A stretch of 64,000 nucleotides of DNA, taken from contig CAVTBV010000008.1 of the NCBI GenBank assembly GCA_963733095.1, positions 15,341-79,340 of the forward strand. The letters run 5' to 3'. Every line of letters begins with the position of its first letter. Positions within the stretch are counted from its first letter, which is position 1. A program made the position numbers and the translations under genes. Source of the DNA: Candidatus Bathyarchaeota archaeon. Its GTDB lineage: Archaea > Thermoproteota > Bathyarchaeia > Bathyarchaeales > Bathycorpusculaceae. Of this stretch, positions 1 to 64,000 are shown in pieces. The notes under the pieces are model-generated. The model ran no database searches. It saw nothing but the letters and a program-made list of their open reading frames with translations, and was not told where the DNA came from.

Positions 1-2
1 CT

Positions 3-665
3 AAGCCTGGTTTATCCGTAATTATCGATGCTATCAAGGAAAGCCGAAAGATTTTCCAACGTATGAACAACTATGCACTCTATCGTATAGCTGAAACTAT
101 TCGTGTGTTATTCTTCATTGTCGCATCTATTCTTGTGTTCAATTTCTATCCGGTAACTGCAGTGATGATAGTTCTAATTGCATTGTTTAATGATGTGCCG
201 ATAATGGCGATTGCGTATGACAACGTGAAGAGCTCAAATAAACCTGAAAGATGGAACATGAGAAGTGTTCTGACTATGTCGTCGTTTTTGGGAATAATCG
301 GAGTATTCTCTTCATTTGGAATATTCTATATTGGCGATGTAGTATTGAAACTCCCCTTGGGCGTTCTTCAAGCGTTCATATTCCTCAAGTTGGCGGTTGC
401 TGGACACTTAACTATCTTCGTAACTCGCACACGAGGGCACTTCTGGTCCATTAGACCAGGAGGTCTTCTCTTTTGGTCTGCTGTTGTAACCAAGGTTGCA
501 GCGACTTTAATCGTAGTTTACGGAGTATTCGTGTCACCTATTGGCTGGGGGCTAGCAGCATTTATCTGGGGATACGCATTTATAGCGTTCGTTGCAACTG
601 ATTTCCTGAAAGTTCGTTTCTACAAATTGCTCGATCATGGCGACACCGTTTTTCACAGACCATAA
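3..665 (+). CDS. P-type ATPase, proton-efflux (PMA1/P3A-like), C-terminal part; gene begins before the window
   Basis: Open frame from base 3: KPGLSVIIDAIKESRKIFQRMNNYALYRIAETIR...ALFNDVPIMAIAYD, typical of P3A ATPases, followed by TM helices. Confidence 0.9.
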   Translation, partial: KPGLSVIIDAIKESRKIFQRMNNYALYRIAETIRVLFFIVASILVFNFYPVTAVMIVLIALFNDVPIMAIAYDNVKSSNKPERWNMRSVLTMSSFLGIIGVFSSFGIFYIGDVVLKLPLGVLQAFIFLKLAVAGHLTIFVTRTRGHFWSIRPGGLLFWSAVVTKVAATLIVVYGVFVSPIGWGLAAFIWGYAFIAFVATDFLKVRFYKLLDHGDTVFHRP

Positions 666-800
666 AAGATTGCCTCAACGTTTTTTCAACGAAAAACACG
701 CAAGTATCGCGCATACCCCTCGTTTGGTTCGCTGAAAAACTGCAAGTAGTAGTAAGGATAAGTATGTTTGGGATTTACTGCGACGAATTTAGGAGCGCGC

Positions 801-976
801 CAGCTTGTTGCTAATTTGATTTGTTTGTGTTAATTTCTGCTATCTTTCTAACATAGTTATAGATCGGGATTTTTCCAGTCTGTCCAGTCCACAGGGCACC
901 ACTACAAGGTCGGGAACTCCAAAAATCAATCTGTTCAGCATGAAAATGTCAATACAAATAATTTAGCAACAAACTC
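801..976. mobile_element. MITE-like element / IS remnant
   Basis: 14-bp terminal inverted repeats CAGCTTGTTGCTAA (801-814) and TTAGCAACAAACTC (963-976), 12/14 match, flanked by GCGC on both sides (797-800, 977-980); no ORF inside. Confidence 0.5.
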
Positions 977-1119
977 GCGCGTCAAGAAGGCAAAGGAATA
1001 ACCTTCACAGTACGTTTGCCGTCAAAGAAACAGTAAAAAAACAACTTAAGAGCTAACATAATCTTGAGCCAAATACCCATATAGTGGCTGGTACTGATAG
1101 AGTAATTAAGTTGTGTTTT

Positions 1120-1476
1120 ATGTCAAAGACCCTGCCTAATAAAAAGAAGCACCAAGCAGTTCAAAGAATTTTGAGGACGGTGCCATACGAAGATGGTTTC
1201 AATTTCTATATTGATATTGGTCAACCAACCAAAAACACTGCAACAAGTCTAGAACAATTCGCCAAGGAACTTGAAGAGGTAGACCTAAAGTCAGTTGACT
1301 TTCATTTTGAGAGAGCAGACTTTCAAAAATGGATCAGCAAAATATTGGAAGATAGTGTATTATCCCGTAGATTGGACAAAATTCCAAAAGACATTGTTGG
1401 AGAACCGCTGAGAAAAAAGATTGTGGAAATTGTAAAAGCACGAAACGATGAACTAATGAAGTTTCAACTTTCATAA
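1120..1476 (+). CDS. DUF5752-like small protein
   Basis: RILRTVPYEDGFNFY...ATSLEQF...SVDFHFERADFQKWI resembles DUF5752; ATG at 1120 preferred over GTG 1084. Confidence 0.7.
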   Translation: MSKTLPNKKKHQAVQRILRTVPYEDGFNFYIDIGQPTKNTATSLEQFAKELEEVDLKSVDFHFERADFQKWISKILEDSVLSRRLDKIPKDIVGEPLRKKIVEIVKARNDELMKFQLS

Positions 1477-1981
1477 CTCCAAGCCCGTGCTTTTCAACTT
1501 TGACAGTTGAATTAAAAAATAACACCAGCTGCCAAAACTGAAGGATAAATAATATGAAAAAATATCCACTGCTAAAAACGCTAATAAAAATATGTGACTA
1601 CTTCAACACTAAGCAAATTTATGGGTTGCTCTTTTTTCTGTTTATTCTTATCTAATTAGGAATAATGGTTTTTTTTGCTTCTTTGTGTCGCTCCTTAAGG
1701 GAAACTTCTTAAAGAAACGGGCATAAGTTGTTGACTTAAGGATCCTCATTTAACTTTGCTAAAATTCTTTTGTGGATTGCCGGATTCCTCATTTGGATAA
1801 TCCATTAATCTTCACCAAACAAAATCACTTAATGTAGTGAAATAAAAAAATTTTTCATTGTCAGCAAGCAACAACAAAGTATCTGGTCTTGCGTAACCAA
1901 CTCATTTTCTTATTCAGTTGAAAGGTTAAATCATTTTTCTTTTTCAGGCATCAAGAATATTCGAGTAAGGATAAACTTAAA

Positions 1982-1994
1982 TTGACATAGTCAA
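1982..1994. promoter_or_regulatory. Palindromic operator candidate upstream of ferredoxin
   Basis: TTGAC-ATA-GTCAA just downstream of an AT-rich TATA-like stretch, 27 bp before the start codon. Confidence 0.35.
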
Positions 1995-2021
1995 GTTGAA
2001 ATAAATCTCGAGGATTATCCA

Positions 2022-2246
2022 TTGAAGTTCCAAATTGAAGTTAACAGAGAAGATTGCATAGCATGCGCATCATGCTATACGCTGGACTCTAACCATTTCG
2101 AAGCTGATGATGAGGGTAAGTCGAAAGTGAGAGGCGGAATAAGTAACGGCAAATCAACTGGCAGTTTTGACGATGACAAAATAACTATTGCAGAAGATGC
2201 AGAAAGCACTTGTCCTGTGAGCGCTATCAAAGTCACTAAAACTTAA
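2022..2246 (+). CDS. Monocluster ferredoxin
   Basis: CIACASC and distal CPVSAI motifs, 74 aa, acidic; GAGG SD before TTG. Confidence 0.9.
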   Translation: MKFQIEVNREDCIACASCYTLDSNHFEADDEGKSKVRGGISNGKSTGSFDDDKITIAEDAESTCPVSAIKVTKT

Positions 2247-2282
2247 AGCCAAGCGATGCTCACCCTTTACTGGACGAGCAGT

Positions 2283-2630
2283 TCACTTTAGGGTTGTTTT
2301 GCATATGAAGGCATAAAAGACTGCAGGTTCATTTCCGACGACCCAGCCGTCATGTCCTGGCGGAATGTCGGATACATCTCCGGGACCGAACTCGATTTCT
2401 TGACCATCATCCGCTCTAACACGCAACCTACCTGAAACCCAGACCCCAAAATGATGCACTTGACAAGAATCAGTTTTAGCAATGGATTTTATGTCTTGTG
2501 ACCATTTCCATCCAGGTTGATAGGTCTGCTTTGATATTGTCATGTTATCCATTCTGATGTTCTCAACCTTTAGATTTGGTGGAGTCTGAATCTCATCTGG
2601 TTTCTGAAAATTCTTTTTCTGTAAAACCAA
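2283..2630 (-). CDS. Cupin domain protein
   Basis: PGWKWS...CQVHH...GPGDVSDIPPGHDGWVVG cupin motifs. Confidence 0.85.
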   Translation of the reverse strand: MVLQKKNFQKPDEIQTPPNLKVENIRMDNMTISKQTYQPGWKWSQDIKSIAKTDSCQVHHFGVWVSGRLRVRADDGQEIEFGPGDVSDIPPGHDGWVVGNEPAVFYAFICKTTLK

Positions 2631-2738
2631 CTATTTCACCGTTAGTTTTAGTGGTTATTCTTGGTATTAATCAATTGTGTTAGAATTATCGCGCGTGAAT
2701 TTCGAATTATCTTTGCTTGACGGTATTAGAAACCTGAC

Positions 2739-3200
2739 TTATTTGAAGCTCCATTTACCGTTTAGCTCTTTGGGGGGTAAACTTACAATGAAAGTGGTTC
2801 CTTTGCCTTCTTGGCTCTCGAAAGCTACATTGCCGCCGAACGCTTCACTCATGCGCTTAACAACCGCTAATCCAAACCCTTGACCTTTCGCCTTAGTCGT
2901 AAACATTGGAGTAAACAATTTTCCTTTCACGTCTTCAGGAATACCTACGCCAGTATCTTTGACTGCTATGACAGTGTCATTTGCTTCCTTGTAAGCATGT
3001 ATAGTCAGTTTTCCGCCTTTAGGCATTGCTTGAACCGTGTTATTCACCAAATTGTCCATAATGCGATTTATGAAAGTGGAGTCAGCGACAACTTTCCGCG
3101 CGTCTATTTCAACTTTAACGCTAACTATAATATTCTCTGGCAAACCGTTCTTCTTCAATAATTGCTCAATAATGAGTTCCAAATAACGCGCAGTAAACAT
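2739..3200 (-). pseudogene. Truncated histidine kinase (HATPase_c domain only)
   Basis: N box (NLVNNTVQAM), G1 (DTGVGI), F (LFTP), G2 (GQGFGL) present; no H box or sensor domain. Confidence 0.75.
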
Positions 3201-3313
3201 AGTCTCTAACTTAATTACCGATTCTGCTAAAAGAATAAAAAATAAGAAAAAAATAGGTCATTAGGGGAACTGACACCCAGCGGTCGAGGTCGTGCTCAGG
3301 GTGTGCCGCTAGT

Positions 3314-3505
3314 TTAGTTCTCTGATTTCTTCTGCCGCGGATTATAAATAATGCCGGCAATAAGCAACACCAATCCAAAGACGGGTAATACGAGCGCATC
3401 TTGGATGCCTTTTGCAAAAAAGAGGACGATGCCCAAAACTATTAGTACGGTTCCAAACGCAAGGAGTCTCCCCTTATTTGTCTGATAATATTTACTCGGA
3501 TCCAA
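3314..3505 (-). CDS. Small two-TM membrane protein
   Basis: Two hydrophobic helices, GGAGGTG SD, co-oriented downstream of ABC permease. Confidence 0.65.
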   Translation of the reverse strand: MDPSKYYQTNKGRLLAFGTVLIVLGIVLFFAKGIQDALVLPVFGLVLLIAGIIYNPRQKKSEN

Positions 3506-3539
3506 TGTTCCACCTCCGCCCTCTTCGCTTCCAACTTCG

Positions 3540-4283
3540 CTACTTCCACTTTGTTAGTATTTCCTCCCTTCGGAAAGTCTTGGTGCTGACAAAAAACAGC
3601 GCCACACCAACAGCTAAGATAACCCCTGAAATTACGAGCAAAGTGTTTACGTCAAGAGTTATTACGCTTGTCTCGCTGAGAAGGTATATGCCAAGGAGGG
3701 GAAAGAGAATAAAAATTCCAAAACTGTTAGCGCTACGCACATCATTAACTCTTGAAGAAACCATCACACTGAACAGAACACTCATAACAATGGCGACCGG
3801 CATCAAAACTAACAGCAAAGTGGCGATATTCCAGTTTGGAAAATAATAATAGCCAAGCGTACTGAAAGTAACCTCATCAATGCCCACCATGAAGACTGCT
3901 GCAGCCGCATACATCGCCACTAAAGTTGGAATAACTGCGGAAATGGCTTTTCCAAGCAAAATCTCTCCATCAGTAAGAGGTGTTGCTAGAAGCGGTTCCA
4001 GACTCTTCTCAACTTTCTCCCCCACTATACTGTAGGAGGCAATTCCCAAGGGAACGTACGCTGCTCCTATAACTAAAAAGAAAGAAAAAGAGTTAAGCAA
4101 ATTTGGAAGCACACCAGGCGCTGCAAGTCCATGGCTCCCCCTAATCGCTAAATACTCCAGTATCACCGGAAACAAGACCGAGATAACAACAGGGAAGACT
4201 ATGATTGAATACCAGACATTTTTTACTCGCCTAAATATCTTGAAGTCCCTAGCTGCTACGATCCACGCCTTTGAGAGCCTCAT
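3540..4283 (-). CDS. ABC-2 type transporter permease
   Basis: Six TM segments; SIVGEKVEKSLEPLLATP motif. Confidence 0.9.
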   Translation of the reverse strand: MRLSKAWIVAARDFKIFRRVKNVWYSIIVFPVVISVLFPVILEYLAIRGSHGLAAPGVLPNLLNSFSFFLVIGAAYVPLGIASYSIVGEKVEKSLEPLLATPLTDGEILLGKAISAVIPTLVAMYAAAAVFMVGIDEVTFSTLGYYYFPNWNIATLLLVLMPVAIVMSVLFSVMVSSRVNDVRSANSFGIFILFPLLGIYLLSETSVITLDVNTLLVISGVILAVGVALFFVSTKTFRREEILTKWK

Positions 4284-4285
4284 AT

Positions 4286-5203
4286 TTATTTCCTCACAAG
4301 TTTTAGATAGGTATCTTCTAAAGTTGAGCCCACCACATTAATTGATTTGACATGACCGCCCGCTAGCACTATAGACTCTATAACAGGCGAATTTTCCTTG
4401 TCTGGGTTTTCCACACTAAATGTTACTGTGTCGCCGTCGGTGACCAGGTTTTTGAGCGGCATTTTTTTCAGTGCCCCCAAAACGGCATCGTTGATTTGCT
4501 GTTCTAATCCGATAACTGTCTTTTTGCCGCTAACGGACCTTTCAAGTTCCTGCGGAGTCCCGATTGCCCTAATACTTGTATTCATTATTGCTACCCTGTC
4601 GCAGATTCTTTGTGCCTCGTCGAGGTTGTGGGTGTTTAGAAAGATTGTCTTCTTCTCTTTTTTTAGTTGAAGAATGAAATCCCGGACTGTTTTCGAAGCC
4701 TCAGGATCTAGATTCGCAGTAGGCTCGTCCATGAAAAGTACTTGTGGGTCATGGATGAGGGCGCGGGCTATGGCGAGTTTTTGTTTCATGCCCTTGGAAA
4801 AGGTCCCAGCTAAAATGTTTCTCTTATCCCAAAGCCCCAACATATCGAGGAAACGTTGGATATTTTCTTTCCTTTGAGCGGTAGAGCAATCGTATATTTT
4901 TCCGTAGAAATCGAGGTTATCGTAAGCGGTCAAATTTTCGGATAACCCCACATTATCAGGAACCAATCCGATGATTTTGCGTATCTTGAGTAAATCTTCC
5001 TTGTTGCCTATTTGGTATCCACCCACAGTAGCGTTTCCGCTGGTTTTTGAGATTAGGCAACAAAGCATTCTGACCGTCGTAGTTTTTCCTGCGCCATTCG
5101 GGCCCAGAAAACCGAAAACTTCACCGTCGTCAACATGAAAAGTAAGATTGTCTACGGCTGTTAGATCCCCAAACTTTTTTGTAATGCCCTCAGAATCTAT
5201 CAA
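4286..5203 (-). CDS. ABC transporter ATP-binding protein
   Basis: GPNGAGKTT, FSKGMKQK, FMDEPT. Confidence 0.95.
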   Translation of the reverse strand: MIDSEGITKKFGDLTAVDNLTFHVDDGEVFGFLGPNGAGKTTTVRMLCCLISKTSGNATVGGYQIGNKEDLLKIRKIIGLVPDNVGLSENLTAYDNLDFYGKIYDCSTAQRKENIQRFLDMLGLWDKRNILAGTFSKGMKQKLAIARALIHDPQVLFMDEPTANLDPEASKTVRDFILQLKKEKKTIFLNTHNLDEAQRICDRVAIMNTSIRAIGTPQELERSVSGKKTVIGLEQQINDAVLGALKKMPLKNLVTDGDTVTFSVENPDKENSPVIESIVLAGGHVKSINVVGSTLEDTYLKLVRK

Positions 5204-5355
5204 TGCGATTACCCTTTGGACTAAACGAAGCCCATTGCTTGTTAGTAAAAGGTTAGTGTTTTATAAATAACGTTCCACAGGTACAAAATTTGTACCAGGA
5301 AGATAAAAGCCAAAAGAGCCGTAGCACTCAGATATAGAAATTAAGGAGCTAAAGT

Positions 5356-6027
5356 ATGGTCGAAGAGGTTTCACCAGAGCAAATTAAGCGGGTCGCAGAA
5401 AAAGCCCTAGTTATAGAACGGTACATACTAGAGAGAGCTTGGGGACTCTGTTATGCTGCAGTCGCCGCTGAAATTGTCCTCATACCTTTTCTGCCCTTGA
5501 TTGTCCTAATCCTCGGGCTTTCAGCTGGCTATTTTCTTGTTGTTGCGCTAGTGGTTAACACAGCGGTGAGCATTGTGGGCGCTGCTATGATTGCTTGGAT
5601 TTTGAAGAAGGCTTATAACTCCATGCTTGTACGCAGAGAAATTGTGGATTCAATATGGACAAAATTGCTACGGCCTTCGTGGATAGCATTAGTTTGGACG
5701 ACCTACTATTCGCTGATTCTTGCCGCAATTTTCTTGCTGGGCCACGAATTTTTGGTGTTTAGATTCGGACTTTTGGCCACAACAGTGTTTCCGTTATTCT
5801 TTGCTCTTAAAGGTTCGTTCCCTGAGCGGCTACCACGAGAAAGTATAGCCGTCATGTCGGCATTAACTATTTACACGTTAGGGGGTTTTGTTGTCTCTCT
5901 CCTAAAAGCCAATGCGGGCTTTTACCTTATTCTTTGGGTAATTTTTCTTGTCGTTCTTATCATAGCTTCTGCACATGCACGCAGACGGAAACCGCCCATC
6001 TCTATGGAGGACCCCCAGAATTGGTAA
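5356..6027 (+). CDS. Hypothetical multi-TM membrane protein
   Basis: About six hydrophobic segments, AAGGAG SD, divergent from ABC operon. Confidence 0.75.
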   Translation: MVEEVSPEQIKRVAEKALVIERYILERAWGLCYAAVAAEIVLIPFLPLIVLILGLSAGYFLVVALVVNTAVSIVGAAMIAWILKKAYNSMLVRREIVDSIWTKLLRPSWIALVWTTYYSLILAAIFLLGHEFLVFRFGLLATTVFPLFFALKGSFPERLPRESIAVMSALTIYTLGGFVVSLLKANAGFYLILWVIFLVVLIIASAHARRRKPPISMEDPQNW

Positions 6028-6362
6028 AGGACCGACAACCCAACTTCAAATTGCCCAGCACAGACATAATTAAATCATTAAACAAACAGCTAAACGACCC
6101 TACCTTCAAATCATCAACCAGAATACTGATTTTGATTCTGCTTGCCATGAACAAGAAGTTGACTTCTGTGGAGTTGCGTTCTTTCGTGGGGTTGGGAAAG
6201 GGTAGTTTGGAGAATCACTTGGTGAAGATGGAAGCTTCTGGTCTGATTGGAGTCCGCTCTATTAGGTCGTGGGGCGGCGTGCATCAGGTTGTGGAGATAA
6301 CTGAGAAGGGACTGGAAGATTGCAGATCATTGCTTAAAAAGATTCATAGCCTAGATGTTTAA
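6021..6362 (+). CDS. Winged-helix transcriptional regulator (MarR/ArsR-like)
   Basis: TRILILILL...ELRSFVGLGKGSLENHLVKMEASGLI...EITEKG; TTG at 6021 overlapping upstream stop is the likely start. Confidence 0.8.
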   Translation: MVKDRQPNFKLPSTDIIKSLNKQLNDPTFKSSTRILILILLAMNKKLTSVELRSFVGLGKGSLENHLVKMEASGLIGVRSIRSWGGVHQVVEITEKGLEDCRSLLKKIHSLDV

Positions 6363-6541
6363 TGGATTCTTAGGAAGATGACTATTAGTCCAATTGAAAA
6401 ATTAATCTTAGCTTCATAAGAACCGATTTGAAGTCATGCAAAACGCAGCCTACTCGATATAACTCTGAGCTTATCGCAAAAAGCTACAAACCTGATGGTT
6501 ATTTCAGTGGCGACGCATATAATCAGCTATGGTAATGGAAA

Positions 6542-7003
6542 CTAAAGGGCTTTGATCTCTTCCTGTTTGCCCCATATTTCCATAGCAAAACGTGTTAGTG
6601 CCCAATGCCAACCACGTTTCTCGGCGAGGCGTTCTCCAAACTCTTTTTCTAATCGTTTATTCATTCTCAGGATTCTTCTGCTGATCTGATGACGAGTAAC
6701 TTTGAATCGGTCAAGCCGTGCTTGCAAGTCTTTTGGTAACAAACCCAGATTGCCCACTTCAAAGAGTAATTGCAGAATTTCTCGGTCAACCTCATCAACA
6801 CAAGCAATACGTTCCATAAGTGATTGCTCAAAATTGAAAGAGCCCTTCAACCCTGCAAAGATAGTGCGTAGCATAAGCTTGACCTCTTCAACCTCAGCCA
6901 ATGTCTGCTTGAGCAGCTGCTGATTATATTTCAAGCGGCCTATCTTATCACTTTGGCTGCGCTTTTTTTTCTGGTTTTGAACAGGGTTTTCCGTTTCTTC
7001 CAT
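6542..7003 (-). CDS. Hypothetical protein with C-terminal wHTH-like region (mobile-element associated)
   Basis: Coiled-coil N-half, then DEVDREILQLL...GLLPKDL...ISRRILRMN...GWHWALT; ATG at 7003. Confidence 0.65.
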   Translation of the reverse strand: MEETENPVQNQKKKRSQSDKIGRLKYNQQLLKQTLAEVEEVKLMLRTIFAGLKGSFNFEQSLMERIACVDEVDREILQLLFEVGNLGLLPKDLQARLDRFKVTRHQISRRILRMNKRLEKEFGERLAEKRGWHWALTRFAMEIWGKQEEIKAL

Positions 7004-7206
7004 ATCAGAATGCACACTCCAAGAATTCTTCTCCATCAACGCATGGCAAAATTAACAGTGGGTAATCAGGACTAACCAACCGCAGAAAAGTGACTTGTGA
7101 AAAGCATGGACTTTTCCCATACCTAAGGATATGTTCCAAAATACCCTTTGAACATGTTTTTACTGCCTTTACTGTTATTCTAAACTCAGGATTTTCTGCA
7201 ACTATG

Positions 7207-8160
7207 CTAAGACACGTAGCCGTTTCCTCCCTCAACTGAACCTTTAGCGATGTCTTGGGTGGCCTCAGAAACCACATGTTTACCCAAAATATCAGCAACT
7301 CTTCCCAAGTCACAACCCATCTTCTCCAGCTGGGCAAGGCTACCTGAAATCTTCTCTAAATCGCAAAGAACATTGTCGAATTGACCTTCAAGTTTCTTTA
7401 TACGTTCAGGCATTAGCAAATATTCAACTGCAGCGTCACGGCCAAGGTGATCGAGCTCGCCTTCGTCTTCTCCGGGACTGTCATCAATTACCCGTTTGGG
7501 AGTGCTTACTGTGAAGTAGCGGTTGAGAAGATTAGCGACAGGATCATCAACGCCTAACTCGTGGCGTTTGTTAATTTTGCCATCGCCTAAAACGCAGCCA
7601 TACTTGCTCATCAAACCTTTAGCGACTCGGTCAGCCAAGGTTTTAGCAGTTGTCACTAACTCTCCGGGACTGCGACCATACAACGTTTCCACGTGAATAA
7701 TCCAAGACGTCGTCGTATGCCTAACCTTAACACCCTGCTCTAACCCCAAAAGAGCCGTCCAATTCTGCATCTCAATTCGCTTGAAATCGCCAGATGGATA
7801 AACTCCCTCACGCAGAACTGGGAACTTGAAAAAACATCGATGAAGACGAAAAACCCCGCTGCTAAATAGTACGCCCTCACATGATATGAGAAAGTTTTGA
7901 CCTCGCTCTGTCAGCTCGTAATCTACAAAGTTGCTCCGCTTTAGCCTTCGAATTAAGCCTGCCTTTTCCAGCTTCTTTACGTAGTAATCGACGTGTTGTT
8001 TGCTCCACCCACGGACGCGACCTATCTTGGCAGGATACATTCCGCTCTCGATACCCTTGAGAATTGGGATGACTCGGGTGCGAACAGTACAGAAGTCAAA
8101 TTTGACTTTGGACTTTGGAAGCGAAATATTTTGACTTCTATCAACAGCTTGCTTATCCAA
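7207..8160 (-). CDS. wHTH-containing protein with unknown C-terminal domain and coiled coil
   Basis: HTH: YPAKIGRVRGWSKQHVDYYVKKLEKAGLI...YELTERG; TTG at 8160 after AGGGGA is the likely start. Confidence 0.7.
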   Translation of the reverse strand: MDKQAVDRSQNISLPKSKVKFDFCTVRTRVIPILKGIESGMYPAKIGRVRGWSKQHVDYYVKKLEKAGLIRRLKRSNFVDYELTERGQNFLISCEGVLFSSGVFRLHRCFFKFPVLREGVYPSGDFKRIEMQNWTALLGLEQGVKVRHTTTSWIIHVETLYGRSPGELVTTAKTLADRVAKGLMSKYGCVLGDGKINKRHELGVDDPVANLLNRYFTVSTPKRVIDDSPGEDEGELDHLGRDAAVEYLLMPERIKKLEGQFDNVLCDLEKISGSLAQLEKMGCDLGRVADILGKHVVSEATQDIAKGSVEGGNGYVS

Positions 8161-8165
8161 AAAAA

Positions 8166-8318
8166 TTAGTCCCCTTTCGCTTTCAAAGAAATGCTTTCGC
8201 ATGCAACCGAAGATGCCAGAAGATTAATTCGTGCCTTGCCTTGATGGTTTGGCTCAATACATCGACCACACCAAAAGGAACAATCTAAACAATGGAGCTC
8301 AAAATGAAGTGTTGCCAT
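8166..8318 (-). CDS. Small Cys-rich protein (50 aa), absent from ORF track
   Basis: MATLHFELHCLDCSFWCGRCIEPNHQGKARINLLASSVACESISLKAKGD; fills the gap between neighbouring co-oriented genes with 5-6 bp spacing. Confidence 0.55.
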   Translation of the reverse strand: MATLHFELHCLDCSFWCGRCIEPNHQGKARINLLASSVACESISLKAKGD

Positions 8319-8324
8319 TGCCGT

Positions 8325-8504
8325 CTACTCCGGTAAGTACTTCACCAAAACGGGTGAGTTGTTCTCTATGCCACGAAAGACCTTCATGCAATTATACGAG
8401 TTAACTTCAACCGTGCCAACATGCAACTGCCCACGGTAGATGAAAACGTAAAGCTGTCCGTCGTTTCCTCGGCGATAGACAACGTTTAAGGATTGGTCTA
8501 TCAC
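8325..8504 (-). CDS. Small hypothetical protein (59 aa)
   Basis: GTG at 8504 preceded by AGGAGG; MIDQSLNVVYRRGNDGQLYVFIYRG... Confidence 0.55.
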   Translation of the reverse strand: MIDQSLNVVYRRGNDGQLYVFIYRGQLHVGTVEVNSYNCMKVFRGIENNSPVLVKYLPE

Positions 8505-8541
8505 CCGGACGCCTCCTTGAGAAAGAAAAAAAGAAGTGGAA

Positions 8542-8829
8542 CTAAACTGGTATATAATTTTTTTCGGAAAATCGGTGCCCACAGTTGGAACAAAGCCAGC
8601 GTTGAATTTTGATGGTCTCGTCGAACGGCAAGTATCTGCTGCCGTCTCTCCACAATCTTTGGTAACCACATTTGGGACATTTCAGTCCATCTTTGGGTGG
8701 AACGTAAGGTCCAGTGTAGTGACATGCGCAGTTTTTGCAAACATAACCTGTGGCATTCTTGTTTTCTGTTCCGTATTTCCAGGCACTTTGACAGCCGCAT
8801 TCCGGGCATTTCGGTATTTCTAAGCTCAT
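8542..8829 (-). CDS. Double zinc-ribbon protein (IS1 InsA-like ribbons)
   Basis: CPECG...CKNC and CPKCG...QRWLCSNCGHRF. Confidence 0.7.
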   Translation of the reverse strand: MSLEIPKCPECGCQSAWKYGTENKNATGYVCKNCACHYTGPYVPPKDGLKCPKCGYQRLWRDGSRYLPFDETIKIQRWLCSNCGHRFSEKNYIPV

Positions 8830-8942
8830 CTTCTTTATTTCCTGCCAAACTTACGACGAATTGGAGATCCCCAAAAAAGAAAAAAGGGAAAGTTGCCGCA
8901 AAGAAACGATTTTGTGGAGTTTTCTCCAATAGTGGGGAGGAA

Positions 8943-8963
8943 CAAATCCCAGCGGCCTCACCA
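8943..8963 (+). repeat. Degenerate tRNA 3'-end copy (att-like, tRNA-Pro type)
   Basis: CAAATCCCAGCGGCCTCACCA resembles the archaeal tRNA-Pro 3' end (TTCAAATCCC.GCGGCCCCACCA); no 5' half of a tRNA. Confidence 0.6.
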
Positions 8964-8968
8964 ATGCT

Positions 8969-9000
8969 CACGTTAAAAAGTACTGGTACATTTTAACGTG
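8969..9000. repeat. 32-bp near-perfect palindrome between two att-like copies
   Basis: CACGTTAAAA-A-GTAC-TG-GTAC-A-TTTTAACGTG. Confidence 0.7.
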
Positions 9001-9010
9001 TGCACAATTG

Positions 9011-9028
9011 AAACCCAGCGGCCCCACC
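9011..9028 (+). repeat. Second degenerate tRNA-Pro-type 3'-end copy
   Basis: AAACCCAGCGGCCCCACC. Confidence 0.55.
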
Positions 9029-9115
9029 TTAGAAACTTTTGTTTAGATACATACTCGAATTCTTTATTTAATTAAGAAAAAAGCTTTTAGTATTAACAGT
9101 ATAAGGATAACGGCA

Positions 9116-11467
9116 TTGAGGAACTTGGATTCTTTGCCTGAAAGTAAAGAAAATAATCCTACAAGCATTAAAAACAACATAACAAAGCTAGAACTTGACC
9201 TGTTTTTCAACTACTCTTTGGATTTACTAGTTCTTGTCGGATTTGACAACTGCTTCAAGCAAGTTAGTCCCTCCTTCGAGAGAATTTTAGGTTGGAAAAA
9301 AGAAGAGGTAATCTCAAAGCCTTTTTATGAATTTCTTCATCCCGATGACTATGAGAGAACTTTGGTTGAAGTTAGAGCTCACGAAACAGGCAAAAACTCA
9401 ATTCTCTTCGTAAACAGATACAGATGCAAAGACGGATCATACAAATGGATATCATGGAACTCCCATCCATTACCAGAAAAACAAATAATCGTCGGCATCG
9501 GACGAGACATAACCGACCGCAAGAAAGTTGAGGAAGCGTTAACGGAAAGCGAGGAGCGCTTCTTCAAAGCATTTAATTTAAGCCCATTTGCAGTGATCAT
9601 GACTCGTCTTAGTGATGGAACCTACGTCGATGTAAATGATACTTTCCTGAAAATGTTTGAGTTTTCGCGAAGTGAAGTGATAGGACATACTGCAATGGAA
9701 ATTGGAATTTATGCAAAACCCAATGGAAGAGCAGACTACATAGTTGCTTTTAAAAATGGGCGTGTGACCGATTTTGAAGTAGATTTGAAGACAAAAACGG
9801 GTAAACCGCTAAAGGCATTGGGTTACGCAGAAATAATTAACATTAACAGTCAAGACCTCACCATTGGCACACTTATTGATATTACTGAACGCAAGAAAGC
9901 AGAGGAAGAATTAAACCAGAGCCTGCAAACGTTTCGTGAACTGATTGAGCGTGCGCCTTTTGGTATTTATGTTCTCAATTCTGAGTTCCGTATAGCACAT
10001 ATGAACAAAGGTTCACAGAATGGAGCCTTCCGCAATGTGCGACCGCTAATCGGACGTAACTTTTCCGAGGCTATGCATATTCTCTGGCCTGAGCCAACCG
10101 CATCAGAAATTATCTCCCATTTCCGTCATACTCTCGAAACAGGTGAACCATACTATTCGCCTCAATTTATTAGTCCACGTCATGATGTTGAAATCGTTGA
10201 ATCTTACGAGTGGGAGCTCCAACGCATTCGGCTTCCAGATGGGCAGTACGGTGTCATTTGCTATTACTTCGATTCCACAAAATTGCGAGAGACAGAAAGA
10301 GTACTCTACGAAGCACAGCTTAAACTAAAGGAGTACTCAGCAAATCTTGAACGGCTTGTTGAGGAGCGAACTAAAAAACTTGAACCTAGCTTGTTGTATG
10401 CTAGAACTCTTATTGAAGCAAGTCTTGACCCTCTGGTGACAATTAGCGCTGAAGGCAAAATTACCGACGTTAACGTAGCCACTGAACAAGTCACAGGAAC
10501 TTCGAGAGAAGAATTGATTGGCAACGACTTCTCGGATTACTTTACGGAACCTGAAAAAGCTAAGATAGGGTACAGGAGAGTTTTCTCTGAAGGATTCATA
10601 ACAGATTATCCTTTGGCGATCAAGCATAAGTCTGGAAAAGTCACTGAAGTGCTGTATAATGCTACCGTTTATAGAAATGACGCCGGAGAAATACAGGGTG
10701 TTTTTGCAGCTGCAAGAGACGTCACCGAATTAAAGAAGGCTGAAGCGCAAGCTCAGGATGCAGCAAAGAAACTAAAAGATTCAGAGCGGTTAGCCGCTAT
10801 CGGTGCCACTTTGGGTATGGTTGGGCATGACATTCGCAATCCGCTACAGGCTATAACGGGTGATCTTTTCTTAGCTAAATCCGAGCTATCTGAGCTCCCA
10901 GAAAACGAGAATAAAACTAGCGCACTCGAAAGCCTAGACGAAATCCAAAACAACATAGATTACATCAATAAGATTGTAGCCGACCTTCTAGACTATGCTA
11001 GGCCTCTTAATCCGCGAGCACAAGAAACAGACGTAGAATCAGTCTTCAATGACGTAATAGGCAAAAACGGTATTCCTAAAAACATCAAGGTTTCTGTTGA
11101 CATAGAGAATAAAGCAAAAACAATCAAGACTGACCCTGACTATCTTAAGCGCATAGCTGCCAATTTAACTTTGAATGCAGTTCAAGCTATGCCCGATGGC
11201 GGTGAACTTATAATTCGTGCATTTGCCGATAATAAGACTAATGATGTTTTAATTACTGTTAAGGACACTGGAGTTGGCATCCCTGAAGACATCAAGCCTA
11301 AGCTATTTACGCCTATGATGACAACAAAATCTAAAGGTCAAGGTTTCGGATTAGCAGTGATTAAACGCATGACTGAAGGTTTAGGGGGAACAGTAACTTT
11401 TGAAAGCCAAGAAGGGAAGGGCACAACTTTTACGGTATGTTTGCCCCCCCCAAGAGCTAAACGGTAA
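9116..11467 (+). CDS. Multi-PAS cytoplasmic sensor histidine kinase
   Basis: Four PAS/PAC repeats (ending RDIT/IDIT/FDST/RDVT), H box GHDIRNPL, N/G1/F/G2 boxes. Confidence 0.95.
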   Translation: MRNLDSLPESKENNPTSIKNNITKLELDLFFNYSLDLLVLVGFDNCFKQVSPSFERILGWKKEEVISKPFYEFLHPDDYERTLVEVRAHETGKNSILFVNRYRCKDGSYKWISWNSHPLPEKQIIVGIGRDITDRKKVEEALTESEERFFKAFNLSPFAVIMTRLSDGTYVDVNDTFLKMFEFSRSEVIGHTAMEIGIYAKPNGRADYIVAFKNGRVTDFEVDLKTKTGKPLKALGYAEIININSQDLTIGTLIDITERKKAEEELNQSLQTFRELIERAPFGIYVLNSEFRIAHMNKGSQNGAFRNVRPLIGRNFSEAMHILWPEPTASEIISHFRHTLETGEPYYSPQFISPRHDVEIVESYEWELQRIRLPDGQYGVICYYFDSTKLRETERVLYEAQLKLKEYSANLERLVEERTKKLEPSLLYARTLIEASLDPLVTISAEGKITDVNVATEQVTGTSREELIGNDFSDYFTEPEKAKIGYRRVFSEGFITDYPLAIKHKSGKVTEVLYNATVYRNDAGEIQGVFAAARDVTELKKAEAQAQDAAKKLKDSERLAAIGATLGMVGHDIRNPLQAITGDLFLAKSELSELPENENKTSALESLDEIQNNIDYINKIVADLLDYARPLNPRAQETDVESVFNDVIGKNGIPKNIKVSVDIENKAKTIKTDPDYLKRIAANLTLNAVQAMPDGGELIIRAFADNKTNDVLITVKDTGVGIPEDIKPKLFTPMMTTKSKGQGFGLAVIKRMTEGLGGTVTFESQEGKGTTFTVCLPPPRAKR

Positions 11468-11616
11468 ATGGAAGTACAAGTAAACATACTTAACTGCGCT
11501 CGATATTTGGGCGAGCGATAGCTCAAAAGCTGTTCTGTTCGCCCCTTCACCCAAAAGCGGGGACTGCGTTTTTCTTCGTCTAAATCAATGTGTGGTGGAT
11601 GGTTCCGAACACATTT

Positions 11617-11642
11617 GGGTTCAAGACCCCGCGACCCCACCA
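11617..11642 (+). repeat. tRNA 3'-end remnant (att-like, tRNA-Trp/Pro type) inside an 11-bp inverted repeat
   Basis: GGGTTCAAGACCCCGCGACCCCACCA (T-arm, acceptor strand, CCA); flanked by TGGTTCCGAAC (11600-11610) and GTTCGGAACCA (11651-11661). Confidence 0.7.
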
Positions 11643-11712
11643 ACCTTTGGGTTCGGAACCACCGCTAATTTTACTAGAACATATAGCCTAACTGTATTTC
11701 ATTTAGCGCCTC

Positions 11713-11850
11713 GCAAAATACGCTTATTTGCTTGAAGATGAAGACGCCAGACGATGGTATGAGAATACAGCACGGGGTTAATTAGTATCCGCTGATTTAT
11801 GTTTACGTAGACTCGACAGTTTCTGTGAACAATTAAAACTTAGTCCAAAT
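11713..11850 (+). pseudogene. Tyrosine integrase N-terminal remnant
   Basis: AKYAYLLEDEDARRWYENTARG*LVSADLCLRRLDSFCEQLKLSP resembles N-termini of archaeal tRNA-targeting integrases; in-frame TAA at 11779; directly after the att-like site. Confidence 0.65.
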
Positions 11851-12094
11851 TTAGACTTGCATGAAGAGCAAGCACCGCTCGTTGCACAAGCGATAAGAAA
11901 ATGGCTTTTATCAGCTGGTGGACTTTTAGAAATACTTGGCCTTTAGTTCAATAGCTTTTTAAGATAAATGGATGTGCACTAGAAGAACGCTGTATAGAGC
12001 ATAAAAGGGCTTTTCTGAGTACCACCCATAGCGTCTTTTCACTGGTAAATTGGTGCCAGGATCCCCCACCGACTAGGAACAGCTTAAGAGAAAG

Positions 12095-12122
12095 GACTTA
12101 GCCCCCAGTTCGGGGGTAAGTC
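12095..12122. terminator. Strong hairpin downstream of pirin gene
   Basis: GACTTA-G-CCCCC-AGTTC-GGGGG-TAAGTC. Confidence 0.4.
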
Positions 12123-12172
12123 TGGTCTGACTTCAATTGGAAATTCTGGGAGACAAATGCCCCTAACTTTTG

Positions 12173-13027
12173 TCAAGTTAATTTTGTGGGTTTGTGGCTC
12201 TTGATGAATGTTCCCTCGTCGAGTTCTTCGAACGCTTTGTCCAATTCTTCTTGTGTGTTCATCACAATCGGTCCTCTCCACGCAACTGGCTCGTTTAATG
12301 GTTCACTTGCCACAAAAAGAAATCGAGCACCGTTTAAGCTTGATATTCTAACCAAATCGCCTCGACTGAAAACCGCGCATTGTCCGCTTTCAATTTTCTG
12401 ATCATGAACTTCGACAGATCCGTTTATGATGTAACTAAAAACCGTAAGATTTTTGTGCGTTAAGTGCTGAAATTCTTTTCCAACAGCTAATTCAACGTCA
12501 AAATATTGTGTTTCAGTAGATAGGTCTCGAACTGGTCCCTCAATTCCCTCTATTTTACCCGCTATGACTTTAATTGTTTGACCCCCTTTCTCGAGTGTAG
12601 GTATTTGGTCTTTTGTTATCCCTCGATACTTTGGGTCAATCATCTTCTTTTTAGCCGGCAGATTCACCCAGAGCTGAAATCCCTGCATTAAGCCCTCGTA
12701 TTTTTGGGGCATTTCTTGATGGATAATGCCTGACCCGGCAGTCATCCACTGCACGTCGCCAGATTTGATTACGCCTTTATTGCCCATACTATCGCCATGT
12801 TCAACTTCGCCTGTCCACATGTATGTGACAGTTTCCATTCCTCTATGTGGATGCCAAGGAAAACCTTTGATGTAGTCTTTAGGGTTTTCCGAGCCAAAAT
12901 GATCTAGGAGCAGAAACGGATCAAGCGTGGAGTCATCATCATTGCCCAAAACGCGTCTTAGTTTCACTCCCGCGCCTTCAAGAGTTAATCTTCGTTCCAA
13001 AATTTTTTCGACTTTTCTTTCCAACAA
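12173..13027 (-). CDS. Pirin family protein
   Basis: DPFLLLDHF, GFPWHPHRGMETVTY, QWMTAGSGIIHQEMP, QLWVNLP. Confidence 0.95.
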   Translation of the reverse strand: MLERKVEKILERRLTLEGAGVKLRRVLGNDDDSTLDPFLLLDHFGSENPKDYIKGFPWHPHRGMETVTYMWTGEVEHGDSMGNKGVIKSGDVQWMTAGSGIIHQEMPQKYEGLMQGFQLWVNLPAKKKMIDPKYRGITKDQIPTLEKGGQTIKVIAGKIEGIEGPVRDLSTETQYFDVELAVGKEFQHLTHKNLTVFSYIINGSVEVHDQKIESGQCAVFSRGDLVRISSLNGARFLFVASEPLNEPVAWRGPIVMNTQEELDKAFEELDEGTFIKSHKPTKLT

Positions 13028-13166
13028 AAACCGCTCCCATAAAATACTACTGCTAAGCAGTAAATAACGATTCTCAAAAACATTTTAAAAAAGGCTCAAA
13101 AAAGGAAAAGTGGGTGCGTAGAAAGAAGAGTGCCAATTGTTTTCGTAAACATCGCCAATGAGTCTA

Positions 13167-13185
13167 GGTCAAAATCCCAGCGGCC
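13167..13185 (+). repeat. Third degenerate tRNA-Pro-type 3'-end copy
   Basis: GGTCAAAATCCCAGCGGCC shares AAATCCCAGCGGCC with 8943-8963. Confidence 0.5.
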
Positions 13186-13730
13186 ATTAAGGATTCAATA
13201 TTCGAAAACAGGACATGCTTTTGCAAATGAGTTTACGGGTCAAATATCTCAAATACTGAGTGCCAAGGATGTGAGATAGAATCACAGGATTTAGAGATTA
13301 TTTCAAGCACTATCTGGTCTAAATTAGTCAAGCAAGGAAAAGTACTATCACAATACTAAGCTTGCGCTTTTTTACTAATAGACTCCTAATCCGATGGGTT
13401 TAACATGCGCAAATTTCCGACCAACTAACAAGAATGAAGTTGTTGGAGGATCCAGTTCAGGCTGTTCATTTAGCACAGGTTAATCTGATCTTAATTCTAA
13501 TGGCTTCAAACCCAAAGCAAAACAAGGCTCTATGGATTTGAACCTAAATTCGATTTCTTTGGCACTTGAGCTGAAAAAGTTCAATGTTTTTAACTGGTTC
13601 CTCCTCATACTCAAACGGGTTCAAAACATTAAACTCAGACCGTGATGAGACTGGGATTTGTTAAACAAAAATTGTTTTTTCTTGACTATTTTTAATATAG
13701 CTTTAATTGGTTTGGATTAGATTCAGTGTT

Positions 13731-15080
13731 ATGCTTCGTTTGTGGTTTGATAGAGGCACACTGCTTTTAAAGGGCGAAGTGGGAACGCCTTACGGAAAAT
13801 GGGATCCAAGAGTAGACTGCTACAGAATTAAGTCATACCATTACAGAGACGTTTTGGAGTATTTGGCAGAAAGCAGACTTCAGCTACAAGATGATGTTCC
13901 AATGCTTCCACCACTTGAGCAGCTCAAATGTAGCGTTGAGCTTAGAGATTACCAAAATGAGGCTTTAGGCAAATGGTACCAAACATGCAATCGAGGAGTT
14001 CTGGTATTGCCTACGGCAGCCGGAAAAACATACATCGCACTAAAAGCAATTGAACACTTGAAAGTGCAGACATTGATTGTGGTTCCAACATTGGATCTAA
14101 TTGATCAGTGGAGAAAACGTGTTAAAGACTGCCTTAACTTGGAAGCGGGTGTTGTCGGAGGGGGCGAAAATACTCTGCGAATGGTAACTGTTGCAACTTA
14201 TGATTCAGCCTACATACACGCGGAACAGCTTGGCAACAAGTTCACACTACTAGTTTTTGATGAGGTACATCATTTAGCTGCCCCAGGTTATATGCAAATA
14301 GCTGAAATGTACACTGCACCATACCGTATGGGCTTAACGGCCACATACGAAAGAAGTGATATGAGGCACTCTTTGCTTTCTCAACTCATTGGAGACCAAG
14401 TTTTTTCTGTTGATGTGGAAAAAATTGCAGGAGAACACCTCTCACCCTACACTTATGAGAAAATATCAGTTGAACTAACACCTCAAGAACAGAAAACCTA
14501 CGACGCCCAGATGGAGATTTATAGAAGTTTTCTTCGACAGCGAAGAATCACCCTGAAGAGTCCGGCGGACTTCCAAAAATTCATAATGAGTACTGGAAGA
14601 GACCCTAAAGCCCGTGAAGCGCTACTTGCGAGAAACAAAGCCATACGAGTTGCAGTCAACTCAGAGGCAAAACTAGACGTACTAGCCCTTCAGCTCGACA
14701 CTTACAAAGATGAGAGAATATTGATTTTCACCCTATACAACGACCTAGTTTACACTATTAGTCAGCGCTTCTTAATTCCAGCGATAACACATCAGACTCC
14801 AAGGGAAGAACGGCGAGAAATACTATCAAACTTTGGGAACGGCAAATACCCTGTGGTTGTTACTTCTCAGGTCTTGGACGAGGGTGTAGATGTGCCCGAT
14901 GCCTCAGTAGGTTTAGTTTTGGGTGGAACAGGCAGCAACAGAGAATATATTCAAAGACTCGGACGACTGCTCAGAAAGAAAGAAGGCAAAATGGCTCGAC
15001 TAATAGAATTAATCTCCAAAGAAACTATGGAAGTGGGGACAAGCCGAAGACGTCACCAAAAAATTGGAGGAGCCGCGTAG
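13731..15080 (+). CDS. xpb: XPB/Rad25-like SF2 helicase
   Basis: LRDYQ, LPTAAGKT, DEVH, GLTAT, DEGVDVP, YIQRLGR; ATG at 13731. Confidence 0.9.
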   Translation: MLRLWFDRGTLLLKGEVGTPYGKWDPRVDCYRIKSYHYRDVLEYLAESRLQLQDDVPMLPPLEQLKCSVELRDYQNEALGKWYQTCNRGVLVLPTAAGKTYIALKAIEHLKVQTLIVVPTLDLIDQWRKRVKDCLNLEAGVVGGGENTLRMVTVATYDSAYIHAEQLGNKFTLLVFDEVHHLAAPGYMQIAEMYTAPYRMGLTATYERSDMRHSLLSQLIGDQVFSVDVEKIAGEHLSPYTYEKISVELTPQEQKTYDAQMEIYRSFLRQRRITLKSPADFQKFIMSTGRDPKAREALLARNKAIRVAVNSEAKLDVLALQLDTYKDERILIFTLYNDLVYTISQRFLIPAITHQTPREERREILSNFGNGKYPVVVTSQVLDEGVDVPDASVGLVLGGTGSNREYIQRLGRLLRKKEGKMARLIELISKETMEVGTSRRRHQKIGGAA

Positions 15081-16631
15081 TTGCTTCCAAGTGACTTGCT
15101 TTCAGTCTGGAAGAAGAAAGGCGAGATTTTGCCACGCTACGCTAAACCCACTCGCGGTAACGAAGAGGTAGCCATCCTCCTTATTGAAGCGTATAAGTCG
15201 CATGTTGGAGAAAAGAAAAAAATCCTGAAAGCTTTGGTGGCTGAGCTTGAAGAAAAAGGCTACGAGTACCGATTTGTTAGAGCTTTATCTTTGCTACTTG
15301 ATCGAAAAAGCACCTTCATCTGCCAAAGCAAAGCTGACCCGGTTGAGTTAAGGAGAAGAATATTTCAAGCTACGAAACGGTTTGGTTTGCCTACGACTTC
15401 TGAGAAGCGACAAGAAATAGTGGAGTTTGTAGCTTCGGAGTTGGCTCTGTCGGTGAAGGATGTTGAGAAGGATTTTTATTCTGATTTGGACGGCGAATTG
15501 GTTCTTGAAAAGTTTACTGTACCTTCAGCTTCTGAGTTGTTAGGAGAGTACAATTTGGGTTTAACTCAAACGCTACTTTTTAATGCCACAGAATTAAGCT
15601 TTACAGCCTCTGGCAACTGGCAAGACATCTTCCATGCTGTAAAGAAGTTTGGGTTAATCTATGAAGTCAGTAAAGATGATGGTGTGTGGGTGAAAATAGA
15701 TGGCCCAGCTAGCTTATTCAAGCTGACAAGACGGTATGGAGTGGGTATAGCCAAGCTCATACCAGTCATCGTTGCAAACTCTGAATGGATTATCAAAGCG
15801 AAAGTTCTTTGGCAATTCACAAATGAAATCTGCGACTTTAAAATTGAAAATCAAAAACATGCTTCACTGCTAAAAAAACCTTGCATTTCGAATATAACTT
15901 ATGATAGCTCCATTGAAGCAGATTTTGCCTCACAGTTTCAAGCTATAGCTTCAGGCTGGACGTTGAAGAGGGAACCTGAACCTGTAGCTGCCGGAAAACA
16001 ATTAATAATCCCCGATTTCTCTCTTGAAAGAACTGGCATCAGGATTTACTTGGAAATTGTTGGTTTTTGGACAGAAGAATACCTGCTAAGAAAGATTGAG
16101 AAGCTAAAGCAGGTGGATGAAAAAATGCTTCTGTTGGTCAATGAGGCTTTGGCATGTGAAAAACTCTCTGCTTTGGAAAAACGCCCGCAGCTCTACTTGA
16201 TTTATTATTGCCACAAAATTCCTTTAGCTCCGATTCTTAGGTATTTAGAAGCAAAGTTTGAGGAAGTCAAATCACAGGAAATAAAGTTTCTGGAGGAATT
16301 GCCCATTAAATTTACTGAACCGATAATTGCTTTCGATGAATTCGCAGAGAGAATTGGCGTCTCTGAAGAAGCTGCCCGCGCTTTCTTAGTTGCTAAACCT
16401 CCTTTTGGATATGTCTTGTTAGCTGATGCTTTGGTTAGTGATGAAAAGCTATTCGATATTGGAAGAAGAATTAAAGAAGCTTTTGGCAAAATGAATAAGC
16501 TATCTCTACGGGAAGCAGCAAGAATTATTGAGGAAGAAGGAATAGCTGATTCAGCCAATGTGCTGGTGGCTCTCAATTATAAGATTAAATGGCGAGGAAT
16601 CAGCATTGATCAAGCTGAAGTGATAAATTGA
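15081..16631 (+). CDS. bax1: DUF790 / Bax1 endonuclease
   Basis: IDGPASLF...YG, REPEP, IPDF, EIVGFWTEEYL; abuts xpb as in the known XPB-Bax1 pair. Confidence 0.9.
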   Translation: MLPSDLLSVWKKKGEILPRYAKPTRGNEEVAILLIEAYKSHVGEKKKILKALVAELEEKGYEYRFVRALSLLLDRKSTFICQSKADPVELRRRIFQATKRFGLPTTSEKRQEIVEFVASELALSVKDVEKDFYSDLDGELVLEKFTVPSASELLGEYNLGLTQTLLFNATELSFTASGNWQDIFHAVKKFGLIYEVSKDDGVWVKIDGPASLFKLTRRYGVGIAKLIPVIVANSEWIIKAKVLWQFTNEICDFKIENQKHASLLKKPCISNITYDSSIEADFASQFQAIASGWTLKREPEPVAAGKQLIIPDFSLERTGIRIYLEIVGFWTEEYLLRKIEKLKQVDEKMLLLVNEALACEKLSALEKRPQLYLIYYCHKIPLAPILRYLEAKFEEVKSQEIKFLEELPIKFTEPIIAFDEFAERIGVSEEAARAFLVAKPPFGYVLLADALVSDEKLFDIGRRIKEAFGKMNKLSLREAARIIEEEGIADSANVLVALNYKIKWRGISIDQAEVIN

Positions 16632-16893
16632 ATTGAGATTGAACTCTTTGTGCAGAAAAGATCTCACCCGCACAACCTTGATTTAAGAATTAATTTGGGT
16701 CCGAAACAAAGGAGTAATTAAACAAGAATATACACACGCTAAAGACTGAGTAACGTATTCTTTCAGCTTGAAAATAAGATCGCCGAGTTGCAAATGAACC
16801 AGACTGTGTAAAAAGTCTCTTTCTTTGCTTGCCATATCCGCTAACCTTAAATCTAGACAGCTTTTAAAGCAACTAAAAGAGCCGCTGGAAGCC

Positions 16894-17211
16894 ACGAGCG
16901 AACATGTAAACGGAACAAACCGAAACCAAACAGTGCTTTTCCCTGACACTATCGACAAATATGTTGACAGAGAAAACCCTGTTCGGTTCATCGGCGCTTC
17001 TGTGGACAGCCTCAACTTATAGAAGCTTGGATTTAAGCACTCAGTACTCGCAGACACCGGCGGACCGTCTTATAATCCCTCAGACCTTCTCAAACTCTAT
17101 GTTTATGGCTACCTCAACCAAGTTAGATCAAGCCGCAAACTCAAGAAAGAATGCCACCGAAACGTCGAAGTCATGTGGCTCATGAAAAAGCTTGCTGAAA
17201 AAACATCATAA
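16894..17211 (+). pseudogene. IS1182-family transposase N-terminal fragment
   Basis: GTNRNQTVLFPDTIDKYVDRENPVRFI...NL*KLGF...GGPSYNPSDLLKLYVYGYLNQVRSSRKLKKECHRNVEVMWL; start mutated to ACG, internal TAG at 17020, truncated. Confidence 0.85.
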
Positions 17212-17561
17212 TTGGCGTTGTAGTCCTAGTCATCGAAGTAATGGTTTCGGCAATCATTATCTCGGCACCTCGGCTTGAATCTAACGTTTAAGGTCCCAGC
17301 AACAACTTTCTGCACATGACACAAAAATAGAATCGCCAACATTCTCCCACATTCACGCTGACACTGCACAACATAGAATCCATGTTGACTGTGTGCACGA
17401 ATTCAACTTCCCACACTCAAACCACAAATAAAAAACAACCCAAACCAAAAAAGCAACCAGTTCCAAAGCCACAAGTGTGGTGTGCACTTTTACAGCGCCA
17501 CACCCACACAAAGAAAACAAAAAAATTATGCGGGTGATACCCTAAAAAAGGTGTTGCTGAT

Positions 17562-17927
17562 TTAACCTAGCTGTGTTTCAAGCAGCGATTTTAAGGATAA
17601 GTATTCTTCGTTAAGGTCTTGACTGGCTCTTGTGGCTTCGCATTGAATATAATTGTCATCCTCGTAGGTAAGAGAGTATTTTCTTGTCTGCAGCATTCTT
17701 AGGAATCTCAGGATCTTTTCGAGTTGGGTCAAATCAACTTTTTTGGATTCATCTGACAAGTTAACTATGACTTCGATGAAAAAAGATGGGTCGGCCGGGG
17801 TTGCCCTTGCTCCGACCCCAATACGGTAGCCTTGCGTTTTGTACAATACTTGGTAGGATTCTTTATCAGCGGATTTTTGTGCTATTTCCAAGAGTTCGTC
17901 AGCATCTATAGGGTTTTTTTGGGTCAT
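17562..17927 (-). CDS. Hypothetical protein
   Basis: 121-aa ORF co-oriented downstream of ABC operon. Confidence 0.65.
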   Translation of the reverse strand: MTQKNPIDADELLEIAQKSADKESYQVLYKTQGYRIGVGARATPADPSFFIEVIVNLSDESKKVDLTQLEKILRFLRMLQTRKYSLTYEDDNYIQCEATRASQDLNEEYLSLKSLLETQLG

Positions 17928-17950
17928 TAGTGTTCACGGTTCAAGGTGTC

Positions 17951-19102
17951 TTATATTTTGAATTTTTTCGAGTACAGTGCTATACCGGCTGCTAAGATGG
18001 CTATGCAAGATACTGACAATATTGCTAGGTCAAATATGATGGCTTGGCTCGTGATGGATGCGCCTCGTAGAAATAGCGAGGTCAAGGCGTCTGTGACGTA
18101 ATAGCTGGGGACAAATTGGCCTGCTGTCTGTGCGGCTGAGCTAAGTGACGCTCCTACAAAGGTTCCAAGGAACATCTGTGGAATTACGAAGAGGAAAGCT
18201 ATACCAGTGGCTGCACCTGGTGATTTAGCTATGGTTGCAGTGATTAATCCGAATCCAACGTTTGAGACCGAGAACACTAACACAAGTATGAAGGCAAATG
18301 CGTATGTGGGTATTCCGACTGCCGGGTGGAAGCCTAACGCGTAAGTTAGGGCGAACACTAACGCTGCTTGGATCAATGCAATGCCCATGTATGATGCAAC
18401 TTGGCTGGCAATGAATTCGGTTGATGATGTGGGTGTGATGCGTATACGTTTCATCATGCCGTTCTCGCGATCCTGAGCGAATGATTGTCCCACCATCATG
18501 ATGAGGAATATCGATGCGAAAGTGAACATGCCTGGTGCTATGAAGTCAAGTGCTGAAACGGTTTTAACTTCAACTAGAGTGCCTGTGCTTAGGCTGACTG
18601 AACTTTGGGTTGGCGCACCTTGTCGTGTTAGAGTTAGCAGTCCCTGCTGTAGGATGGGTGGAATCGCTTGGGTGGCAACAAGTGAGCCCTTATCGAGGTA
18701 GAGGGAGACTGAGGCGTTTGTCCATTGATCTGGGTTGTTTGGTGCTGCTTGGTATGAGGCAAGGCTTTGGCTGAAGTCTTGAGGAATAAACATAACCGCT
18801 TGAATTTTGCCCTGGGACAGGTCCGTTTGGGCGCTCTGGTTGTCAGCGAACATTTGGAGGTTGAGGATTTTTGTGGCTGTCAGGGTATTGAGGAACTGCT
18901 GTGAGTACTCAGTGTTGGAGCCTGCGTCGGTGTTAACTACGCCTATGTTGTAAACGGCGTTGCCGCTTGTGCCGCCAAAAGCTGTTCCGAATGCGATTAC
19001 AAAGATTATTGGGAACAGGAAAATCATGAATAATACTGCGGGTTCGCGTACGGTCTTCTTCATCTCTTTCTTGGTTAAAGCTAAGACACGTTGAATCTTC
19101 AT
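17951..19102 (-). CDS. ABC-2 type permease with extracellular domain
   Basis: One N-terminal TM, large loop, five C-terminal TMs; DRENGMMKRIRITP. Confidence 0.9.
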   Translation of the reverse strand: MKIQRVLALTKKEMKKTVREPAVLFMIFLFPIIFVIAFGTAFGGTSGNAVYNIGVVNTDAGSNTEYSQQFLNTLTATKILNLQMFADNQSAQTDLSQGKIQAVMFIPQDFSQSLASYQAAPNNPDQWTNASVSLYLDKGSLVATQAIPPILQQGLLTLTRQGAPTQSSVSLSTGTLVEVKTVSALDFIAPGMFTFASIFLIMMVGQSFAQDRENGMMKRIRITPTSSTEFIASQVASYMGIALIQAALVFALTYALGFHPAVGIPTYAFAFILVLVFSVSNVGFGLITATIAKSPGAATGIAFLFVIPQMFLGTFVGASLSSAAQTAGQFVPSYYVTDALTSLFLRGASITSQAIIFDLAILSVSCIAILAAGIALYSKKFKI

Positions 19103-19849
19103 CTAAGATTCCTCCCGCATTTTTCTACCCGTTAGTTTAATGAAAACCTCTTCCAGGTTCTTGACTTTGTTTTTCTCGATAAGGTCTTTTGGAGTGCCAA
19201 GTGCGATGAGTTTGCCGTGGTCGATTATGCCTACTCTGTCGCAGAGTTCCTCGGCTTCCTCCATGTAGTGGGTGGTTAAGATGATTGTTTTGTTTTGGGT
19301 TTTTAGTTCTTGGATGAAGTCCCAGACTGCGTGTCGCGATTGTGGGTCCATGGCGACCGTTGGCTCGTCTAAGAAGATAACTTGTGGGTCATGAATTAAA
19401 GCTAATATAAGGCTGAGTCGTCTTTTCATTCCTCCGCTGTACTTGGCGGCTTTCCGCTTGGCATCTTCGGTCAGACCCATCTTGCTGAGCAGCATGTTTT
19501 GGCGAGTTTTTAGAGAGGCTTTTTCCATTGTGTGGAGGTTTCCGAATAGGTCTATGTTCTCGGCACCTGTTAGGTATGGGTAGATGGCGGTTTCTTGAAT
19601 GCAAACTCCTATGAGCTCCTTAACTTTTGAGGCGTCTTTTTGAACGTTGTAGCCGCATATCGATGCTTCACCGCTTGAAGGTTTTAGGAGTCCACAGAGG
19701 ATGTTTATAGTGGTCGTTTTGCCTGCTCCATTTGGACCTAATAGGCCAAAGAGTTCTCCTTTGCCAACCTGCAGGCTTAGGTCATCAAGGGCTGAAACAT
19801 CTTGGTATTTTTTTGCCAGATGCTCCATTTCTATTGCGGGTTCACACAT
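19103..19849 (-). CDS. ABC transporter ATP-binding protein
   Basis: GPNGAGKTT, YSGGMKRR, FLDEPT. Confidence 0.95.
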   Translation of the reverse strand: MCEPAIEMEHLAKKYQDVSALDDLSLQVGKGELFGLLGPNGAGKTTTINILCGLLKPSSGEASICGYNVQKDASKVKELIGVCIQETAIYPYLTGAENIDLFGNLHTMEKASLKTRQNMLLSKMGLTEDAKRKAAKYSGGMKRRLSLILALIHDPQVIFLDEPTVAMDPQSRHAVWDFIQELKTQNKTIILTTHYMEEAEELCDRVGIIDHGKLIALGTPKDLIEKNKVKNLEEVFIKLTGRKMREES

Positions 19850-19970
19850 TTTTTATCACTTCATTATTTATCTTTGACTTCAAGTTGGCGTGCGAGAATT
19901 TAGTTTCATGTCAACGGCGCGATGGATAAAGGAGCAAAAAAGAACCCTTCTATGACCGTTTTATCAACTG

Positions 19971-20894
19971 CTAAGTTGAAGAATTGGAATGCATGGTTTG
20001 AGCTAACTTATCACGCCAGGTTTCAAAGAGGTAGCCTGAACAGAGAATGTAGGGCACTGCTGAGATAACGTCTGGTTCTTTTTCTATTCTTTCGCGGAGC
20101 TTGTCCAATTCACCCATACTATTGGTCCACATGACGAGTGTTGTTGAGTTGGGTATGTTGGCGAAACTCCAGTAAAACAAGACGTTCGTAGAGTATTTTT
20201 TTAAAATCTGGTATGCTATCATGGCTTGCTTGGAATCAGGTTTTAATCGTAGATCCATAAGGGTGGTTATGTCGTCTGACTTGTCAGGGTACCATTCTAA
20301 AGAGAGTTCTATGAGGAAATTATTTATCATACGGTTTAGCCTGCGGCGAACTGTCTTGGAAGATACCCCTAATTCGTTTGCTACATCGGCAATAGCTTTG
20401 CGTGCATCATCCTTAAGTGAACTGATGATTTGATAATCCAAGTCGCATAAGGTCAATTCGGAGAGTTTTAACCTCTTTGGCGGCATCTGATCTGGCTGCA
20501 TTATACCTACGGTTGGTTCGGGGAGCACCGCTTCTTTTTTGATGAAGGATATTAGTGGTTCAAGCTCGGATAGATTTCTGATATAGGCGCCGATGTAGAG
20601 GAATTTTCCACTACCGATTGCTAACCAGTAGATTGAGCCATTAAGCTTTATTCGTTCGGGTAAATCTTTGAAGCTTGTTAGTTGTGACGTCCCAAAAATG
20701 TAGACTGGAATGGCTTGTGAAGCAAATATGCTGACTTTTGCTGTAAACTTGTGGATGACGTCTGTTTCGATTAATTGTTGGATGCGCTTATGGACGGCAT
20801 TGACTGAAAGGTTAAGCTTGTCGGCCAATTCTGCGTAGGAGAGTCTTGAGTTCTGCAGGAGAAGCAGGATTAGGCTCATGTCTGTTTTGTCCAT
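19971..20894 (-). CDS. Lrp/AsnC-family regulator with two tandem HTH modules
   Basis: MDKTD...NSRLSYAELADKLNLSVNAVHKRI and LDYQII...DARKAIADVANELGVSSKTVRRRL; ATG at 20894 likely. Confidence 0.85.
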   Translation of the reverse strand: MDKTDMSLILLLLQNSRLSYAELADKLNLSVNAVHKRIQQLIETDVIHKFTAKVSIFASQAIPVYIFGTSQLTSFKDLPERIKLNGSIYWLAIGSGKFLYIGAYIRNLSELEPLISFIKKEAVLPEPTVGIMQPDQMPPKRLKLSELTLCDLDYQIISSLKDDARKAIADVANELGVSSKTVRRRLNRMINNFLIELSLEWYPDKSDDITTLMDLRLKPDSKQAMIAYQILKKYSTNVLFYWSFANIPNSTTLVMWTNSMGELDKLRERIEKEPDVISAVPYILCSGYLFETWRDKLAQTMHSNSST

Positions 20895-21126
20895 TATGCA
20901 CCAGTACTCCATTATGCAGCTAACATGCTTAAAGATTTTAATACTGAATAACCCATCAATCACTTCTGTCTTTAAACAACAGATTACGCGTTTTTAAGCG
21001 GTTTTTGGATATAGTTGTTTTAATGCCCGGTTTTTGTGGTTTTTGCCTAAAGCTTTAATTCAGGGAAAATATGTTAAGGTTTTGTAGAAGTTAAGTTTAC
21101 TTGCCAACGGTTTTGGTGGGTAGCGT

Positions 21127-23718
21127 ATGAGCCTGAATAATTTTACGGTTAAATCACAGGAAGCCATCCAGAAGGCTGTAGAGATTGCCTCAGCAGGGCG
21201 CAATCAAGCAGTCGAACCGCTTCATCTGCTAAAGGGAATATTGCTTGTTGATGAGAATGTGGTTCCTTTCTTGTTTGGGAAACTTGGAGTCAGTTCTGAA
21301 GCTTTCTCGGGTTTGCTGGATAAGGAAATTGATTCTTTGCCGAAGGTTAGCGGTGGAGAGCCTTATCTCTCTTCAAATGCTAACAAAGCGCTTCATAAGG
21401 CTCAAGAGTTGGCTTCTGCCGCTAAGGATGAGTTTGTTTCTGTAGAGCAGCTGCTATTAGCTATACTGTCTTTGGATGATTCAGCTTCGCGTTTGCTTAA
21501 AAGTTGCAAGGTTAATGAAAAAGACCTTAAGTCAGCAATTAGCCAACTTCGAAAGGGATCTTCCGTTAATTCGCCCACTGCAGAAGAAACCTACAATGCC
21601 CTAAATAAGTACGCCATAAACCTAAACAGCATGGCTCGGGCGGGGAAATTGGATCCAGTTATTGGCCGTGAAAGCGAAATTCGGCGGGTTCTCCAGATTT
21701 TGTCGCGAAGGACCAAGAATAATCCTCTGTTGATCGGGGAGCCGGGTGTGGGTAAAACTGCTATAGTTGAGGGTCTTGCGAATCGCATAATTAATGGTGA
21801 TGTGCCCGAGAATTTGAGGTCAAAGCAGGTTTTTTCTCTCGATATGGGTGCTTTGATTGCTGGTGCCAAGTACAAGGGGGAGTTTGAGGAGCGTCTTAAG
21901 AGTGTAATTAAGGAAGTTGTCGGAGCAGAGGGTGATATTTTGCTTTTCATCGACGAGATTCATACGCTTGTAGGGGCAGGCGGCGGTGAAGGTGCGATGG
22001 ATGCGGCTAATATTCTTAAGCCTGCGTTGGCGCGGGGTGAGTTGCGTGCAATTGGCGCAACGACTTTGAAGGAATACCAGAAGTACTTTGAGAAAGATAA
22101 GGCGTTAGAGAGACGTTTCCAGCCGGTTATGGTTAATGAGCCCAATGTTTTAGACACCATCTCTATCCTTCGAGGTCTAAAAGAGCGCTACGAAGTGTAC
22201 CATCATGTTCGAATTAGAGATGATGCCATAATTGCAGCTGCAGAGTTATCTCAACGATATATTACTGAGCGTTTTCTGCCCGACAAGGCGATTGATTTGA
22301 TTGATGAAGCGGCTTCCAAGTTGGAGCTTGAAATCAATTCTGAGCCACAAGAACTCGAAGATGTTGATCGCAAGATTCGGCAATTAGAGATTGAACGCGA
22401 AGCCATCAAGCACGAAAAAAATGACGTCAAACTAAAGTCGCTAAATCAAGAAATTGCAAATTTAACTGAACAACGCAATAGTCTGAGGGCAAAGTGGCAT
22501 GCAGAGAAGGAAATTGTTGATCAAATCCAAGCGAAGAAGAATGAGATTGAACAGCTAAAGTTTGAAGAGGAAAATGCTAACCGACGAGGCGATCTTGGAA
22601 AGATTGCCGAGATTCGTTATGGCAAAATTCCCGAAGCTACCATAGCGATCGACAGTTTGAAGAAGAAATTGACCGAGTTACAGAAGGATTCAGCATTGGT
22701 AAATGAAGAAGTCGGGGCAGAGGAGATTGCTGAGGTTGTCTGCAGTTGGACGGGAATTCCGGTTAACCGTATGTTGCAGACTGAGAAGGAAAAGCTGTTA
22801 AACATAGAAACTGAGCTCCACATGAGAGTTGTTGGGCAGGATGAGGCGATCCAAGCTGTTTCTGATGCATTGCGACGGAGTCGCGCTGGTCTGCAAGATC
22901 CAAAGCGTCCAATTGGATCTTTCATTTTTCTGGGAACAACCGGAGTTGGAAAAACCGAATTAGTCAAAGCCTTAGCGGAGTTCTTGTTCAACAACGAAAA
23001 CAACATGGTTCGCATCGACATGTCAGAGTACCAGGAGCGGCATACCGTTTCCAGGCTTGTGGGTGCTCCGCCGGGTTACGTTGGTTACGAAGAGAGTGGA
23101 CAGTTAACTGAAGCGGTGAGAAGAAAGCCTTACTCGGTTGTTTTGCTTGATGAGATCGAGAAGGCGCATCCGGATGTATTCAACATTCTGCTGCAGGTCC
23201 TCGATGATGGCCGATTGACCGACAATAAAGGTCGAACCGTCGATTTCAAGAATACCATAATCATTATGACCTCAAACATTGGCTCTCACCTCATCCAAGA
23301 AAACCTCGAAAAAATTAACCCTGAAAACCGAGAACAAATCCTAAACCAAACCAGAGAGCTTGTCTTCGAATTACTCAAAAAAAGCATCAAACCAGAATTC
23401 CTAAACCGCATCGACGAAATAATAATGTTCCAACCGCTCACAATGGAGGAAGTTCGAAGAATAGTGGAGCTTCAACTGAAAAAAGTGGAGCAGATGCTGG
23501 CAAAAAATAACATAAAACTTTCAGCCACAAACAAAGCCATAGACCACATCGCCAAAGTTGGGTTTGATCCTCAATTCGGTGCCAGACCAATAAAACGTGT
23601 CATCCAAAAAGACATCCTGAATGAACTCTCAAAGATGTTACTATCAGAAAAAGTCAACAAAGACACAACCATCATCGTCGATGAAAAAAATGGGCAACTG
23701 ATATTTAAAAATAAATAG
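21127..23718 (+). CDS. clpB: ATP-dependent chaperone ClpB
   Basis: Clp N domain, NBD1 GEPGVGKT/FIDEIH, coiled-coil M domain, NBD2 GTTGVGKT, GAPPGYVGY, FGARP. Confidence 0.97.
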   Translation: MSLNNFTVKSQEAIQKAVEIASAGRNQAVEPLHLLKGILLVDENVVPFLFGKLGVSSEAFSGLLDKEIDSLPKVSGGEPYLSSNANKALHKAQELASAAKDEFVSVEQLLLAILSLDDSASRLLKSCKVNEKDLKSAISQLRKGSSVNSPTAEETYNALNKYAINLNSMARAGKLDPVIGRESEIRRVLQILSRRTKNNPLLIGEPGVGKTAIVEGLANRIINGDVPENLRSKQVFSLDMGALIAGAKYKGEFEERLKSVIKEVVGAEGDILLFIDEIHTLVGAGGGEGAMDAANILKPALARGELRAIGATTLKEYQKYFEKDKALERRFQPVMVNEPNVLDTISILRGLKERYEVYHHVRIRDDAIIAAAELSQRYITERFLPDKAIDLIDEAASKLELEINSEPQELEDVDRKIRQLEIEREAIKHEKNDVKLKSLNQEIANLTEQRNSLRAKWHAEKEIVDQIQAKKNEIEQLKFEEENANRRGDLGKIAEIRYGKIPEATIAIDSLKKKLTELQKDSALVNEEVGAEEIAEVVCSWTGIPVNRMLQTEKEKLLNIETELHMRVVGQDEAIQAVSDALRRSRAGLQDPKRPIGSFIFLGTTGVGKTELVKALAEFLFNNENNMVRIDMSEYQERHTVSRLVGAPPGYVGYEESGQLTEAVRRKPYSVVLLDEIEKAHPDVFNILLQVLDDGRLTDNKGRTVDFKNTIIIMTSNIGSHLIQENLEKINPENREQILNQTRELVFELLKKSIKPEFLNRIDEIIMFQPLTMEEVRRIVELQLKKVEQMLAKNNIKLSATNKAIDHIAKVGFDPQFGARPIKRVIQKDILNELSKMLLSEKVNKDTTIIVDEKNGQLIFKNK

Positions 23719-23862
23719 ACACCAGTTGTTCCATTCCTTCAATCCATTTCCTAAGAAGAAAAGACACCCTGCATCAACCTTCTTCTTTCAGTAAAGCCCC
23801 AATAATTGAAAGAACATTAACAAACAAATAAAAAATAGTTGAAAAAACTAGCTTGTTTTAGG

Positions 23863-24279
23863 CTAGATGACTAGTTCTATTAGCTTTCGAGGACTGTTTA
23901 TTTCGATAGCTTTTGTTCTTGTTGCGGCGCTCGACAGTTTAGGCTTTGCTTGAGAACCTATCGTAACAACAACATTACCGTCATACGAGAGCGTAACAGT
24001 GATGCCTGCGTCAGATAGTTCTTCAGCAACCCCTTTGAGTTGACCAAGTTTGCTTCGGGCGGTTTTAATTTGGCCAATGGTTCCGTTTATGCGTTTAAGG
24101 CCTTTGCTCTTTTTTTTACCGCTTGCAGCTGCAAGGGCTTTTTTCATAATTTCCTTGTCGATGGCGTTGATTTCGATTTTCTTATCGGCAACTTTGATTT
24201 CTATTGCTTTGACGTTATTTGCGGATAATGTGACTTTTCCTGATTCTATCATCTCGCCTATTGCAGTTGCGAAGGACAT
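23863..24279 (-). CDS. Hypothetical protein
   Basis: 138-aa ORF with ATG, co-oriented with 24301-24531. Confidence 0.65.
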   Translation of the reverse strand: MSFATAIGEMIESGKVTLSANNVKAIEIKVADKKIEINAIDKEIMKKALAAASGKKKSKGLKRINGTIGQIKTARSKLGQLKGVAEELSDAGITVTLSYDGNVVVTIGSQAKPKLSSAATRTKAIEINSPRKLIELVI

Positions 24280-24300
24280 CCTTTGTTGCTCTTACAATAG

Positions 24301-24531
24301 CTAAGTTTTTGCTTCTTTGGCATAAACTATGTCTAAAACAACTGCGCCGTTAAGTTTTGTCTTAAACATGCCCATATCAAGAGTTAAGTCCTCGAAGCTA
24401 AGTTTAAGGTCAGATTCTTTTCCGGCAAGTTTATCCATTATTGCCAGAACTGTGTCAGCCATACTTTGAGCAGTTTTTTCCATGGATTTAGAATGATCTG
24501 CATTTTTTCTTTCATTTTCCAATAAAAACAC
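24301..24531 (-). CDS. Small hypothetical protein
   Basis: 76-aa ORF; true start may be internal. Confidence 0.6.
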   Translation of the reverse strand: MFLLENERKNADHSKSMEKTAQSMADTVLAIMDKLAGKESDLKLSFEDLTLDMGMFKTKLNGAVVLDIVYAKEAKT

Positions 24532-24702
24532 CGAGATAGAATTCAGGGCGGATAACTTAAATAGTTATCGATAAGAGCAAGGCAAGTTTACGATAGATTG
24601 CTATTTTGTAACCAGGCAGCATGTAGTTCAAACCTGCGGGGTTTAGAATTCGGTTAAGGAATAAATAATTGTGTGGTCTTTTCTTGTAATAGGTTGTTTT
24701 TT

Positions 24703-25158
24703 ATGGCGGTTCCTAATGATTTAACAAACATTCTTGACCCAAACGAAACTGTTGAACTCTACATTAAACAGAAGTTTTACCATCTCACAATTGACATCAA
24801 CTCCGTGGTCATAACCAACAAAAGAGTAATCTTACGGCACCCCCACGTGCTTGGGCTAAAAAAAGACTACACCGACTACAACTACATAGACTTTGAAGAC
24901 GCAATCATAGACAAAGGAATACTGCGTTCAACAATTAGATGCAAATTCAAATCCAATATTCCACCACTTATACTAAATGACATACCCAACGCCGATGCAG
25001 AGAAAGCCTACAGAATAGTCAGAGACAAAGTAATCAAAGCTCAAACACAGTTTTTAACGGAAGTTACAGGTACGGAAATGATAATTTGCTCATATTGCGG
25101 TACCAAAAACAAACCCACCGCTTCCAGGTGCATTAACTGTGGCGCAACCTTAACATAG
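24703..25158 (+). CDS. Bacterial PH-domain protein with C-terminal zinc ribbon
   Basis: LDPNETV...VVITNKRVIL (PH-like) and CSYCG...CINCG. Confidence 0.75.
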   Translation: MAVPNDLTNILDPNETVELYIKQKFYHLTIDINSVVITNKRVILRHPHVLGLKKDYTDYNYIDFEDAIIDKGILRSTIRCKFKSNIPPLILNDIPNADAEKAYRIVRDKVIKAQTQFLTEVTGTEMIICSYCGTKNKPTASRCINCGATLT

Positions 25159-25221
25159 AAATTCTAATCCAGGCGCTCTCTTGACACAATAGGTCTGCAA
25201 GAATTACTCAATTATGAGTGG

Positions 25222-25465
25222 TCCTAAACAAAGGTGCTTTTTGCTTGATGGCTACTTCTTTGGCGATTTTGTAGTATTGGTTGTCCACGCAAGAAACTGA
25301 AACATAGTTCATCGCTTTGGCTAAGACTTTGATTTTTCGGTGCAGTAGACGAGGATGCATGGTTCGAGGAAGCTGACGTCTTGGATGAGGTCAAAACGGC
25401 CATGCGAAACAAAGACTCCGTCAACTAAGGTTGCTCGGGATGACTTTTTCCAAGCGGCAGTTAAC
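25222..25465 (-). pseudogene. MBL-fold metallo-hydrolase fragment
   Basis: VDGVFVSHGRFDLIQDVSFLEPCILVYCTEK (degenerate HxHxDH), then frameshift to IKVLAKAMNYVSVSCVDNQYY. Confidence 0.55.
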
Positions 25466-25985
25466 ATGTAAGCTGCTTTAATAATTCATCCATTGGCACC
25501 AGGACCAGACCCTCAGTAGGAACGTTAGAAGTTGTTGTTGCTGCTGCAACTGAATTCTGCAGACCAGTTGCAACAACAATCAAAGTTAAACTTAAATTAT
25601 CCAGCTCCAGTCACATAACCGTTAGCTTCGCAGTCATTCCTTACTCCAAATGCCAAGTTACCCAGCGACGTGCTTTAACAATTTACCGATAAGTGCACCA
25701 AAAAACTGATTTCTTTCATCTTTTCGAATAAATTCGACTATCACACAAAAAAACCGACAAAGTATAAACAAAAAAACCGCAAAAACCATAAAACAAACGA
25801 CCCGAAACGAAGAAAGAAACATCGTTTCTGAAACACTAAAAAACTAAACAACAAAACGCCACAACAAAATTACCGCCACAGCCTAGCTACCATCGTATTC
25901 TTTGAGCGCTAAATTTCTTTAAACCCCGAAGTACAAAAAAACCAACAAAAAACCCTTTATCAAAAAATAACCGTAGGTTAAAACA

Positions 25986-26127
25986 GGGAAGTATATTCCC
26001 GTTGAGGAAACGTTTAGCTGGGTCAACTTTGGGAGGACTCGGCGGCTCAGAGCCCACCTGGAATTGCCCTTGCGGGTCTATACCAAAACGTGCTTTGATC
26101 TGCTAAACGTTCGACCCTTATTTTTTT
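25986..26127 (+). ncRNA. Candidate structured non-coding RNA
   Basis: GC-rich island in AT-rich spacer; long closing stem 26009-26026 with 26095-26111 including G-U pairs, internal hairpins, TATA-like TTTATCA upstream, T-tract downstream. Confidence 0.45.
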
Positions 26128-26429
26128 ATTCAATCAGATACCGGAACAATATGGCAAGACCACTAAACTGACCAGCAATGATAATTGATTTGAAGGATTC
26201 CAGCTACTGCTTAGTTGTTATTGTTTATTCGGTGTGACAACATTTGTTTATTAATGATATGCTGACTTGAGTAATCAGATAGAACTCTTTTGAAATAGAG
26301 GTTGCTTATTATGCTTGATTTTTCAGTTAGGAACTTTATTGATCTTTCCAGGAATACCGATCGAGAAACATGGCTGAGTTTGAAATTTGGGGTTTTTCCA
26401 AGTGGTTTTCTGAGTAGGAGTGGCTGTTT

Positions 26430-28286
26430 GTGGCGTTAACCAGCAACTCTGATTTTTACGTCTCGATTCAAGACGCTGGCATCAATCGGCTTGTTCGGCA
26501 TGTTATGTGGAAAAGGCCTTCTCTTTTTAACTATGGAACTTCGTTTGTTGCTTCTAACCCTCATCTTCTATGCCAAAATATCGATGTCGCGCCAGAGGTT
26601 CTGCAGGCTGGAAACCCCCTTGTTACAGTTATAGATTCTTTACCGATCATTGGAACATCGTTAGCACTAAACTACGCAATACAGCTCACAAAGGGAGAAC
26701 TTGATTTTCATCCAGGAAATATCTTTACTCTTCCAAACGAATTAAATCCGCCATTAGGAAAACAGCGTCTTGGCGTTCATTTCCAAGTTTGCGCAGGCTT
26801 AGGCTGCCCCCCAGCCATTGGTCTTCCCACACCAGGCAAACCTTCTGTAAGAGTTCCCTCAATCGCCAATTTAACCAGGTTATCTGCAAACGACATATCC
26901 GTTTCTAAGACGGGCGGAATTTTTAATCCAAATGGCGGAGAAGTCGTTTTGCCATCACAACAATTAGACTGTTTTTGCCTTGACTTATACGCTACGGGGG
27001 GCTCAAAAACAACGGGGTCTGTGGGAAATCAACAGATTCAGCCATTTGTGGACGGCATAGACATCGTAGATATCGAGCCAGATCCAATAGAAAACATGAT
27101 AGAATGCTACGCACTACTTGCTTTGAACCAAGGAATCCTCCCAAGTATCGGTCAGCTTATTTCAAAATTCGCCTTTAACAATCCACTCCCGCCAGAATTG
27201 GGGACCCTTATTTTTTCTGCATCAACAACTGTTCCTAATAATCCCGCGATTGAAGACAATCAACTCAAAGCCTTCATCAATTTAGACAACATAGTCCTTA
27301 ACCTCAACATTCCCCCAACGATTTGCCAATCAAGCGGAGGGGGAAGCGGGGGTGGCGGCGGAGGCGGAGGAACCGTAACAAGGACCACTCGAAGCAGAAC
27401 ACGAACAGATACATTCGATTTAACCGCAGCTATTTCTGCCAAAGCATTTGGAAAAATCTTTGGGGCAATAGTTAAAGGCTTTCACTTTTCCTGCGCTGAC
27501 CAAGGTAGTTATGGACCGTTTTCTGCGAATTACGATGTAGAGGCACATCTAGAAGGCGGATCAATTCAATTGCGAAATAACGAAACCATCGAAGTCTCCG
27601 ACTTAGAAGTGAAATGGGATACTTTGAGCCTAAATCTTTGCGTCGACATTCCTGAACAATGTGTGGGCGGCGGCTGCCTTATTCCAAACCCATTTGATGG
27701 TTGCGTTCTTAGTGTGCCCAAAATATGCGTTTTCAGTGGCAACCCCGATTTCTGTTTACCGATAAATCTAAGCGGTCTGATTACTTCAGAGGTAACTTTT
27801 ACTGCTGGTTTTAGGGTTTTCTACGGCATTGGCTCAGGTGTAACAAACAGATGGCAAATTGTAATAGTGCCCGAAATGCCTATTGATCTGCAAATAATCG
27901 ACGTGGCTGATACGGTAGGTGACCTTTTCAAAAATCTTTTTGATTCAGCAATTGATGGACTATTAGGCGGTCTCCCCGATTGGGCAAAAGACTTGTTGAA
28001 GGGCATTTTTGGTTCAATCGATGACATGATCCGATTCGTTCTTGACATTCCTGACGATATAGCTGGCTGGCTTATGGATATCCTTACAAGCCTAGGGGTA
28101 TTCGACGTTTTGCTATCGGGAGTCTATGATTTCTTAGCAAACAACTTACCCGCACTCGAAATAGATGACCCCTTCAAAGCTTTAGACCAAGCCGGTCCGC
28201 TAATTCCGGTAATGGTTCCTATAGAGTTTATTGGAATTAAAATCAACTCAAACGAAATGATTATTGAAGGAGATGTGGGGAACTAA
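26430..28286 (+). CDS. Hypothetical two-domain beta-rich protein with poly-Gly linker
   Basis: 618-aa ORF, AGGAG SD, GTG start; SSGGGSGGGGGGGG linker at 27330-27371; Cys-rich patch in second half. Confidence 0.75.
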   Translation: MALTSNSDFYVSIQDAGINRLVRHVMWKRPSLFNYGTSFVASNPHLLCQNIDVAPEVLQAGNPLVTVIDSLPIIGTSLALNYAIQLTKGELDFHPGNIFTLPNELNPPLGKQRLGVHFQVCAGLGCPPAIGLPTPGKPSVRVPSIANLTRLSANDISVSKTGGIFNPNGGEVVLPSQQLDCFCLDLYATGGSKTTGSVGNQQIQPFVDGIDIVDIEPDPIENMIECYALLALNQGILPSIGQLISKFAFNNPLPPELGTLIFSASTTVPNNPAIEDNQLKAFINLDNIVLNLNIPPTICQSSGGGSGGGGGGGGTVTRTTRSRTRTDTFDLTAAISAKAFGKIFGAIVKGFHFSCADQGSYGPFSANYDVEAHLEGGSIQLRNNETIEVSDLEVKWDTLSLNLCVDIPEQCVGGGCLIPNPFDGCVLSVPKICVFSGNPDFCLPINLSGLITSEVTFTAGFRVFYGIGSGVTNRWQIVIVPEMPIDLQIIDVADTVGDLFKNLFDSAIDGLLGGLPDWAKDLLKGIFGSIDDMIRFVLDIPDDIAGWLMDILTSLGVFDVLLSGVYDFLANNLPALEIDDPFKALDQAGPLIPVMVPIEFIGIKINSNEMIIEGDVGN

Positions 28287-28288
28287 AA

Positions 28289-29059
28289 ATGAAAGCCATA
28301 CTTAATCCATTTGTTTTTTCTCAAGTAAACTTAGACAGCGCATCACTCACCATGCTGACTTCGGTCGTCCATAAGATCGCAGAGTCAGGAACATACGATG
28401 GCACAATTCAACGAGGATCAGACACGGTAGGCCGATTTAGATTGGCTGCTTCAGATTTACCACCGGAAAAATGCGCAGACGAATCCAAAAATCAAGTCAA
28501 TATCGACTTGAAAAGTTTGGATCTACCGGTAGCGGACCATATTGAAAGTCAATTGAAGAATTGTTTCCAAGTCAAAACTGGAGGATACGTCGTATTTCAT
28601 CTGTCAAATGGCGCTGGCGGCTACTCCGTCGAACTTCGAAAAACTGGAACCGAATGCGGGGGAAAAATAGTTTTTGACAGCCGAAAACTTAATGAAAACG
28701 ACTATTTTGTTGCCACACCACTACGCCCAGGAATCTACAACATCTTAAACGTGGAAACAAAGGCAAAAGCAGAGTTAATTGTTGCTTATCCAGAAATCGG
28801 AAAAATACCTAAACAACCACAAGCAACAAAAGTTGAATGCAGCCAAAACGCAATAACGCCTGGAAAAACTAAAATCAACCCAACTGAGTCCTTATTGTTT
28901 AGTTTTATGGCATCTTCAAGAATAAAAATAGAGCTAGTCAAACCAGAAGATCGCCCTCGAGTGAACACACAAAAAAAGGAAACACAGCAATCTAAAAAAC
29001 CATCGAAGAGTTTGGCTCCAAACCAGAAACCAATACGCCACCTGCGCATAAACGTCTGA
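28289..29059 (+). CDS. Hypothetical beta-rich protein
   Basis: 256-aa ORF starting 2 bp after upstream stop. Confidence 0.75.
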   Translation: MKAILNPFVFSQVNLDSASLTMLTSVVHKIAESGTYDGTIQRGSDTVGRFRLAASDLPPEKCADESKNQVNIDLKSLDLPVADHIESQLKNCFQVKTGGYVVFHLSNGAGGYSVELRKTGTECGGKIVFDSRKLNENDYFVATPLRPGIYNILNVETKAKAELIVAYPEIGKIPKQPQATKVECSQNAITPGKTKINPTESLLFSFMASSRIKIELVKPEDRPRVNTQKKETQQSKKPSKSLAPNQKPIRHLRINV

Positions 29060-29062
29060 AGC

Positions 29063-30154
29063 TTAACCACTTGGGGCTTTTCGGCCCACTTTACCTATTT
29101 CATACACAATCAAATGTGGATACTTCAGTAAAAATTTGTATAATTGAGCGTTCTCTTTTTTCAATTCAACACTTGGATCTGGCTCGTAGATATGTAATAT
29201 TGCCATTTGGTTTTCGCTGAGCGCATTGGTCATTTCGCTAAGGGTAAACCAATGGTTAGGATTATCCTTGTGCTTATGTTCTATCTTGTAACGTGGTAAA
29301 CATCCGCGAAAATGGCCTCCATTTGAGAGGGCTATTCCTTTAGCAAGTTGACCAAAAAAGGGATGCGCCTCGATTATAAAGAATCTGCCTTGGTCTTTCA
29401 AAATTCTGTTAATTTTACTCAATGCTTGGCTGAATTCTTCATGGTTATGTTCCTTTCTGGAAAAGTCAAAACTCACAATGGTGTCTATCGCAACAACATA
29501 GTCAAACTCTTTAGGACGCAAATTTTCTGCAAATTCAAGAAAATCACGATGAAAAAACTCTACGTTACTAAGGCCTAACTTCTCCTTGAGTTCCTGTGCC
29601 TTAGAAATTAAAAATTTACTTTTATCTATTCCAATTACCTGTGCTCCACGTTGGGCCAAAATGGCAGAATAAAATCCTGGTCCACATCCAAAGTCAAGGA
29701 TTTTTTTTCCAGCTACATATTCTTTAGAAAAGAAATGGGTTACAAAATTGTGTACGTAATGCTTGTAGTAGACTCTGTTTTTAGGTCGAATGTCAGAAAC
29801 ATCATCATAAAATTTCTTTTCAAACCAGTTTTCCATAATTGGTGGTTGCTCATTTTCTTCCAAAGCTTTACGAACTGCCTCGTTCATAGCTTTGTTGACT
29901 GCCTCAACGGCAATCTGATCAATGTTCTCGTCTATGCTTTTTTCGCCGATTACAGAAATTAACCATTCTTTGTACTCAGGTATCAATCTTTTTGCAGCTT
30001 CATACATTGTTGTTTGCAATTTCGCTAGAATTTCAAGATCCAAATTCGCAGCATTCAGATTCTCCTTCGAGAATAGAGCAATAATTTTCCTCTTAGAAAC
30101 AGTCTCTAGTGGCTTTTTGGAGGAAGTTTTGGGTGCTGATTTATTGTTTGACAA
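29063..30154 (-). CDS. Class I SAM-dependent methyltransferase with N-terminal precursor-like domain
   Basis: ILDFGCGPG motif I, GIDKS, FDYVV, ILKDQG; residues 39-101 align with the 168-aa protein. Confidence 0.9.
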   Translation of the reverse strand: MSNNKSAPKTSSKKPLETVSKRKIIALFSKENLNAANLDLEILAKLQTTMYEAAKRLIPEYKEWLISVIGEKSIDENIDQIAVEAVNKAMNEAVRKALEENEQPPIMENWFEKKFYDDVSDIRPKNRVYYKHYVHNFVTHFFSKEYVAGKKILDFGCGPGFYSAILAQRGAQVIGIDKSKFLISKAQELKEKLGLSNVEFFHRDFLEFAENLRPKEFDYVVAIDTIVSFDFSRKEHNHEEFSQALSKINRILKDQGRFFIIEAHPFFGQLAKGIALSNGGHFRGCLPRYKIEHKHKDNPNHWFTLSEMTNALSENQMAILHIYEPDPSVELKKENAQLYKFLLKYPHLIVYEIGKVGRKAPSG

Positions 30155-30267
30155 AACAATCGCTACTCCATTTTCATGAATTGGGAACTATTTATGTTTG
30201 TGAGGCATTGCAGATTTTAATTGAAGGAAATCCATATTGCGGATCGTACTGAAAAGTTCAGTAATGT

Positions 30268-31848
30268 TTAGTAAAACGGAACAATTATTTTTAAGGGATT
30301 ATTTCTGGCTGTTTTTAACTTTCTTAGTCGTGCCCAGACTGAAGTTAAGATTTCATAACGATTACTCTCTGGTCTGGGTGAATACACATAACTGTGGTTT
30401 AAGCCCATATTTCGCCTGATTGCTTCAATTCCATATTTTTGTGGATTTTGAGATATTTCTGAATCATGATAGACCCCAAAACGTGAAACATGTACCTGAT
30501 CAATAAACTCATAATTCCGCTCTAAGAAATCAACAGACTGTTTGAAATCGCTTACAGTTTCTCCTGGAAAATCTACGATCATAAATGTTAGAACCCGAAT
30601 TCCGCTTCTTGCAGTATTCCGAATCACCTTCTTAGCAGTGTCCAAATCATACCCTTTTTTCATTTTCTGCAATATTCTTTGAGACCCTGATTCTATGCCA
30701 TACCACAAACCTATGCAACCTGCATTGCACATCTTTTCCAGCAACTTATTAGTCATTTCAGGGCGAACCCGAGCATTACCCATCCATTTTATTCCCATAT
30801 CTTCTTCGATTAATAAATCACAGAATGTTTCTAGCGATTTTATATTACAATTTATAAAACTGTCGTTGAAGCGAATGACAGACGTTCCATACTTTCCTTG
30901 CATACTTTTAATCTCGGATACAATGTCTTCGGGGGTTCGCATACGGCAAGTGTTACCCCATAACCGTTTTTCAACACAAAAAACACAATTCCCAACACAC
31001 CCTCTAGAGCCAACAACTGGCATTATAGGCATACCAAACTTATTCTGAGGATACTCACTCAATGGCAAATCATCATAAGAGGGAAAAGGCAAAGAATCAA
31101 GAGATTCCACTAATGGACGAGCCTCATTGGTAATGATTATATCTTCCGTGTTCCTGTAAGAGATTCCTTTGATTTCTTCAATTGACTCTAAACTACCGTC
31201 ATACGAATTCGCAAGCTCAGAAATTGTGACCTCGCCTTCACCATGAACTACTGCATTAATTTCGGGATAAAAAGAGAGAACTTCTTTCCAAGAGACGAAT
31301 GCAGGTCCACCCAACACCGTCAAGATTCTGGGCAGACGTTTCTTCAATTTACGTGCAAGAAGAATACTCCACAACAATCCAATATGACTAATCACATGAA
31401 ATCCCACAATACTTTGTTCTTTGAAAGCATGGGCAACTTCCAAAAACCAACTGTTACAAATTTTCCAAACATCAGAGACAACTTCTAACCTTAATTCTTC
31501 ATTAATCACGTGGCCGTACCCTAAATTTGAATAAGGATAACTTAATTGATCAGAGGCCTCTTTTAACATAATTTCTTCAAAAGTATCCTTGCTCTCGAAC
31601 ATAACAGAGCAAAGATGCGATTCAGGAATTTTTTCCTCTTTCACACTTACTCCACGATTGCTATGGCGTAAAATTTCTCTGGGCTTAATGCTTAATCCTT
31701 GGTGAAAAAGAGCTAAATTAAAAGATTTAATGTTCAAATCGAAGGTACTTACATTTTGATTATTTGCCTTTAGGATACCTGTCAGGTAAGGGATTGCAGG
31801 ATAAGGCACTAAGGAAGATACAGGGGGGATGCAAAAAAACACGGGCAT
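30268..31848 (-). CDS. B12-binding radical SAM enzyme (class B methyltransferase-like)
   Basis: Cobalamin-binding region (LGGP, GEGE), GSRGCVGNCVFC, GIESGSQRILQKMKKG, DFPGET. Confidence 0.9.
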   Translation of the reverse strand: MPVFFCIPPVSSLVPYPAIPYLTGILKANNQNVSTFDLNIKSFNLALFHQGLSIKPREILRHSNRGVSVKEEKIPESHLCSVMFESKDTFEEIMLKEASDQLSYPYSNLGYGHVINEELRLEVVSDVWKICNSWFLEVAHAFKEQSIVGFHVISHIGLLWSILLARKLKKRLPRILTVLGGPAFVSWKEVLSFYPEINAVVHGEGEVTISELANSYDGSLESIEEIKGISYRNTEDIIITNEARPLVESLDSLPFPSYDDLPLSEYPQNKFGMPIMPVVGSRGCVGNCVFCVEKRLWGNTCRMRTPEDIVSEIKSMQGKYGTSVIRFNDSFINCNIKSLETFCDLLIEEDMGIKWMGNARVRPEMTNKLLEKMCNAGCIGLWYGIESGSQRILQKMKKGYDLDTAKKVIRNTARSGIRVLTFMIVDFPGETVSDFKQSVDFLERNYEFIDQVHVSRFGVYHDSEISQNPQKYGIEAIRRNMGLNHSYVYSPRPESNRYEILTSVWARLRKLKTARNNPLKIIVPFY

Positions 31849-32011
31849 TTTGTAAATCCTTTAAATCATGTTTTGACGAAGCTTTCTGGTAACCCACTTT
31901 GGATAAGCGTGATGCTACATAATGAAACTAAGAATCATGATGCATTAATGTTATGACAACAACTCTTATGGTCAATTACGCCCTTTTATTTGAGGGTTGA
32001 ATTAAAGAACC

Positions 32012-32518
32012 TCAAACTCTACCTTGTTTCAAATTTTCTTTCAAAGCTTCACGAATTGCAACATTCATAGCTTTGTTAACTGCCTGAGCAACCATGTCAT
32101 CAATGTTCCTATTTGGTTGAGGACAATCGTTTCCACAAGAACTACATAAGGGCGTTGGACAATCGTTTCCACAAGAACTACATAAGGGCGTTGGACAATC
32201 GTTTCCACAAGAACTACATAAGGGCGTTGGACAATCTTCAGCCACAACTCTTTCACCAAAAGAAGAATTCACCCACTGTTTGTATTCGGGCACCGTTTTT
32301 TCCACGACTTCATGAATTGTTGATTGTAGTTTCGCATATATTTCTGGATCTATTTTTTCAATAGGGGGCATTTTTGCTAAAAGCGCATTTAGTCGTCTAC
32401 TTTGCGCCCCAGTGAGTTTACTTTTTGAAACAACGGTGGTTAATTTCTTAGAAGCTATTTTAGCGGGTTTTTTATAATTAGCTTTTGTCCTTACTTTATT
32501 CTTTGGCAAAAAAATCAC
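32012..32518 (-). CDS. Putative RiPP-like precursor with internal Cys-rich tandem cores
   Basis: Residues 96-131 are (CPTPLCSSCGND)x3 followed by CPQP; lies between two radical SAM genes. Confidence 0.75.
   Translation of the reverse strand: MIFLPKNKVRTKANYKKPAKIASKKLTTVVSKSKLTGAQSRRLNALLAKMPPIEKIDPEIYAKLQSTIHEVVEKTVPEYKQWVNSSFGERVVAEDCPTPLCSSCGNDCPTPLCSSCGNDCPTPLCSSCGNDCPQPNRNIDDMVAQAVNKAMNVAIREALKENLKQGRV
32121..32236. repeat. 36-bp perfect coding tandem repeat, 3 copies plus 8 bp
   Basis: GGACAATCGTTTCCACAAGAACTACATAAGGGCGTT at 32121, 32157, 32193, partial at 32229. Confidence 0.97.
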
Positions 32519-32658
32519 TAACTATTTATGATTTACCAATTATTTATGTTTATTGCACGGAACTGATTTAAGACTTATTTTTAAATAAGCCTGAGTCGAT
32601 TCTACACTTTTATCAAAGATCAGCGTTGTTTGTCCATAGAGCTTTCGGTAATGGAAAT

Positions 32659-34116
32659 TTAGGTTGGTTTCTTTGCTCTCTTTTTCACCCGTCTTCGCAA
32701 CTTTTTCGATTTTAGGTTTGTAGATTGCATCAGGAAATTATAAGTTAGCAAAAGTTTGAGGATTTCATTTTGAAAAGTGCAAAAATAGTTCTCTTTTATT
32801 CCAATTTTACCGGTCTTAATGTAGACATCATAGGCACAAGCTCCGCCGCAGATCCCAAGGGCAGGACAAAGCATACAATCTTTATTCTTCAGGGTGCCAA
32901 GTTCTAGCCACTCGTAAAACAATGGTTCTTCTTGAACATTCAAATCGTCTTTTACTGGAATTTGATGTTTTCCGGAAGGATAAAACGCTTGGCAAGGCCC
33001 AACAGTTCCAGCAGGTGAAAAGAATATTTGCTGACCAAATGCAGGACAATCATACACATGAAATGCTTCCTTGAAAAAATAGCTTGCTCTTCGCACATCT
33101 ATGCGATCTTCAAACATCTGAAGTTCTTTAGCTTTTAAGTATGCTCTAAAAAGATGCTGAGCTAGTTGTTTTGGGTCGGGAACTTCATATTCGGTCGGTT
33201 CCTTTAGTCTGGTTAACAAATTGAAACTTAGGCTTCTAACTCCCAATTTATGGACAAATTCAACTATTTCCTCCGCGTATTCGTAGTTCTGTTTCGTAAT
33301 TGTACATGATATCCCAACATTTACTCCAAGTTCTTTCAAGAGAGCCAACGCTTTAAGTGCTGAATAAAATGTTTCTTTTCCGCCAGTAAAAACACGGTTT
33401 TTGTCTATGCTGGCCCATCCGTCTAGTGATAAACCAACACCAACATTGTGTTGCTTGAGTTTTCTAGCCAAGTCATCTGTTAATAAACTCCCGTTAGTAA
33501 CGCAAGAAAACACGAATTTGTTTTTGGATGCTTGCTCCAGTTTTTCAATAATGTAGAAAACGATTTCGCTGTTGCTAAGTGGTTCTCCTCCATAAAATGT
33601 GACTCTGTATTCTTGAACTTGTCTTGCTGCGTTAATTAGAACTTTTATGACTTTGTCCGCCAAATCCTTTGACATTGAAATGCTCGGTCCTTCAAGAGAG
33701 TTTTCAATGAAGCAGTAACCGCATCTGAAGTTGCAGTAGTCAGTCACTAAAATGTACGACAGATTTGGCACGGGTTTTTTTCTGAGTACGCTATCTGCAA
33801 TGTTATTAAACACTTTTTCTTGATCAAAGCCGCGAGGCACTATGAATTTCAACTTAATTAGCTTCTTGACGTAGCCACTTTGGTGCCCCTTGCTTAGATC
33901 TGTTAAAACCTTAACATACTCATCATTGGACAAGTATACTTTTTTCAGAGTTAAAGAATTAAAAAGACACTTCGTCGTTTCATCTATGTTAAACAGATGG
34001 ATGAACGGCGAAAGAATTAACTGGGATGGTTCTTCACAGCTCGATTGTTTACCGGGATTACTTTTGTTCAAAAGAGCATTAACCTTCGCGACTTGTTTTT
34101 TGCTAAATTTATGCAA
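32659..34116 (-). CDS. Radical SAM/SPASM domain peptide maturase
   Basis: CNFRCGYC, YGGEPL, TNGSLL, SLDG; SPASM cysteines CPAF...GPC...CMLCPALGICGGAC...FC; N-terminal region sized like an RRE. Confidence 0.92.
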   Translation of the reverse strand: MHKFSKKQVAKVNALLNKSNPGKQSSCEEPSQLILSPFIHLFNIDETTKCLFNSLTLKKVYLSNDEYVKVLTDLSKGHQSGYVKKLIKLKFIVPRGFDQEKVFNNIADSVLRKKPVPNLSYILVTDYCNFRCGYCFIENSLEGPSISMSKDLADKVIKVLINAARQVQEYRVTFYGGEPLSNSEIVFYIIEKLEQASKNKFVFSCVTNGSLLTDDLARKLKQHNVGVGLSLDGWASIDKNRVFTGGKETFYSALKALALLKELGVNVGISCTITKQNYEYAEEIVEFVHKLGVRSLSFNLLTRLKEPTEYEVPDPKQLAQHLFRAYLKAKELQMFEDRIDVRRASYFFKEAFHVYDCPAFGQQIFFSPAGTVGPCQAFYPSGKHQIPVKDDLNVQEEPLFYEWLELGTLKNKDCMLCPALGICGGACAYDVYIKTGKIGIKENYFCTFQNEILKLLLTYNFLMQSTNLKSKKLRRRVKKRAKKPT

Positions 34117-34631
34117 CTAAAAAACCCACCTTAAGTGTTCTTAACTTATAAATCAAAGTTTTCCTTAAACTTGTAATTGCAGTTAATTTATAAATAGATT
34201 ACATTCTGGAACGCAGATCAAGCAAATTGACTTCTTGGATATGATCAAAATGGGGATCCAAAACAGGCGTAAACATGTTGTCAACTCAACATAGCACCTG
34301 ATGGTAAGCCTCTGTCATTTTCTGCTTGAATCTTTTAAATAATAGTTGTCTATTTCACCAAAAATTTCCAAAGTAAAACTGGTATGTGCCCAATCAAATC
34401 CGACTTCCACTAAATATTAAACAAGCTGCAAATACTAAGAGGCACAGGTTACAGTGTGCGTACACCCAGTAAGCATAGCCATCTCCAATCGCAGATTAGA
34501 GAAAATTAGATTAAGAAGCCTCAAAACAAAAAAGGTCAAGAAGCGAATTTGTGGAGCAACATTTTGAAGACGTATTCTTTAAACAAAGGAATTAAAATGC
34601 TTACCTACTTGCAGGTTTTTTTACCGGTTAG

Positions 34632-35058
34632 CTATTTGGGGGGCAAACATACCGTAAAAGTTGTGCTCTTCCCTTCTTGGCTTTCAAAAGTTACTGTTCC
34701 CCCTAAACCTTCAGTCATGCGTTTAATCACTGCTAATCCGAAACCTTGACCTTTAGCTTTGGTTGTGAACATTGGCGTAAACATCTTACCTTAAATGGCT
34801 TTGATATGCCTCCTCCGGTATCCTTGACATCTATCACGACATCACTTGCTTTTTTGTAAGCCTTTATGACAATTTCACCGCCATTAGGCATCGCTTGAAC
34901 AGCGTTATTAACCAAATTGACCATAATGCGTTTTATGAAAGCAGAGTCAGTATAACCTTTTCAGCCGCAACTTCAACTTTAACGTTTACTTTAACATTTT
35001 CGGGCAAACCGTTCTTTGCCAATAAGTCTTCAACTAAGAGTTTCAGATCAACTTCTTC
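34632..35058 (-). pseudogene. Frameshifted histidine kinase HATPase_c fragment
   Basis: KNGLPENVKV..., NLVNNAVQAMPNGG, DTGGGI, GQGFGLAVIKRMTEGLGG spread over different frames. Confidence 0.85.
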
Positions 35059-35314
35059 TTACATCTGTTTGAAAGTTGCTGGTTGTACTTCAAGCTGCCT
35101 AGCAACCAGCGGCTAACCCAGAAATTCCTGCGCCAATTACTATGATACGTTGTTGCATCATTGATTCAAATTGCCAAATATTAGAGCATTTCACACAACA
35201 ATTGGCCACATCTCAATTAGAAAGACGGTACCCGCTCAAATCAACTCTACAGTCAAGAAAAAAATGAAAAACGGAAAATTCATCTAGAACGCGTTGACTT
35301 TTAGTTCTGAGTTA

Positions 35315-35599
35315 CTATCGCGGAGTATTGACTGCTGTTTTTCTTTTTGATTTTTCTATTATCTCACAGATGCGGCAGGCGGCGTCATCGAGTGTCTTTT
35401 TGAGCTGCTTCATGTCCTCTTCGACTGCGTCGCGGTTTTCCAAAAGTGGGTAGACACTGAGATGGATCAAGTCGAAAGTTGCCTTAATGTCAATTTTTCC
35501 TGTTCTTTTTTGATCCATGACTGATTTCATTATTTTTTCTCTTTTGGCAATTTCCTCAATCTTTAACCTTGGTTTATCGCTACTTAGACTTCTGCTCAT
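35315..35599 (-). CDS. Small helical hypothetical protein
   Basis: ATG at 35599 overlaps upstream stop (TAATG) after GAGGTGG SD. Confidence 0.7.
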   Translation of the reverse strand: MSRSLSSDKPRLKIEEIAKREKIMKSVMDQKRTGKIDIKATFDLIHLSVYPLLENRDAVEEDMKQLKKTLDDAACRICEIIEKSKRKTAVNTPR

Positions 35600-36795
35600 T
35601 ACATTACCACCTCTATCTCTGGAATTTTCATCCCACACAGGTTTAATCCCTTAATTTTAATACCTTTTAATACCAAGCTTAGGTCAAGCTTGTCGGTGAT
35701 TGCTGAGTCAGTTGTAACTGTGCCGGATAAGTTTGAAAACTCCAAGCCGCCCTTGACCCTCATCACCATTTTGCTGACGTTGAGAGTTAATACGCCGGTT
35801 ATATGGGCTCTATCTGCGTCACCAATGAGGGTAACACCTGGTCCATACATCTGTTTTGAGGTGGATATGGTTAGAGCAGTCTTAGATTCTGCTTCAAAGG
35901 GCTGGGTAGTGACAGATGGAATTGTTACGTTTAAGGCTTTTATGTCTTTCATGGAAGCTTGAGGACTCGAAATTCCGTTTGAGTCCATTTCATCAATTGT
36001 TGTTTGGTCTGTTGCGATGTCGTTGGGTCCCGTTGGATTAGGGATTGGAAGGCACAGTCCAATGTTAATTCCAAGGGGAGTATCGATGGGGATGCTTGTA
36101 CATTTCATCTGTATGTTGTCGGCTGAAACTTGGTCTATTGTGGTTTCCTTTATCGGGTCAGCAGTCATAGAGAATGGACCGATAGAGGTTAGAGTTGAAA
36201 ACATGGAAAATTGACCAGCGCCGAACACGACGTCTCCAAGCGTATGTTTCTCCACATAAGAGTTAAAGTTGACTCCGCCCGATACGCCATAACAAAAGTC
36301 AGACCAACAGAGCGGCCATGGCAAGTCAATGTTTCCCGAAAACGTTGTGCTTATGGATAATGTGATTTCTAGCTCTACGTTTTTGGCTTTGCATGATTCG
36401 TACTTGAATGTTCCGCTAAAATCTCTCAGCCGAAGGTTTGGAATGGATACTTCACCGATTTCTATCTCCGCAATCGAGAGCGGTCCCCCGATGCTGGAGG
36501 CGATTTTGGATTGGGGTATAACTGCTCGAGCTATCACCTTTTGTTCTCTTGGGCGACATCGCATTTGGGGCGGAGGGCAATCACAACCCTTTATCGGGAT
36601 TTTGGGTAAATCGAAACATACTTTTTGTGTTTCTACCTCTATTTTAGGCAAGTTTAAGCAGACTTTTTGCGTTTCCACCTTCGGCAGTGGAATGCATATT
36701 TTCCCTTCTTGCGATGCAGTAGTTGCGTTAGTTGTTTCTACGGAAGTTACTTCTTTTACATCTAAAACTTTTTTTGTTCTCGAGCTCTTGCTCAA
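35599..36795 (-). CDS. Hypothetical beta-rich protein with Cys/Pro-rich N-terminal repeats
   Basis: 398 aa; K[IV]C[ILF]xLPK[VI] three times, then GCDCPPP; Ile/Ser/Thr-rich beta pattern. Confidence 0.75.
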   Translation of the reverse strand: MSKSSRTKKVLDVKEVTSVETTNATTASQEGKICIPLPKVETQKVCLNLPKIEVETQKVCFDLPKIPIKGCDCPPPQMRCRPREQKVIARAVIPQSKIASSIGGPLSIAEIEIGEVSIPNLRLRDFSGTFKYESCKAKNVELEITLSISTTFSGNIDLPWPLCWSDFCYGVSGGVNFNSYVEKHTLGDVVFGAGQFSMFSTLTSIGPFSMTADPIKETTIDQVSADNIQMKCTSIPIDTPLGINIGLCLPIPNPTGPNDIATDQTTIDEMDSNGISSPQASMKDIKALNVTIPSVTTQPFEAESKTALTISTSKQMYGPGVTLIGDADRAHITGVLTLNVSKMVMRVKGGLEFSNLSGTVTTDSAITDKLDLSLVLKGIKIKGLNLCGMKIPEIEVVM

Positions 36796-36898
36796 TTGCT
36801 TGGCCCCATTTCTATTTGGGAATATTGTTATTTATCGTTTGTGTTGAGTCTGATTAGTCGACTCAATTTAAGAACGTACACACCACCCTATGACTTTT

Positions 36899-37297
36899 CT
36901 ATTGCAATCTATATGTCAAGAAGTAGAAACGTGGTGACAATCTGGAGAGCAACAAGATTTGTTCAAAAATCCTATAGCACTTTAACAGTGTTGCAGGTTC
37001 TCCAAATGCTTCAAGCTTGTTTGTTTGGAGTGCTTTGTTGAGAGTTATTCTACCTTCAAGAAGGTCAAAGAGGCATTTTCTTGAAAAGTTTATTCTCACA
37101 TCAATGGTCTTAGGCATTTTTTCCCCTCCGATAATAACATCGTCGGCTGTAACGCGAATCAGGGTTTTCTCTTCATCGAGAGTCTGAAGCCAGTTTAAGC
37201 CCTCAGTTTCAGCAATCATTCTCCTAAGATGTTGAGGGTAATCTTGTTTCATTAACGCGATCAGCTCTTTCATGAATTGTTCAAGTGTCAATTGCAT
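36899..37297 (-). CDS. SCP2 sterol/lipid-binding domain protein
   Basis: C-terminal pattern LFDLLEGRITLNKALQTNKLEAFG typical of SCP2. Confidence 0.7.
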   Translation of the reverse strand: MQLTLEQFMKELIALMKQDYPQHLRRMIAETEGLNWLQTLDEEKTLIRVTADDVIIGGEKMPKTIDVRINFSRKCLFDLLEGRITLNKALQTNKLEAFGEPATLLKCYRIFEQILLLSRLSPRFYFLTYRLQ

Positions 37298-37302
37298 AGG
37301 TT

Positions 37303-38409
37303 CTAAACCCTCTTTCGCGGACGAACCGATTCAAACCAGCAGGGAAGAACACACTCATAGGTATTGCCTCCAACTTTCGCGCGCAAGTTGGCTTCACAGA
37401 ACATTTCATTGAACACAACCTCTGACGAATTGATAATACTATTGTTGACTATGCTACATACCGCCTTAGGGGTAAAAACAATTTCAAGTTTATCGACGTC
37501 TTTAAAGGCGGTAAACGTTCTGTTTTTTGGAATAGACGGGCGGTAACTCGGATACAGTAACTGCGTGATTCCAGGCATAACGCTTAGGTTGCCATCGTAG
37601 TCTCCTGAGGAAGCTATCTTCATTTTAGTGTTGTCGAAGAATTGTCTTTTTCCATCTTTTGTTTCAAGGAAGACTCCGCCGTATGATAAATCGTTGGAAG
37701 AGCCATAGCGGTAAATCAGAAAATCCACTCGTCCAGGCTCATCGGCAGCTAGAGGGTCACAAAAGATAACGCCAGTATCCCAACCCCAAGTCATCCCTAT
37801 GTCGAAGCATCCGCCTTCATGGTCCTGATAGCCCTGATTAGTCTTAATTGCGTAGTTCTTCTTGCATATTGTTAGGTTGCCTTCAACAAATAGTCTCGGC
37901 AGCTCAACCCAACTTTCCCATTGGTGATTCATTTCTTGGGCTGCCAAAAGCATCTTTGCGTTAGGATTCTGCTCTTTTAGGACTTCCATGAAGATATCTT
38001 TGTCTGTCACAGGTGGCGATACAACTTTAAAATTTAGGTCAAAAGAAGTCTGTTCCATCTGTCCCACAACATCAAAAGAATTGTTCGCCAACAAAGCTAC
38101 TGAGAAATTATCGCCGGTAAAGTTGGGGCTGTATGATGTAACCTCGAGTTGACCCATCTGTATTAACTTTAATTCGGAAAATATTTTTTGAGATGAATCC
38201 ACAATGTATGAAAGAACAGAGCCCCAGCCGCGTTTTGAATCATATGGATTTCCATGAACACCAAAGTTTAGCAGACCGAATATCCCTGTTTTTCGGTCGA
38301 AAAAAACGAAGTCATGCCATTCTTGATAGAGCCGAGCCTTCGCATCGAAAAGGGAGGGCAGAGTGAAAGCATCGACGCTAGCCGTGTCTTCTACACGGTA
38401 TAGAGTCAT
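37303..38409 (-). CDS. CrtC/AttH/tocopherol-cyclase-like beta-barrel protein
   Basis: YQEWHDF, GYQDHEGG and WGWDTG correspond to the EW.F, GY.DH..G and W.W motifs of this superfamily. Confidence 0.55.
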   Translation of the reverse strand: MTLYRVEDTASVDAFTLPSLFDAKARLYQEWHDFVFFDRKTGIFGLLNFGVHGNPYDSKRGWGSVLSYIVDSSQKIFSELKLIQMGQLEVTSYSPNFTGDNFSVALLANNSFDVVGQMEQTSFDLNFKVVSPPVTDKDIFMEVLKEQNPNAKMLLAAQEMNHQWESWVELPRLFVEGNLTICKKNYAIKTNQGYQDHEGGCFDIGMTWGWDTGVIFCDPLAADEPGRVDFLIYRYGSSNDLSYGGVFLETKDGKRQFFDNTKMKIASSGDYDGNLSVMPGITQLLYPSYRPSIPKNRTFTAFKDVDKLEIVFTPKAVCSIVNNSIINSSEVVFNEMFCEANLRAKVGGNTYECVLPCWFESVRPRKRV

Positions 38410-38840
38410 TGAACAGACTGCTCAGGGGTAGTTTCTTCAGTGGCTGGTGTTGCCTTTTCTATTATGTCAACTGCGCGATTGGATACTTTTTGTACAAGGG
38501 TTAAGAGTTCTGTGTTAAATTGGATGTAGAGGCGCATCATGTCGCTGACAGAGTTGCTGACGAGTTCAGTCATTTCTTCATTGTTTAGTTTGCTCATACG
38601 TGAAGACACTTTGCTTAGTCTTTGAGCTGTCTGAACAGTGTTATTTACTGAAGCTTGGGTTAACTTGGTTAATTGGTCTTTGTATTCTGGATTGTTAAGC
38701 GTGGATGCGATTTGGTCTATGGCTTTCTGCACAGTCTTCGGGTTAGGCATAACTGTTTTAGGGTTTGCCTCAGCTGTGCTTTTGGCCCTTGTGCTTGTTT
38801 TTTTGGTTGTTTGATTGCTCACCGTTATCTCCTCTCTCAT
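38406..38840 (-). CDS. Helical hypothetical protein
   Basis: 144 aa, ATGA overlap with next gene; short NPKTV duplication. Confidence 0.7.
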   Translation of the reverse strand: MREEITVSNQTTKKTSTRAKSTAEANPKTVMPNPKTVQKAIDQIASTLNNPEYKDQLTKLTQASVNNTVQTAQRLSKVSSRMSKLNNEEMTELVSNSVSDMMRLYIQFNTELLTLVQKVSNRAVDIIEKATPATEETTPEQSVQ

Positions 38841-38857
38841 GTTATTGGTTAACGTAT

Positions 38858-39883
38858 TTATTTTTTCCGATGGATAAGGTAATCGGTCTGTTCAAGGAAG
38901 AAGTCTTTCCACCTCTTCTCAACCATCCAGTCACATTCATTCAGCAAAACGTCTCGGGCTTTACTGGCAAACTGCTTCGCAATTTTCACAGAGTACTCTA
39001 TGGCGTCATATTTCTGCATAAGACCTCTAACATATGCCACATCGGCATCTGTCTTAACTTCACGAGGTTTCCCTAGAATCTTTCGTACATGATCCTTCTC
39101 CTTGGCACCACATGAGCTAAGGGTATGTATTAGCATTAGAGTCCTTTTTCCTTCCAAGATGTCACCATCGATCTCTTTCCCGTAGAGGCTCTGTGAAGAA
39201 GTAAGGTTGAGTGTGTCGTCGGTTATCTGGAAGGCTATCCCAGTGAATAGAGCATACCTGGTGATGGCATCTAACTGTTCAGGACTCGCCACATCCAAAC
39301 CTATGATGATTCCCGCTCGGCAGGGTGTAATAATCGTATACCAACAAGTTTTATTCTCACAAATGCTGAAATAATCTTCAGGAGTCAAATCAACCCGGTT
39401 ATCCTTGACAAAGGTTAACTCCTTTATCTGCCCCTCAACACTTCGCCGGGCAGTCTCCTGTATCTCCATAATAATCTGCAGTGATTTACGCACGCCTATC
39501 GAGGACAAATTGTCTATAAGCGGAGACATTGCGAGAATTTTCACAGCATCCCCAGCGTTTGCTGCTAACGCAAGACCGTATTTTCTGTTTAATGTAAAGT
39601 CGCCACGTCGGTAGATTGACTGATCGACAATGTCATCTTTTATTAGGAAAGAATTATGCAAAAGCTCAATAGAAGTCGCTGTGTCAACAGCGTTATTGTA
39701 GTCGCCGCCCACTGAAGCCGCCGCCGCCAGACAAAAAAGAGGACGAATCCCTTTTCCAGGTCTAGTTGGATAGTCAGCCAAAAGATCGTAAGCTAACGTT
39801 TTGGACCCAAAATTATGTTTAAGGTAATACTGCATCCGAACGGCGACTTTTTTCTTCATCGCTGACAGGGTTATTTCGCTCAA
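38858..39883 (-). CDS. Polyprenyl diphosphate synthase family protein
   Basis: GKGIRP, ELLHNSFLIKDDIVD...RRG, GQ, NKT, FQITDDTLN, GKRT. Confidence 0.92.
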   Translation of the reverse strand: MSEITLSAMKKKVAVRMQYYLKHNFGSKTLAYDLLADYPTRPGKGIRPLFCLAAAASVGGDYNNAVDTATSIELLHNSFLIKDDIVDQSIYRRGDFTLNRKYGLALAANAGDAVKILAMSPLIDNLSSIGVRKSLQIIMEIQETARRSVEGQIKELTFVKDNRVDLTPEDYFSICENKTCWYTIITPCRAGIIIGLDVASPEQLDAITRYALFTGIAFQITDDTLNLTSSQSLYGKEIDGDILEGKRTLMLIHTLSSCGAKEKDHVRKILGKPREVKTDADVAYVRGLMQKYDAIEYSVKIAKQFASKARDVLLNECDWMVEKRWKDFFLEQTDYLIHRKK

Positions 39884-39965
39884 GCCTTGACCATCAGCCC
39901 CTAATACCCAGAAATCATAGATAACCTTTCTCTATTCAGTCTTAAGGGACCTTTCAAGCTCAAAG

Positions 39966-41441
39966 TTAGGTATGTGTTGCTTTCCGAGGGATTTGTGTAT
40001 AAATTGAGGAGATACCTGCGACATCGATTGCACTCGTTACTGATTTGATGGCCCAATCCAAGAGGGCGGAGGGATTCTGTGTCGCTTGGGCAGCTACCGC
40101 AAAACCTGTTTGGAGAGCATCCAAAGCAGATTTTGCCATGGCATTAGGATCCTGCACCATCTCAAGCAAGTTATTCAACCCCGTCGAAAACATTGCCTGC
40201 TCGATTGTTCCTTGAACCACTTCCAAGTTGGTCGCTTCGGTTTGAGTAATAGTTCCCATTAATATGCCCCCAACGATATCAGCATACCTTGGGTCTATTT
40301 GTGAACGTGCGGCCATGAGCTCCATTGAACGCAACCAAAGTGGGTTAAAACTTCGATTTCTAATCAATTGAACAATGAAACGTGCAAGCGACATCCCGTA
40401 CTGAAGTTCCCGCTCAACAATGTTCTGGTATGTAACCATGGCTTCTTTGGATAAATTATTGGCAATTAAAGAGGAGATGGCAACTTCAGAGGCCCATCTA
40501 CCACTAAGAAGTGCATATTGGATGCCCTCGCCATTTATCGGATTTACTAACCCAGCAGCGTCGCCGACAAGCATAACTCGGTCACTAACCAATGGCTGGC
40601 TTGGATTGTAGGTTGTTAATGTCCAGCCCCCAATTTTCCCCACCAATTTAGCATTCTTAAGTCTTTCACCCAATGCTGCATCAGTTTTGATGAGGTGGTT
40701 TAGAAGCTCCTTCAAGAGGTTGCCCGGGGGTATTGTGTCTAAGACAACCCCTACGCCTACGTTAGCTCGATTGCCACCGGTAGGAAAAAGCCAGGAGTAA
40801 CCAGGAAAACTCTCTTTATTGAAGTGCAAGTCAGCCTGATTTGACGGACCTTCAACACCCTCAAAGTATCCACGTATGGCAATGATTCTATCGGCACTAT
40901 ACACGGGCTGACCCCTCACGATTCTGGCTATAATTGAATTACTGCCATCCGCACCGATCAACAGACGCGTCTTCAAAGTTTTTTTCCCATCAGACCCCTC
41001 CACATCCAACTCAACTCCTCCACGCTTTACCCGCACACCTACCGCTCTCAAGCCCTCCAAAAAAACAGCCCCTTCTCTACACGCCGAATCCAATACCAAC
41101 TTATCCAAGATAACGCGGGGAACTACGCGACCGTATCGAGGTAGTCCTTGGAGCTTAGGGACGACTCTGGAAACTAATTTGTTGCCATCTAGAAAAACCG
41201 CGGCTTTGCTTATCCGGTTTGCACTCTTAAATTCAGGAGTACGAGTGACACCCAGTCGAGCAAGCTCAATCTGTGAAACCGGACTAACAAAGTCGCCGCA
41301 GATTTTATCGCGGGGAAATTTACATCTATCGATCAGAATTACGTTATAACCAGCAATTGTAAGATAGCTGGCAGCAGCGGAACCTGCGGGTCCAGCGCCC
41401 ACCACTATCACGTCGCTGTCGTATTCTTTTTTGTTATTCAA
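39966..41441 (-). CDS. Geranylgeranyl reductase family flavoprotein with C-terminal helical extension
   Basis: VGAGPAG, PRDKICGD, GADG, GYSWLFP, LVGDAAG..NP..GEGI. Confidence 0.92.
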   Translation of the reverse strand: MNNKKEYDSDVIVVGAGPAGSAAASYLTIAGYNVILIDRCKFPRDKICGDFVSPVSQIELARLGVTRTPEFKSANRISKAAVFLDGNKLVSRVVPKLQGLPRYGRVVPRVILDKLVLDSACREGAVFLEGLRAVGVRVKRGGVELDVEGSDGKKTLKTRLLIGADGSNSIIARIVRGQPVYSADRIIAIRGYFEGVEGPSNQADLHFNKESFPGYSWLFPTGGNRANVGVGVVLDTIPPGNLLKELLNHLIKTDAALGERLKNAKLVGKIGGWTLTTYNPSQPLVSDRVMLVGDAAGLVNPINGEGIQYALLSGRWASEVAISSLIANNLSKEAMVTYQNIVERELQYGMSLARFIVQLIRNRSFNPLWLRSMELMAARSQIDPRYADIVGGILMGTITQTEATNLEVVQGTIEQAMFSTGLNNLLEMVQDPNAMAKSALDALQTGFAVAAQATQNPSALLDWAIKSVTSAIDVAGISSIYTQIPRKATHT

Positions 41442-41885
41442 TGAAATGATTAGTCACTCCTGACAAGATGAAAGAGAATATTGGCTTTATTAAGTGGCTG
41501 CGGGCTTTGGCAAGCAAAGCCACTTTAATCTCCTGTTCCATCGTGTTAGCTATGACTCATTAGACGGGATCTTGTTAATAACTTTGCTTTGACCCCACAA
41601 ACGCCCTAAAGGAGAAGAAATAGTGAATTGTCCGCCAAGCTAGTTTTTGTCACTGGCAACAGACCATTTCTTGACTTCCGAACTTTTCATTTTCAACCAA
41701 CTATTTGCCCTTCACCAGGTTTCATCATTCAAAAAAGAGGCGAAGAGGTTAACTTTAGATTAATCATGCAGAATTGTGCAAGGAATTTTAAATTTCTTAA
41801 CGTTGGTTTTTTTGGAGCTGACGAGAAATTCCTCAATAGTGCAAAATACCTTTGATGTATATTTGAAGAGAGCTGACAAGGGTAG

Positions 41886-43022
41886 TTAGGAGCTTAATTC
41901 TTGAATTTCGTATTCTTTAACTTCCCTAGTTTTTGTGTTAACCTGTACTTTTGCCAGTTTATCTTGAAGACTCAGCTCAACCATAAAGGAGTCACCTTCG
42001 GGGGACACTTTTAGGGGTTGTATCTTATTTTTGATGCCTAAACGCTTCATTGAGTCGACCGCCAACAAAATTGCTTTTTCAACATCAAACATTGAGTCTG
42101 TTTCTGGAATTGAAGGCGGATTTGTTTCTGCTTCCAAGTTGTTGGTTTGGCTTAAATTGGCTACAGGTTTTTCTGTATCAAGCAGGTCATTAACTAAAGT
42201 TTCTTTTTTGTAATTTTCCTTGAAAAATTTTGATTTCAAGTTAAAAAAAGTTTTTTGGTCTTCGTTTTTTGTTTTCACTTTTTTTTCTGAAACTTCAGTA
42301 AAGTTAGCTATCGTTAATCTGCCCGTGATGCCGTCAATTAATGTGGTTACGATTTTTGACTCTTTAACATTTCGAAAAGAAAGCTCATAAACTGGACTAT
42401 AAATTATCAGGCGATCGGTTATTTCAAAAATTTCTCTCACTATTACGTCTGCGTCTGATGGACGCTTCACTATTTTGGATCTAATAAAATCTATTTCTTC
42501 ATCCAAAGAGATGCAGGGTTTTCTATGATCAATATCGAAATTTTCATGATTTTCAGCCTCAGCCTCAAAAGGCCCCATTGATATTTTTTCTGGTGCAACT
42601 TCTCGAAACAGCCTATCCATTACAAAATAGGTTTCATTCTCATAATGGGAATGCTCCTCACCTATGAGTCTTAATACTTTAGATCCCGTTCCGTCGCTTG
42701 AGGGTTCAAATCTAAACGGTGCTCCACCAACAAAAACTTTTTCCACTTTACTGTCCGCTTTGAGCTCAAATACATGTTTCTTGCAATAATCAATCGAGTA
42801 TTTTCCGCCAATTACTATGAAGGGTTCATAGTATTTGGAAAAACCTACAAGTGAAATGTCTTCAACTCTCGACTTCAAAAATCCTCGATTAGCGAAAAGA
42901 CTAGCTTTTTGGGTTTCTCCGACCTGTCTCGCTCTATTTGGGTCTAGGCGAGCTTTTAGAATAGCAGTCTTTCTGTCGACTACTTTCTGAGGGAGGGCTT
43001 CGCTATTTTCCATCGATTTCAC
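41886..43022 (-). CDS. Hypothetical protein
   Basis: 378-aa ORF; YYEPF and IYSPVY...IDGITG pattern, C-terminal PepSY-like region. Confidence 0.7.
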   Translation of the reverse strand: MKSMENSEALPQKVVDRKTAILKARLDPNRARQVGETQKASLFANRGFLKSRVEDISLVGFSKYYEPFIVIGGKYSIDYCKKHVFELKADSKVEKVFVGGAPFRFEPSSDGTGSKVLRLIGEEHSHYENETYFVMDRLFREVAPEKISMGPFEAEAENHENFDIDHRKPCISLDEEIDFIRSKIVKRPSDADVIVREIFEITDRLIIYSPVYELSFRNVKESKIVTTLIDGITGRLTIANFTEVSEKKVKTKNEDQKTFFNLKSKFFKENYKKETLVNDLLDTEKPVANLSQTNNLEAETNPPSIPETDSMFDVEKAILLAVDSMKRLGIKNKIQPLKVSPEGDSFMVELSLQDKLAKVQVNTKTREVKEYEIQELSS

Positions 43023-43205
43023 TTGTTTCTTGCTGCTTAAACTTTAGCTTTTATTAATTGAACCCGATATTTTTCTTGACTTTATGTTGCTGCTTATTTG
43101 CTAAACAGGAACCCTGAACGGGTTTTTTGAATATCTTTAAAACTAAAAATGTTGGGAGTTTGTGTTTGGGAAGCTACGGGACCCTTTTTATTTTTTTAGT
43201 TTTTT

Positions 43206-43529
43206 TTAAATCTCTAAAGGGCGCTTCTGTTCTTCGGAAGTTTTCCCGTTGCCGTTTCCATTTTTGAGTCCGTTTCCATGTGGGAATGTTGGCAAAGTGT
43301 ATACGTCTGTTACGCCGTTAAGTCCCTTCATCTTTTTCTGGACAAAATCGACGGCTTGGCCACTTTCTTCAGCGTTTATCCACATTCCTACGTCCCAGGA
43401 GCCAAAAATGTTCATGCTGTAGAGCAGGTCTACTCCTGATACTGGTTTGTCGTCCATGGTTCTTATTGCGCCTAAGGTTTCCATTAGTTTTGTTGGGTTT
43501 AGTTTCAATAGGACTAAATATTCTGGCAT
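43206..43529 (-). CDS. Lrp/AsnC ligand-binding (RAM) or GYD-like domain protein
   Basis: IFGSWDV and GVTDVYTL ferredoxin-like pattern; GGAGG SD. Confidence 0.65.
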   Translation of the reverse strand: MPEYLVLLKLNPTKLMETLGAIRTMDDKPVSGVDLLYSMNIFGSWDVGMWINAEESGQAVDFVQKKMKGLNGVTDVYTLPTFPHGNGLKNGNGNGKTSEEQKRPLEI

Positions 43530-43725
43530 ATTTCTTTTACCTCCAATTTTTTATTTAAAAAAAAGATATACACTGAGCATATTAACTCTTACGAATCGAT
43601 AATATGTATTTGTTCTAAGACCACAAAAAAACTAACAAAAAGCAAATCTCAAAAATAAGGCCAAACAAAACAAATCAAAAGATATAAAAACTTATTTAAA
43701 TTTTAAATCAAAAGATCAGTTAGAA

Positions 43726-44319
43726 TTATAAAGAATACCACTTCTTGATTTCTTTTACGCTATCCTCGGATTTGTTGTATTCCTGCAACATACATTCTAT
43801 TGATTTAGAACATACAAAACAGGTTACAGGCACCCCTTCAGATTTATCTCTCTGACTAAGATAGCCAAAAAAATACAAACATTCAGAGTCGGACGATTGC
43901 GTTTGCTTCTCAGGTACATCCTGTGAGTTTTGTAAATTGTAATCGCTGTCTAAAGTATCGAGGACTTCAATTGGAGCCGGCATCATTTTTTCGGGTTCCT
44001 CGTCCACTTCAAGCTTCTCCGCAGAAACCAATTCATCATTGATTGGTGCCGGGTCGCTTTGAGGAAGTTCTACTGCCTGCGGATCCGAGACAATTTCTTG
44101 TTTGTTCCCTTTTAGCCGTCTCGTTTGCTTTTTTTTCTGCACAGCCGTTTCTTGAGTAGGTGAGTGAAAACCGTAAGAATCTTCGTCAACCAATGTTTGA
44201 CAGCTAGGGCACACGTAATACTTAATTATTTTAGGTTTAGAGAAAACTTTGTTGCAATTAGGATTAGAACAGCAATATCGCTTAATCTTATTGCTTTTAC
44301 TTTGGTCAACTGGCTCCAT
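43726..44319 (-). CDS. Zinc-binding hypothetical protein
   Basis: CSNPNC...CPSC, acidic linker, CLYFFGYL...CFVC...C. Confidence 0.7.
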   Translation of the reverse strand: MEPVDQSKSNKIKRYCCSNPNCNKVFSKPKIIKYYVCPSCQTLVDEDSYGFHSPTQETAVQKKKQTRRLKGNKQEIVSDPQAVELPQSDPAPINDELVSAEKLEVDEEPEKMMPAPIEVLDTLDSDYNLQNSQDVPEKQTQSSDSECLYFFGYLSQRDKSEGVPVTCFVCSKSIECMLQEYNKSEDSVKEIKKWYSL

Positions 44320-44581
44320 AATATGTGCCTGGTCGGTACAGTTTCCTCTTTTAGCTCTAATTTATGGAACACGCAGAAAAAAAGGTTTCCGATTAACAAG
44401 ACTCCAAAAACCAAGATTAACTAACCCGCTAACCCCTCAGCTTCCTAATTTTCGGCAATCCAAGTCTACGTGACTCAAAGCGTTTTTTCAGGCTACGCAT
44501 TGGTTTGGGGTTGATTGTGGCAAAACCTTCTAATTTGAGTTTGATTTCCAGATAGAGAAAAAGCAGCAGCTACTATGGAGT

Positions 44582-47500
44582 TTGGTTACAGTGTCGAGAA
44601 ACCTTTTCGATTCCTTGAATAGATTTATTGTTAAGCGGCATCGCTTGATAATTATTGCGTGGGTTATTGCTCTTGTCGTTTCACTTAGCCTTGTGCCCAG
44701 TTTCTTCTCGTCGGTCTCCTACGACCTCGCGGGAGGTTTTAGTGCCCCTTCAAACAGTCAATCGGAGAAAGCCTCCAACATACTGCAAGCGCAGTTTCCA
44801 AACGCTTCCGATCAAAGCTCCAACAGCATCCTGCTTGTTGTTCAGGGAACAGAGCCATATTCTGGCGCTTTAAAAAAAGCCATAATTGACTTAAACCAAA
44901 CCATCAGTCAAGACCAGAGCATCGTGAATTTTACGGGCGAATCAAGCCTTTATTCCACCGAATATAGTTTACTTAATTCATCGATTCCAAGCATCCTTCC
45001 CCAAGTAGACGCCCTTGAAGCCAATATAAGCTCCATCAACGCCGGCGCATATTCTTTGGCGGCAAACTTGGCGTCGCTAAACACGAACTTGTTCCAGACA
45101 ATCGATGGAATCAACCAGACCGCTCAACTGGTGTTTGGGATTCCAGCGGCTTTTGCAGGTGCATACCAGGGGATAACTATCCAAGGAGTAACTGACCCAT
45201 ACATTGCAAACCTCCAAGCAAACGCAACTGCCTATCAAATCACAAATAATTTTGGAGGCGACCCAAACTCCATCGGGTACTACACCGCCTTCTTTAACGT
45301 CTGGAACTCCAGCTTTCTGAGCCTTCCAGCCAACGCAAGCTCTGTTGCTGACAGAGAAACTCTAGCTATTAACCAGTCAGTTGCTCTGTTTTTGAGCTCT
45401 CCACAGTTGGATGACCAAACTAAACAAATCGTAACCGCTGTCGTTTCGGGCTTGACAGTTTCAAATTGGAGCCAAAGCGATGCCATAACCAACCTATCTG
45501 ATGTAATAATAGCTGAAAACCTCCCCTTGGACCTATCAACTCAACTGGGCATCAACCCTCAAACTCTAATCAATCAACTCTATAAATTAGGAGCCACACC
45601 TTCCAACGCGACAATTTTAGATTATGCTGTGAATTTAACGATAAACACAATGGGAAACCTCACAGATGTAGATGTGGGTTTTTCGCCAACTCAACTGGTG
45701 AATGAAGCAATCAACTTGGGTTCATCACCGAGTTTCACACAAAAATGGACATTGGCTTCAGAGCTCATTGCGAACGCCACCCAAAGTGCATTTGCGGATT
45801 CTCCGCTTTTCTCAATCAACAGCCCAGCGCTGGCGAATCTGCTTTCAAACCTATCACAAAACTCCACAGCTGCTGATATTGATAGGGCAATCCAAAACGC
45901 AATCTCAACCCAAAGCTTCACCGACTATCCCTATCAACCAACCAGTGCAATAACCCAAAACTTTGTAGGCACCGACAACAGCACAATACTTGTTATTTTG
46001 GGGTTCTCCTCAACACCCGATGTTAACGCAATAGCTCAAGTAAAGTCAGCTGTAGAGAATTCAGCACTCCAAACACTCGGCACAACCTATGTTACGGGGT
46101 CGCCTGTTCTGGTTCGTGATATCGAAAACACATTCATACCGGCGCTGGAAATCACTGTTGGACCTGCCATTGCGGTTTCTCTTTTAATCGTTGGGATTCT
46201 ATTCTTTGCGCCCTTGGCTGCTATTATCCCTATAATTTTAGGTGGTGTTTCAACGGTTATTTCTCTTGCTTCAATCTATTTTGCTGTAGTTACGGTAGGT
46301 AAAAGCGAAATAACATTCCTTACACCCACACTTACCATACTGTTGCTTCTTGGACTGGCTGTTGACTACGCGGTTTTGCAGCTTAGAAGAACCAAAGAAG
46401 AGCGACAGCAAGGCAAGTCTATTGAAGAAAGCGTAGGGCTCTCCGTGCGTTGGGCTGGGCAGGCGGTGCTCACTGCAGGAATCACTGTTATCGTAGCTTA
46501 CATTGTTATGGCTGTGGTTAACGTGCCCATTTTCAGTGATGTGGGAACCGCCATCTCAATCAGCGTCACCATACTGCTCGCTGCCTCGCTCACCCTTCTA
46601 CCAGCCCTCGAAATCGCGTTGAAAGACAAAATCTTCTGGCCGGGACTGGGCAGAAACAAAAACGGCTCCAATTCACCTCGATTAAGAAACTTGGCAAAGA
46701 ACATATTGAAACGCAAAAAGGTAATAGCAGTTCTAATCAGTGTACTTGCCTTGGGTGCCTTCTACGTTGAATACACCATGCCTACAGGCTCGGATTTTCT
46801 AAAACTCATTCCAAACTTCCCCAGCAACCATGGCTTAACGGTTATTTCAAACAGTTTTGGAAGCGCATTCGTAAGCCCAACAACAATTGTTGTGACAACT
46901 CCGACACCAATCATCTACGGCGACAACCAGTTCAACATAACCCTCATGGACCAACTTGAAACAATCACCCAAACAGCCGCCAACTCGCCCGACGTCGTGA
47001 CCGTAACCAGCCCCACCCGACCGTTCGGATCCATTTTCAACTATGCAGGGCTCTCAAACATGTCTGAGACACTTCAACCCCAATACGAGAGCCAAATTTA
47101 CTCCATGATAGGGCAAGATAACCAAACCGTAAAGGTTACCGTCGGTCTCTCAGTGGAAGCTCAAAGCCAAGCAGCCATGACCGCTGTGCGTCAAGCACAG
47201 AAAAACGTTAACGCACTTCCATTAATCGATGGCGTCAGTGTTTCTTTTGCTGGGGAAACACAATCGTCCATCGACAGCCAAGCCTTCATGACGAATCTGC
47301 TTCCCCAAGTCGTTATAATCTTAGCAGCTGCCGTTTACGTAATCTTGTTTGTACAACTCCGATCTGCTTTCACACCTCTACGACTTATATTCACAATACT
47401 CTGCAGCGTCGCATTTGCTTTAGCTATACTTGCCGCAGTCTTCTACTACGGTAGCAACTTGCCAATCCTTGACTTTGCACCCCTCTTCGTGGTGGTAACA

Positions 47501-47854
47501 ATGCTTGGCGTCGGAATAGACTACGACATATTCTTTGTAACTCGGATCCGTGAAGAAGCCCTCAAAGGCAACTCAGACGACGAAGCCATAAAAACAGCTG
47601 TAGAAAAAGTCTGGGTAACCATTCTTGGATTAGGTTTGGTTCTCGCAACGGTCTTTGCATCACTGCTTATAACAGGGATAGCCATCCTTCAGGAAATCGC
47701 TTTAGCTGTATCAGCCGCAATAATAATCGATGTGTTAATCGTGATACTCTTCTTTGTGCCCTCACTAATGGGATTAGCTCAAAGACTAAACTGGTGGCCG
47801 CATAAAACCTCAAAGAACCCTCAAATGCAACAAGAAAACACAGAGAAATCCTAA
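44582..47854 (+). CDS. MMPL/RND family transporter with large extracellular insert
   Basis: Two RND halves with GLAVDY and GVGIDYDIF motifs; long Ser/Thr/Asn-rich loop. Confidence 0.92.
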   Translation: MVTVSRNLFDSLNRFIVKRHRLIIIAWVIALVVSLSLVPSFFSSVSYDLAGGFSAPSNSQSEKASNILQAQFPNASDQSSNSILLVVQGTEPYSGALKKAIIDLNQTISQDQSIVNFTGESSLYSTEYSLLNSSIPSILPQVDALEANISSINAGAYSLAANLASLNTNLFQTIDGINQTAQLVFGIPAAFAGAYQGITIQGVTDPYIANLQANATAYQITNNFGGDPNSIGYYTAFFNVWNSSFLSLPANASSVADRETLAINQSVALFLSSPQLDDQTKQIVTAVVSGLTVSNWSQSDAITNLSDVIIAENLPLDLSTQLGINPQTLINQLYKLGATPSNATILDYAVNLTINTMGNLTDVDVGFSPTQLVNEAINLGSSPSFTQKWTLASELIANATQSAFADSPLFSINSPALANLLSNLSQNSTAADIDRAIQNAISTQSFTDYPYQPTSAITQNFVGTDNSTILVILGFSSTPDVNAIAQVKSAVENSALQTLGTTYVTGSPVLVRDIENTFIPALEITVGPAIAVSLLIVGILFFAPLAAIIPIILGGVSTVISLASIYFAVVTVGKSEITFLTPTLTILLLLGLAVDYAVLQLRRTKEERQQGKSIEESVGLSVRWAGQAVLTAGITVIVAYIVMAVVNVPIFSDVGTAISISVTILLAASLTLLPALEIALKDKIFWPGLGRNKNGSNSPRLRNLAKNILKRKKVIAVLISVLALGAFYVEYTMPTGSDFLKLIPNFPSNHGLTVISNSFGSAFVSPTTIVVTTPTPIIYGDNQFNITLMDQLETITQTAANSPDVVTVTSPTRPFGSIFNYAGLSNMSETLQPQYESQIYSMIGQDNQTVKVTVGLSVEAQSQAAMTAVRQAQKNVNALPLIDGVSVSFAGETQSSIDSQAFMTNLLPQVVIILAAAVYVILFVQLRSAFTPLRLIFTILCSVAFALAILAAVFYYGSNLPILDFAPLFVVVTMLGVGIDYDIFFVTRIREEALKGNSDDEAIKTAVEKVWVTILGLGLVLATVFASLLITGIAILQEIALAVSAAIIIDVLIVILFFVPSLMGLAQRLNWWPHKTSKNPQMQQENTEKS

Positions 47855-47956
47855 AACCAAAACCTCTTTCTTTCACTTTTAAAAATGAAAATTACTTAGA
47901 AAAAGACGGATTAAAAAGAAATAAATTGTTTCTGTTACCAAATTGGGAGAGCTTGT

Positions 47957-48133
47957 TTAGGGAACAACTTCGGCGTCTGCACAGCCGCTAACCAGGTTTG
48001 TTATCCTGATCTTTACGTGTTCGTTGGCTTTGGCATTTTTAATGAACACTGGGAACCCTTTGATTTTGGCAACGCCCTCCCCGTTTGGACTCATATCAAT
48101 AATGTCCACTTCAAGTTCTTCTCCAATTTCCAT
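47957..48133 (-). CDS. Stand-alone TRAM-domain protein (58 aa), absent from ORF track
   Basis: MEIGEELEVDIIDMSPNGEGVAKIKGFPVFIKNAKANEHVKIRITNLVSGCADAEVVP. Confidence 0.8.
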   Translation of the reverse strand: MEIGEELEVDIIDMSPNGEGVAKIKGFPVFIKNAKANEHVKIRITNLVSGCADAEVVP

Positions 48134-48260
48134 GGGGTATGCTATGCCTCTTCCTCGGTTTTTAGCGTTTCTTGGGGCTCTTTTTTTAGGGCTAAAAGCG
48201 CATCATCCTCTTTTCAAAATTAGATACTATGTTCCTAAGCATAAGGGTTTTGTTATACAA

Positions 48261-49253
48261 CTACGAATCGATGCCTGCTTTGGGGCTTTTCAGTGTGTCT
48301 ATGGCTTTTTCCGCCCACTGAGCATCTGTCCAAAACGCCCTGCCCACAGCAACCAAATCAACTTTTCCATCCCTCACCAGCTTATCCGCAAATTCTGTTT
48401 CAGTAATTCCGCCTACCCCGATAACTGGAACACTGACTACTTTCTTAATCGCCTCTGCTTGCGGAACGAAGTAACCTTTAACTTGCCGCAGTTGCCTTGG
48501 TTCACTTCCACACATACCCCCAGATATGTCGAGTATATCTACGCCTGCCGCTTCAAGGCGCTTGGCAAAGACAACCGAATCCTCAATGTGGGTTCCATAG
48601 GGCGCTAAATCATCGGAGCCTAACCTGTAGAGCAAAAGCCTACTGCCGAGGCATCTGCGCACTTTTTCAGCAACTAACAAGGGAAAATGCATTCGCTTCT
48701 CCAAAGAACCACCAAACTCATCTTCACGCTTGTTAAACAAGGGGGAGTAGAACTGGTTTAGCAGGTAGCCGTGGGCTCCATGCAGCTCTACTCCGTCAAA
48801 CCCAGCCTTGACCGCTCGTTCAGTTGCCAAAGCAAAGTCGTCGGCGATAGCGTACACTTCGTTGACGTCTAGCATTCGACTTTTGTCTCTGGGAGAAGGA
48901 CCCGCAGGTTCGGTGCCGATGACTCTTCTGTTCGTAACCCCGCCTGCATGGGAAATCTGAACAACCGCGGGTGCGCCAACCTCATGAAGAGCGGTTGCAA
49001 GTTTCTCAAACCCGCCAATTGTCGAGTCATCGTGGATTGCTAGTTGTTTAGGTCCAATCTTTCCTATGGGCGAAACGTAGGAGTGCTCAACGATGGGTAG
49101 CCCCGAATGAGTTGAGCGGCGAACATAAAAGTTAATCAGCCTGTTGGTTACTGCGCCCTCAAAACTTGCCCGCCCCGTCTGCATAGGCGGCAAAACAATG
49201 CGGTTACGAAGAGTGTACGTCTTGACTTTTAAAGGCGAAATTAATCCCGGCAA
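48261..49253 (-). CDS. NADH:flavin oxidoreductase (Old Yellow Enzyme family)
   Basis: LRNRIVLPPM, QISHAG, AGFDGVELHGAHGYLLNQF, REDEFGGS. Confidence 0.95.
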   Translation of the reverse strand: MPGLISPLKVKTYTLRNRIVLPPMQTGRASFEGAVTNRLINFYVRRSTHSGLPIVEHSYVSPIGKIGPKQLAIHDDSTIGGFEKLATALHEVGAPAVVQISHAGGVTNRRVIGTEPAGPSPRDKSRMLDVNEVYAIADDFALATERAVKAGFDGVELHGAHGYLLNQFYSPLFNKREDEFGGSLEKRMHFPLLVAEKVRRCLGSRLLLYRLGSDDLAPYGTHIEDSVVFAKRLEAAGVDILDISGGMCGSEPRQLRQVKGYFVPQAEAIKKVVSVPVIGVGGITETEFADKLVRDGKVDLVAVGRAFWTDAQWAEKAIDTLKSPKAGIDS

Positions 49254-49270
49254 ACTTTAACCTCAATGTC

Positions 49271-49621
49271 TTATTTTGCATCTTTGCTATTAGCTAAAAG
49301 TTTTTCGATAATTGGTTTTAGAGTAGGTAATCGATTCTTTGTTGTTTTCCAAAGGACTTCAATGTTTATGCCAAAGTATTCGTGAGCTAATTTATCGCTC
49401 ATTCCAGCCATTTCTTTCCATTTTACTAACGGATACTGTTTCTTTATTTCGAGCGGTATTTGTTTAGTTGCTTCACCGATAATTTCAAAATTCCTAACTA
49501 CAGCATCAATGATGAGTGTATTTTCTGAGAACTCTTCAAAAGTGAGGTCTTTCACGTATTTTTCTATTCTTTCTGTGGCTTCAAGTATGTCGTTTAGATA
49601 GAGGCGATGTGTTCTTTTCAC
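49271..49621 (-). CDS. HepT-like HEPN (DUF86) toxin, catalytic Arg apparently replaced
   Basis: DAVVRNFEIIGEA...WKEMAGMSDKLAHEYF (consensus RxxxxHxY). Confidence 0.9.
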   Translation of the reverse strand: MKRTHRLYLNDILEATERIEKYVKDLTFEEFSENTLIIDAVVRNFEIIGEATKQIPLEIKKQYPLVKWKEMAGMSDKLAHEYFGINIEVLWKTTKNRLPTLKPIIEKLLANSKDAK

Positions 49622-49917
49622 GCATAAATCGTCTCTTTCAAAATTTGCTCTTTAATCATAGGTTTTAATGCACTTTTGGTTACAAGATCAACGTTGATAC
49701 TGAGTTTTTTGCCGAGAAATTCTTCAAGCTCTATGAAATCAAAAAGGTCAATCGTGTTTGGCTGAGAAAATTCTACAAGTACGTCTACGTCACTTTTTTT
49801 CTTTTGTTCTCCACGTGCGTAGGAACCAAAAAACCCCACTGTTTCCACTTGGAACTGTTCTTTTAGTATTGGTTTGAGCGCTTCAAGTTTTAATCGTATA
49901 TCTTCTCTTTTTTTCAT
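49618..49917 (-). CDS. MNT minimal nucleotidyltransferase antitoxin
   Basis: FGSYARGEQKKKSDVD; ATGA overlap with HEPN gene. Confidence 0.92.
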   Translation of the reverse strand: MKKREDIRLKLEALKPILKEQFQVETVGFFGSYARGEQKKKSDVDVLVEFSQPNTIDLFDFIELEEFLGKKLSINVDLVTKSALKPMIKEQILKETIYA

Positions 49918-50120
49918 TTTTTCTGGCTTCTGCTTGGAGGTTTGTGCGAAAATATTAGGTTTGGGAAACTATTTAGCTTTAATTTTTAACTAAATCATAA
50001 TTTGTTTGTTTTGGGAAGAGGCTGAAATGCTGCGAGGAATTTTTTATATATCGCTTTTAACTTTCTGTATCTATTGAACATTAGTTTCTGTTTCTAATCA
50101 ATTTGTTTGAAGGAGTTTTT

Positions 50121-50861
50121 ATGAATATAAAAGACAAAACAGCAATCGTTACCGGTGCATCCTCAGGGATTGGGCTGTCGACTGCCCAGTTGCTCTCTAA
50201 AAAGGGTGCCAAAGTAGCTTTGGTCTCACGATCAAAAGACAAATTGGAGCAGCTTGCCACTGAAATTCCCAACTCCATCGCGGTCGCCGCTGACATGTCG
50301 AAGGTTTTTGAAGTTAAAAGAATGGTTAAAGAAGTCTTTGAAAAATTTGGCAAAATCGACTTGCTCGTTAACAACGCCGGAATTGGCTATGACGCCTTAA
50401 CTGAAAAAATGGATCTTGACACATACCACTACGTTTTTGACTTGGATTTGGTTGGTCCAATCGCTGCCATGCAACAAGTTATTCCGTTGATGAGAGCAGA
50501 AGGCGGAGGAACAATCGTAAACGTTAGCTCAGCAGTAGCATTAATGACTCTGCCAAACAACGCGCCCTATGCTTCAATAAAACGTGCGTTAGCGACTCTG
50601 AGTTTAACAGCCAGAGAAGAACTAAAAAAAGATAACATAATTGTAAGCGTAGTTTACCCCTACATTACCCTCACCAATTTTGAGAGAAACACCATCCGAG
50701 ACGTACCCGTCCCTGAAAGCGAGATGGAACCCCACGGTCCTTTTCCGCCAGACACCGCGGATTATGCTGCCCAAAAGATTATCGAGGGAATAGAAAGCGG
50801 GAAAGCAGAAATTTTCGCTCATGACTGGATAAAACAAAGAACTCAGGAAAATCCTCAATAA
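50121..50861 (+). CDS. Short-chain dehydrogenase/reductase
   Basis: TGASSGIG, NNAG, VSS, YASIK; ATG at 50121 after AGGAG. Confidence 0.93.
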   Translation: MNIKDKTAIVTGASSGIGLSTAQLLSKKGAKVALVSRSKDKLEQLATEIPNSIAVAADMSKVFEVKRMVKEVFEKFGKIDLLVNNAGIGYDALTEKMDLDTYHYVFDLDLVGPIAAMQQVIPLMRAEGGGTIVNVSSAVALMTLPNNAPYASIKRALATLSLTAREELKKDNIIVSVVYPYITLTNFERNTIRDVPVPESEMEPHGPFPPDTADYAAQKIIEGIESGKAEIFAHDWIKQRTQENPQ

Positions 50862-50896
50862 CCTTTTTAGACTTTGATATCTCGGCGAAGTGGAAA

Positions 50897-51430
50897 TCAA
50901 GAATACTTTTCAACGATTTGTTTAATTATGTTCATGTTTCGAGTGGTAGCCTTCGTTTTTAGCTCGGATTCCAAAAAAGGATTAGGCAAAGCACCTTCAC
51001 CGCCTCCATGTGTTACACTGAAAACTTCTGCGCCCTTCGCTGAAATCACTTGCGCAGTAGACTTTGGAATAGTTAGAGGCAGTTGCAACGGAAAGTTAGC
51101 TGGCTCGGTTTCGAGAAAAGTCACCAGAAAACTTGCGCCCGCCTTTTCTTGCCCCTTGAATGGATCAAGGGAGATTATACTATTGAGCTGAGAAATCGTG
51201 CGTACGAACACGAAGACTTCGTAGCCTAAAGTGCTTTGTAATCTTTTCATGATCTTAGCTTTAACTTCTTGAGTGTTCGATGTTTCAGTTTCAAATATTA
51301 CATTGCCGCTCTGTTTATAAGTAACAACGTTTTGGAAGCCCAGGGAAGTGAACACTTCTTTGAGGGTCTCTTTGACAACAACGCGGCCGCCTACGTTGAT
51401 TCCCCTCAAGAAAACAGCAAAATGGAGCAT
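50897..51430 (-). CDS. DUF1697 family protein
   Basis: FLRGINVGG, NVVTYKQSGNVIF, ATTRNMN. Confidence 0.9.
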   Translation of the reverse strand: MLHFAVFLRGINVGGRVVVKETLKEVFTSLGFQNVVTYKQSGNVIFETETSNTQEVKAKIMKRLQSTLGYEVFVFVRTISQLNSIISLDPFKGQEKAGASFLVTFLETEPANFPLQLPLTIPKSTAQVISAKGAEVFSVTHGGGEGALPNPFLESELKTKATTRNMNIIKQIVEKYS

Positions 51431-51614
51431 AACAAGTCTTTGAGGCAGGGATTCTAATAAATTTGTCCAATACCGAACGGATCTAAAGCAGAGAACCCAA
51501 AAAAATTCTGCAGGGAGCGTAATCAGAAATCCTTAATTGCCGCTTTAACGCTAACAGAATTAACAAAAATTTTTCTCAACCAGCATAGATTATGAGTTCA
51601 GAAAGGGGTTACGG

Positions 51615-52631
51615 TTGCAAAACGAGTACGCCATCCAAACAATCAACCTGACAAAAAAGTACGAAAGCAAAACCCCAAACAGCAGCCTTCTGCATCGCAA
51701 AAACTTCTCCATAAACGCCGTCGACCACCTTAACCTCAACATTAAAAAAGGTGAACTTTTTGGGCTTTTGGGACCAAACGGAGCAGGCAAAACTACGCTG
51801 GTTAAAATCCTCTGCACTCTTTTGCCCCCTGACGAGGGTACTGCAACGGTGAACGGCTTTGATGTTGCCAAACAATCGATGCGGGTTAAGCAGTCTATCG
51901 GCACCATTTTCAGCGTGGGTGAACGTGGCTTCTTTTGGAGGCTAAGCGGTTATCGCAACTTGGAATTTTTTGCTGCCATAAACAATGTTCCTCGAAGCCG
52001 CAGACAACAAAGAATCATGGAAGTTCTGGACCTAGTGGGTTTGAAGGACAAGGACGATGTGTTCTTCCAGAAGTATTCGGGAGGCATGAAAAGAAAACTT
52101 GCCTTGGCAAGGGCTTTGCTTGCTGATCCGCCCATTCTTCTGCTCGATGAACCCACAACCGGCTTAGACGTTACCTCGTCAAGGAATATTCGGGACTTCA
52201 TAAAAAACGATCTAAGCAAAAAACATGGTAAAACTGTCCTCTACACCACGCACTACATCGAAGAGGTTGCCCAGATGTGCGACCGTGTAGGTATAATGAA
52301 CAAGGGCAAAATCGTCGCTTTAGACACCCCTGAAGCGCTTAAGGGCATGACAAAGAAGGGAGAAGTTGTCGACATCGTGGTAAAGAACATGTCTGATGCG
52401 CAAGTGAATAGTCTTCGGAGTTTGGTGGGGGTCTCGGGTTTAGCTTCTGAAGTGCAAGATTCGGTTCTTGGGAAGACACGCCTGCGGGTGCGCTTGGAAA
52501 ACGCGGATGCTTTGCCGACGGTTTTGGATTTCTTTTTCCGCGAGAAAATCAAGCTTGTAAACTTCCGACAGGAAGAGCCTACGTTGGAAGATGCGTTCAT
52601 CGAGTTAACTGGGGCAGGTGTAAGCCAATGA
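51615..52631 (+). CDS. ABC transporter ATP-binding protein
   Basis: GPNGAGKTT, YSGGMKRK, LLDEPT, PTLEDAF. Confidence 0.95.
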   Translation: MQNEYAIQTINLTKKYESKTPNSSLLHRKNFSINAVDHLNLNIKKGELFGLLGPNGAGKTTLVKILCTLLPPDEGTATVNGFDVAKQSMRVKQSIGTIFSVGERGFFWRLSGYRNLEFFAAINNVPRSRRQQRIMEVLDLVGLKDKDDVFFQKYSGGMKRKLALARALLADPPILLLDEPTTGLDVTSSRNIRDFIKNDLSKKHGKTVLYTTHYIEEVAQMCDRVGIMNKGKIVALDTPEALKGMTKKGEVVDIVVKNMSDAQVNSLRSLVGVSGLASEVQDSVLGKTRLRVRLENADALPTVLDFFFREKIKLVNFRQEEPTLEDAFIELTGAGVSQ

Positions 52632-53422
52632 CTCTGATGCAGGAACTGGACAAAATCTTTTACTTCATGAAACGCGACATCATTTCATTTTCAACTTACA
52701 AAACAAACATCCTACTTAGCGTTGTCAGCGCTCTTTTCGGGGCTTTGTCTTATGCGTTTTGGGGCTCCAACGCCTCCATGCCAAGTGTACAGAATCTCGG
52801 AATGCCTGTTGTAACTTACCTGCTCATTGGCCTTGCCTTCAATACCTACTTATCGCAGAGCCTAACCCTTGTTCAGAAAACTATTAACCCATGGAGCCTT
52901 GAGGAAGTTCTGGTTTCTCCCACCGGACTGGTAACCTTCATTGTGGGCAGTTCGCTTTGGGGTTTCATCTGGAGTACTCTTGTCATCGTCATTTACTTGT
53001 CGGTTGGCGTTTTCGCCTTTGGCGTTATCCTAAGCGTCAACATCATCGGAACCATAATAGTTGTGGGACTAGGTATTGGGACATTTATCGGCTTCAGTAT
53101 GATAGGCGCCGGAGTCTTGATTTTAACAAAACAAGGCGACCCAGTCACAACCATCATCACGTTAGCCACCAACCTGTTTGGAAACGTACTTTTCCCCATC
53201 ACCGTTATGCCTCTTCCTCTCCAAATAGTGAGCTTCTTTGTGCCCCAATACTATTTCTTTACCTGCATTCGACCGATGCTGGTTGGGCAATCAATAGGAG
53301 CTATTTTGCCTGATCTCGCCATTTTAGGTTTGATGTGTGCCATAATCTTGCCAGTGGGTTATTTGGCTTATTCGTGGTGCCTGAAAATGGCGCGGAAAAA
53401 CGGAACCCTCTCATGGTTCTAA
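52628..53422 (+). CDS. ABC-2 type permease
   Basis: Six TM segments, LEEVLVSP; ATGA overlap. Confidence 0.9.
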   Translation: MTLMQELDKIFYFMKRDIISFSTYKTNILLSVVSALFGALSYAFWGSNASMPSVQNLGMPVVTYLLIGLAFNTYLSQSLTLVQKTINPWSLEEVLVSPTGLVTFIVGSSLWGFIWSTLVIVIYLSVGVFAFGVILSVNIIGTIIVVGLGIGTFIGFSMIGAGVLILTKQGDPVTTIITLATNLFGNVLFPITVMPLPLQIVSFFVPQYYFFTCIRPMLVGQSIGAILPDLAILGLMCAIILPVGYLAYSWCLKMARKNGTLSWF

Positions 53423-53427
53423 GAATA

Positions 53428-55134
53428 CTATTTTTTCAGTTTGTTTGATAGGATTTTTTGGAAGTTGACTTCAAAAGCAGCCGCAGGGTTCTCAAGTTTC
53501 CACTGCTCAAGCACTAAAGGATTAACCTCCCCTACAAACCCAACCTCTGTGTCGCCAACGATGACTTTGCCGACCCTACCCTCAATAAAGGTTGGATGAG
53601 TGGTTTCTTTTATTTGCCATTCAACCCCAAAGTTGCCCATAAACGAGTCTAAGGCAGATTTGATCTCGCTGAAATTGGCGTTCACATGCGTGGTCACTGC
53701 TGCAAGCCAATCTTCATCTCGCGTCTTGGTTTCTTTGGTTTCGTCGAGCAGTGTTACTTTGCCTAGTTCGAAAATTTTTTGTGGAAACTCGACGGATTGG
53801 TTGACACTTAGAAATTCTATGAGGCTGGGTAGGAGCCAGTTTCGCAGGCAGGTCATGGTTACGATTTTGGGGTTGGATAGTTCGATTATTTTTGTTGGTT
53901 GGGTATTCATTTTTTGGAAGAGGGTTTCTTGGTTGGTTAGGGTGGTGTTTAGGGTTTCTTGGTAGCCGAGTCCAACCATGAGTTCTCGGGAGTTGTCGAT
54001 GTAGCGTTGGTCGGGTTTTGCGCGTCCTGTGGTTGGCAAATCACGCCATGTTGGCTCGATGTTGTTGTAGCCGTAGGCGATGGCGACGTCTTCGATTATA
54101 TCCACTTGATGCATAACATCCACGCGGTAACAAGGAACCAAAACCGTCATAGCCTCATCAGAAATGTTCTCCACGCCCAACCCAGCAGTCAACAACAACT
54201 CACGAATCTCGGTGGCATTCAACCTTAAACCGAGAAGGCGGTTTGTGTCCTCTACGCTTAGCGAGAAGCGTTTGTTGTCGAAGTTTGGAGTAATAACTGT
54301 GCTTTCTGTGTAAGCGGATTTTTCGGGGTAATGCACCGTTGCCGAGTAAGCTTTGCCTCCGCGATCAATCAACGCTAATGTAACCAGATTTAGCGTATTC
54401 AAAACTGTCTTATGCAAAGTTCCTGTAACTTCAACTAGCAGGTTGCATGATTCTTCTGTGATTTTTCCTAAATCGTTCGAGTTTATGATAGGGGGAAAAG
54501 AGAGTACTTTGCCTTCACAGTCAAGCAGCATCGGGTAGAGCGGGTTCTTCTTGACTATGTTCCCGTACTCGACTCCTTTAGGATGCTTTTCCAATATTTC
54601 ATCAAGCCCCATCTTTTCTGAAAAGCCCAACGGAATAAAACGTACATCCTCAGGTTTAACAGCAGTGTATTCAATGGGCGGCTTGATAAGGTCCAAATTG
54701 TAGATGCCTATGGAGGTTTTTTGGCGGCTTCTACCGTTGGTTTGGTCAAGCTTGTCTTGCAGGTGCATGATGCCTTTGATGACGCTGTCGGAGAGGTGGA
54801 TGCCCTTGATTATGGAGCAGCAGATGTAGGGGCGAATGTTGTATAGTTGGGCGTTAACGTTAACTTCGATTGCTGATTTGCCAACAGTATACTGTTTTAT
54901 CCCTTCTGTCTGGTTCAAATAGCCCTGCAACGCGCGGCTTAATCCTTCAACGCTCCAGAGGTCAGCACGTGCGGTATCCTTCATTTCAACGCTTACGGAA
55001 CCTTCTTTTTCGTTGAACGCTTTCACTTCTGCTTTAACATAGGCAAGAATGTCGTCGAGTTTTGCCATATCACAGTTCAATTTCACGTTGAGCAAACGTT
55101 CAAGTTCAGCATAGTCAATGTCGATTGTGGGCAT
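53428..55134 (-). CDS. pheT: Phenylalanine-tRNA ligase beta subunit (archaeal type)
   Basis: MPTI, RADLWSVEG, SFPPIINS, YRVDVMHQVDIIEDVAIAYGY. Confidence 0.97.
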   Translation of the reverse strand: MPTIDIDYAELERLLNVKLNCDMAKLDDILAYVKAEVKAFNEKEGSVSVEMKDTARADLWSVEGLSRALQGYLNQTEGIKQYTVGKSAIEVNVNAQLYNIRPYICCSIIKGIHLSDSVIKGIMHLQDKLDQTNGRSRQKTSIGIYNLDLIKPPIEYTAVKPEDVRFIPLGFSEKMGLDEILEKHPKGVEYGNIVKKNPLYPMLLDCEGKVLSFPPIINSNDLGKITEESCNLLVEVTGTLHKTVLNTLNLVTLALIDRGGKAYSATVHYPEKSAYTESTVITPNFDNKRFSLSVEDTNRLLGLRLNATEIRELLLTAGLGVENISDEAMTVLVPCYRVDVMHQVDIIEDVAIAYGYNNIEPTWRDLPTTGRAKPDQRYIDNSRELMVGLGYQETLNTTLTNQETLFQKMNTQPTKIIELSNPKIVTMTCLRNWLLPSLIEFLSVNQSVEFPQKIFELGKVTLLDETKETKTRDEDWLAAVTTHVNANFSEIKSALDSFMGNFGVEWQIKETTHPTFIEGRVGKVIVGDTEVGFVGEVNPLVLEQWKLENPAAAFEVNFQKILSNKLKK

Positions 55135-56664
55135 TTAAGTCACCTGTTTTTTCCGTAGCCAGCTTAAGTCTTGGCTAAAAATCATTCGAATATCCTCGAT
55201 GCCTGCACGCATCATAAAGAGACGGTCAACCCCCAATCCCCAAGCAATCACAGGCTCCCTCACACCAAGCGGCAACGTGACTTCGGGGCGGAAGATTCCT
55301 GAACCGCCAAATTCTACCCAGCCATAACCTTCCTTGTATGCGCTGAGTTCGACGCTGGGTTCGGTGAAGGGGAAGTAGTCGGGTTTGAAGCGAATTTTGT
55401 CTGCTCCAGCAATCTCCATGGCAAACTTTCCAAGGACGCCGAGGAGGTCTTTTAGGTTGAGGTTTTTGTCGATTACTATACCTTCGACTTGGTTGAATTC
55501 TGATAGGTGGGTTTTGTCGGTGATTTCAGGGCGGTATACGCGGGCTATGGAGAAATGTTTGCTTGGAACCTCAAATTTTCCGGATTCGAGTGTTCGGGCG
55601 CTGAGGCATGTGCCGTGTCCACGGAGAAGTAAACGTTGGGCTGCCGCAAGGGAGTATTTGTATCCCCAGCCTGTGGAGCCTGTTTTCCAGCCGTTCTCGT
55701 GAGTTTCCTTCATATGTTCAAGGGCTTTGGCATGTTGGCTGATGTCGCCGCACTGCGGGTCTTTGACGTAGTAGATGTCGCTGGCTTCCCGTGCTGGATG
55801 GTCCTGCGGCACGTAGAGGGCGTCAAAGTTAAAGAAGCTCGTTTCAACTGCAGTCCCGACCATTTCTTGAAAGCCCAACTGAACCAACTTGGCTCGGACC
55901 TCATCAAGGAATTGTAGATAAGGGTGTTTTTTTCCTGACCAAGCTTTGGCTACAGGCGCTTCAATGTTGTATTTTTGCAGTTTAACATTTTTCCATTTAC
56001 CTGTGATAATAAGTTCAGGGGTTAGCTGAGTAACTTCTTGAGGCGCAACCTTGTTTTCGACCGCGGCTTTTTTGCCTTCTGCTGTGATTTGAAGGGTGCG
56101 GGTGGTTTTGGGTTCGATTGTGAGGAGTTTTCGTTTTTTGAGTTGTTCGGTGGCTTGTACCAGTTCTGGGCTGAGGTCTTCTTGGGATTCCTGTTTCTTT
56201 TCGCGGAGGTATTTTAGGAGTGTTTCGTCGCAACCTTCAGGGATAACGGTTTGGTGGAGGAGTGATTCGGTTATGTGTAGGGTGTTGTTTTGGGGTGTGT
56301 AGGTTGCCCATTTTTTTCTTATAGCCCAGCCAAGTGCTATCTGGATGAACCCTGGCCTGAGCCGGGCTTTTTCAGCAGCTTGTTTTAGGTCTGCTGTTCC
56401 GCCGAGTTCTGCGGTTGCAAGGATAAGGTTACGTTCGGGCAAGCCATCTTTCGCGTACTGCTCACCCTCGGGGGTAAGTTTGATTATGTTTTGGATTTTT
56501 GCGCGAATAGTGAGGAAGTTTTTTTCTTGGAGTGTTAGGGCGTTTCGCATGACGGCTGTGTCTTGGATTCCGCAGGTTTGGATTAGTTGTTCGACGGTTG
56601 CTGCTCCGTCCAGTGATTCGAGTGCTGAGAGGAGTTGTTGTTCTTGGGTTCTGAGTTCAGCCAT
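55135..56664 (-). CDS. pheS: Phenylalanine-tRNA ligase alpha subunit (archaeal type)
   Basis: NFDALYVPQDHPAR, THLSEFNQVEG, YFPFTEPS, GIFRPEV, WGLGVDR. Confidence 0.97.
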   Translation of the reverse strand: MAELRTQEQQLLSALESLDGAATVEQLIQTCGIQDTAVMRNALTLQEKNFLTIRAKIQNIIKLTPEGEQYAKDGLPERNLILATAELGGTADLKQAAEKARLRPGFIQIALGWAIRKKWATYTPQNNTLHITESLLHQTVIPEGCDETLLKYLREKKQESQEDLSPELVQATEQLKKRKLLTIEPKTTRTLQITAEGKKAAVENKVAPQEVTQLTPELIITGKWKNVKLQKYNIEAPVAKAWSGKKHPYLQFLDEVRAKLVQLGFQEMVGTAVETSFFNFDALYVPQDHPAREASDIYYVKDPQCGDISQHAKALEHMKETHENGWKTGSTGWGYKYSLAAAQRLLLRGHGTCLSARTLESGKFEVPSKHFSIARVYRPEITDKTHLSEFNQVEGIVIDKNLNLKDLLGVLGKFAMEIAGADKIRFKPDYFPFTEPSVELSAYKEGYGWVEFGGSGIFRPEVTLPLGVREPVIAWGLGVDRLFMMRAGIEDIRMIFSQDLSWLRKKQVT

Positions 56665-56841
56665 CCTGTTTGCCTTCGCGACGGGTTTTGTTATTGGATA
56701 GTTGCCTGTGAAATAAAAGCATGCTGATACCTACTCGGATGCCCCTGACTTGCCAACTTTATAATCCAAAGCTCACAAAAAGAAAATTGTGGCAGCGTTA
56801 CCTTTAATATTTAAAAACCCAAAGGTAAAGGTACACAACAG

Positions 56842-57816
56842 GTGAAAATTATGGCAAATACACTAAGCGTTAACCAAATGGCTTGGAAAATAGCTCAAAA
56901 AATCATCGATACCCCAGAATTCTACGGCGTAAAAGTCACAAAATCGGCTGCCGGAGCCACAATAGTTGATGCAGGAGTAAATGCACCAGGCGGCTTTCAA
57001 GCAGGAAAAAAACTAACTGAACTCTGTTTGGGCGGCGCTGGAAAAGCTCAACTGGGCTTCAAAACCTATGGCGACATAACATTTCCATCTATCACTGTTT
57101 CGTCGGATCACCCTGCGGTTGCCATGTTGGGTTCGCAGTTTGCGGGTTGGCGCATAAAAGAACCAGATGGCAACATAGCTATCGGTTCAGGGCCCGTTCG
57201 CGCTTTAGCGCTTAAGCCAAAAGACGTTTTTGAAGAGATAGGCTACAAAGATGCCAGCGACAAAGCTGTAATCACGTTGGAGAGCAACGTCTTGCCATCT
57301 GAGGCATTAATCGAAAAGGTTACGGCGGCAAGCAACGTTAAAGCTGAAAACCTCATCGTAGTTGTTGCTCCGACTGCAAGCATGGCAGGCTTAACACAGG
57401 TTGCAGGAAGAGTTGTTGAAGTCGGCATTCACAAGCTAAAAACATTAGGGTTAAGCCCAAAGGTTATCCGTTACGCCATGGGTTATGCTCCTATTCCGCC
57501 TGTTGGCATGGATTTTGAAGTTGCGATGGCACGCACTAACGATGCTATTCTCTACGGCGGCACAGTCTACCTCACCGTTGACTACGACGATGAAGCGGCA
57601 TTGCAAACCATTGTTAATCAAGCCCCAAGCATGGCATCAAAAGACTATGGCAAACCGTTCCTGCAGATTTTCCGCGAAGCCGACAAAGACTTCTACAAAA
57701 TCGACCACGGCCTATTCGCCCCTGCAGTGCTCATGATAAACAACGCTAAGACGGGCAAGACCTTCAAGGCAGGACAAATAAACCCTAAGGTATTGGCTCA
57801 ATCCTTAGGATTCTAA
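56842..57816 (+). CDS. mch: Methenyltetrahydromethanopterin cyclohydrolase
   Basis: LSVN, LGSQFAGW, GSGPVRAL, RVVEVGIHK, TNDAILYGG, DFYKIDHGLFAP. Confidence 0.95.
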   Translation: MKIMANTLSVNQMAWKIAQKIIDTPEFYGVKVTKSAAGATIVDAGVNAPGGFQAGKKLTELCLGGAGKAQLGFKTYGDITFPSITVSSDHPAVAMLGSQFAGWRIKEPDGNIAIGSGPVRALALKPKDVFEEIGYKDASDKAVITLESNVLPSEALIEKVTAASNVKAENLIVVVAPTASMAGLTQVAGRVVEVGIHKLKTLGLSPKVIRYAMGYAPIPPVGMDFEVAMARTNDAILYGGTVYLTVDYDDEAALQTIVNQAPSMASKDYGKPFLQIFREADKDFYKIDHGLFAPAVLMINNAKTGKTFKAGQINPKVLAQSLGF

Positions 57817-57834
57817 ATTTTTCCTTCTTTTTCT

Positions 57835-58437
57835 TTATAACATGTTGGCGTGTCTTAGGTTTCGTTTTATGACGACTGCGATGAAGTAGCCTAACGGAAT
57901 AGTGTAGAGAGCCAGCGTCGCATTGAATATGCATGTGATGGGCACATAATAGCTGATTATGATTGGTTGGGGGAGGGCGTAGCCGACTGGTGGGGGAACT
58001 CCGAGTGTGATGAAGTTAAATATGCCCATGATTATGACGCGGAATGCAATCCCAAATCCCGTGTATGCAACTGCCAGAGTGGTGTTGTACTTCCATTGCG
58101 TATCGAACTTTTCTTTGTTTGAAATTCGCTTGAAGAAGAGCCTGTGGGCTATGTAGATGCCTAGAAGCATTGAGAGTATTGCGGCTAAGTTGTAGAATGG
58201 CCCTAGAGGACTTGCACCTTGGAAAAAAATCAGTAAGACTATGGAGTTTAAGCCTGCTATTGCAATGGCTGATCTTATGCTTAGTAGTAGGAAGGCTGCT
58301 ACAATCGGGATTTCCCATATTTGGTATATCAGGAAGGGCGCGTAGGGTGCGGGAAATGCTATTCTGGATATTTCAGGGGTTAGGACGATGGTTAGGACCG
58401 TGAATATTATGATTAGGGTTAGGGCTTTGGTTTGCAT
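57835..58437 (-). CDS. ECF transporter S-component-like membrane protein
   Basis: Five to six TMs; APFLIYQIWEIP motif. Confidence 0.7.
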   Translation of the reverse strand: MQTKALTLIIIFTVLTIVLTPEISRIAFPAPYAPFLIYQIWEIPIVAAFLLLSIRSAIAIAGLNSIVLLIFFQGASPLGPFYNLAAILSMLLGIYIAHRLFFKRISNKEKFDTQWKYNTTLAVAYTGFGIAFRVIIMGIFNFITLGVPPPVGYALPQPIIISYYVPITCIFNATLALYTIPLGYFIAVVIKRNLRHANML

Positions 58438-58554
58438 GTTGGTCGATTTAAAACTGATTGCTACCTATTTAAGAGTAGTTACTCAAAAAAGAGTGTTTGA
58501 ACTGGGTTAAATTGGGCTAAAATTGATAAACAAGTCAGCACAACAATAGGTGCA

Positions 58555-59817
58555 GTGAAAGCGTTGACGGAAACAACCCAACAGTTCACATCATCAGAAG
58601 AAGTGAAACGCTGGCTAGAAACCCAAACCAGCTCTACCCTAACACCCGTACATGCCCAAGCCAAAAAACTACGCGACGACATGAACTTTTCACTCCAAAT
58701 GGTCGCAGACATAAGCAAACAACTCTTCGACACCAGCTCCAAAGAAATAGAAAAAAGAAACATGAAAGTCTACAACCGCGCCCGCGCCCTAAACAAACTC
58801 GCCCGCCTATTCCTCGACCGCCTCAAAAAACTCACCCCACCCGACCAAGTCTCCTACGACACCTTAAACCGCTACGTCCAAGAAACCCAAAAAGTCATCT
58901 TAGTCACCGACATCGACATAAAAAATTGGTTCCCAAGAATCTCTCCCTTCTTCATCATGGACCGCCGAAAATTCCTCGCCATCTACGAACGCGCCAAACA
59001 AGCCTACGCAGCCATGAACGACTATGTCACCAAAGAATACATAAAAACAAAGACGCTAGAGGAAGCTCTCCAACAAATCAACGAACTGCAAAACCTAGAA
59101 ACTCAACTGGCAGTCCTTGCCGCCGATAAAGAAGCTATAAAAAACGAGCGCACCCCTCTTGAAGAGGAAATTGCGGCGTTAGAAGAAAAAATCAACGAAC
59201 TCGTATGCAAAGGACCCATAGACAAACTCAACATGGTTAACTGTGAGATTGAAGCCTTAACCACCGAGCTAAAACATGATCTTAGACACCTCCAGAAGCC
59301 ATTCATCAAGATGCAAGCCTTAGCTATAGGAGGCGGCGGAGGAGGCATAACTCCCGACGAACTAAACCAGATAAACCAGTATCTCGAGGCGCCTTTTGAT
59401 GCGTTGGTTTCTGAGAAGCCGGGTTACCCTATGCTTAAGGAGGTTCTGGAGAAGCTTGAAGCTTTGTTGGTTGAGGATAAGCTAAAGTTAAAGTCGGATA
59501 AGGCGCGGAAAGCTGGGGATTCAGTGAATGAGATTTTGCATAAGGATTCTTTGATGAAGCTTCAGCTGAGATGCATCGATATGGCAATGAATAGGGATCA
59601 GTTGGTGTCGTCCTCGAAGATGGATGAGATAAAACAAAACATTGCCCAGTTCCAAGAACAGGCGGATTTGCTTAAAGTCAGAAAAACAAGTGTTGAAACC
59701 CATGAAACCGTCAAAGAGAACGCTTACAAAGAGGCAGAGGATAAAATCAGCAGCATAAAACGCACTATCGAGAAGAACGTGTTCAGTTCTTTGGATAAAA
59801 GAATCCAAATCGCGTAG
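58555..59817 (+). CDS. Coiled-coil hypothetical protein
   Basis: 420 aa, helical heptad pattern. Confidence 0.75.
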   Translation: MKALTETTQQFTSSEEVKRWLETQTSSTLTPVHAQAKKLRDDMNFSLQMVADISKQLFDTSSKEIEKRNMKVYNRARALNKLARLFLDRLKKLTPPDQVSYDTLNRYVQETQKVILVTDIDIKNWFPRISPFFIMDRRKFLAIYERAKQAYAAMNDYVTKEYIKTKTLEEALQQINELQNLETQLAVLAADKEAIKNERTPLEEEIAALEEKINELVCKGPIDKLNMVNCEIEALTTELKHDLRHLQKPFIKMQALAIGGGGGGITPDELNQINQYLEAPFDALVSEKPGYPMLKEVLEKLEALLVEDKLKLKSDKARKAGDSVNEILHKDSLMKLQLRCIDMAMNRDQLVSSSKMDEIKQNIAQFQEQADLLKVRKTSVETHETVKENAYKEAEDKISSIKRTIEKNVFSSLDKRIQIA

Positions 59818-59894
59818 TATTTGCGATTTTTTCTTTTTGTTTTTTTAAGCTACCTGTATGGGTAAGTGTTTATACAGTATGATATACAGTTGGG

Positions 59895-61211
59895 TTAACG
59901 GTGTTTTTTGAAGTAGATAAACATGAACGCGCTTACAGCGGCTGCGGAAGCTACGATGGCTACTGCGGCGAGGGTTGTGGAGAATGCTGTGGTCGTTGAA
60001 TCGTTTGATGTTGGAGGTGCAGTCGGTGTTGGGATAGACGTTGGAACAGGCGAGGGTGAAGCAGTAGGTTTAGGGTAATATGTGTCCCAATAAATGAGTT
60101 GGTTGTACCCGTTGTTGTCAGCCTGCAAACCGTCATCGTAAATTATGTCTAAACTCTCATTGTACTGGTTCAGCAGGGCTCCCACACTTACAGTAATGTT
60201 GCTGGTGAGAGCGTCAGCTTGCCAAATTCCCCAAATGTGGTCTGTTGGCCACCTAAAACCAAAACCGTAAGCATCTGGAAGAACATAGGCGGTCCGGTCG
60301 CTCTTAGCTACCGTTTTTGGCTGGTTGCTTTGTGCATAATTCCAGAACTGCTGCATTGCATCAAAGTGTTCCTGAGTCAAAGTACTGTGACCATTTTCGT
60401 CACTGTCAAAAACAACGATGTATTTTGCCCCATTATCGTAGGCTAAAACCATGTCATGGTAGAGTTGGTCACCCGATTCGATGTAGGGTGCTTGGGTATA
60501 GGTCCAAGTTATTATGGCACCCCAGTCCTTGTTTTCCGCCGCTGCTGCACCCCTGCAGAGTGCAACGTTGATTTGGCGGCTGTAGTTCCAGCCAAACTCG
60601 GCAAAAACCGTGTCGTACCCAGCTTTGTAATCATACCAGTACAACCCGTAGTCTGAGGTAAAGGCTTTGGTCGAACAAGAGTGGGGTTTTAAGTTGTTCA
60701 CGAAATCGGAAACTCCTGCCGTAAATTTGGAGGCAGCATTCGCGTAGCTGGTCGGGTAACCAGTATATTGGTTCCAAGCTGTGCTAAAGTTGCCGTCTAG
60801 TGTTCTGCCTCCGGGTTCGTCAAGATAGTAGAACCCAAGTACCTGACTGCTCCAAGTGTTCTGTGCATAAGCATACCAATCATCCCAATTGCCATATTCA
60901 GAAGACCAGGTACCCACAGATGGAGGCAAACTGACAATCGACAACCCTCTATCGTAAGCATACTTGAAAGTATCATTCACCCTATCAAGATACCAAGACA
61001 CCTGAGTGCTACCAAAAACCACAAGGTTAGTGAAAGAACTAACTCTGTCAATCATCGACTTAGCCTCAGCAACACCGCCGAAAGCTACATCGACTCCTAC
61101 GTAAAAATTCGGGTTTGTCTGTGCAGAGACTCCTTTAATTAGAGTGCAGCCTGCGAAAACTTGAATCGCCAGCACGGCCACCATGAAGGCGGTTAGTTCC
61201 CACTTTTTCAT
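59895..61211 (-). CDS. Secreted, membrane-anchored hypothetical protein (possible TIM-barrel/glycosidase-like)
   Basis: Signal peptide, YYLDEPGG, aromatic-rich body, Pro/Thr linker, C-terminal TM plus basic tail. Confidence 0.75.
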   Translation of the reverse strand: MKKWELTAFMVAVLAIQVFAGCTLIKGVSAQTNPNFYVGVDVAFGGVAEAKSMIDRVSSFTNLVVFGSTQVSWYLDRVNDTFKYAYDRGLSIVSLPPSVGTWSSEYGNWDDWYAYAQNTWSSQVLGFYYLDEPGGRTLDGNFSTAWNQYTGYPTSYANAASKFTAGVSDFVNNLKPHSCSTKAFTSDYGLYWYDYKAGYDTVFAEFGWNYSRQINVALCRGAAAAENKDWGAIITWTYTQAPYIESGDQLYHDMVLAYDNGAKYIVVFDSDENGHSTLTQEHFDAMQQFWNYAQSNQPKTVAKSDRTAYVLPDAYGFGFRWPTDHIWGIWQADALTSNITVSVGALLNQYNESLDIIYDDGLQADNNGYNQLIYWDTYYPKPTASPSPVPTSIPTPTAPPTSNDSTTTAFSTTLAAVAIVASAAAVSAFMFIYFKKHR

Positions 61212-61307
61212 AGCATCAAGTTGTAATCAAACAAAGGATATATTTTTCGATAATCAACCGACCAAACTAAAATACAAATTAGCGATTAACCGTTTGAATC
61301 GAACATG

Positions 61308-61359
61308 TTGACTAAATGCAAATGTGCTTAGTCAAAAAATTTTGACTAAACTCAGTCAA
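61308..61359. promoter_or_regulatory. Array of four TTGACTAA half-sites in divergent promoter region
   Basis: TTGACTAA 61308, TTAGTCAA 61328, TTGACTAA 61342, TCAGTCAA 61352. Confidence 0.55.
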
Positions 61360-61420
61360 ATAACTTTTACGGACACCCTTTTATCGCGAACTGTTCTGCT
61401 GGTTATTGAGGTAGGTAAGC

Positions 61421-62134
61421 ATGAACACGACTGAACCAATAGTCTTTATTCTTGTCTTAACCGCGTCGACAGCAATCATGATTAGCCCTGCCTTTGCCCA
61501 GTCACCGGCATCTTCCTCTACAGCCATTCCTGCGCCTGCAGTTCCAGAATTCACCTTAAAGTTTGGCGATAATCAAGCAGTAATTATTACGATAAAAAAC
61601 CAGCCGCTCAACCCAAGTTTGAATGACGCCAGCTACCAATTATTCTACAATATCCAAACCAAAGACCACGCAGACTCCGACTGGACAGACATGTTTCCCT
61701 CCAACAGTTATTTTGAACAATCGAACATGGAATATACAGTAATCTACAACGGCGATAATCATGCGGCTGGCAGTCAGGTAGATTTTCAAGTTGAGGCTAT
61801 TCTTGAGAACTGGACGCAGGTTTTAGTCGATGATGTGGTTCCCAGTTTACCGGCGGCATCTCAGCTGGGTAACTATGGCTACTATCATGGTTGGATACCA
61901 GTCGAATCAAGCGGCTGGAGCAACACACAAACAATAACTATAGAAGTTTCTGCTTCACCAACTCCAACTCCTTCCGTTCCAGAGTTTTCATGGTTAGCAA
62001 TTTTGCCAATGTTTCTTTTTGCGATCTGTGTTGCAGTAATCCTAAAAGGAAAAAACAAGCCTTTTTCAATAAAAGTGAAACATGAAAAAAGTTTGAGTTC
62101 AACTTTCAAACAATTTAGGGTCGGTATCCGCTAA
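61421..62134 (+). CDS. Secreted surface protein with PEF-CTERM-like anchor
   Basis: Signal peptide, SPTPTPSVPEF then TM helix and basic residues. Confidence 0.75.
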   Translation: MNTTEPIVFILVLTASTAIMISPAFAQSPASSSTAIPAPAVPEFTLKFGDNQAVIITIKNQPLNPSLNDASYQLFYNIQTKDHADSDWTDMFPSNSYFEQSNMEYTVIYNGDNHAAGSQVDFQVEAILENWTQVLVDDVVPSLPAASQLGNYGYYHGWIPVESSGWSNTQTITIEVSASPTPTPSVPEFSWLAILPMFLFAICVAVILKGKNKPFSIKVKHEKSLSSTFKQFRVGIR

Positions 62135-63062
62135 GGGTGCAGATGGCGAGCGCTGCCGCTGTTAAGTCGGCGGTAGTGCCGGGGTTACAGGTGTTGCCTC
62201 TAGCACGTAGTTTTTTGTCGAATTCGACGAGACTTTTTTTCCCCTTTGCGGTTTCTAAGCCGCCTAGTTCCAGCACCGCTTTGGCTTCCAACGAGACTTC
62301 TTGGGCTTTTTCTTTGCCGACTTTGCGTGCGATGAAGGTGTCGGAGCGTTCGGAGAGAATTTTTAGAAAAGTATGAACCACGGAGGTATTGAGGGGTTTA
62401 GTTTCTAGCTGTTTCATCAGGTAGGGATATGCTAGGTCGAAGGTTATGGAGTAGTTGTTGACCCACTCGAAGCATATGTCGTCGTATCCAGAGGCGATTT
62501 TGAAGACTTCAAAGAGGCTCACGTTCTCTTTTAGCAGGCGCTCTTTGGATGCTGGGTCGGTTACGTCGAGGTCGGGTGCGTCGCCAAGTCCGCTGGGGTT
62601 GGCTGCTGCAACGGCTTCGTATAGATGCACGGAATCCCACGCCGTCGTTGATTTAACGGCTAAATCGATGTTCTTTCTTAAGGTAGAGAAGTCGAAGCGG
62701 TAATTTTCTTTTGTCGGCGTTATGCCTGCTGCAACCGCGATGGGAACAAACAGCATCACCGTACCCAAGATGGTGTTTCCGCCATGTTGCCAAGCATCAA
62801 CATCCACTTCACAGTCTTTTATGAGCTCGCCCAAGCCGACTTTGCCGACGTCAAGCCGCTTCTCAGCCACCGAAGTTCCAAGATACGCTGCCTCTTGAAA
62901 GGTTGGTCCTGCGGCGATTGAAGAAGCTAAGAAATGCTCCACTCTGGTTCCCTCGAAGTTTGAGTTAAAGCTGACGTTTCCAGGTTTTGGGCTGCTGACT
63001 TCCAGCATTATCGCGAGTTGTAGGCATTTTGAGATGTGTTGGGCTTTTTCGCAATTGCTCAT
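62115..63062 (-). CDS. Triphosphoribosyl-dephospho-CoA synthase (CitG family)
   Basis: LEVSSPKPGNV, NTILG, DTFIARK, NPGTTADL; ATG at 63062 likely. Confidence 0.88.
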   Translation of the reverse strand: MSNCEKAQHISKCLQLAIMLEVSSPKPGNVSFNSNFEGTRVEHFLASSIAAGPTFQEAAYLGTSVAEKRLDVGKVGLGELIKDCEVDVDAWQHGGNTILGTVMLFVPIAVAAGITPTKENYRFDFSTLRKNIDLAVKSTTAWDSVHLYEAVAAANPSGLGDAPDLDVTDPASKERLLKENVSLFEVFKIASGYDDICFEWVNNYSITFDLAYPYLMKQLETKPLNTSVVHTFLKILSERSDTFIARKVGKEKAQEVSLEAKAVLELGGLETAKGKKSLVEFDKKLRARGNTCNPGTTADLTAAALAICTLSGYRP

Positions 63063-63130
63063 TGTGGTCTCTGGGTATGTGGTTTTAAGAAGGTTTATTA
63101 AAGTTTTGAAAACTACAAGCTTTGATTTGT

Positions 63131-64000
63131 ATGATGGCACGCGAGGGCGACTTAATTAAAACCGTGAGCAACGTGGTTTTTGACGTTAAAGGCTTAGTTC
63201 ACCCTAAAGACAAGGTGATTGCTTTTCCCCGCTTCATTCCCTCGCCCCATGGCACACGGCAAGGCAAAGACACGCTCTACGGCAAAGTCTACAGCCTCAG
63301 CGACCGCTTCAAATACCTCCAAGACAACCACCCAGACCTCATCGTTTTTGACCCCGTACTTGGGGAGACGATGTGCGAAGTTCCCATAAACCAAATCGCG
63401 GAACACTATCAGCCCCCAGAAAAACTGACGTCTCTTCGCGCATCCAAAAACCTCAGCACACTAGAAAACAAGGCGCTAAAGTTGGCAACAACGCTAAAAG
63501 AAAAAGCAGGCATCCCCTGGAACGCCATTGGCATATCAGGCTCAATAATGGCTGGGTTAACCAACGAAAAATCCGACATCGACCCCCTCGTCTACGGCAC
63601 AGAAAACAGCCGCAAAGCCTACACCGCCCTGCGGGAACTACTAAAAACCGAGGATTCAGGCTTCAAACCCTACAGCAAAGAAGAACTCAAAACCCTCTTT
63701 GATTTCCGTTCGAAGGACACCCAGATGAGCTTCGACGACTTCGTTTTGGTCGAAAGCCGCAAAGCCTTCCAAGGCATGTTCATGGGAACTGACTACTTCA
63801 TCCGCTTCGTGAAAGACTGGATCGAGTTGGGGGAGCAATACGGGGATGTGTACTTCAGCAACAGTGGGTACGCAAAAATAGTTGCCAATATAGCTGACAG
63901 CTCAGACGCCCTATTTACGCCCTGCACCTATAAGCTCAAGGATGTTGCAATTGCTGAAGGGCACAAACTGGCGCCAATAACAGAAATCGTTTCTTTCCGA
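63131..64000 (+). CDS. Predicted archaeal nucleotidyltransferase (COG1665-like), runs off window end
   Basis: MMAREGDLIKT...FDVKGLVHP...IAFPRF and GISGSIMAGLTNEKSDIDPLVYG; no stop before 64000. Confidence 0.8.
   Translation, partial: MMAREGDLIKTVSNVVFDVKGLVHPKDKVIAFPRFIPSPHGTRQGKDTLYGKVYSLSDRFKYLQDNHPDLIVFDPVLGETMCEVPINQIAEHYQPPEKLTSLRASKNLSTLENKALKLATTLKEKAGIPWNAIGISGSIMAGLTNEKSDIDPLVYGTENSRKAYTALRELLKTEDSGFKPYSKEELKTLFDFRSKDTQMSFDDFVLVESRKAFQGMFMGTDYFIRFVKDWIELGEQYGDVYFSNSGYAKIVANIADSSDALFTPCTYKLKDVAIAEGHKLAPITEIVSFR

Follow-up and report, generated by a model that had tools for sequence, protein, structure and literature searches.

The locus considered here lies in a 64,000-nucleotide stretch of a Candidatus Bathyarchaeota genome (the window) and raises the question of what becomes of a small protein that carries three identical Cys-rich units in tandem and is encoded beside two radical SAM enzymes and a methyltransferase. 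Four co-oriented minus-strand ORFs, separated by gaps of 140, 163 and 113 nt, encode an RRE/radical SAM/SPASM enzyme, a 168-aa Cys-repeat protein, a B12-type radical SAM enzyme and a class I methyltransferase, in agreement with a sequence-only reading that had proposed an archaeal cassette of four same-direction genes; the cassette is conserved across relatives, and two homologues of the 168-aa protein are labelled Bathyarchaeia by their source. The features are as follows:

32659..34116, minus strand: radical SAM/SPASM enzyme, 485 aa, the presumed Cys-loop maturase, with an N-terminal RRE-like domain
33787..34020, minus strand: RRE-like domain of the SPASM enzyme, residues ~33-110 (AF2 and Foldseek)
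32012..32518, minus strand: scaffold/precursor protein, 168 aa (ORF), with Lys-rich disordered tail, helical scaffold, internal Cys-repeat loop and C-terminal helix, as predicted
32120..32233, minus strand: core loop, (CPTPLCSSCGND)x3 + CP, residues 96-133, 10 Cys (ORF and repeat analysis)
30268..31848, minus strand: B12-type radical SAM enzyme, 526 aa, presumed C-methyltransferase (Pfam, NCBIfam and PDB sequence matches)
29063..30154, minus strand: class I SAM methyltransferase, 363 aa (Methyltransf_31), with an N-terminal core-less copy of the precursor scaffold
29840..30154, minus strand: N-terminal ~105 residues of the methyltransferase, paralogue of the precursor scaffold that lacks the Cys loop (BLASTP and hhalign)

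The 168-aa protein consists of 95 residues, the three units with a closing CP (96-133) and a further 35 residues (37 with the final CP), just as had been read from the sequence; its ten Cys occupy positions 96, 101, 104, 108, 113, 116, 120, 125, 128 and 132. Tandem Repeats Finder reported a 36-nt unit in 3.2 copies with 100% matches (32121-32236), and the DNA of all three units is identical at 36/36 positions. That perfect identity, and the breaking of short-word contigs from public runs at the array, speak for an artefact of assembly or replication slippage within an ordinary small gene, but homologues of many assemblies carry one to five units in which the DNA has diverged while the peptide is conserved, which refutes this origin and leaves it a negligible probability. 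Units encoding the same peptide in relatives L023, L024 and L025 share 29-30 of 36 bases with one another, their 6-7 differences being synonymous only. The repeat is a selected coding feature under purifying selection, beyond chance or slippage artefact; its exact copy number of three in the window's genome is based on one assembly.

Homologues at E<=0.01 number 128. Across the 120 homologues among the matches listed, strict units range from 0 to 5 per protein, and the 270 units obtained yield the consensus C-P-[TV]-[EPQ]-[LIV]-C-S-[SA]-C-[GS]-N-[DQ], in which C1, P2, C6 and C9 are kept in 270/270 units, N11 in 255/270, and D, Q or E at position 12 in 264/270. No family of Pfam or NCBIfam matched the protein, and our literature search found no published description of the Cys-repeat core, so that the unfamiliarity of core and architecture remarked on earlier was borne out.

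Structure prediction (AF2) placed helices at residues 37-49, 58-83, 86-94 and 137-164, with pLDDT<50 at residues 1-32 and 95-136; residues 1-50 include 14 K+R and 0 D+E. The flanks of the array recur elsewhere in the cassette, a feature that the sequence-only reading missed. The 363-aa protein matches Methyltransf_31 (1.5e-22, residues 149-264) and contains ILDFGCGPG at residue 152, and BLASTP aligned residues 13-162 of the 168-aa protein to residues 2-101 of this methyltransferase (3e-16), with the entire repeat falling inside one gap. Profiles of the precursor flanks and of the methyltransferase N-domain were matched by hhalign with a probability of 100% (E 5e-45), which indicates that the N-terminal ~100 residues of the methyltransferase are a homologous, core-less copy of the precursor scaffold. 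Several methyltransferase homologues retain DDCS-N-DCPTP-like vestiges in the corresponding loop, decayed relics of the Cys unit, and all longer proteins carrying the scaffold domain (10/10 matches) are methyltransferase fusions. By this homology, the Cys "core" is an internal loop of a folded helical protein whose two flanks form one scaffold.

The two copies may also interact. When the methyltransferase N-domain (1-112) and the precursor (30-168) were modelled together, the predicted complex scored 0.42 (runs 0.13, 0.45, 0.42; best control 0.01). This is a weak pass, and by the tool's own calibration most weak passes are wrong for pairings that were not already likely. The 0.42 mark was passed by 58/80 solved complexes and 2/110 mismatched pairs, of which 7/80 solved complexes and both mismatches had passing scores <=0.60. 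With runs agreeing in at least 1% of contacts and a partner pLDDT of at least 50, the prediction lends weak support to the pairing.

The 485-aa enzyme matches Radical_SAM of Pfam (E 1.8e-22) and contains CX3CX2C at residue 128 and seven SPASM cysteines (C357, C375, C414, C417, C423, C427 and C446), all invariant in a 55-sequence alignment. Its AF2 model (pLDDT 91.6) comprises an RRE-like region at ~33-110, where the earlier reading had proposed to look for one, with strands at 33-35, 39-43, 48-53, 59-63 and 92-94 and helices at 64-76, 81-88 and 99-110 (pLDDT 93-97); this region is included in full-length Foldseek matches to the RRE-bearing CteB and SuiB. The enzyme is built like the RiPP maturases, as RRE + radical SAM + SPASM. 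Top NCBIfam matches were the FibroRumin maturase (9.7e-55), PapB (2.4e-40) and CefB (1.5e-36), all under their cut-offs.

Which reaction such an enzyme would perform bears on an alternative that we regard as improbable, namely that the protein is a substrate, but of SPASM chemistry other than thioether formation, such as C-C cross-linking, cyclopropanation of V, I or L, epimerisation or anSME-like Cys oxidation. SPASM enzymes of the same fold do perform other chemistry; the best Foldseek match is TigE (8vpo, 3.5e-20), a cyclopropyl synthase whose target is a repeated TIGSVS motif, anSME also ranks among the top matches, and in every unit position 5 is a branched aliphatic residue and position 3 is T or V. 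Against it, the enzyme has no 'GYW', the Gly-Tyr-Trp motif reported, in the text available of PMC10878394, as unique to all cyclopropyl synthases. The unit, moreover, has no sulfatase-type C-x-P-x-R motif; its three Cys are invariant (270/270 units), and the solved structure nearest in sequence is the thioether-forming CteB (8.7e-22; Foldseek 5wgg, 1.9e-19 over 464 columns).

The 526-aa enzyme likewise matches Radical_SAM (6.3e-18), with CX3CX2C at residue 284 and a weak B12-binding match under the Pfam cut-off (3.7e-4). Its best-scoring NCBIfam families are those of B12-radical SAM C-methyltransferases, namely ApyD (2.3e-49), the TIGR03975 RiPP C-methyltransferase (5.9e-40) and the MCR glutamine C-methyltransferase (5.3e-32), but every score is under the family cut-off (168 bits vs 750, 137 vs 282 and 111 vs 360, respectively) and the alignments begin at residue 24 or later; PDB sequence matches include 9ccb (2.4e-20), TokK (1.3e-08) and CysS (7.7e-07). 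The portion available of PMC10635010 describes ApyD as C-beta-methylating Tyr of a RiPP, in a cluster that, like the present cassette, has a separate SAM methyltransferase beside the B12-radical SAM enzyme. All family scores of the cassette enzymes are far under curated cut-offs, so reaction types are not transferable to them.

Homologues were collected and their neighbourhoods inspected, as the sequence-only reading had proposed, and SPASM enzyme and precursor proved to co-occur strictly. The SPASM orthologue (E<=1e-60) and the precursor profile (E<=1e-25) were found in the same 22 of 120 genomes of the genus and were both absent from the other 98, counts over kin that are not independent and to which no statistical test is attached; a sample of 361 other genomes from the class yielded neither. 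The SPASM gene lies directly upstream of the precursor in 10 of the 12 retrieved relative loci that contain one, and the genomes with the two orphan precursor copies each also have a full cassette. Among the ten relative cassette loci, the B12 enzyme is present in eight and the N-domain methyltransferase in nine; L018 has no B12 enzyme, and L027 has neither within the locus DNA covered. SPASM enzyme and precursor are a constant, obligate pair, with B12 enzyme and methyltransferase usual but not universal, so that methylation is dispensable to the system. Genes flanking the cassette vary from locus to locus, the same neighbours occurring on opposite sides in the window and in L025, and several relatives' copies contain frameshifts or stops, which may reflect either decay or errors of assembly.

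No peptidase or transporter family is common to the 12 relative loci and the window, which extends to the relatives the earlier observation that the cluster has no protease or exporter. This bears directly on a conventional released RiPP, in which the N-terminal part would be a domain-sized leader and the C-terminal helix a follower, and an unlinked protease would excise the modified units for export, one by one or as a multi-core peptide. Domain-sized leaders are known (NHLP, Nif11), and a variable core of 0-5 strict units on a constant scaffold recalls multi-core precursors, as do core variants, for example P0131 with 10-residue units of CPTPICDCNT type and P0136 with an irregular core. However, the C-terminal helix is conserved as well as the N-terminal part and is retained in the methyltransferase copy, which argues for a folded unit; A-[AE]-D precedes the core in place of a conserved cleavage motif such as GG, and no signal peptide-like segment is present, the N-terminus being Lys-rich and predicted at low confidence. 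We consider release unlikely, although a protease or exporter encoded away from the cassette is possible.

A further alternative, to which we also give little credence, is that the Cys-repeat protein is not a substrate but a metal or iron-sulfur accessory with free Cys ligands, serving the two radical SAM enzymes as electron donor or as cluster or metal carrier. In sequence the loop is reminiscent of a metal or Fe-S site, its spacing C-x4-C-x2-C-x3-C-P ending in C-P as ferredoxin cluster motifs do, so its Cys could be plain ligands; the one-unit protein has exactly four Cys, and radical SAM enzymes need a reductant. The classical ferredoxin motif, CxxCxxCxxxCP, is nevertheless absent from the Cys positions, and a Pfam search gave no Fer4 or metallothionein match at E<=0.01. 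Totals of 4, 7, 10, 13 and 16 Cys, following unit count, fit poorly with fixed four-Cys clusters, and P2, S7, N11 and D/Q12 are conserved as well as the Cys, unexpectedly for a mere string of ligands. The 168-aa protein is also the only conserved small partner of a SPASM enzyme with an RRE-like peptide-recognition domain. A loop that binds metal once modified would fit the substrate reading too, and a metal role is suspected for the Crp product by its authors (available text of PMC13692751).

The Crp system, overlooked in the sequence-only reading, is the characterised archaeal precedent for protein-borne ranthionine cross-links, and CrpA/CrpC of Methanococcus voltae is the closest characterised analogue of the cassette. 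As described in the available part of its 2026 report (PMC13692751), the SPASM enzyme CrpC puts ranthionine links on the repeat-containing, Cys-rich CrpA, whose motifs include CAVD and CPLV and whose N-terminal 47-residue region is common to CrpB. In both archaeal systems an RRE + radical SAM + SPASM enzyme adjoins a Cys-rich protein of >100 aa with repeated Cys motifs, including C-X-X-D/Q types, and a second cluster protein has the substrate's N-terminal region (there CrpB, here the methyltransferase). Since no protease is linked in either system, both products are viewed as modified proteins. The present enzyme is not, however, a member of the CrpC family (98.7 bits vs a TIGR04463 cut-off of 525), and its substrate is unrelated to CrpA in sequence, with 12-residue rather than 17-residue units that form an internal loop between conserved helices rather than a C-terminal region; the cassette adds B12-radical SAM and methyltransferase genes and, among the genomes searched, occurs in one Bathyarchaeia genus only. 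Similar Cys-peptide/SPASM cassettes are frequent in archaea.

Other known systems share single features. CteB (thermocellin/SCIFF, PDB 5WGG) and PapB (freyrasin) are likewise three-domain enzymes with a 7-Cys SPASM motif and a Cys-rich substrate encoded alongside, but identity is ~20%, and the SPASM enzyme scores 138.8 vs a cut-off of 340 with the PapB model and 98.7 vs 425 with the SCIFF maturase model. The substrates of CteB and PapB are short, released peptides with a C-terminal core, whereas the cassette substrate is a protein of 130-200 aa with an internal one. QhpD-type SPASM enzymes form Cys-to-Asp/Glu thioethers in QhpC, a small protein that remains a subunit of quinohaemoprotein amine dehydrogenase; the QhpD model matches the cassette enzyme (1.6e-30) but at 106 bits vs a cut-off of 453, and the cassette has no dehydrogenase subunits. 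Borosin precursors are fused to their methyltransferase or, in split borosins, separate from it, a likeness to the substrate-type domain and methyltransferase found here on one polypeptide or on two; the fused copy here is nonetheless N-terminal, has lost its core and so cannot be substrate, and its methyltransferase partner belongs to the class I Rossmann type. QHNDH is cited in the Crp paper (available text of PMC13692751) as a protein with a RiPP-like modification.

We judge it reasonably probable that the locus is a dedicated RiPP-type cassette for post-translational maturation, acting on the Cys-repeat loop inside a small helical scaffold protein of the cytoplasm, a loop that two radical enzymes and a methyltransferase would most likely modify. 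The strongly conserved N-terminal segment of the scaffold, IEKLDP..YAKLQSTI....KT.PEY..W.NS, would be what the RRE recognises, and the SPASM enzyme would then form intramolecular thioethers, most likely of ranthionine type, from the Cys of each 12-residue unit to nearby acceptors; the best candidate link is C9-x-x-[D/Q]12, which fits the C-X-X-Q/D motif. The B12-radical SAM enzyme would place one or more C-methyl groups on unactivated loop carbons, and the precursor-derived N-domain would bring the class I methyltransferase to the substrate or the enzyme complex, either by pairing with the substrate scaffold or by taking up the docking site that the scaffold uses, whereupon a heteroatom would be methylated. 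With no linked protease or exporter, and with both loop ends held by the conserved scaffold, the RiPP-like, thioether-bridged, methylated loop would probably be kept on a protein that is possibly a metal- or redox-active module. The cassette itself is real and undescribed, a variant on a familiar kind of system that is carried by few members of a single genus of uncultured sediment archaea.

The cassette occupies the minus strand from 29063 to 34116 as four open reading frames (ORFs) with intervening gaps of 140, 163 and 113 nt, the same four co-oriented genes recognized in the sequence-only reading:

32659-34116, minus strand: SPASM enzyme, 485 aa; radical SAM domain (Pfam, 1.8e-22)
32012-32518, minus strand: precursor, 168 aa; without a Pfam or NCBIfam family
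30268-31848, minus strand: B12-type radical SAM enzyme, 526 aa; radical SAM core, with best scores to B12-dependent radical SAM families
29063-30154, minus strand: class I SAM methyltransferase, 363 aa; methyltransferase domain at residues 149-264

Within this 2.84-Mb genome (95% complete), the G+C content of the region at 30-34 kb that holds the cassette is 0.37-0.38 versus 0.43 in its immediate flanks, and further low-GC bins occur elsewhere in the window. Neighboring ORFs at 26430-28286 (+), 28289-29059 (+), 35599-36795 (-) and 37303-38409 (-), encoding 618, 256, 398 and 368 aa, respectively, had no Pfam or NCBIfam match. The 618-aa ORF contains the run SSGGGSGGGGGGGGT, and the pair of 618- and 256-aa ORFs also neighbors the cassette in L025, a locus from a relative, with the cassette on the opposite side of the two genes; at another such locus (L023) the cassette adjoins ClpB. 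Directly upstream of the cassette (34632-35058, minus strand), three short frames that are out of phase with one another, of 41, 75 and 52 aa from stop to stop, jointly resemble the ATP-binding C-terminal portion of a histidine kinase (..NLVNNAVQAMP.GG.I.., ..DTGGGI.., ..GQGFGLA..) and probably represent a frameshifted gene remnant.

Residues 96-133 of the precursor consist of CPTPLCSSCGND repeated three times and followed by CP, with ten cysteines in all, exactly as first read from the sequence. The three units are identical in DNA (36-nt unit, 3.2 copies, 100% matches). A homology search with the precursor yielded 128 proteins at E<=0.01, and units were counted in 120 homologues among the matches listed; these 120 carry zero, one, two, three, four or five strict units in 1, 21, 55, 34, 8 and 1 proteins, respectively. 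The 270 in-register units from the same 120 homologues define the consensus C-P-[TV]-[EPQ]-[LIV]-C-S-[SA]-C-[GS]-N-[DQ], in which C1, P2, C6 and C9 never vary, 255 of 270 units have N11, and position 12 is occupied by D (207), Q (48) or E (9). In relatives, units that encode the same peptide differ from each other at 6-7 of 36 bases (29/36 identical in L023 and L024, 30/36 in L025), and every difference is synonymous; purifying selection therefore maintains the peptide of each unit, acting on every position. This combination of diverged DNA and conserved peptide in relatives rules out recent slippage or an assembly artefact as the explanation of the repeat. The copy number of three in the window, freshly duplicated or homogenised, rests on one assembly; public contigs from four DNA runs over 31850-32660 end at or inside the array, with none bridging it.

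Taken by itself, a Cys-rich loop of this kind might belong to a protein that simply binds metal or an Fe-S cluster: the loop terminates in C-P, as do ferredoxin motifs, and its one-unit version has four cysteines. The ferredoxin-type [4Fe-4S] motif is C-x2-C-x2-C-x3-C-P, but the precursor has the spacing C-x4-C-x2-C-x3-C-P, with neither classical ferredoxin spacing nor a Fer4 match, and the sole match of the 168-aa protein in a Pfam search at E<=0.01 was a sub-threshold RHH. Moreover, the number of cysteines varies as 3n+1, the non-Cys positions of the unit are conserved to the same degree, and a peptide-recognition domain is predicted in the partner enzyme. We consider a simple metal-binding role distinctly unlikely.

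Both flanks of the repeat are highly conserved in an alignment of 42 homologues (A1), comprising a Lys-rich tail, a pre-repeat segment with the consensus MPPIEKLDP.MYAKLQSTI.D.V.KTLPEYQKWVNSS, and a post-repeat segment with the consensus ID..V..AVNEAM..AIRQAL. An AlphaFold2 model of the precursor (overall pLDDT 57.7) placed helices at residues 37-49, 58-83, 86-94 and 137-164, with low confidence for residues 1-32 and the Cys loop (95-136). The same helical scaffold recurs in the neighboring methyltransferase: by BLASTP (3e-16), precursor residues 13-95 and 132-162 pair with methyltransferase residues 2-101, the entire repeat forming a single gap, and comparison of a profile of ten methyltransferase N-termini with a profile of the 120 precursors among the matches listed gave a probability of 100% and an E-value of 5e-45. 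Because the flanks align as a unit to this N-terminal domain (the N-domain), the N- and C-terminal parts that the sequence-only reading placed around the repeat, in effect a "leader" and a "follower", constitute one helical scaffold, the Cys units being inserted in its loop. At the position of the repeat, several methyltransferase homologues have a loop resembling a collapsed unit, e.g., ..DDCSNNCPTPIK.. or ..DDCSSDCPTSIK.., which is gone from other methyltransferases, including that of the window (A2). Judged from these alignments, the methyltransferase evidently carries a core-less copy of the scaffold derived from the precursor. Every match longer than 294 aa with this domain (10 of 10) was a methyltransferase of this type. 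When 1.84 billion cluster representatives were searched with the profile, 18 proteins were retrieved at E<=0.001, of which 17 were precursors, fragments and one methyltransferase fusion, and one was an acidic low-complexity false match. The 168-aa protein had no usable ESM Atlas match and no counterpart among curated Pfam and NCBIfam models, in keeping with the initial impression of an unfamiliar core and architecture, and no paper containing the core motif strings was found, although the supplementary list of radical SAM-associated Cys-rich proteins from the Crp system might include the family.

Modeling provided a hint that the N-domain may pair with the precursor scaffold. The predicted pairing of N-domain residues 1-112 with precursor residues 30-168 scored 0.42 (runs of 0.13, 0.45 and 0.42) versus 0.01 for the best control. 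In calibration, 58 of 80 solved complexes and 2 of 110 mismatched pairs attained this mark; those that did so with scores of 0.60 or below were only 7 of the 80 complexes and both mismatches. Across runs at least 1% of contacts agreed, with a partner pLDDT of at least 50. Several relatives' copies of the cassette are broken by frameshifts or stops, attributable either to decay or to assembly error. The methyltransferase of three relatives is divided between two frames (L023:10088-10435/10353-11273, L026:7672-8857 and L017:10189-11293), with the frame shift falling within the N-domain's vestigial Cys loop in two of them (L023 and L026); such splits may reflect decay or faulty assembly, or they may be real, leaving the enzyme and a core-less scaffold protein as separate products.

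The SPASM enzyme carries the radical SAM CX3CX2C motif (CNFRCGYC at residue 128) as well as a full seven-Cys SPASM domain (C357-x17-C375, containing G-x4-C; C414-x2-C-x5-C-x3-C427; and C446), and all ten of these cluster cysteines are invariant in a 55-sequence alignment. An AlphaFold2 model built from that alignment had a mean pLDDT of 91.6. In it, residues 33-110 form a beta-sheet and three-helix domain preceding the radical SAM barrel (pLDDT >90), with the winged helix-like beta3-alpha3 arrangement predicted for an N-terminal RiPP recognition element (RRE). The RRE-like domain is thus found in the part of the enzyme where the sequence-only reading had suggested seeking one, and the full-length model matches CteB and SuiB in Foldseek, although Pfam PqqD gave no match at E<=0.01. 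Among Foldseek matches to the whole model, TigE (8vpo; 3.5e-20) ranked with CteB (5wgg; 1.9e-19, 464 columns), anSME, ChlB and SuiB; CteB is also the closest solved relative by sequence (8.7e-22). Curated families all scored far under their cut-offs, the top of 77 being the FibroRumin maturase (TIGR04136; 9.7e-55, 186.2 bits versus a cut-off of 400), followed by the ranthipeptide maturase PapB (NF047865; 2.4e-40, 138.8 versus 340 bits), CefB (1.5e-36), QhpD, and the CrpC family (TIGR04463; 3.1e-28, 98.7 versus 525 bits).

That the best fold match, TigE, makes cyclopropanes raises the prospect of SPASM chemistry other than thioether formation. In radical SAM cyclopropyl synthases, a Gly-Tyr-Trp motif is described as the source of the tyrosyl ligand to auxiliary cluster I (PMC10878394); GYW, the motif of TigE/TvgB-type enzymes, does not occur in the 485-aa protein, and the TigE segment bearing gyw aligns opposite ...mfedridv... 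of the SPASM enzyme. The invariant cysteines, moreover, point toward sulfur chemistry, and a different reaction appears improbable.

Most SPASM orthologues (P0147-P0194) have an N-terminal extension of about 30 residues, MSKKQSK.VN..NK.QPS.Q...E..AQL (34020-34116, minus strand, in the window), that is not present in outgroup enzymes. It resembles precursor residues 31-64 (the Lys-rich tail and first helix) as well as the methyltransferase N-domain; the statistics for kinship with the scaffold are weak, hhalign returning a P-value of 0.0018 and a probability of 15% when the precursor profile was compared, and values of 0.018 and 2.5% for that of the methyltransferase. The nearest relatives outside the family are about 34-48% identical, often bearing a C-terminal GNAT acetyltransferase fusion (P0200, P0203, P0204, P0209-P0211; A3). 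When one of these (P0210) was used to query genome contigs, identities above 33% were obtained only to family members (L026-L028), with no sister-clade locus.

The 526-aa enzyme has its radical SAM motif (CVGNCVFC) at residue 284. Its best families are ApyD (NF050148; 2.3e-49, 168.4 bits versus a cut-off of 750), the RiPP C-methyltransferase family TIGR03975 (5.9e-40, 137.3 versus 281.85 bits) and the MCR glutamine C-methyltransferase (5.3e-32), all below cut-off, and the Pfam B12-binding domain was likewise sub-threshold (20.8 versus 32.1 bits). ApyD is described as making beta-methyltyrosine (PMC10635010).

In a sample of 400 further genomes from the class, the family was detected with the precursor profile in 2 of 39 from the window's genus and in none of the 361 outside it. 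An expanded set of 120 genus genomes, which are related to each other so that counts are not independent, contained a SPASM orthologue (E<=1e-60) in 22, own genome included, and a precursor (E<=1e-25) in the identical 22, the remaining 98 having neither. Orthologue identities in relatives are 59-80%, the low values representing copies broken by stops. We assembled 12 family loci, nine from six genus genomes and three (L026-L028, with SPASM enzymes 77-80% identical to that of the window) from a genome-contig scan in which 3 of 80 loci had a precursor. The SPASM gene lies directly upstream of the precursor in 10 of the 12, and the two are adjacent in the window too. The SPASM enzyme and precursor are an obligate pair, and the neighborhood conservation on which the original proposal hinged is borne out by both the shared genomes and this adjacency. 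The B12 enzyme is found in 8 of the 10 cassette loci (not in L018 or L027) and the methyltransferase with N-domain in 9 (not in L027, within its examined DNA); three loci (L017, L022 and L028) have a second precursor between these two genes. Orphan precursors occur at two loci (L021 and L024), in genomes that also have a full cassette. In L027, a distant second radical SAM/SPASM enzyme (1344-2732, 462 aa, 23% identity) precedes the family SPASM gene in place of the B12 enzyme and methyltransferase, and the precursor has four units and a C-terminal extension. A 116-aa ORF with several cysteines just upstream of this second enzyme (L027:917-1267) could be a second substrate. The 10-kb L027 contig is attributed to a bacterial MAG, probably through mis-binning or transfer.

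Clustering of ORFs of at least 90 aa from the 12 loci and the window revealed no family recurring with the cassette beyond its own four and an antisense shadow ORF. Shared neighbors included PQQ/Ig-like paralogues, histidine kinase, TFIIB, ClpB, a bPH protein and others, with no peptidase or transporter shared across the 12 relative loci and the window, which extends to relatives the absence of protease and exporter first observed in this cluster. The L017 histidine kinase was rejected as a conserved neighbor, since no equivalent lies next to the cassette in the window. Proteins of 800-1000 aa with weak matches to PQQ-like beta-propeller and bacterial Ig-like (Big_3_5) domains lie beside both orphan precursors and near two cassettes (e.g., L021:5127-7592, L022:14842-17682 and L023:13057-15699). 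This family accounts for 97 matching segments in about 50 genes on many contigs of the window's own 2.8-Mb genome, G000 (e.g., C13:484982-487411); adjacency to precursors is therefore expected by chance, and these proteins were rejected as cassette partners. A multi-core RiPP released through cleavage and export by an unlinked protease and exporter would be compatible with the location of such a protease elsewhere, but it has no positive support and no linked protease or transporter among the 12 loci and the window, and we regard it as unlikely.

We favor instead a product that would remain a protein, because no peptidase or transporter is linked and because the loop is predicted to be clamped by two conserved helices that are kept in the core-less copy. 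Precedents for such an outcome are CrpA, the Cys-rich protein of the Methanococcus voltae Crp system, and the amine dehydrogenase subunit QhpC; the discussion of the Crp paper names QHNDH (PMC13692751). In the mechanism we propose, the RRE-like domain of the SPASM enzyme would bind the conserved N-terminal scaffold segment of the precursor, and the enzyme would cross-link cysteines to carbons nearby. The C9-x-x-D/Q12 arrangement would fit the C-X-X-Q/D motif that the Crp authors describe as suggestive of radical-SAM thioether formation, and their mapped cross-link sites include CAVD and CPLV, which resemble C-G-N-D and C-P-T-P-L of the cassette (PMC13692751). The B12 enzyme, by analogy with ApyD, may C-methylate the loop, and the methyltransferase, recruited via its scaffold copy, would methylate a heteroatom. 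Since these two enzymes are dispensable in some lineages, SPASM cross-linking would be the core function. Extending the proposal, we tentatively suggest, as a possibility short of an even chance, that the N-domain is a decayed substrate copy serving as a built-in "leader mimic" that docks the methyltransferase on the substrate scaffold or the SPASM RRE, and that the product is an intracellular protein with a thioether-stapled, methylated poly-Cys loop of 1-5 units, acting as a metal- or redox-active module in these archaea of anoxic sediments. No description of this recruitment mode was found in the literature; if true, the N-domain would give RiPP enzymes engineered with fused leaders a counterpart in nature.

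A SPASM enzyme with a Cys-rich substrate, archaeal protein substrates included, is a known kind of system. What is new here is (i) the internal, copy-number-variable core within a helical scaffold, (ii) the apparent relic-precursor domain on the methyltransferase, (iii) the combination with a B12-radical SAM enzyme, and (iv) restriction to part of one genus. No literature was found on radical SAM RiPPs of Bathyarchaeia, papers on Bathyarchaeota RiPP clusters being, by title and abstract, metagenome surveys. Recognition that enzymes cross-link whole proteins, and not just short peptides, is only beginning, with a first archaeal example published in 2026 (PMC13692751). The cassette would supply another archaeal case, unrelated to the first, from a lineage that is uncultured and abundant in sediments, with two extra tailoring enzymes and an unusual layout in which modified repeats lie within a helical hairpin and not at a terminus. 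The scaffold copy on the methyltransferase offers a directly testable idea for how tailoring enzymes lacking an RRE find their substrates, and the small modular substrate (12-residue units, with natural variants of 1-5 units) lends itself to specificity studies of both SPASM and B12-radical SAM enzymes. Should the loop bind metals, the system would be relevant to metal handling in anoxic archaea.

Follow-up and report, generated by a model that had tools for sequence, protein, structure and literature searches.

How does a tailoring enzyme come to begin with what looks like the scaffold of its neighbouring precursor, emptied of the Cys cores, and what would such a domain do? For ribosomal natural products, substrate recognition by tailoring enzymes is a central matter and a limit to engineering. 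Of the solutions to it, two are well known, namely a leader-binding RRE and the covalent fusion of substrate and enzyme as in borosins. We addressed the question at a locus within a 64-kb stretch of DNA, which is referred to below as the window.

The maturation module

Judged by the families of their predicted products, the four genes of the locus make up a module for the maturation of a peptide or protein, in an uncultured archaeon that most likely belongs to the Bathyarchaeia. The gene for a SPASM radical SAM enzyme comes first, followed by those for a Cys-repeat precursor, a B12 radical SAM enzyme and, last, a class I SAM methyltransferase (MTase), an order which is kept in related loci:

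32659..34116, minus strand: radical SAM/SPASM peptide maturase, 485 aa (NCBIfam FibroRumin maturase 9.7e-55, PapB 2.4e-40)
32012..32518, minus strand: precursor gene, 168 aa from the GTG at 32518
30268..31848, minus strand: B12-binding radical SAM enzyme, 526 aa (Pfam Radical_SAM 6.3e-18, B12-binding 3.7e-4)
29063-30154, minus strand: MTase gene, 363 aa from a TTG

The precursor and MTase reading frames lie on the strand and at the positions where a preliminary description of this DNA had placed them. For the precursor, the aligned TTG at 32509-32507 is more likely the start than the GTG, and the protein would then begin MPKNK. The layout is that of a RiPP-type radical SAM maturation cluster of the thioether/ranthipeptide-like kind, as a precursor with a recognition region and Cys cores adjoins a radical SAM/SPASM maturase. 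By profile scores, the SPASM enzyme is related to the FibroRumin, PapB, CefB and TIGR04463 families and is a member of none (186.2, 138.8, 126.2 and 98.7 bits for cut-offs of 400, 340, 600 and 525, respectively); its nearest relative of solved structure is CteB (5wgg). The NCBIfam matches of the B12 enzyme, ApyD (2.3e-49) and TIGR03975 (5.9e-40), are both under cut-off as well, and its gene lies between precursor and MTase in 20 of the 22 MTase-bearing loci.

All relatives of the precursor (n = 128) consist of a leader, 1-5 Cys repeats and a follower. Searches of Pfam and NCBIfam at E≤0.1 returned no NHLP or Nif11 profile for the precursor, and the matches that it has are at chance level (56B_RHH at E=0.0087, under cut-off; all NCBIfam matches at E>0.05). 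No conserved protease or exporter gene was found within ~8 kb in the 29 related loci and the window, nor any protease or exporter Pfam family among 10 neighbours, suggesting that the scaffold may stay on the mature product. The Bathyarchaeia gain a conserved, uncharacterised maturation module; among the titles and abstract openings returned by a full-text search of the literature on these archaea, nothing concerned this system.

Origin and decay of the MTase N-terminal domain

The preliminary description had proposed that the MTase N-terminus is a core-less paralogue of the precursor scaffold, based on two blocks aligned by eye. The features involved are as follows:

32541..32551, minus strand: AAACATAAATA, a TATA-box-like, putative promoter motif that precedes the precursor's aligned TTG by 31 nt
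32252..32350, minus strand: leader block, precursor residues 57-89, 17/33 identical to MTase 39-71
32121..32236, minus strand: Cys cores, 3.2 perfect 36-nt tandem repeats (DCPTPLCSSCGN; 100% matches, score 232)
32033..32107, minus strand: follower block, precursor residues 138-162, 16/25 identical to MTase 77-101
30189..30199, minus strand: AAACATAAATA again, preceding the TTG start of the MTase by 34 nt
29852..30154, minus strand: MTase N-domain, residues 1-101, with a Lys/Ser-rich tail, two predicted helices and a 5-residue vestige of the core loop
29942-30040, minus strand: leader-like helix of the MTase N-domain
29852-29926, minus strand: follower-like helix of the MTase N-domain
29063..29839, minus strand: catalytic part of the MTase, a conserved cap (IME.WF..KFYDDVSDIRP...) and a class I Rossmann fold (Pfam Methyltransf_31 1.5e-22, Methyltransf_25 2.1e-15)

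Recomputation by script returned the same block identities and the same spacing: the MTase blocks are parted by 5 residues (KSIDE), those of the precursor by 48, and this longer interval holds three Cys cores encoded by the 36-nt tandem repeats. The proposed paralogy was borne out by BLASTP, which joined the two whole proteins in a single alignment with 48/151 residues identical and a gap of 43 residues where the cores lie, well outside what chance would give (E=3e-16 in one comparison). It was borne out also by DNA likeness between the two genes, which extends ~45 nt ahead of the TTG codons when these are aligned. The 11-mer AAACATAAATA has only the two listed matches in the window, where 0.04 were expected and none of 100 shuffles reached two; a related motif precedes both gene types in 11 other loci, and it may act as a promoter. 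In the window's own genome (2.84 Mb, 16 contigs), the precursor and the MTase contain the only copies of the domain.

The fusion is not the one-off event that the preliminary description had weighed as the alternative: orthologues keep the N-domain, which is present in 44 of 108 MTase relatives and stands directly in front of the MTase in 22/22 MTase genes of this family in the 29 related loci, 28 of them titled Candidatus Bathyarchaeota. A quick tree of 35 N-domains and 107 precursors, which excludes nine N-domains including the window's, placed the N-domains on one side of a branch with an SH-aLRT of 97. With FastTree, all 44 N-domains, the window's among them, and 110 precursors gave an N-domain branch with a support of 0.996. 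The N-domains thus form one clade among the precursors, indicating a single fusion. As to what else the shared domain might be fused to, a profile search of 1.84 billion representative proteins gave 19 matches and no credible partner besides this MTase. Taken together, alignment and phylogeny indicate that the MTase owes its first ~100 residues to a duplicate of the precursor gene. This duplicate, promoter-like upstream region included, was joined in frame to the MTase a single time, at an early stage of the lineage. We regard this paralogy and the single old fusion as virtually certain.

Several other candidates were discarded. The 649-aa protein P0246 (E=3.8e-4) is a leucine-rich-repeat protein in which the repeat …KKLAALLQKFPNLEKLD… resembles the leader by chance. 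An apparent third scaffold copy at the SPASM N-terminus, seen by eye (…KKQVAKVNALLNKS… against precursor …AQSRRLNALLAKM…), had a best BLASTP E of 11, and the precursor compared with the B12 enzyme gave a best E of 6.2. A metagenome scan with the generic pattern D[FL]GCGPGF kept 80 loci, of which L033-L036 were the only members of the MTase family at ≥50% identity and L033 the only one with gene context; at this non-archaeal locus, the rule that the N-extension of this MTase family copies the neighbouring precursor failed (best E=39, 0/1).

The fate of the cores can be followed across the orthologues. Between the two helices, MTases carry a linker that ranges from ~17 residues with at most two Cys (DDCSNNCPTPIKDG...), via the Cys-free GIDYSNGSLQ, to KSIDE, so that the core remnant is 5 residues in the window and 0-17 in orthologues. 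One subclade retains DDCS[ND][ND]CPTP, about half a core repeat, and most orthologues have one Cys or none in this linker. In the aligned sequences, what decay has left of the Cys cores in the MTase loop is half a repeat or a stub without Cys in orthologues and the 5 residues in the window. Many orthologues retain such a degenerate remnant, and decay has gone furthest in the window's copy.

The flanking scaffold has been treated unevenly. Conservation of residues 53-87 is common to precursors and MTases, with EKLDP.xYAKLQS...KT.P.Y..W at ≥80% in either group, and K8 and K16 of the Lys/Ser-rich N-terminal tail also reach ≥80% in both. Over segment 34-51, precursors hardly vary (K34.94, T36.94, R42.95, L43.95, P51.97); in MTases the segment is degenerate (R.45, L.68, with Pro or Ser replacing Leu), and the window's MTase lacks it. 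This suggests that the enzyme retained the part forming the helices and dropped a part that only true substrates need. The follower helix is kept in 44/44 domain-bearing MTases; I155 and R156 are conserved at.92 and.94 in precursors and at only.39 in MTases. Selection was estimated by pooled NG86 from 16 MTase genes (120 pairs, which are non-independent, over short blocks): dN and dN/dS were 0.088 and 0.25 for the leader block and 0.088 and 0.14 for the catalytic domain, with a dN/dS of 0.59 for the follower block and 0.43 for the Lys/Ser-rich tail. As estimated from these codons, the leader-like helix is under selection as strong as that on the catalytic domain (equal dN), and it is near-invariant across 36 aligned MTase orthologues.

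Possible roles of the retained scaffold

In the AF2 model of the precursor, helices 58-87 (pLDDT 81-88) and 139-164 (82-84) flank a disordered region, 93-136 (pLDDT <50). In that of the MTase (pTM 0.57), helices 40-69 and 78-100 (pLDDT 62-70) have 8 residues between them and are followed by linker residues 99-127 at pLDDT <50 and then the Rossmann fold. Hydrophobic residues recur every 3-4 positions in the leader helix (60/61, 64, 68, 71/72, 76, 79, 82/83, 87) and in the follower helix (139, 142/143, 146/147, 150/151, 153/154, 158/159). The top structural match (VIA-align wide) aligned model residues 39-166 with a contiguous 67-residue helical piece (65 aligned, rmsd 3.1), suggesting that the model packs the follower against the leader; the best Z in this search was 6.0, with 2 chains at Z≥5 among 48,161, under the level that the tool gives as noise where models are helical. 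Foldseek against the PDB returned 0 matches at E≤10 for leader plus follower, and ESM Atlas no usable match. Leader and follower would accordingly be read as an antiparallel hairpin presenting the cores in the connecting loop. Of the single helical domain proposed in the preliminary description, the two helices around a disordered core are thus reproduced by the model, and their union in one unit is suggested indirectly.

The reading that we favour, plausible though short of probable, is that the core-less hairpin of the MTase associates with the hairpin of the real precursor and so tethers the enzyme to its substrate. The two hairpins would probably form a four-helix bundle, which would place the catalytic domain, on its ~25-residue flexible linker, beside the core loop of the substrate. 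Recognition would then arise from the shared ancestry of enzyme and substrate, with no dedicated leader-binding domain. RREs often escape sequence profiles, and with this reservation no RRE or PqqD family was found on the MTase in Pfam or NCBIfam at E≤0.1; the 25 Pfam matches listed are class I methyltransferase families (Methyltransf_31/25/11) or weak, unrelated ones, and only two long helices precede the Rossmann fold in the AF2 model. The cap is conserved also in MTase relatives without the N-domain. Elsewhere in the pathway an RRE may yet be used, the candidate being the ~115-residue N-terminal domain ahead of the radical SAM core of the SPASM enzyme; its alignment with families of RiPP maturases starts at residue 36, and that with a maturase of solved structure at residue 55. 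Complex prediction for MTase 1-105 (36-row alignment) and precursor 30-168 (30-row) gave 0.38, 0.40 and 0.40, with one unrelated control at 0.36, and so weighs on neither side of the question of binding. The relaxed follower of the MTases (dN/dS 0.59; I155/R156 at.39) counts against tethering and against the like-with-like oligomerisation first proposed, since a symmetric interface between like domains would be expected to be better conserved.

Other observations also run counter to tethering. N-domains do not track their neighbouring precursors, keeping EI/HEV.E/KEWL where most of the latter have KM/RDAVA/QQWV; the window's MTase has lost P58 and Y61, otherwise kept in both groups (98-100% and 89-98%); and the AF2 confidence of the N-domain is modest.

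The shared conservation of polar residues on the surface of the leader helix, E54, K55, D57, P58, K63, Q65, S66, K74, T75 and P77 (≥80% in both groups), looks as if there were one common reader. This is what would be expected if the N-domain mimicked the leader, filling the precursor-leader site on the SPASM enzyme, the B12 enzyme or both, so that the MTase joins the maturation complex and meets its substrate there. We consider this unlikely. The alignment of the SPASM N-terminal domain with RiPP maturases and the lack of an RRE-type family match on the MTase are in line with it, but that domain is only a candidate RRE, mimic and substrate would compete for one site, and the follower helix would be needless, yet it is kept throughout. 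Moreover, segment 34-51, the part of the leader most specific to precursors, is degenerate in the MTases and missing from the window's, with 53-87 kept, which fits tethering to the precursor better than imitation of an entire leader.

The basic tail kept in both proteins, under a dN/dS of 0.43, and the same promoter-like motif on both genes, suggesting co-expression, point to another role, in which tail and hairpin are a shared address that binds a third component (membrane, nucleic acid, chaperone or compartment) and co-localises enzyme and substrate without direct contact. A scaffold persisting on the product, as the missing protease and exporter would allow, fits this too. No conserved candidate for the third partner lies beside the module within ~8 kb in the 29 related loci and the window, however, and the profile search found the domain nowhere else, a restriction seldom seen in targeting signals of general use; we consider such a tag distinctly unlikely.

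It is improbable that the domain acts as a leader in cis, sitting in a leader-binding or allosteric site of its own catalytic domain and keeping the MTase on or gated. Leaders appended to tailoring enzymes confer constitutive activity (PMC13003496), of which such a domain would be a counterpart in nature, and the flexible linker would permit back-binding. Against this, the natural substrates still have their own leader and follower, the model (pTM 0.57, low-confidence linker) does not suggest a fixed, cis-docked domain, and a closely related MTase in the bacterial cluster L033 lacks the domain and bears a different N-extension.

Just as little credence is given to a relic without a role or, in lineages with Cys remnants, a substrate still modified by itself or its dimer partner as in borosins, whose types I-III fuse precursor to methyltransferase for modification by the homodimer (PMC11285071): the half-repeat subclade and the strongly degenerate window copy would suit it, but constraint on the leader block equal to that on the catalytic domain speaks against a neutral relic, and the scarcity of linker Cys, with no linker core in the window, against self-modification as a general role.

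A fuller picture built on tethering, in which an enzyme carries a core-less fossil of its substrate, pairs with it through a four-helix scaffold, is supplied in matched amounts through a common promoter type and yields a small modified protein that perhaps retains its scaffold, must be regarded as tentative. It is directly testable, since the proteins involved are of modest size (101 and 168 residues); the family also offers 44 natural variants that differ in core decay. If true, strong selection on a decayed, core-less scaffold copy would add a third way of recognising a substrate to the two named above.

Comparison with known systems

Borosin enzymes probably have a methylase fold different from the class I Rossmann fold (Methyltransf_31/25/11) of the MTase described here, and the present module, unlike theirs, includes radical SAM enzymes. 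The likeness to borosin types I-III lies in the union of a methyltransferase and precursor-derived sequence in one polypeptide, and in OphMA the contact of enzyme and substrate needs oligomerisation of like chains (PMC11285071). In those borosins the core lies within the fusion, C-terminal to the methyltransferase, whereas the MTase has its precursor-derived part at the N-terminus, with no more of the core than the remnant described above, and coexists with separate true precursors. The split (type IV) borosins resemble our case in using a structured precursor domain and not a short leader, with the borosin binding domain of SonA mediating the hetero-oligomer with SonM; as outlined in the same source, that domain is on the substrate only, whereas here it is on both substrate and enzyme.

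NHLP and Nif11 leaders are long, folded and engage enzymes by protein-protein contacts, as summarised in PMC12537861. In the present precursor, by contrast, a C-terminal follower would complete the fold, with the cores inside a loop, and the scaffold copy is a domain of a tailoring enzyme, whereas NHLP homologues are stand-alone proteins.

Closer in phylogeny is the Crp system of Methanococcus voltae (CrpA/CrpB/CrpC), where a Cys motif is repeated in a protein of at least 100 aa beside a SPASM radical SAM enzyme and domain-domain contacts aid substrate engagement beyond RRE-leader binding (PMC13692751). Both systems are archaeal, place a Cys-repeat protein next to a SPASM enzyme and have two cluster proteins with a common N-terminal region. 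In Crp, both of these are Cys-repeat proteins, with no enzyme among them (that work did not assay CrpB as a substrate), and the system as presented there is without follower, methyltransferase or B12 enzyme. With TIGR04463, the family of CrpC, the SPASM enzyme of the window reaches 98.7 bits, for a cut-off of 525.

In a full-text literature search, judged by titles and abstract openings and covering few subscription journals, no tailoring enzyme appeared with a domain homologous to the leader of its precursor. One parallel is man-made: in engineered leader-enzyme fusions, the leader is likewise attached covalently to the tailoring enzyme (PMC13003496), where it is meant to stand in for the leader of the substrate. 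The fusion described here is natural, is conserved in 44 orthologues, includes the follower helix and coexists with substrates that keep their leaders, and it would be a natural counterpart to what engineers have built.

A precursor-like domain in the methyltransferase

Four genes form the module; all are on the minus strand and follow one another in head-to-tail order:

32659-34116, minus strand, radical SAM/SPASM enzyme, 485 aa (Pfam and NCBIfam)
32012-32518, minus strand, Cys-repeat precursor, 168 aa
30268-31848, minus strand, B12-binding radical SAM enzyme, 526 aa (Pfam and NCBIfam)
29063-30154, minus strand, SAM methyltransferase (MTase), 363 aa (Pfam)

The enzymes are related to known peptide-maturase families in Pfam and NCBIfam, with scores short of the cut-offs of those families: the SPASM enzyme reached 186 bits for FibroRumin (cut-off 400) and 139 for PapB (340), and the B12 enzyme 168 bits for ApyD (750) and 137 for TIGR03975 (282). 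The MTase is of class I from about residue 145 (Methyltransf_31, 1.5e-22). The three cores of the precursor, DCPTPLCSSCGN, arise from 3.2 perfect 36-nt tandem repeats at 32121-32236; the three repeats are identical in DNA and their number in relatives varies from 1 to 5, an array that points to recent expansion or homogenisation. Three sizeable ORFs flank the module, at 26430-28286 (618 aa, containing a Gly-rich run), 28289-29059 (256 aa) and 35599-36795 (398 aa); none matched a Pfam family at E<=0.01, and none is conserved beside the module in other loci. Next to the SPASM gene, at 34632-34924 and also on the minus strand, a pair of short ORFs, each in its own frame, together resembles a sensor histidine kinase at its ATP-binding end (…NAVQAMPNGGEI…DTGGGI…; …GFGLAVIKRMTEGLGGTVTFES…); a kinase gene that has decayed or suffered a frameshift is the probable origin.

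The preliminary description regarded the MTase N-terminus (N-domain, residues 1-101) as a core-less paralogue of the precursor scaffold, and a script reproduced its alignment exactly, with 17/33 identities in the leader block (precursor 57-89, MTase 39-71) and 16/25 in the follower block (precursor 138-162, MTase 77-101), the blocks being separated by 48 residues in the precursor and by 5 in the MTase. The Lys/Ser-rich N-termini, also said to match, are spanned together with both blocks by one BLASTP alignment (E=3e-16). The shared scaffold is real, and the window's own genome contains just two copies of the domain. Orthologues display every stage of core decay in the inter-helix linker, from DDCSNNCPTPIKDG… through GIDYSNGSLQ, without Cys, to KSIDE in the window.

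DNA similarity crosses the start codon, about 45 nt upstream being alignable at the nucleotide level. Across all 64 kb of the window there are just two copies of the 11-mer AAACATAAATA (0.04 expected), 31 and 34 nt upstream of the two aligned TTG codons, and a related A/T-rich motif is found at the same distance before both gene types in 11 other loci. Because the first TTG is replaced by TTA in most MTase genes, the second (M-[SP]-K-N-K) is likely the start of both precursor and MTase genes. Sequence comparison strongly supports the evolutionary reading, in which a precursor gene was duplicated and fused to an MTase; we infer that the upstream motif is an archaeal TATA-type promoter element and, read in this way, the whole precursor gene, putative promoter included, would have been duplicated before the fusion.

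The AF2 model of the precursor, built from the precursor alignment (mean pLDDT 61.7, pTM 0.43), has helices at 37-48, 58-87 (pLDDT 81-88) and 139-164 (pLDDT 82-84), with the cores inside a disordered stretch at 93-136. The MTase model, built from the MTase alignment (mean pLDDT 64.1, pTM 0.57), has helices at 40-69 and 78-100 (pLDDT 62-70) connected by an 8-residue join and followed by a low-confidence linker (99-127) and a Rossmann fold. As the connection is only 8 residues long, the MTase helices would be forced into a hairpin or kinked rod. This short join, together with the best structural match, in which residues 39-166 of the model superpose on a single unbroken helical segment of 67 residues (65 aligned, rmsd 3.1), suggests that the follower packs on the leader. 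The matches are all weak (best Z 6.0) and Foldseek returned none; no known fold can be named for the hairpin. Hydrophobic residues recur at intervals of 3-4 positions along both helices, the follower being rich in Ala. One helical unit with the cores in a loop, as proposed in the preliminary description, is plausible from these models.

Distribution and age of the fusion

Searches returned 128 precursor relatives at E<=0.001, and all those listed (120 of 128) share a plan of basic tail, leader, 1 to 5 Cys repeats and follower. Scanning species-representative genomes gave 29 loci, 28 of them from Candidatus Bathyarchaeota MAGs and one, L013, on a 10-kb contig labelled Candidatus Sulfotelmatobacter (Acidobacteriota), which is probably mis-binned, transfer being possible. 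By these relatives, the window's genome (2.84 Mb) most probably belongs to Bathyarchaeia. The fusion is not a one-off: an MTase of the window's family is present in 22 of the 29 loci, each time directly preceded by a precursor-like segment (22/22), and 44 of 108 MTase relatives carry the N-domain. Relatives without it form two groups, frameshift-shortened gene calls and 250-330-aa proteins with unrelated N-extensions. The B12 gene lies between precursor and MTase in 20 of the 22 MTase-bearing loci, and 8 have a further precursor immediately before the MTase; the remaining 7 loci have precursors and no MTase within 8 kb. Precursor genes at L007, L011, L015, L016 and L028 are orphans with no maturase within 8 kb, presumably served in trans by the module's enzymes, and several genomes have more than one precursor locus, e.g. 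three from one MAG.

When all ORFs of the loci were clustered, the conserved families were precursor/MTase, SPASM and B12 only, with no conserved protease or exporter within ~8 kb; no protease or exporter Pfam family occurs among 10 neighbours in the window. Other proteins carrying the shared domain were sought by searching 1.84 billion representative proteins with a profile built from 30 precursors, and the only credible one above 200 aa among the 19 matches was an MTase (P0047). One 649-aa match (E=3.8e-4), considered as another fusion, is a leucine-rich-repeat protein matched by chance.

In trees with the precursors, the N-domains all fall together on one side of a branch: a quick IQ-TREE run on 107 precursors and 35 N-domains, the window's copy not among them, gave an SH-aLRT of 97, and FastTree on 110 precursors and all 44 N-domains gave a support of 0.996 and grouped the window's copy with enzymes of the P0006/P0008 type. 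An old, single and maintained fusion is strongly supported by the sequences. One precursor subgroup (relatives P0114, P0121, P0123, P0126 and others) has an extra ~35-residue basic C-terminal extension past the follower (…SEAKMR..VKKQL…EIGKGK) and is sister to the N-domains in FastTree, with weak support (0.63).

L033, a bacterial, high-GC metagenome contig with the relevant genes at 4760-7894, encodes a Cys-rich precursor with (CAPPVD)x8 repeats and a CxCxC-rich stretch, a SPASM enzyme aligning with residues 24 to 457 of the window's 485 (30% identity, E=9e-58), and an MTase of the window's family (81% match to the family alignment's first sequence) lacking a leader-like domain, whose N-extension does not resemble its own precursor. 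From this gene set we take the SPASM-MTase pair acting on Cys-repeat substrates to predate the fusion, with the fused scaffold invented in the archaeal lineage.

Selection and possible recruitment by the N-domain

Pooled pairwise estimates for 16 MTase genes (rough values, as pairs are non-independent and blocks short)
Segment; dN; dN/dS
Leader block; 0.088; 0.25
Catalytic domain; 0.088; 0.14
Follower; 0.221; 0.59
Basic tail; 0.179; 0.43

The leader-like helix of the MTase is, on these estimates, clearly no neutral relic, and that the N-domain is a relic, or a fused precursor still modified, is very unlikely. Across the 16 loci, the catalytic part has a dS of 0.61 and the N-domain a lower one of 0.35-0.42; a constrained 5' region of the mRNA, or gene conversion with precursor genes from time to time, could account for the difference. 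Two separate MAGs have a frameshift in the fused gene that falls exactly within the decayed core linker (L008:10291-11485 and L009:10538-11723), giving a 115-137-aa core-less 'precursor' ORF and an MTase beginning with the follower; the relatives P0037 and P0030 are pieces of these genes. Assembly error is likely, because other genes of these assemblies are broken too, a real split form being possible.

Joint alignment of precursors and MTases divides the leader into two modules. Precursor residues 34-51 (KLT..Q..RL...LAK.P) hardly vary from one precursor to the next, are degenerate in MTases and are absent from the window's MTase; residues 53-87 are conserved in both, at polar and hydrophobic positions alike. 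The enzyme would therefore have retained the hairpin and shed what only true substrates need, and our reading is that the radical SAM enzymes recognise their substrate through the lost module. Like-with-like recruitment, as first proposed, would then consist in association of the N-domain hairpin with that of the precursor, which we favour tentatively, at a chance somewhat short of even. Counting against it, the follower is relaxed in MTases, N-domain sequences do not follow those of neighbouring precursors, and the window's copy lacks the otherwise conserved P58 and Y61. That the N-domain mimics the leader and so docks on the radical SAM enzymes is unlikely, and hairpin association is preferred to this because the enzyme kept the hairpin and lost the substrate-only module. 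The domain shared by precursor and MTase might serve both as an address tag, for which we see a rather small chance, and a leader acting in cis on the MTase catalytic domain is very unlikely.

Comparison with known systems

Borosins (PMC11285071) are fusions of precursor and methyltransferase active as dimers, with the core present and C-terminal, whereas the window's MTase carries an N-terminal, core-less precursor part. In split borosins (same paper) it is the substrate alone that bears a structured binding domain; here the domain is in both precursor and MTase. Leader-enzyme fusions appear as an engineering device in PMC13003496. NHLP leaders are folded and protein-like (PMC12537861), and the precursor gave no NHLP-type match in Pfam or NCBIfam at E<=0.1. 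In the archaeal Crp system, ranthionines are installed by a SPASM enzyme, and two Cys-repeat proteins, CrpB and the studied substrate CrpA, have their N-terminal region in common; unlike the window's MTase, no Crp enzyme bears the substrate's domain (PMC13692751). Full-text literature searches, judged by titles and abstract starts, yielded no description of an enzyme carrying its substrate's domain. The module belongs with known kinds, namely radical SAM peptide/protein maturation and enzyme-precursor fusions.
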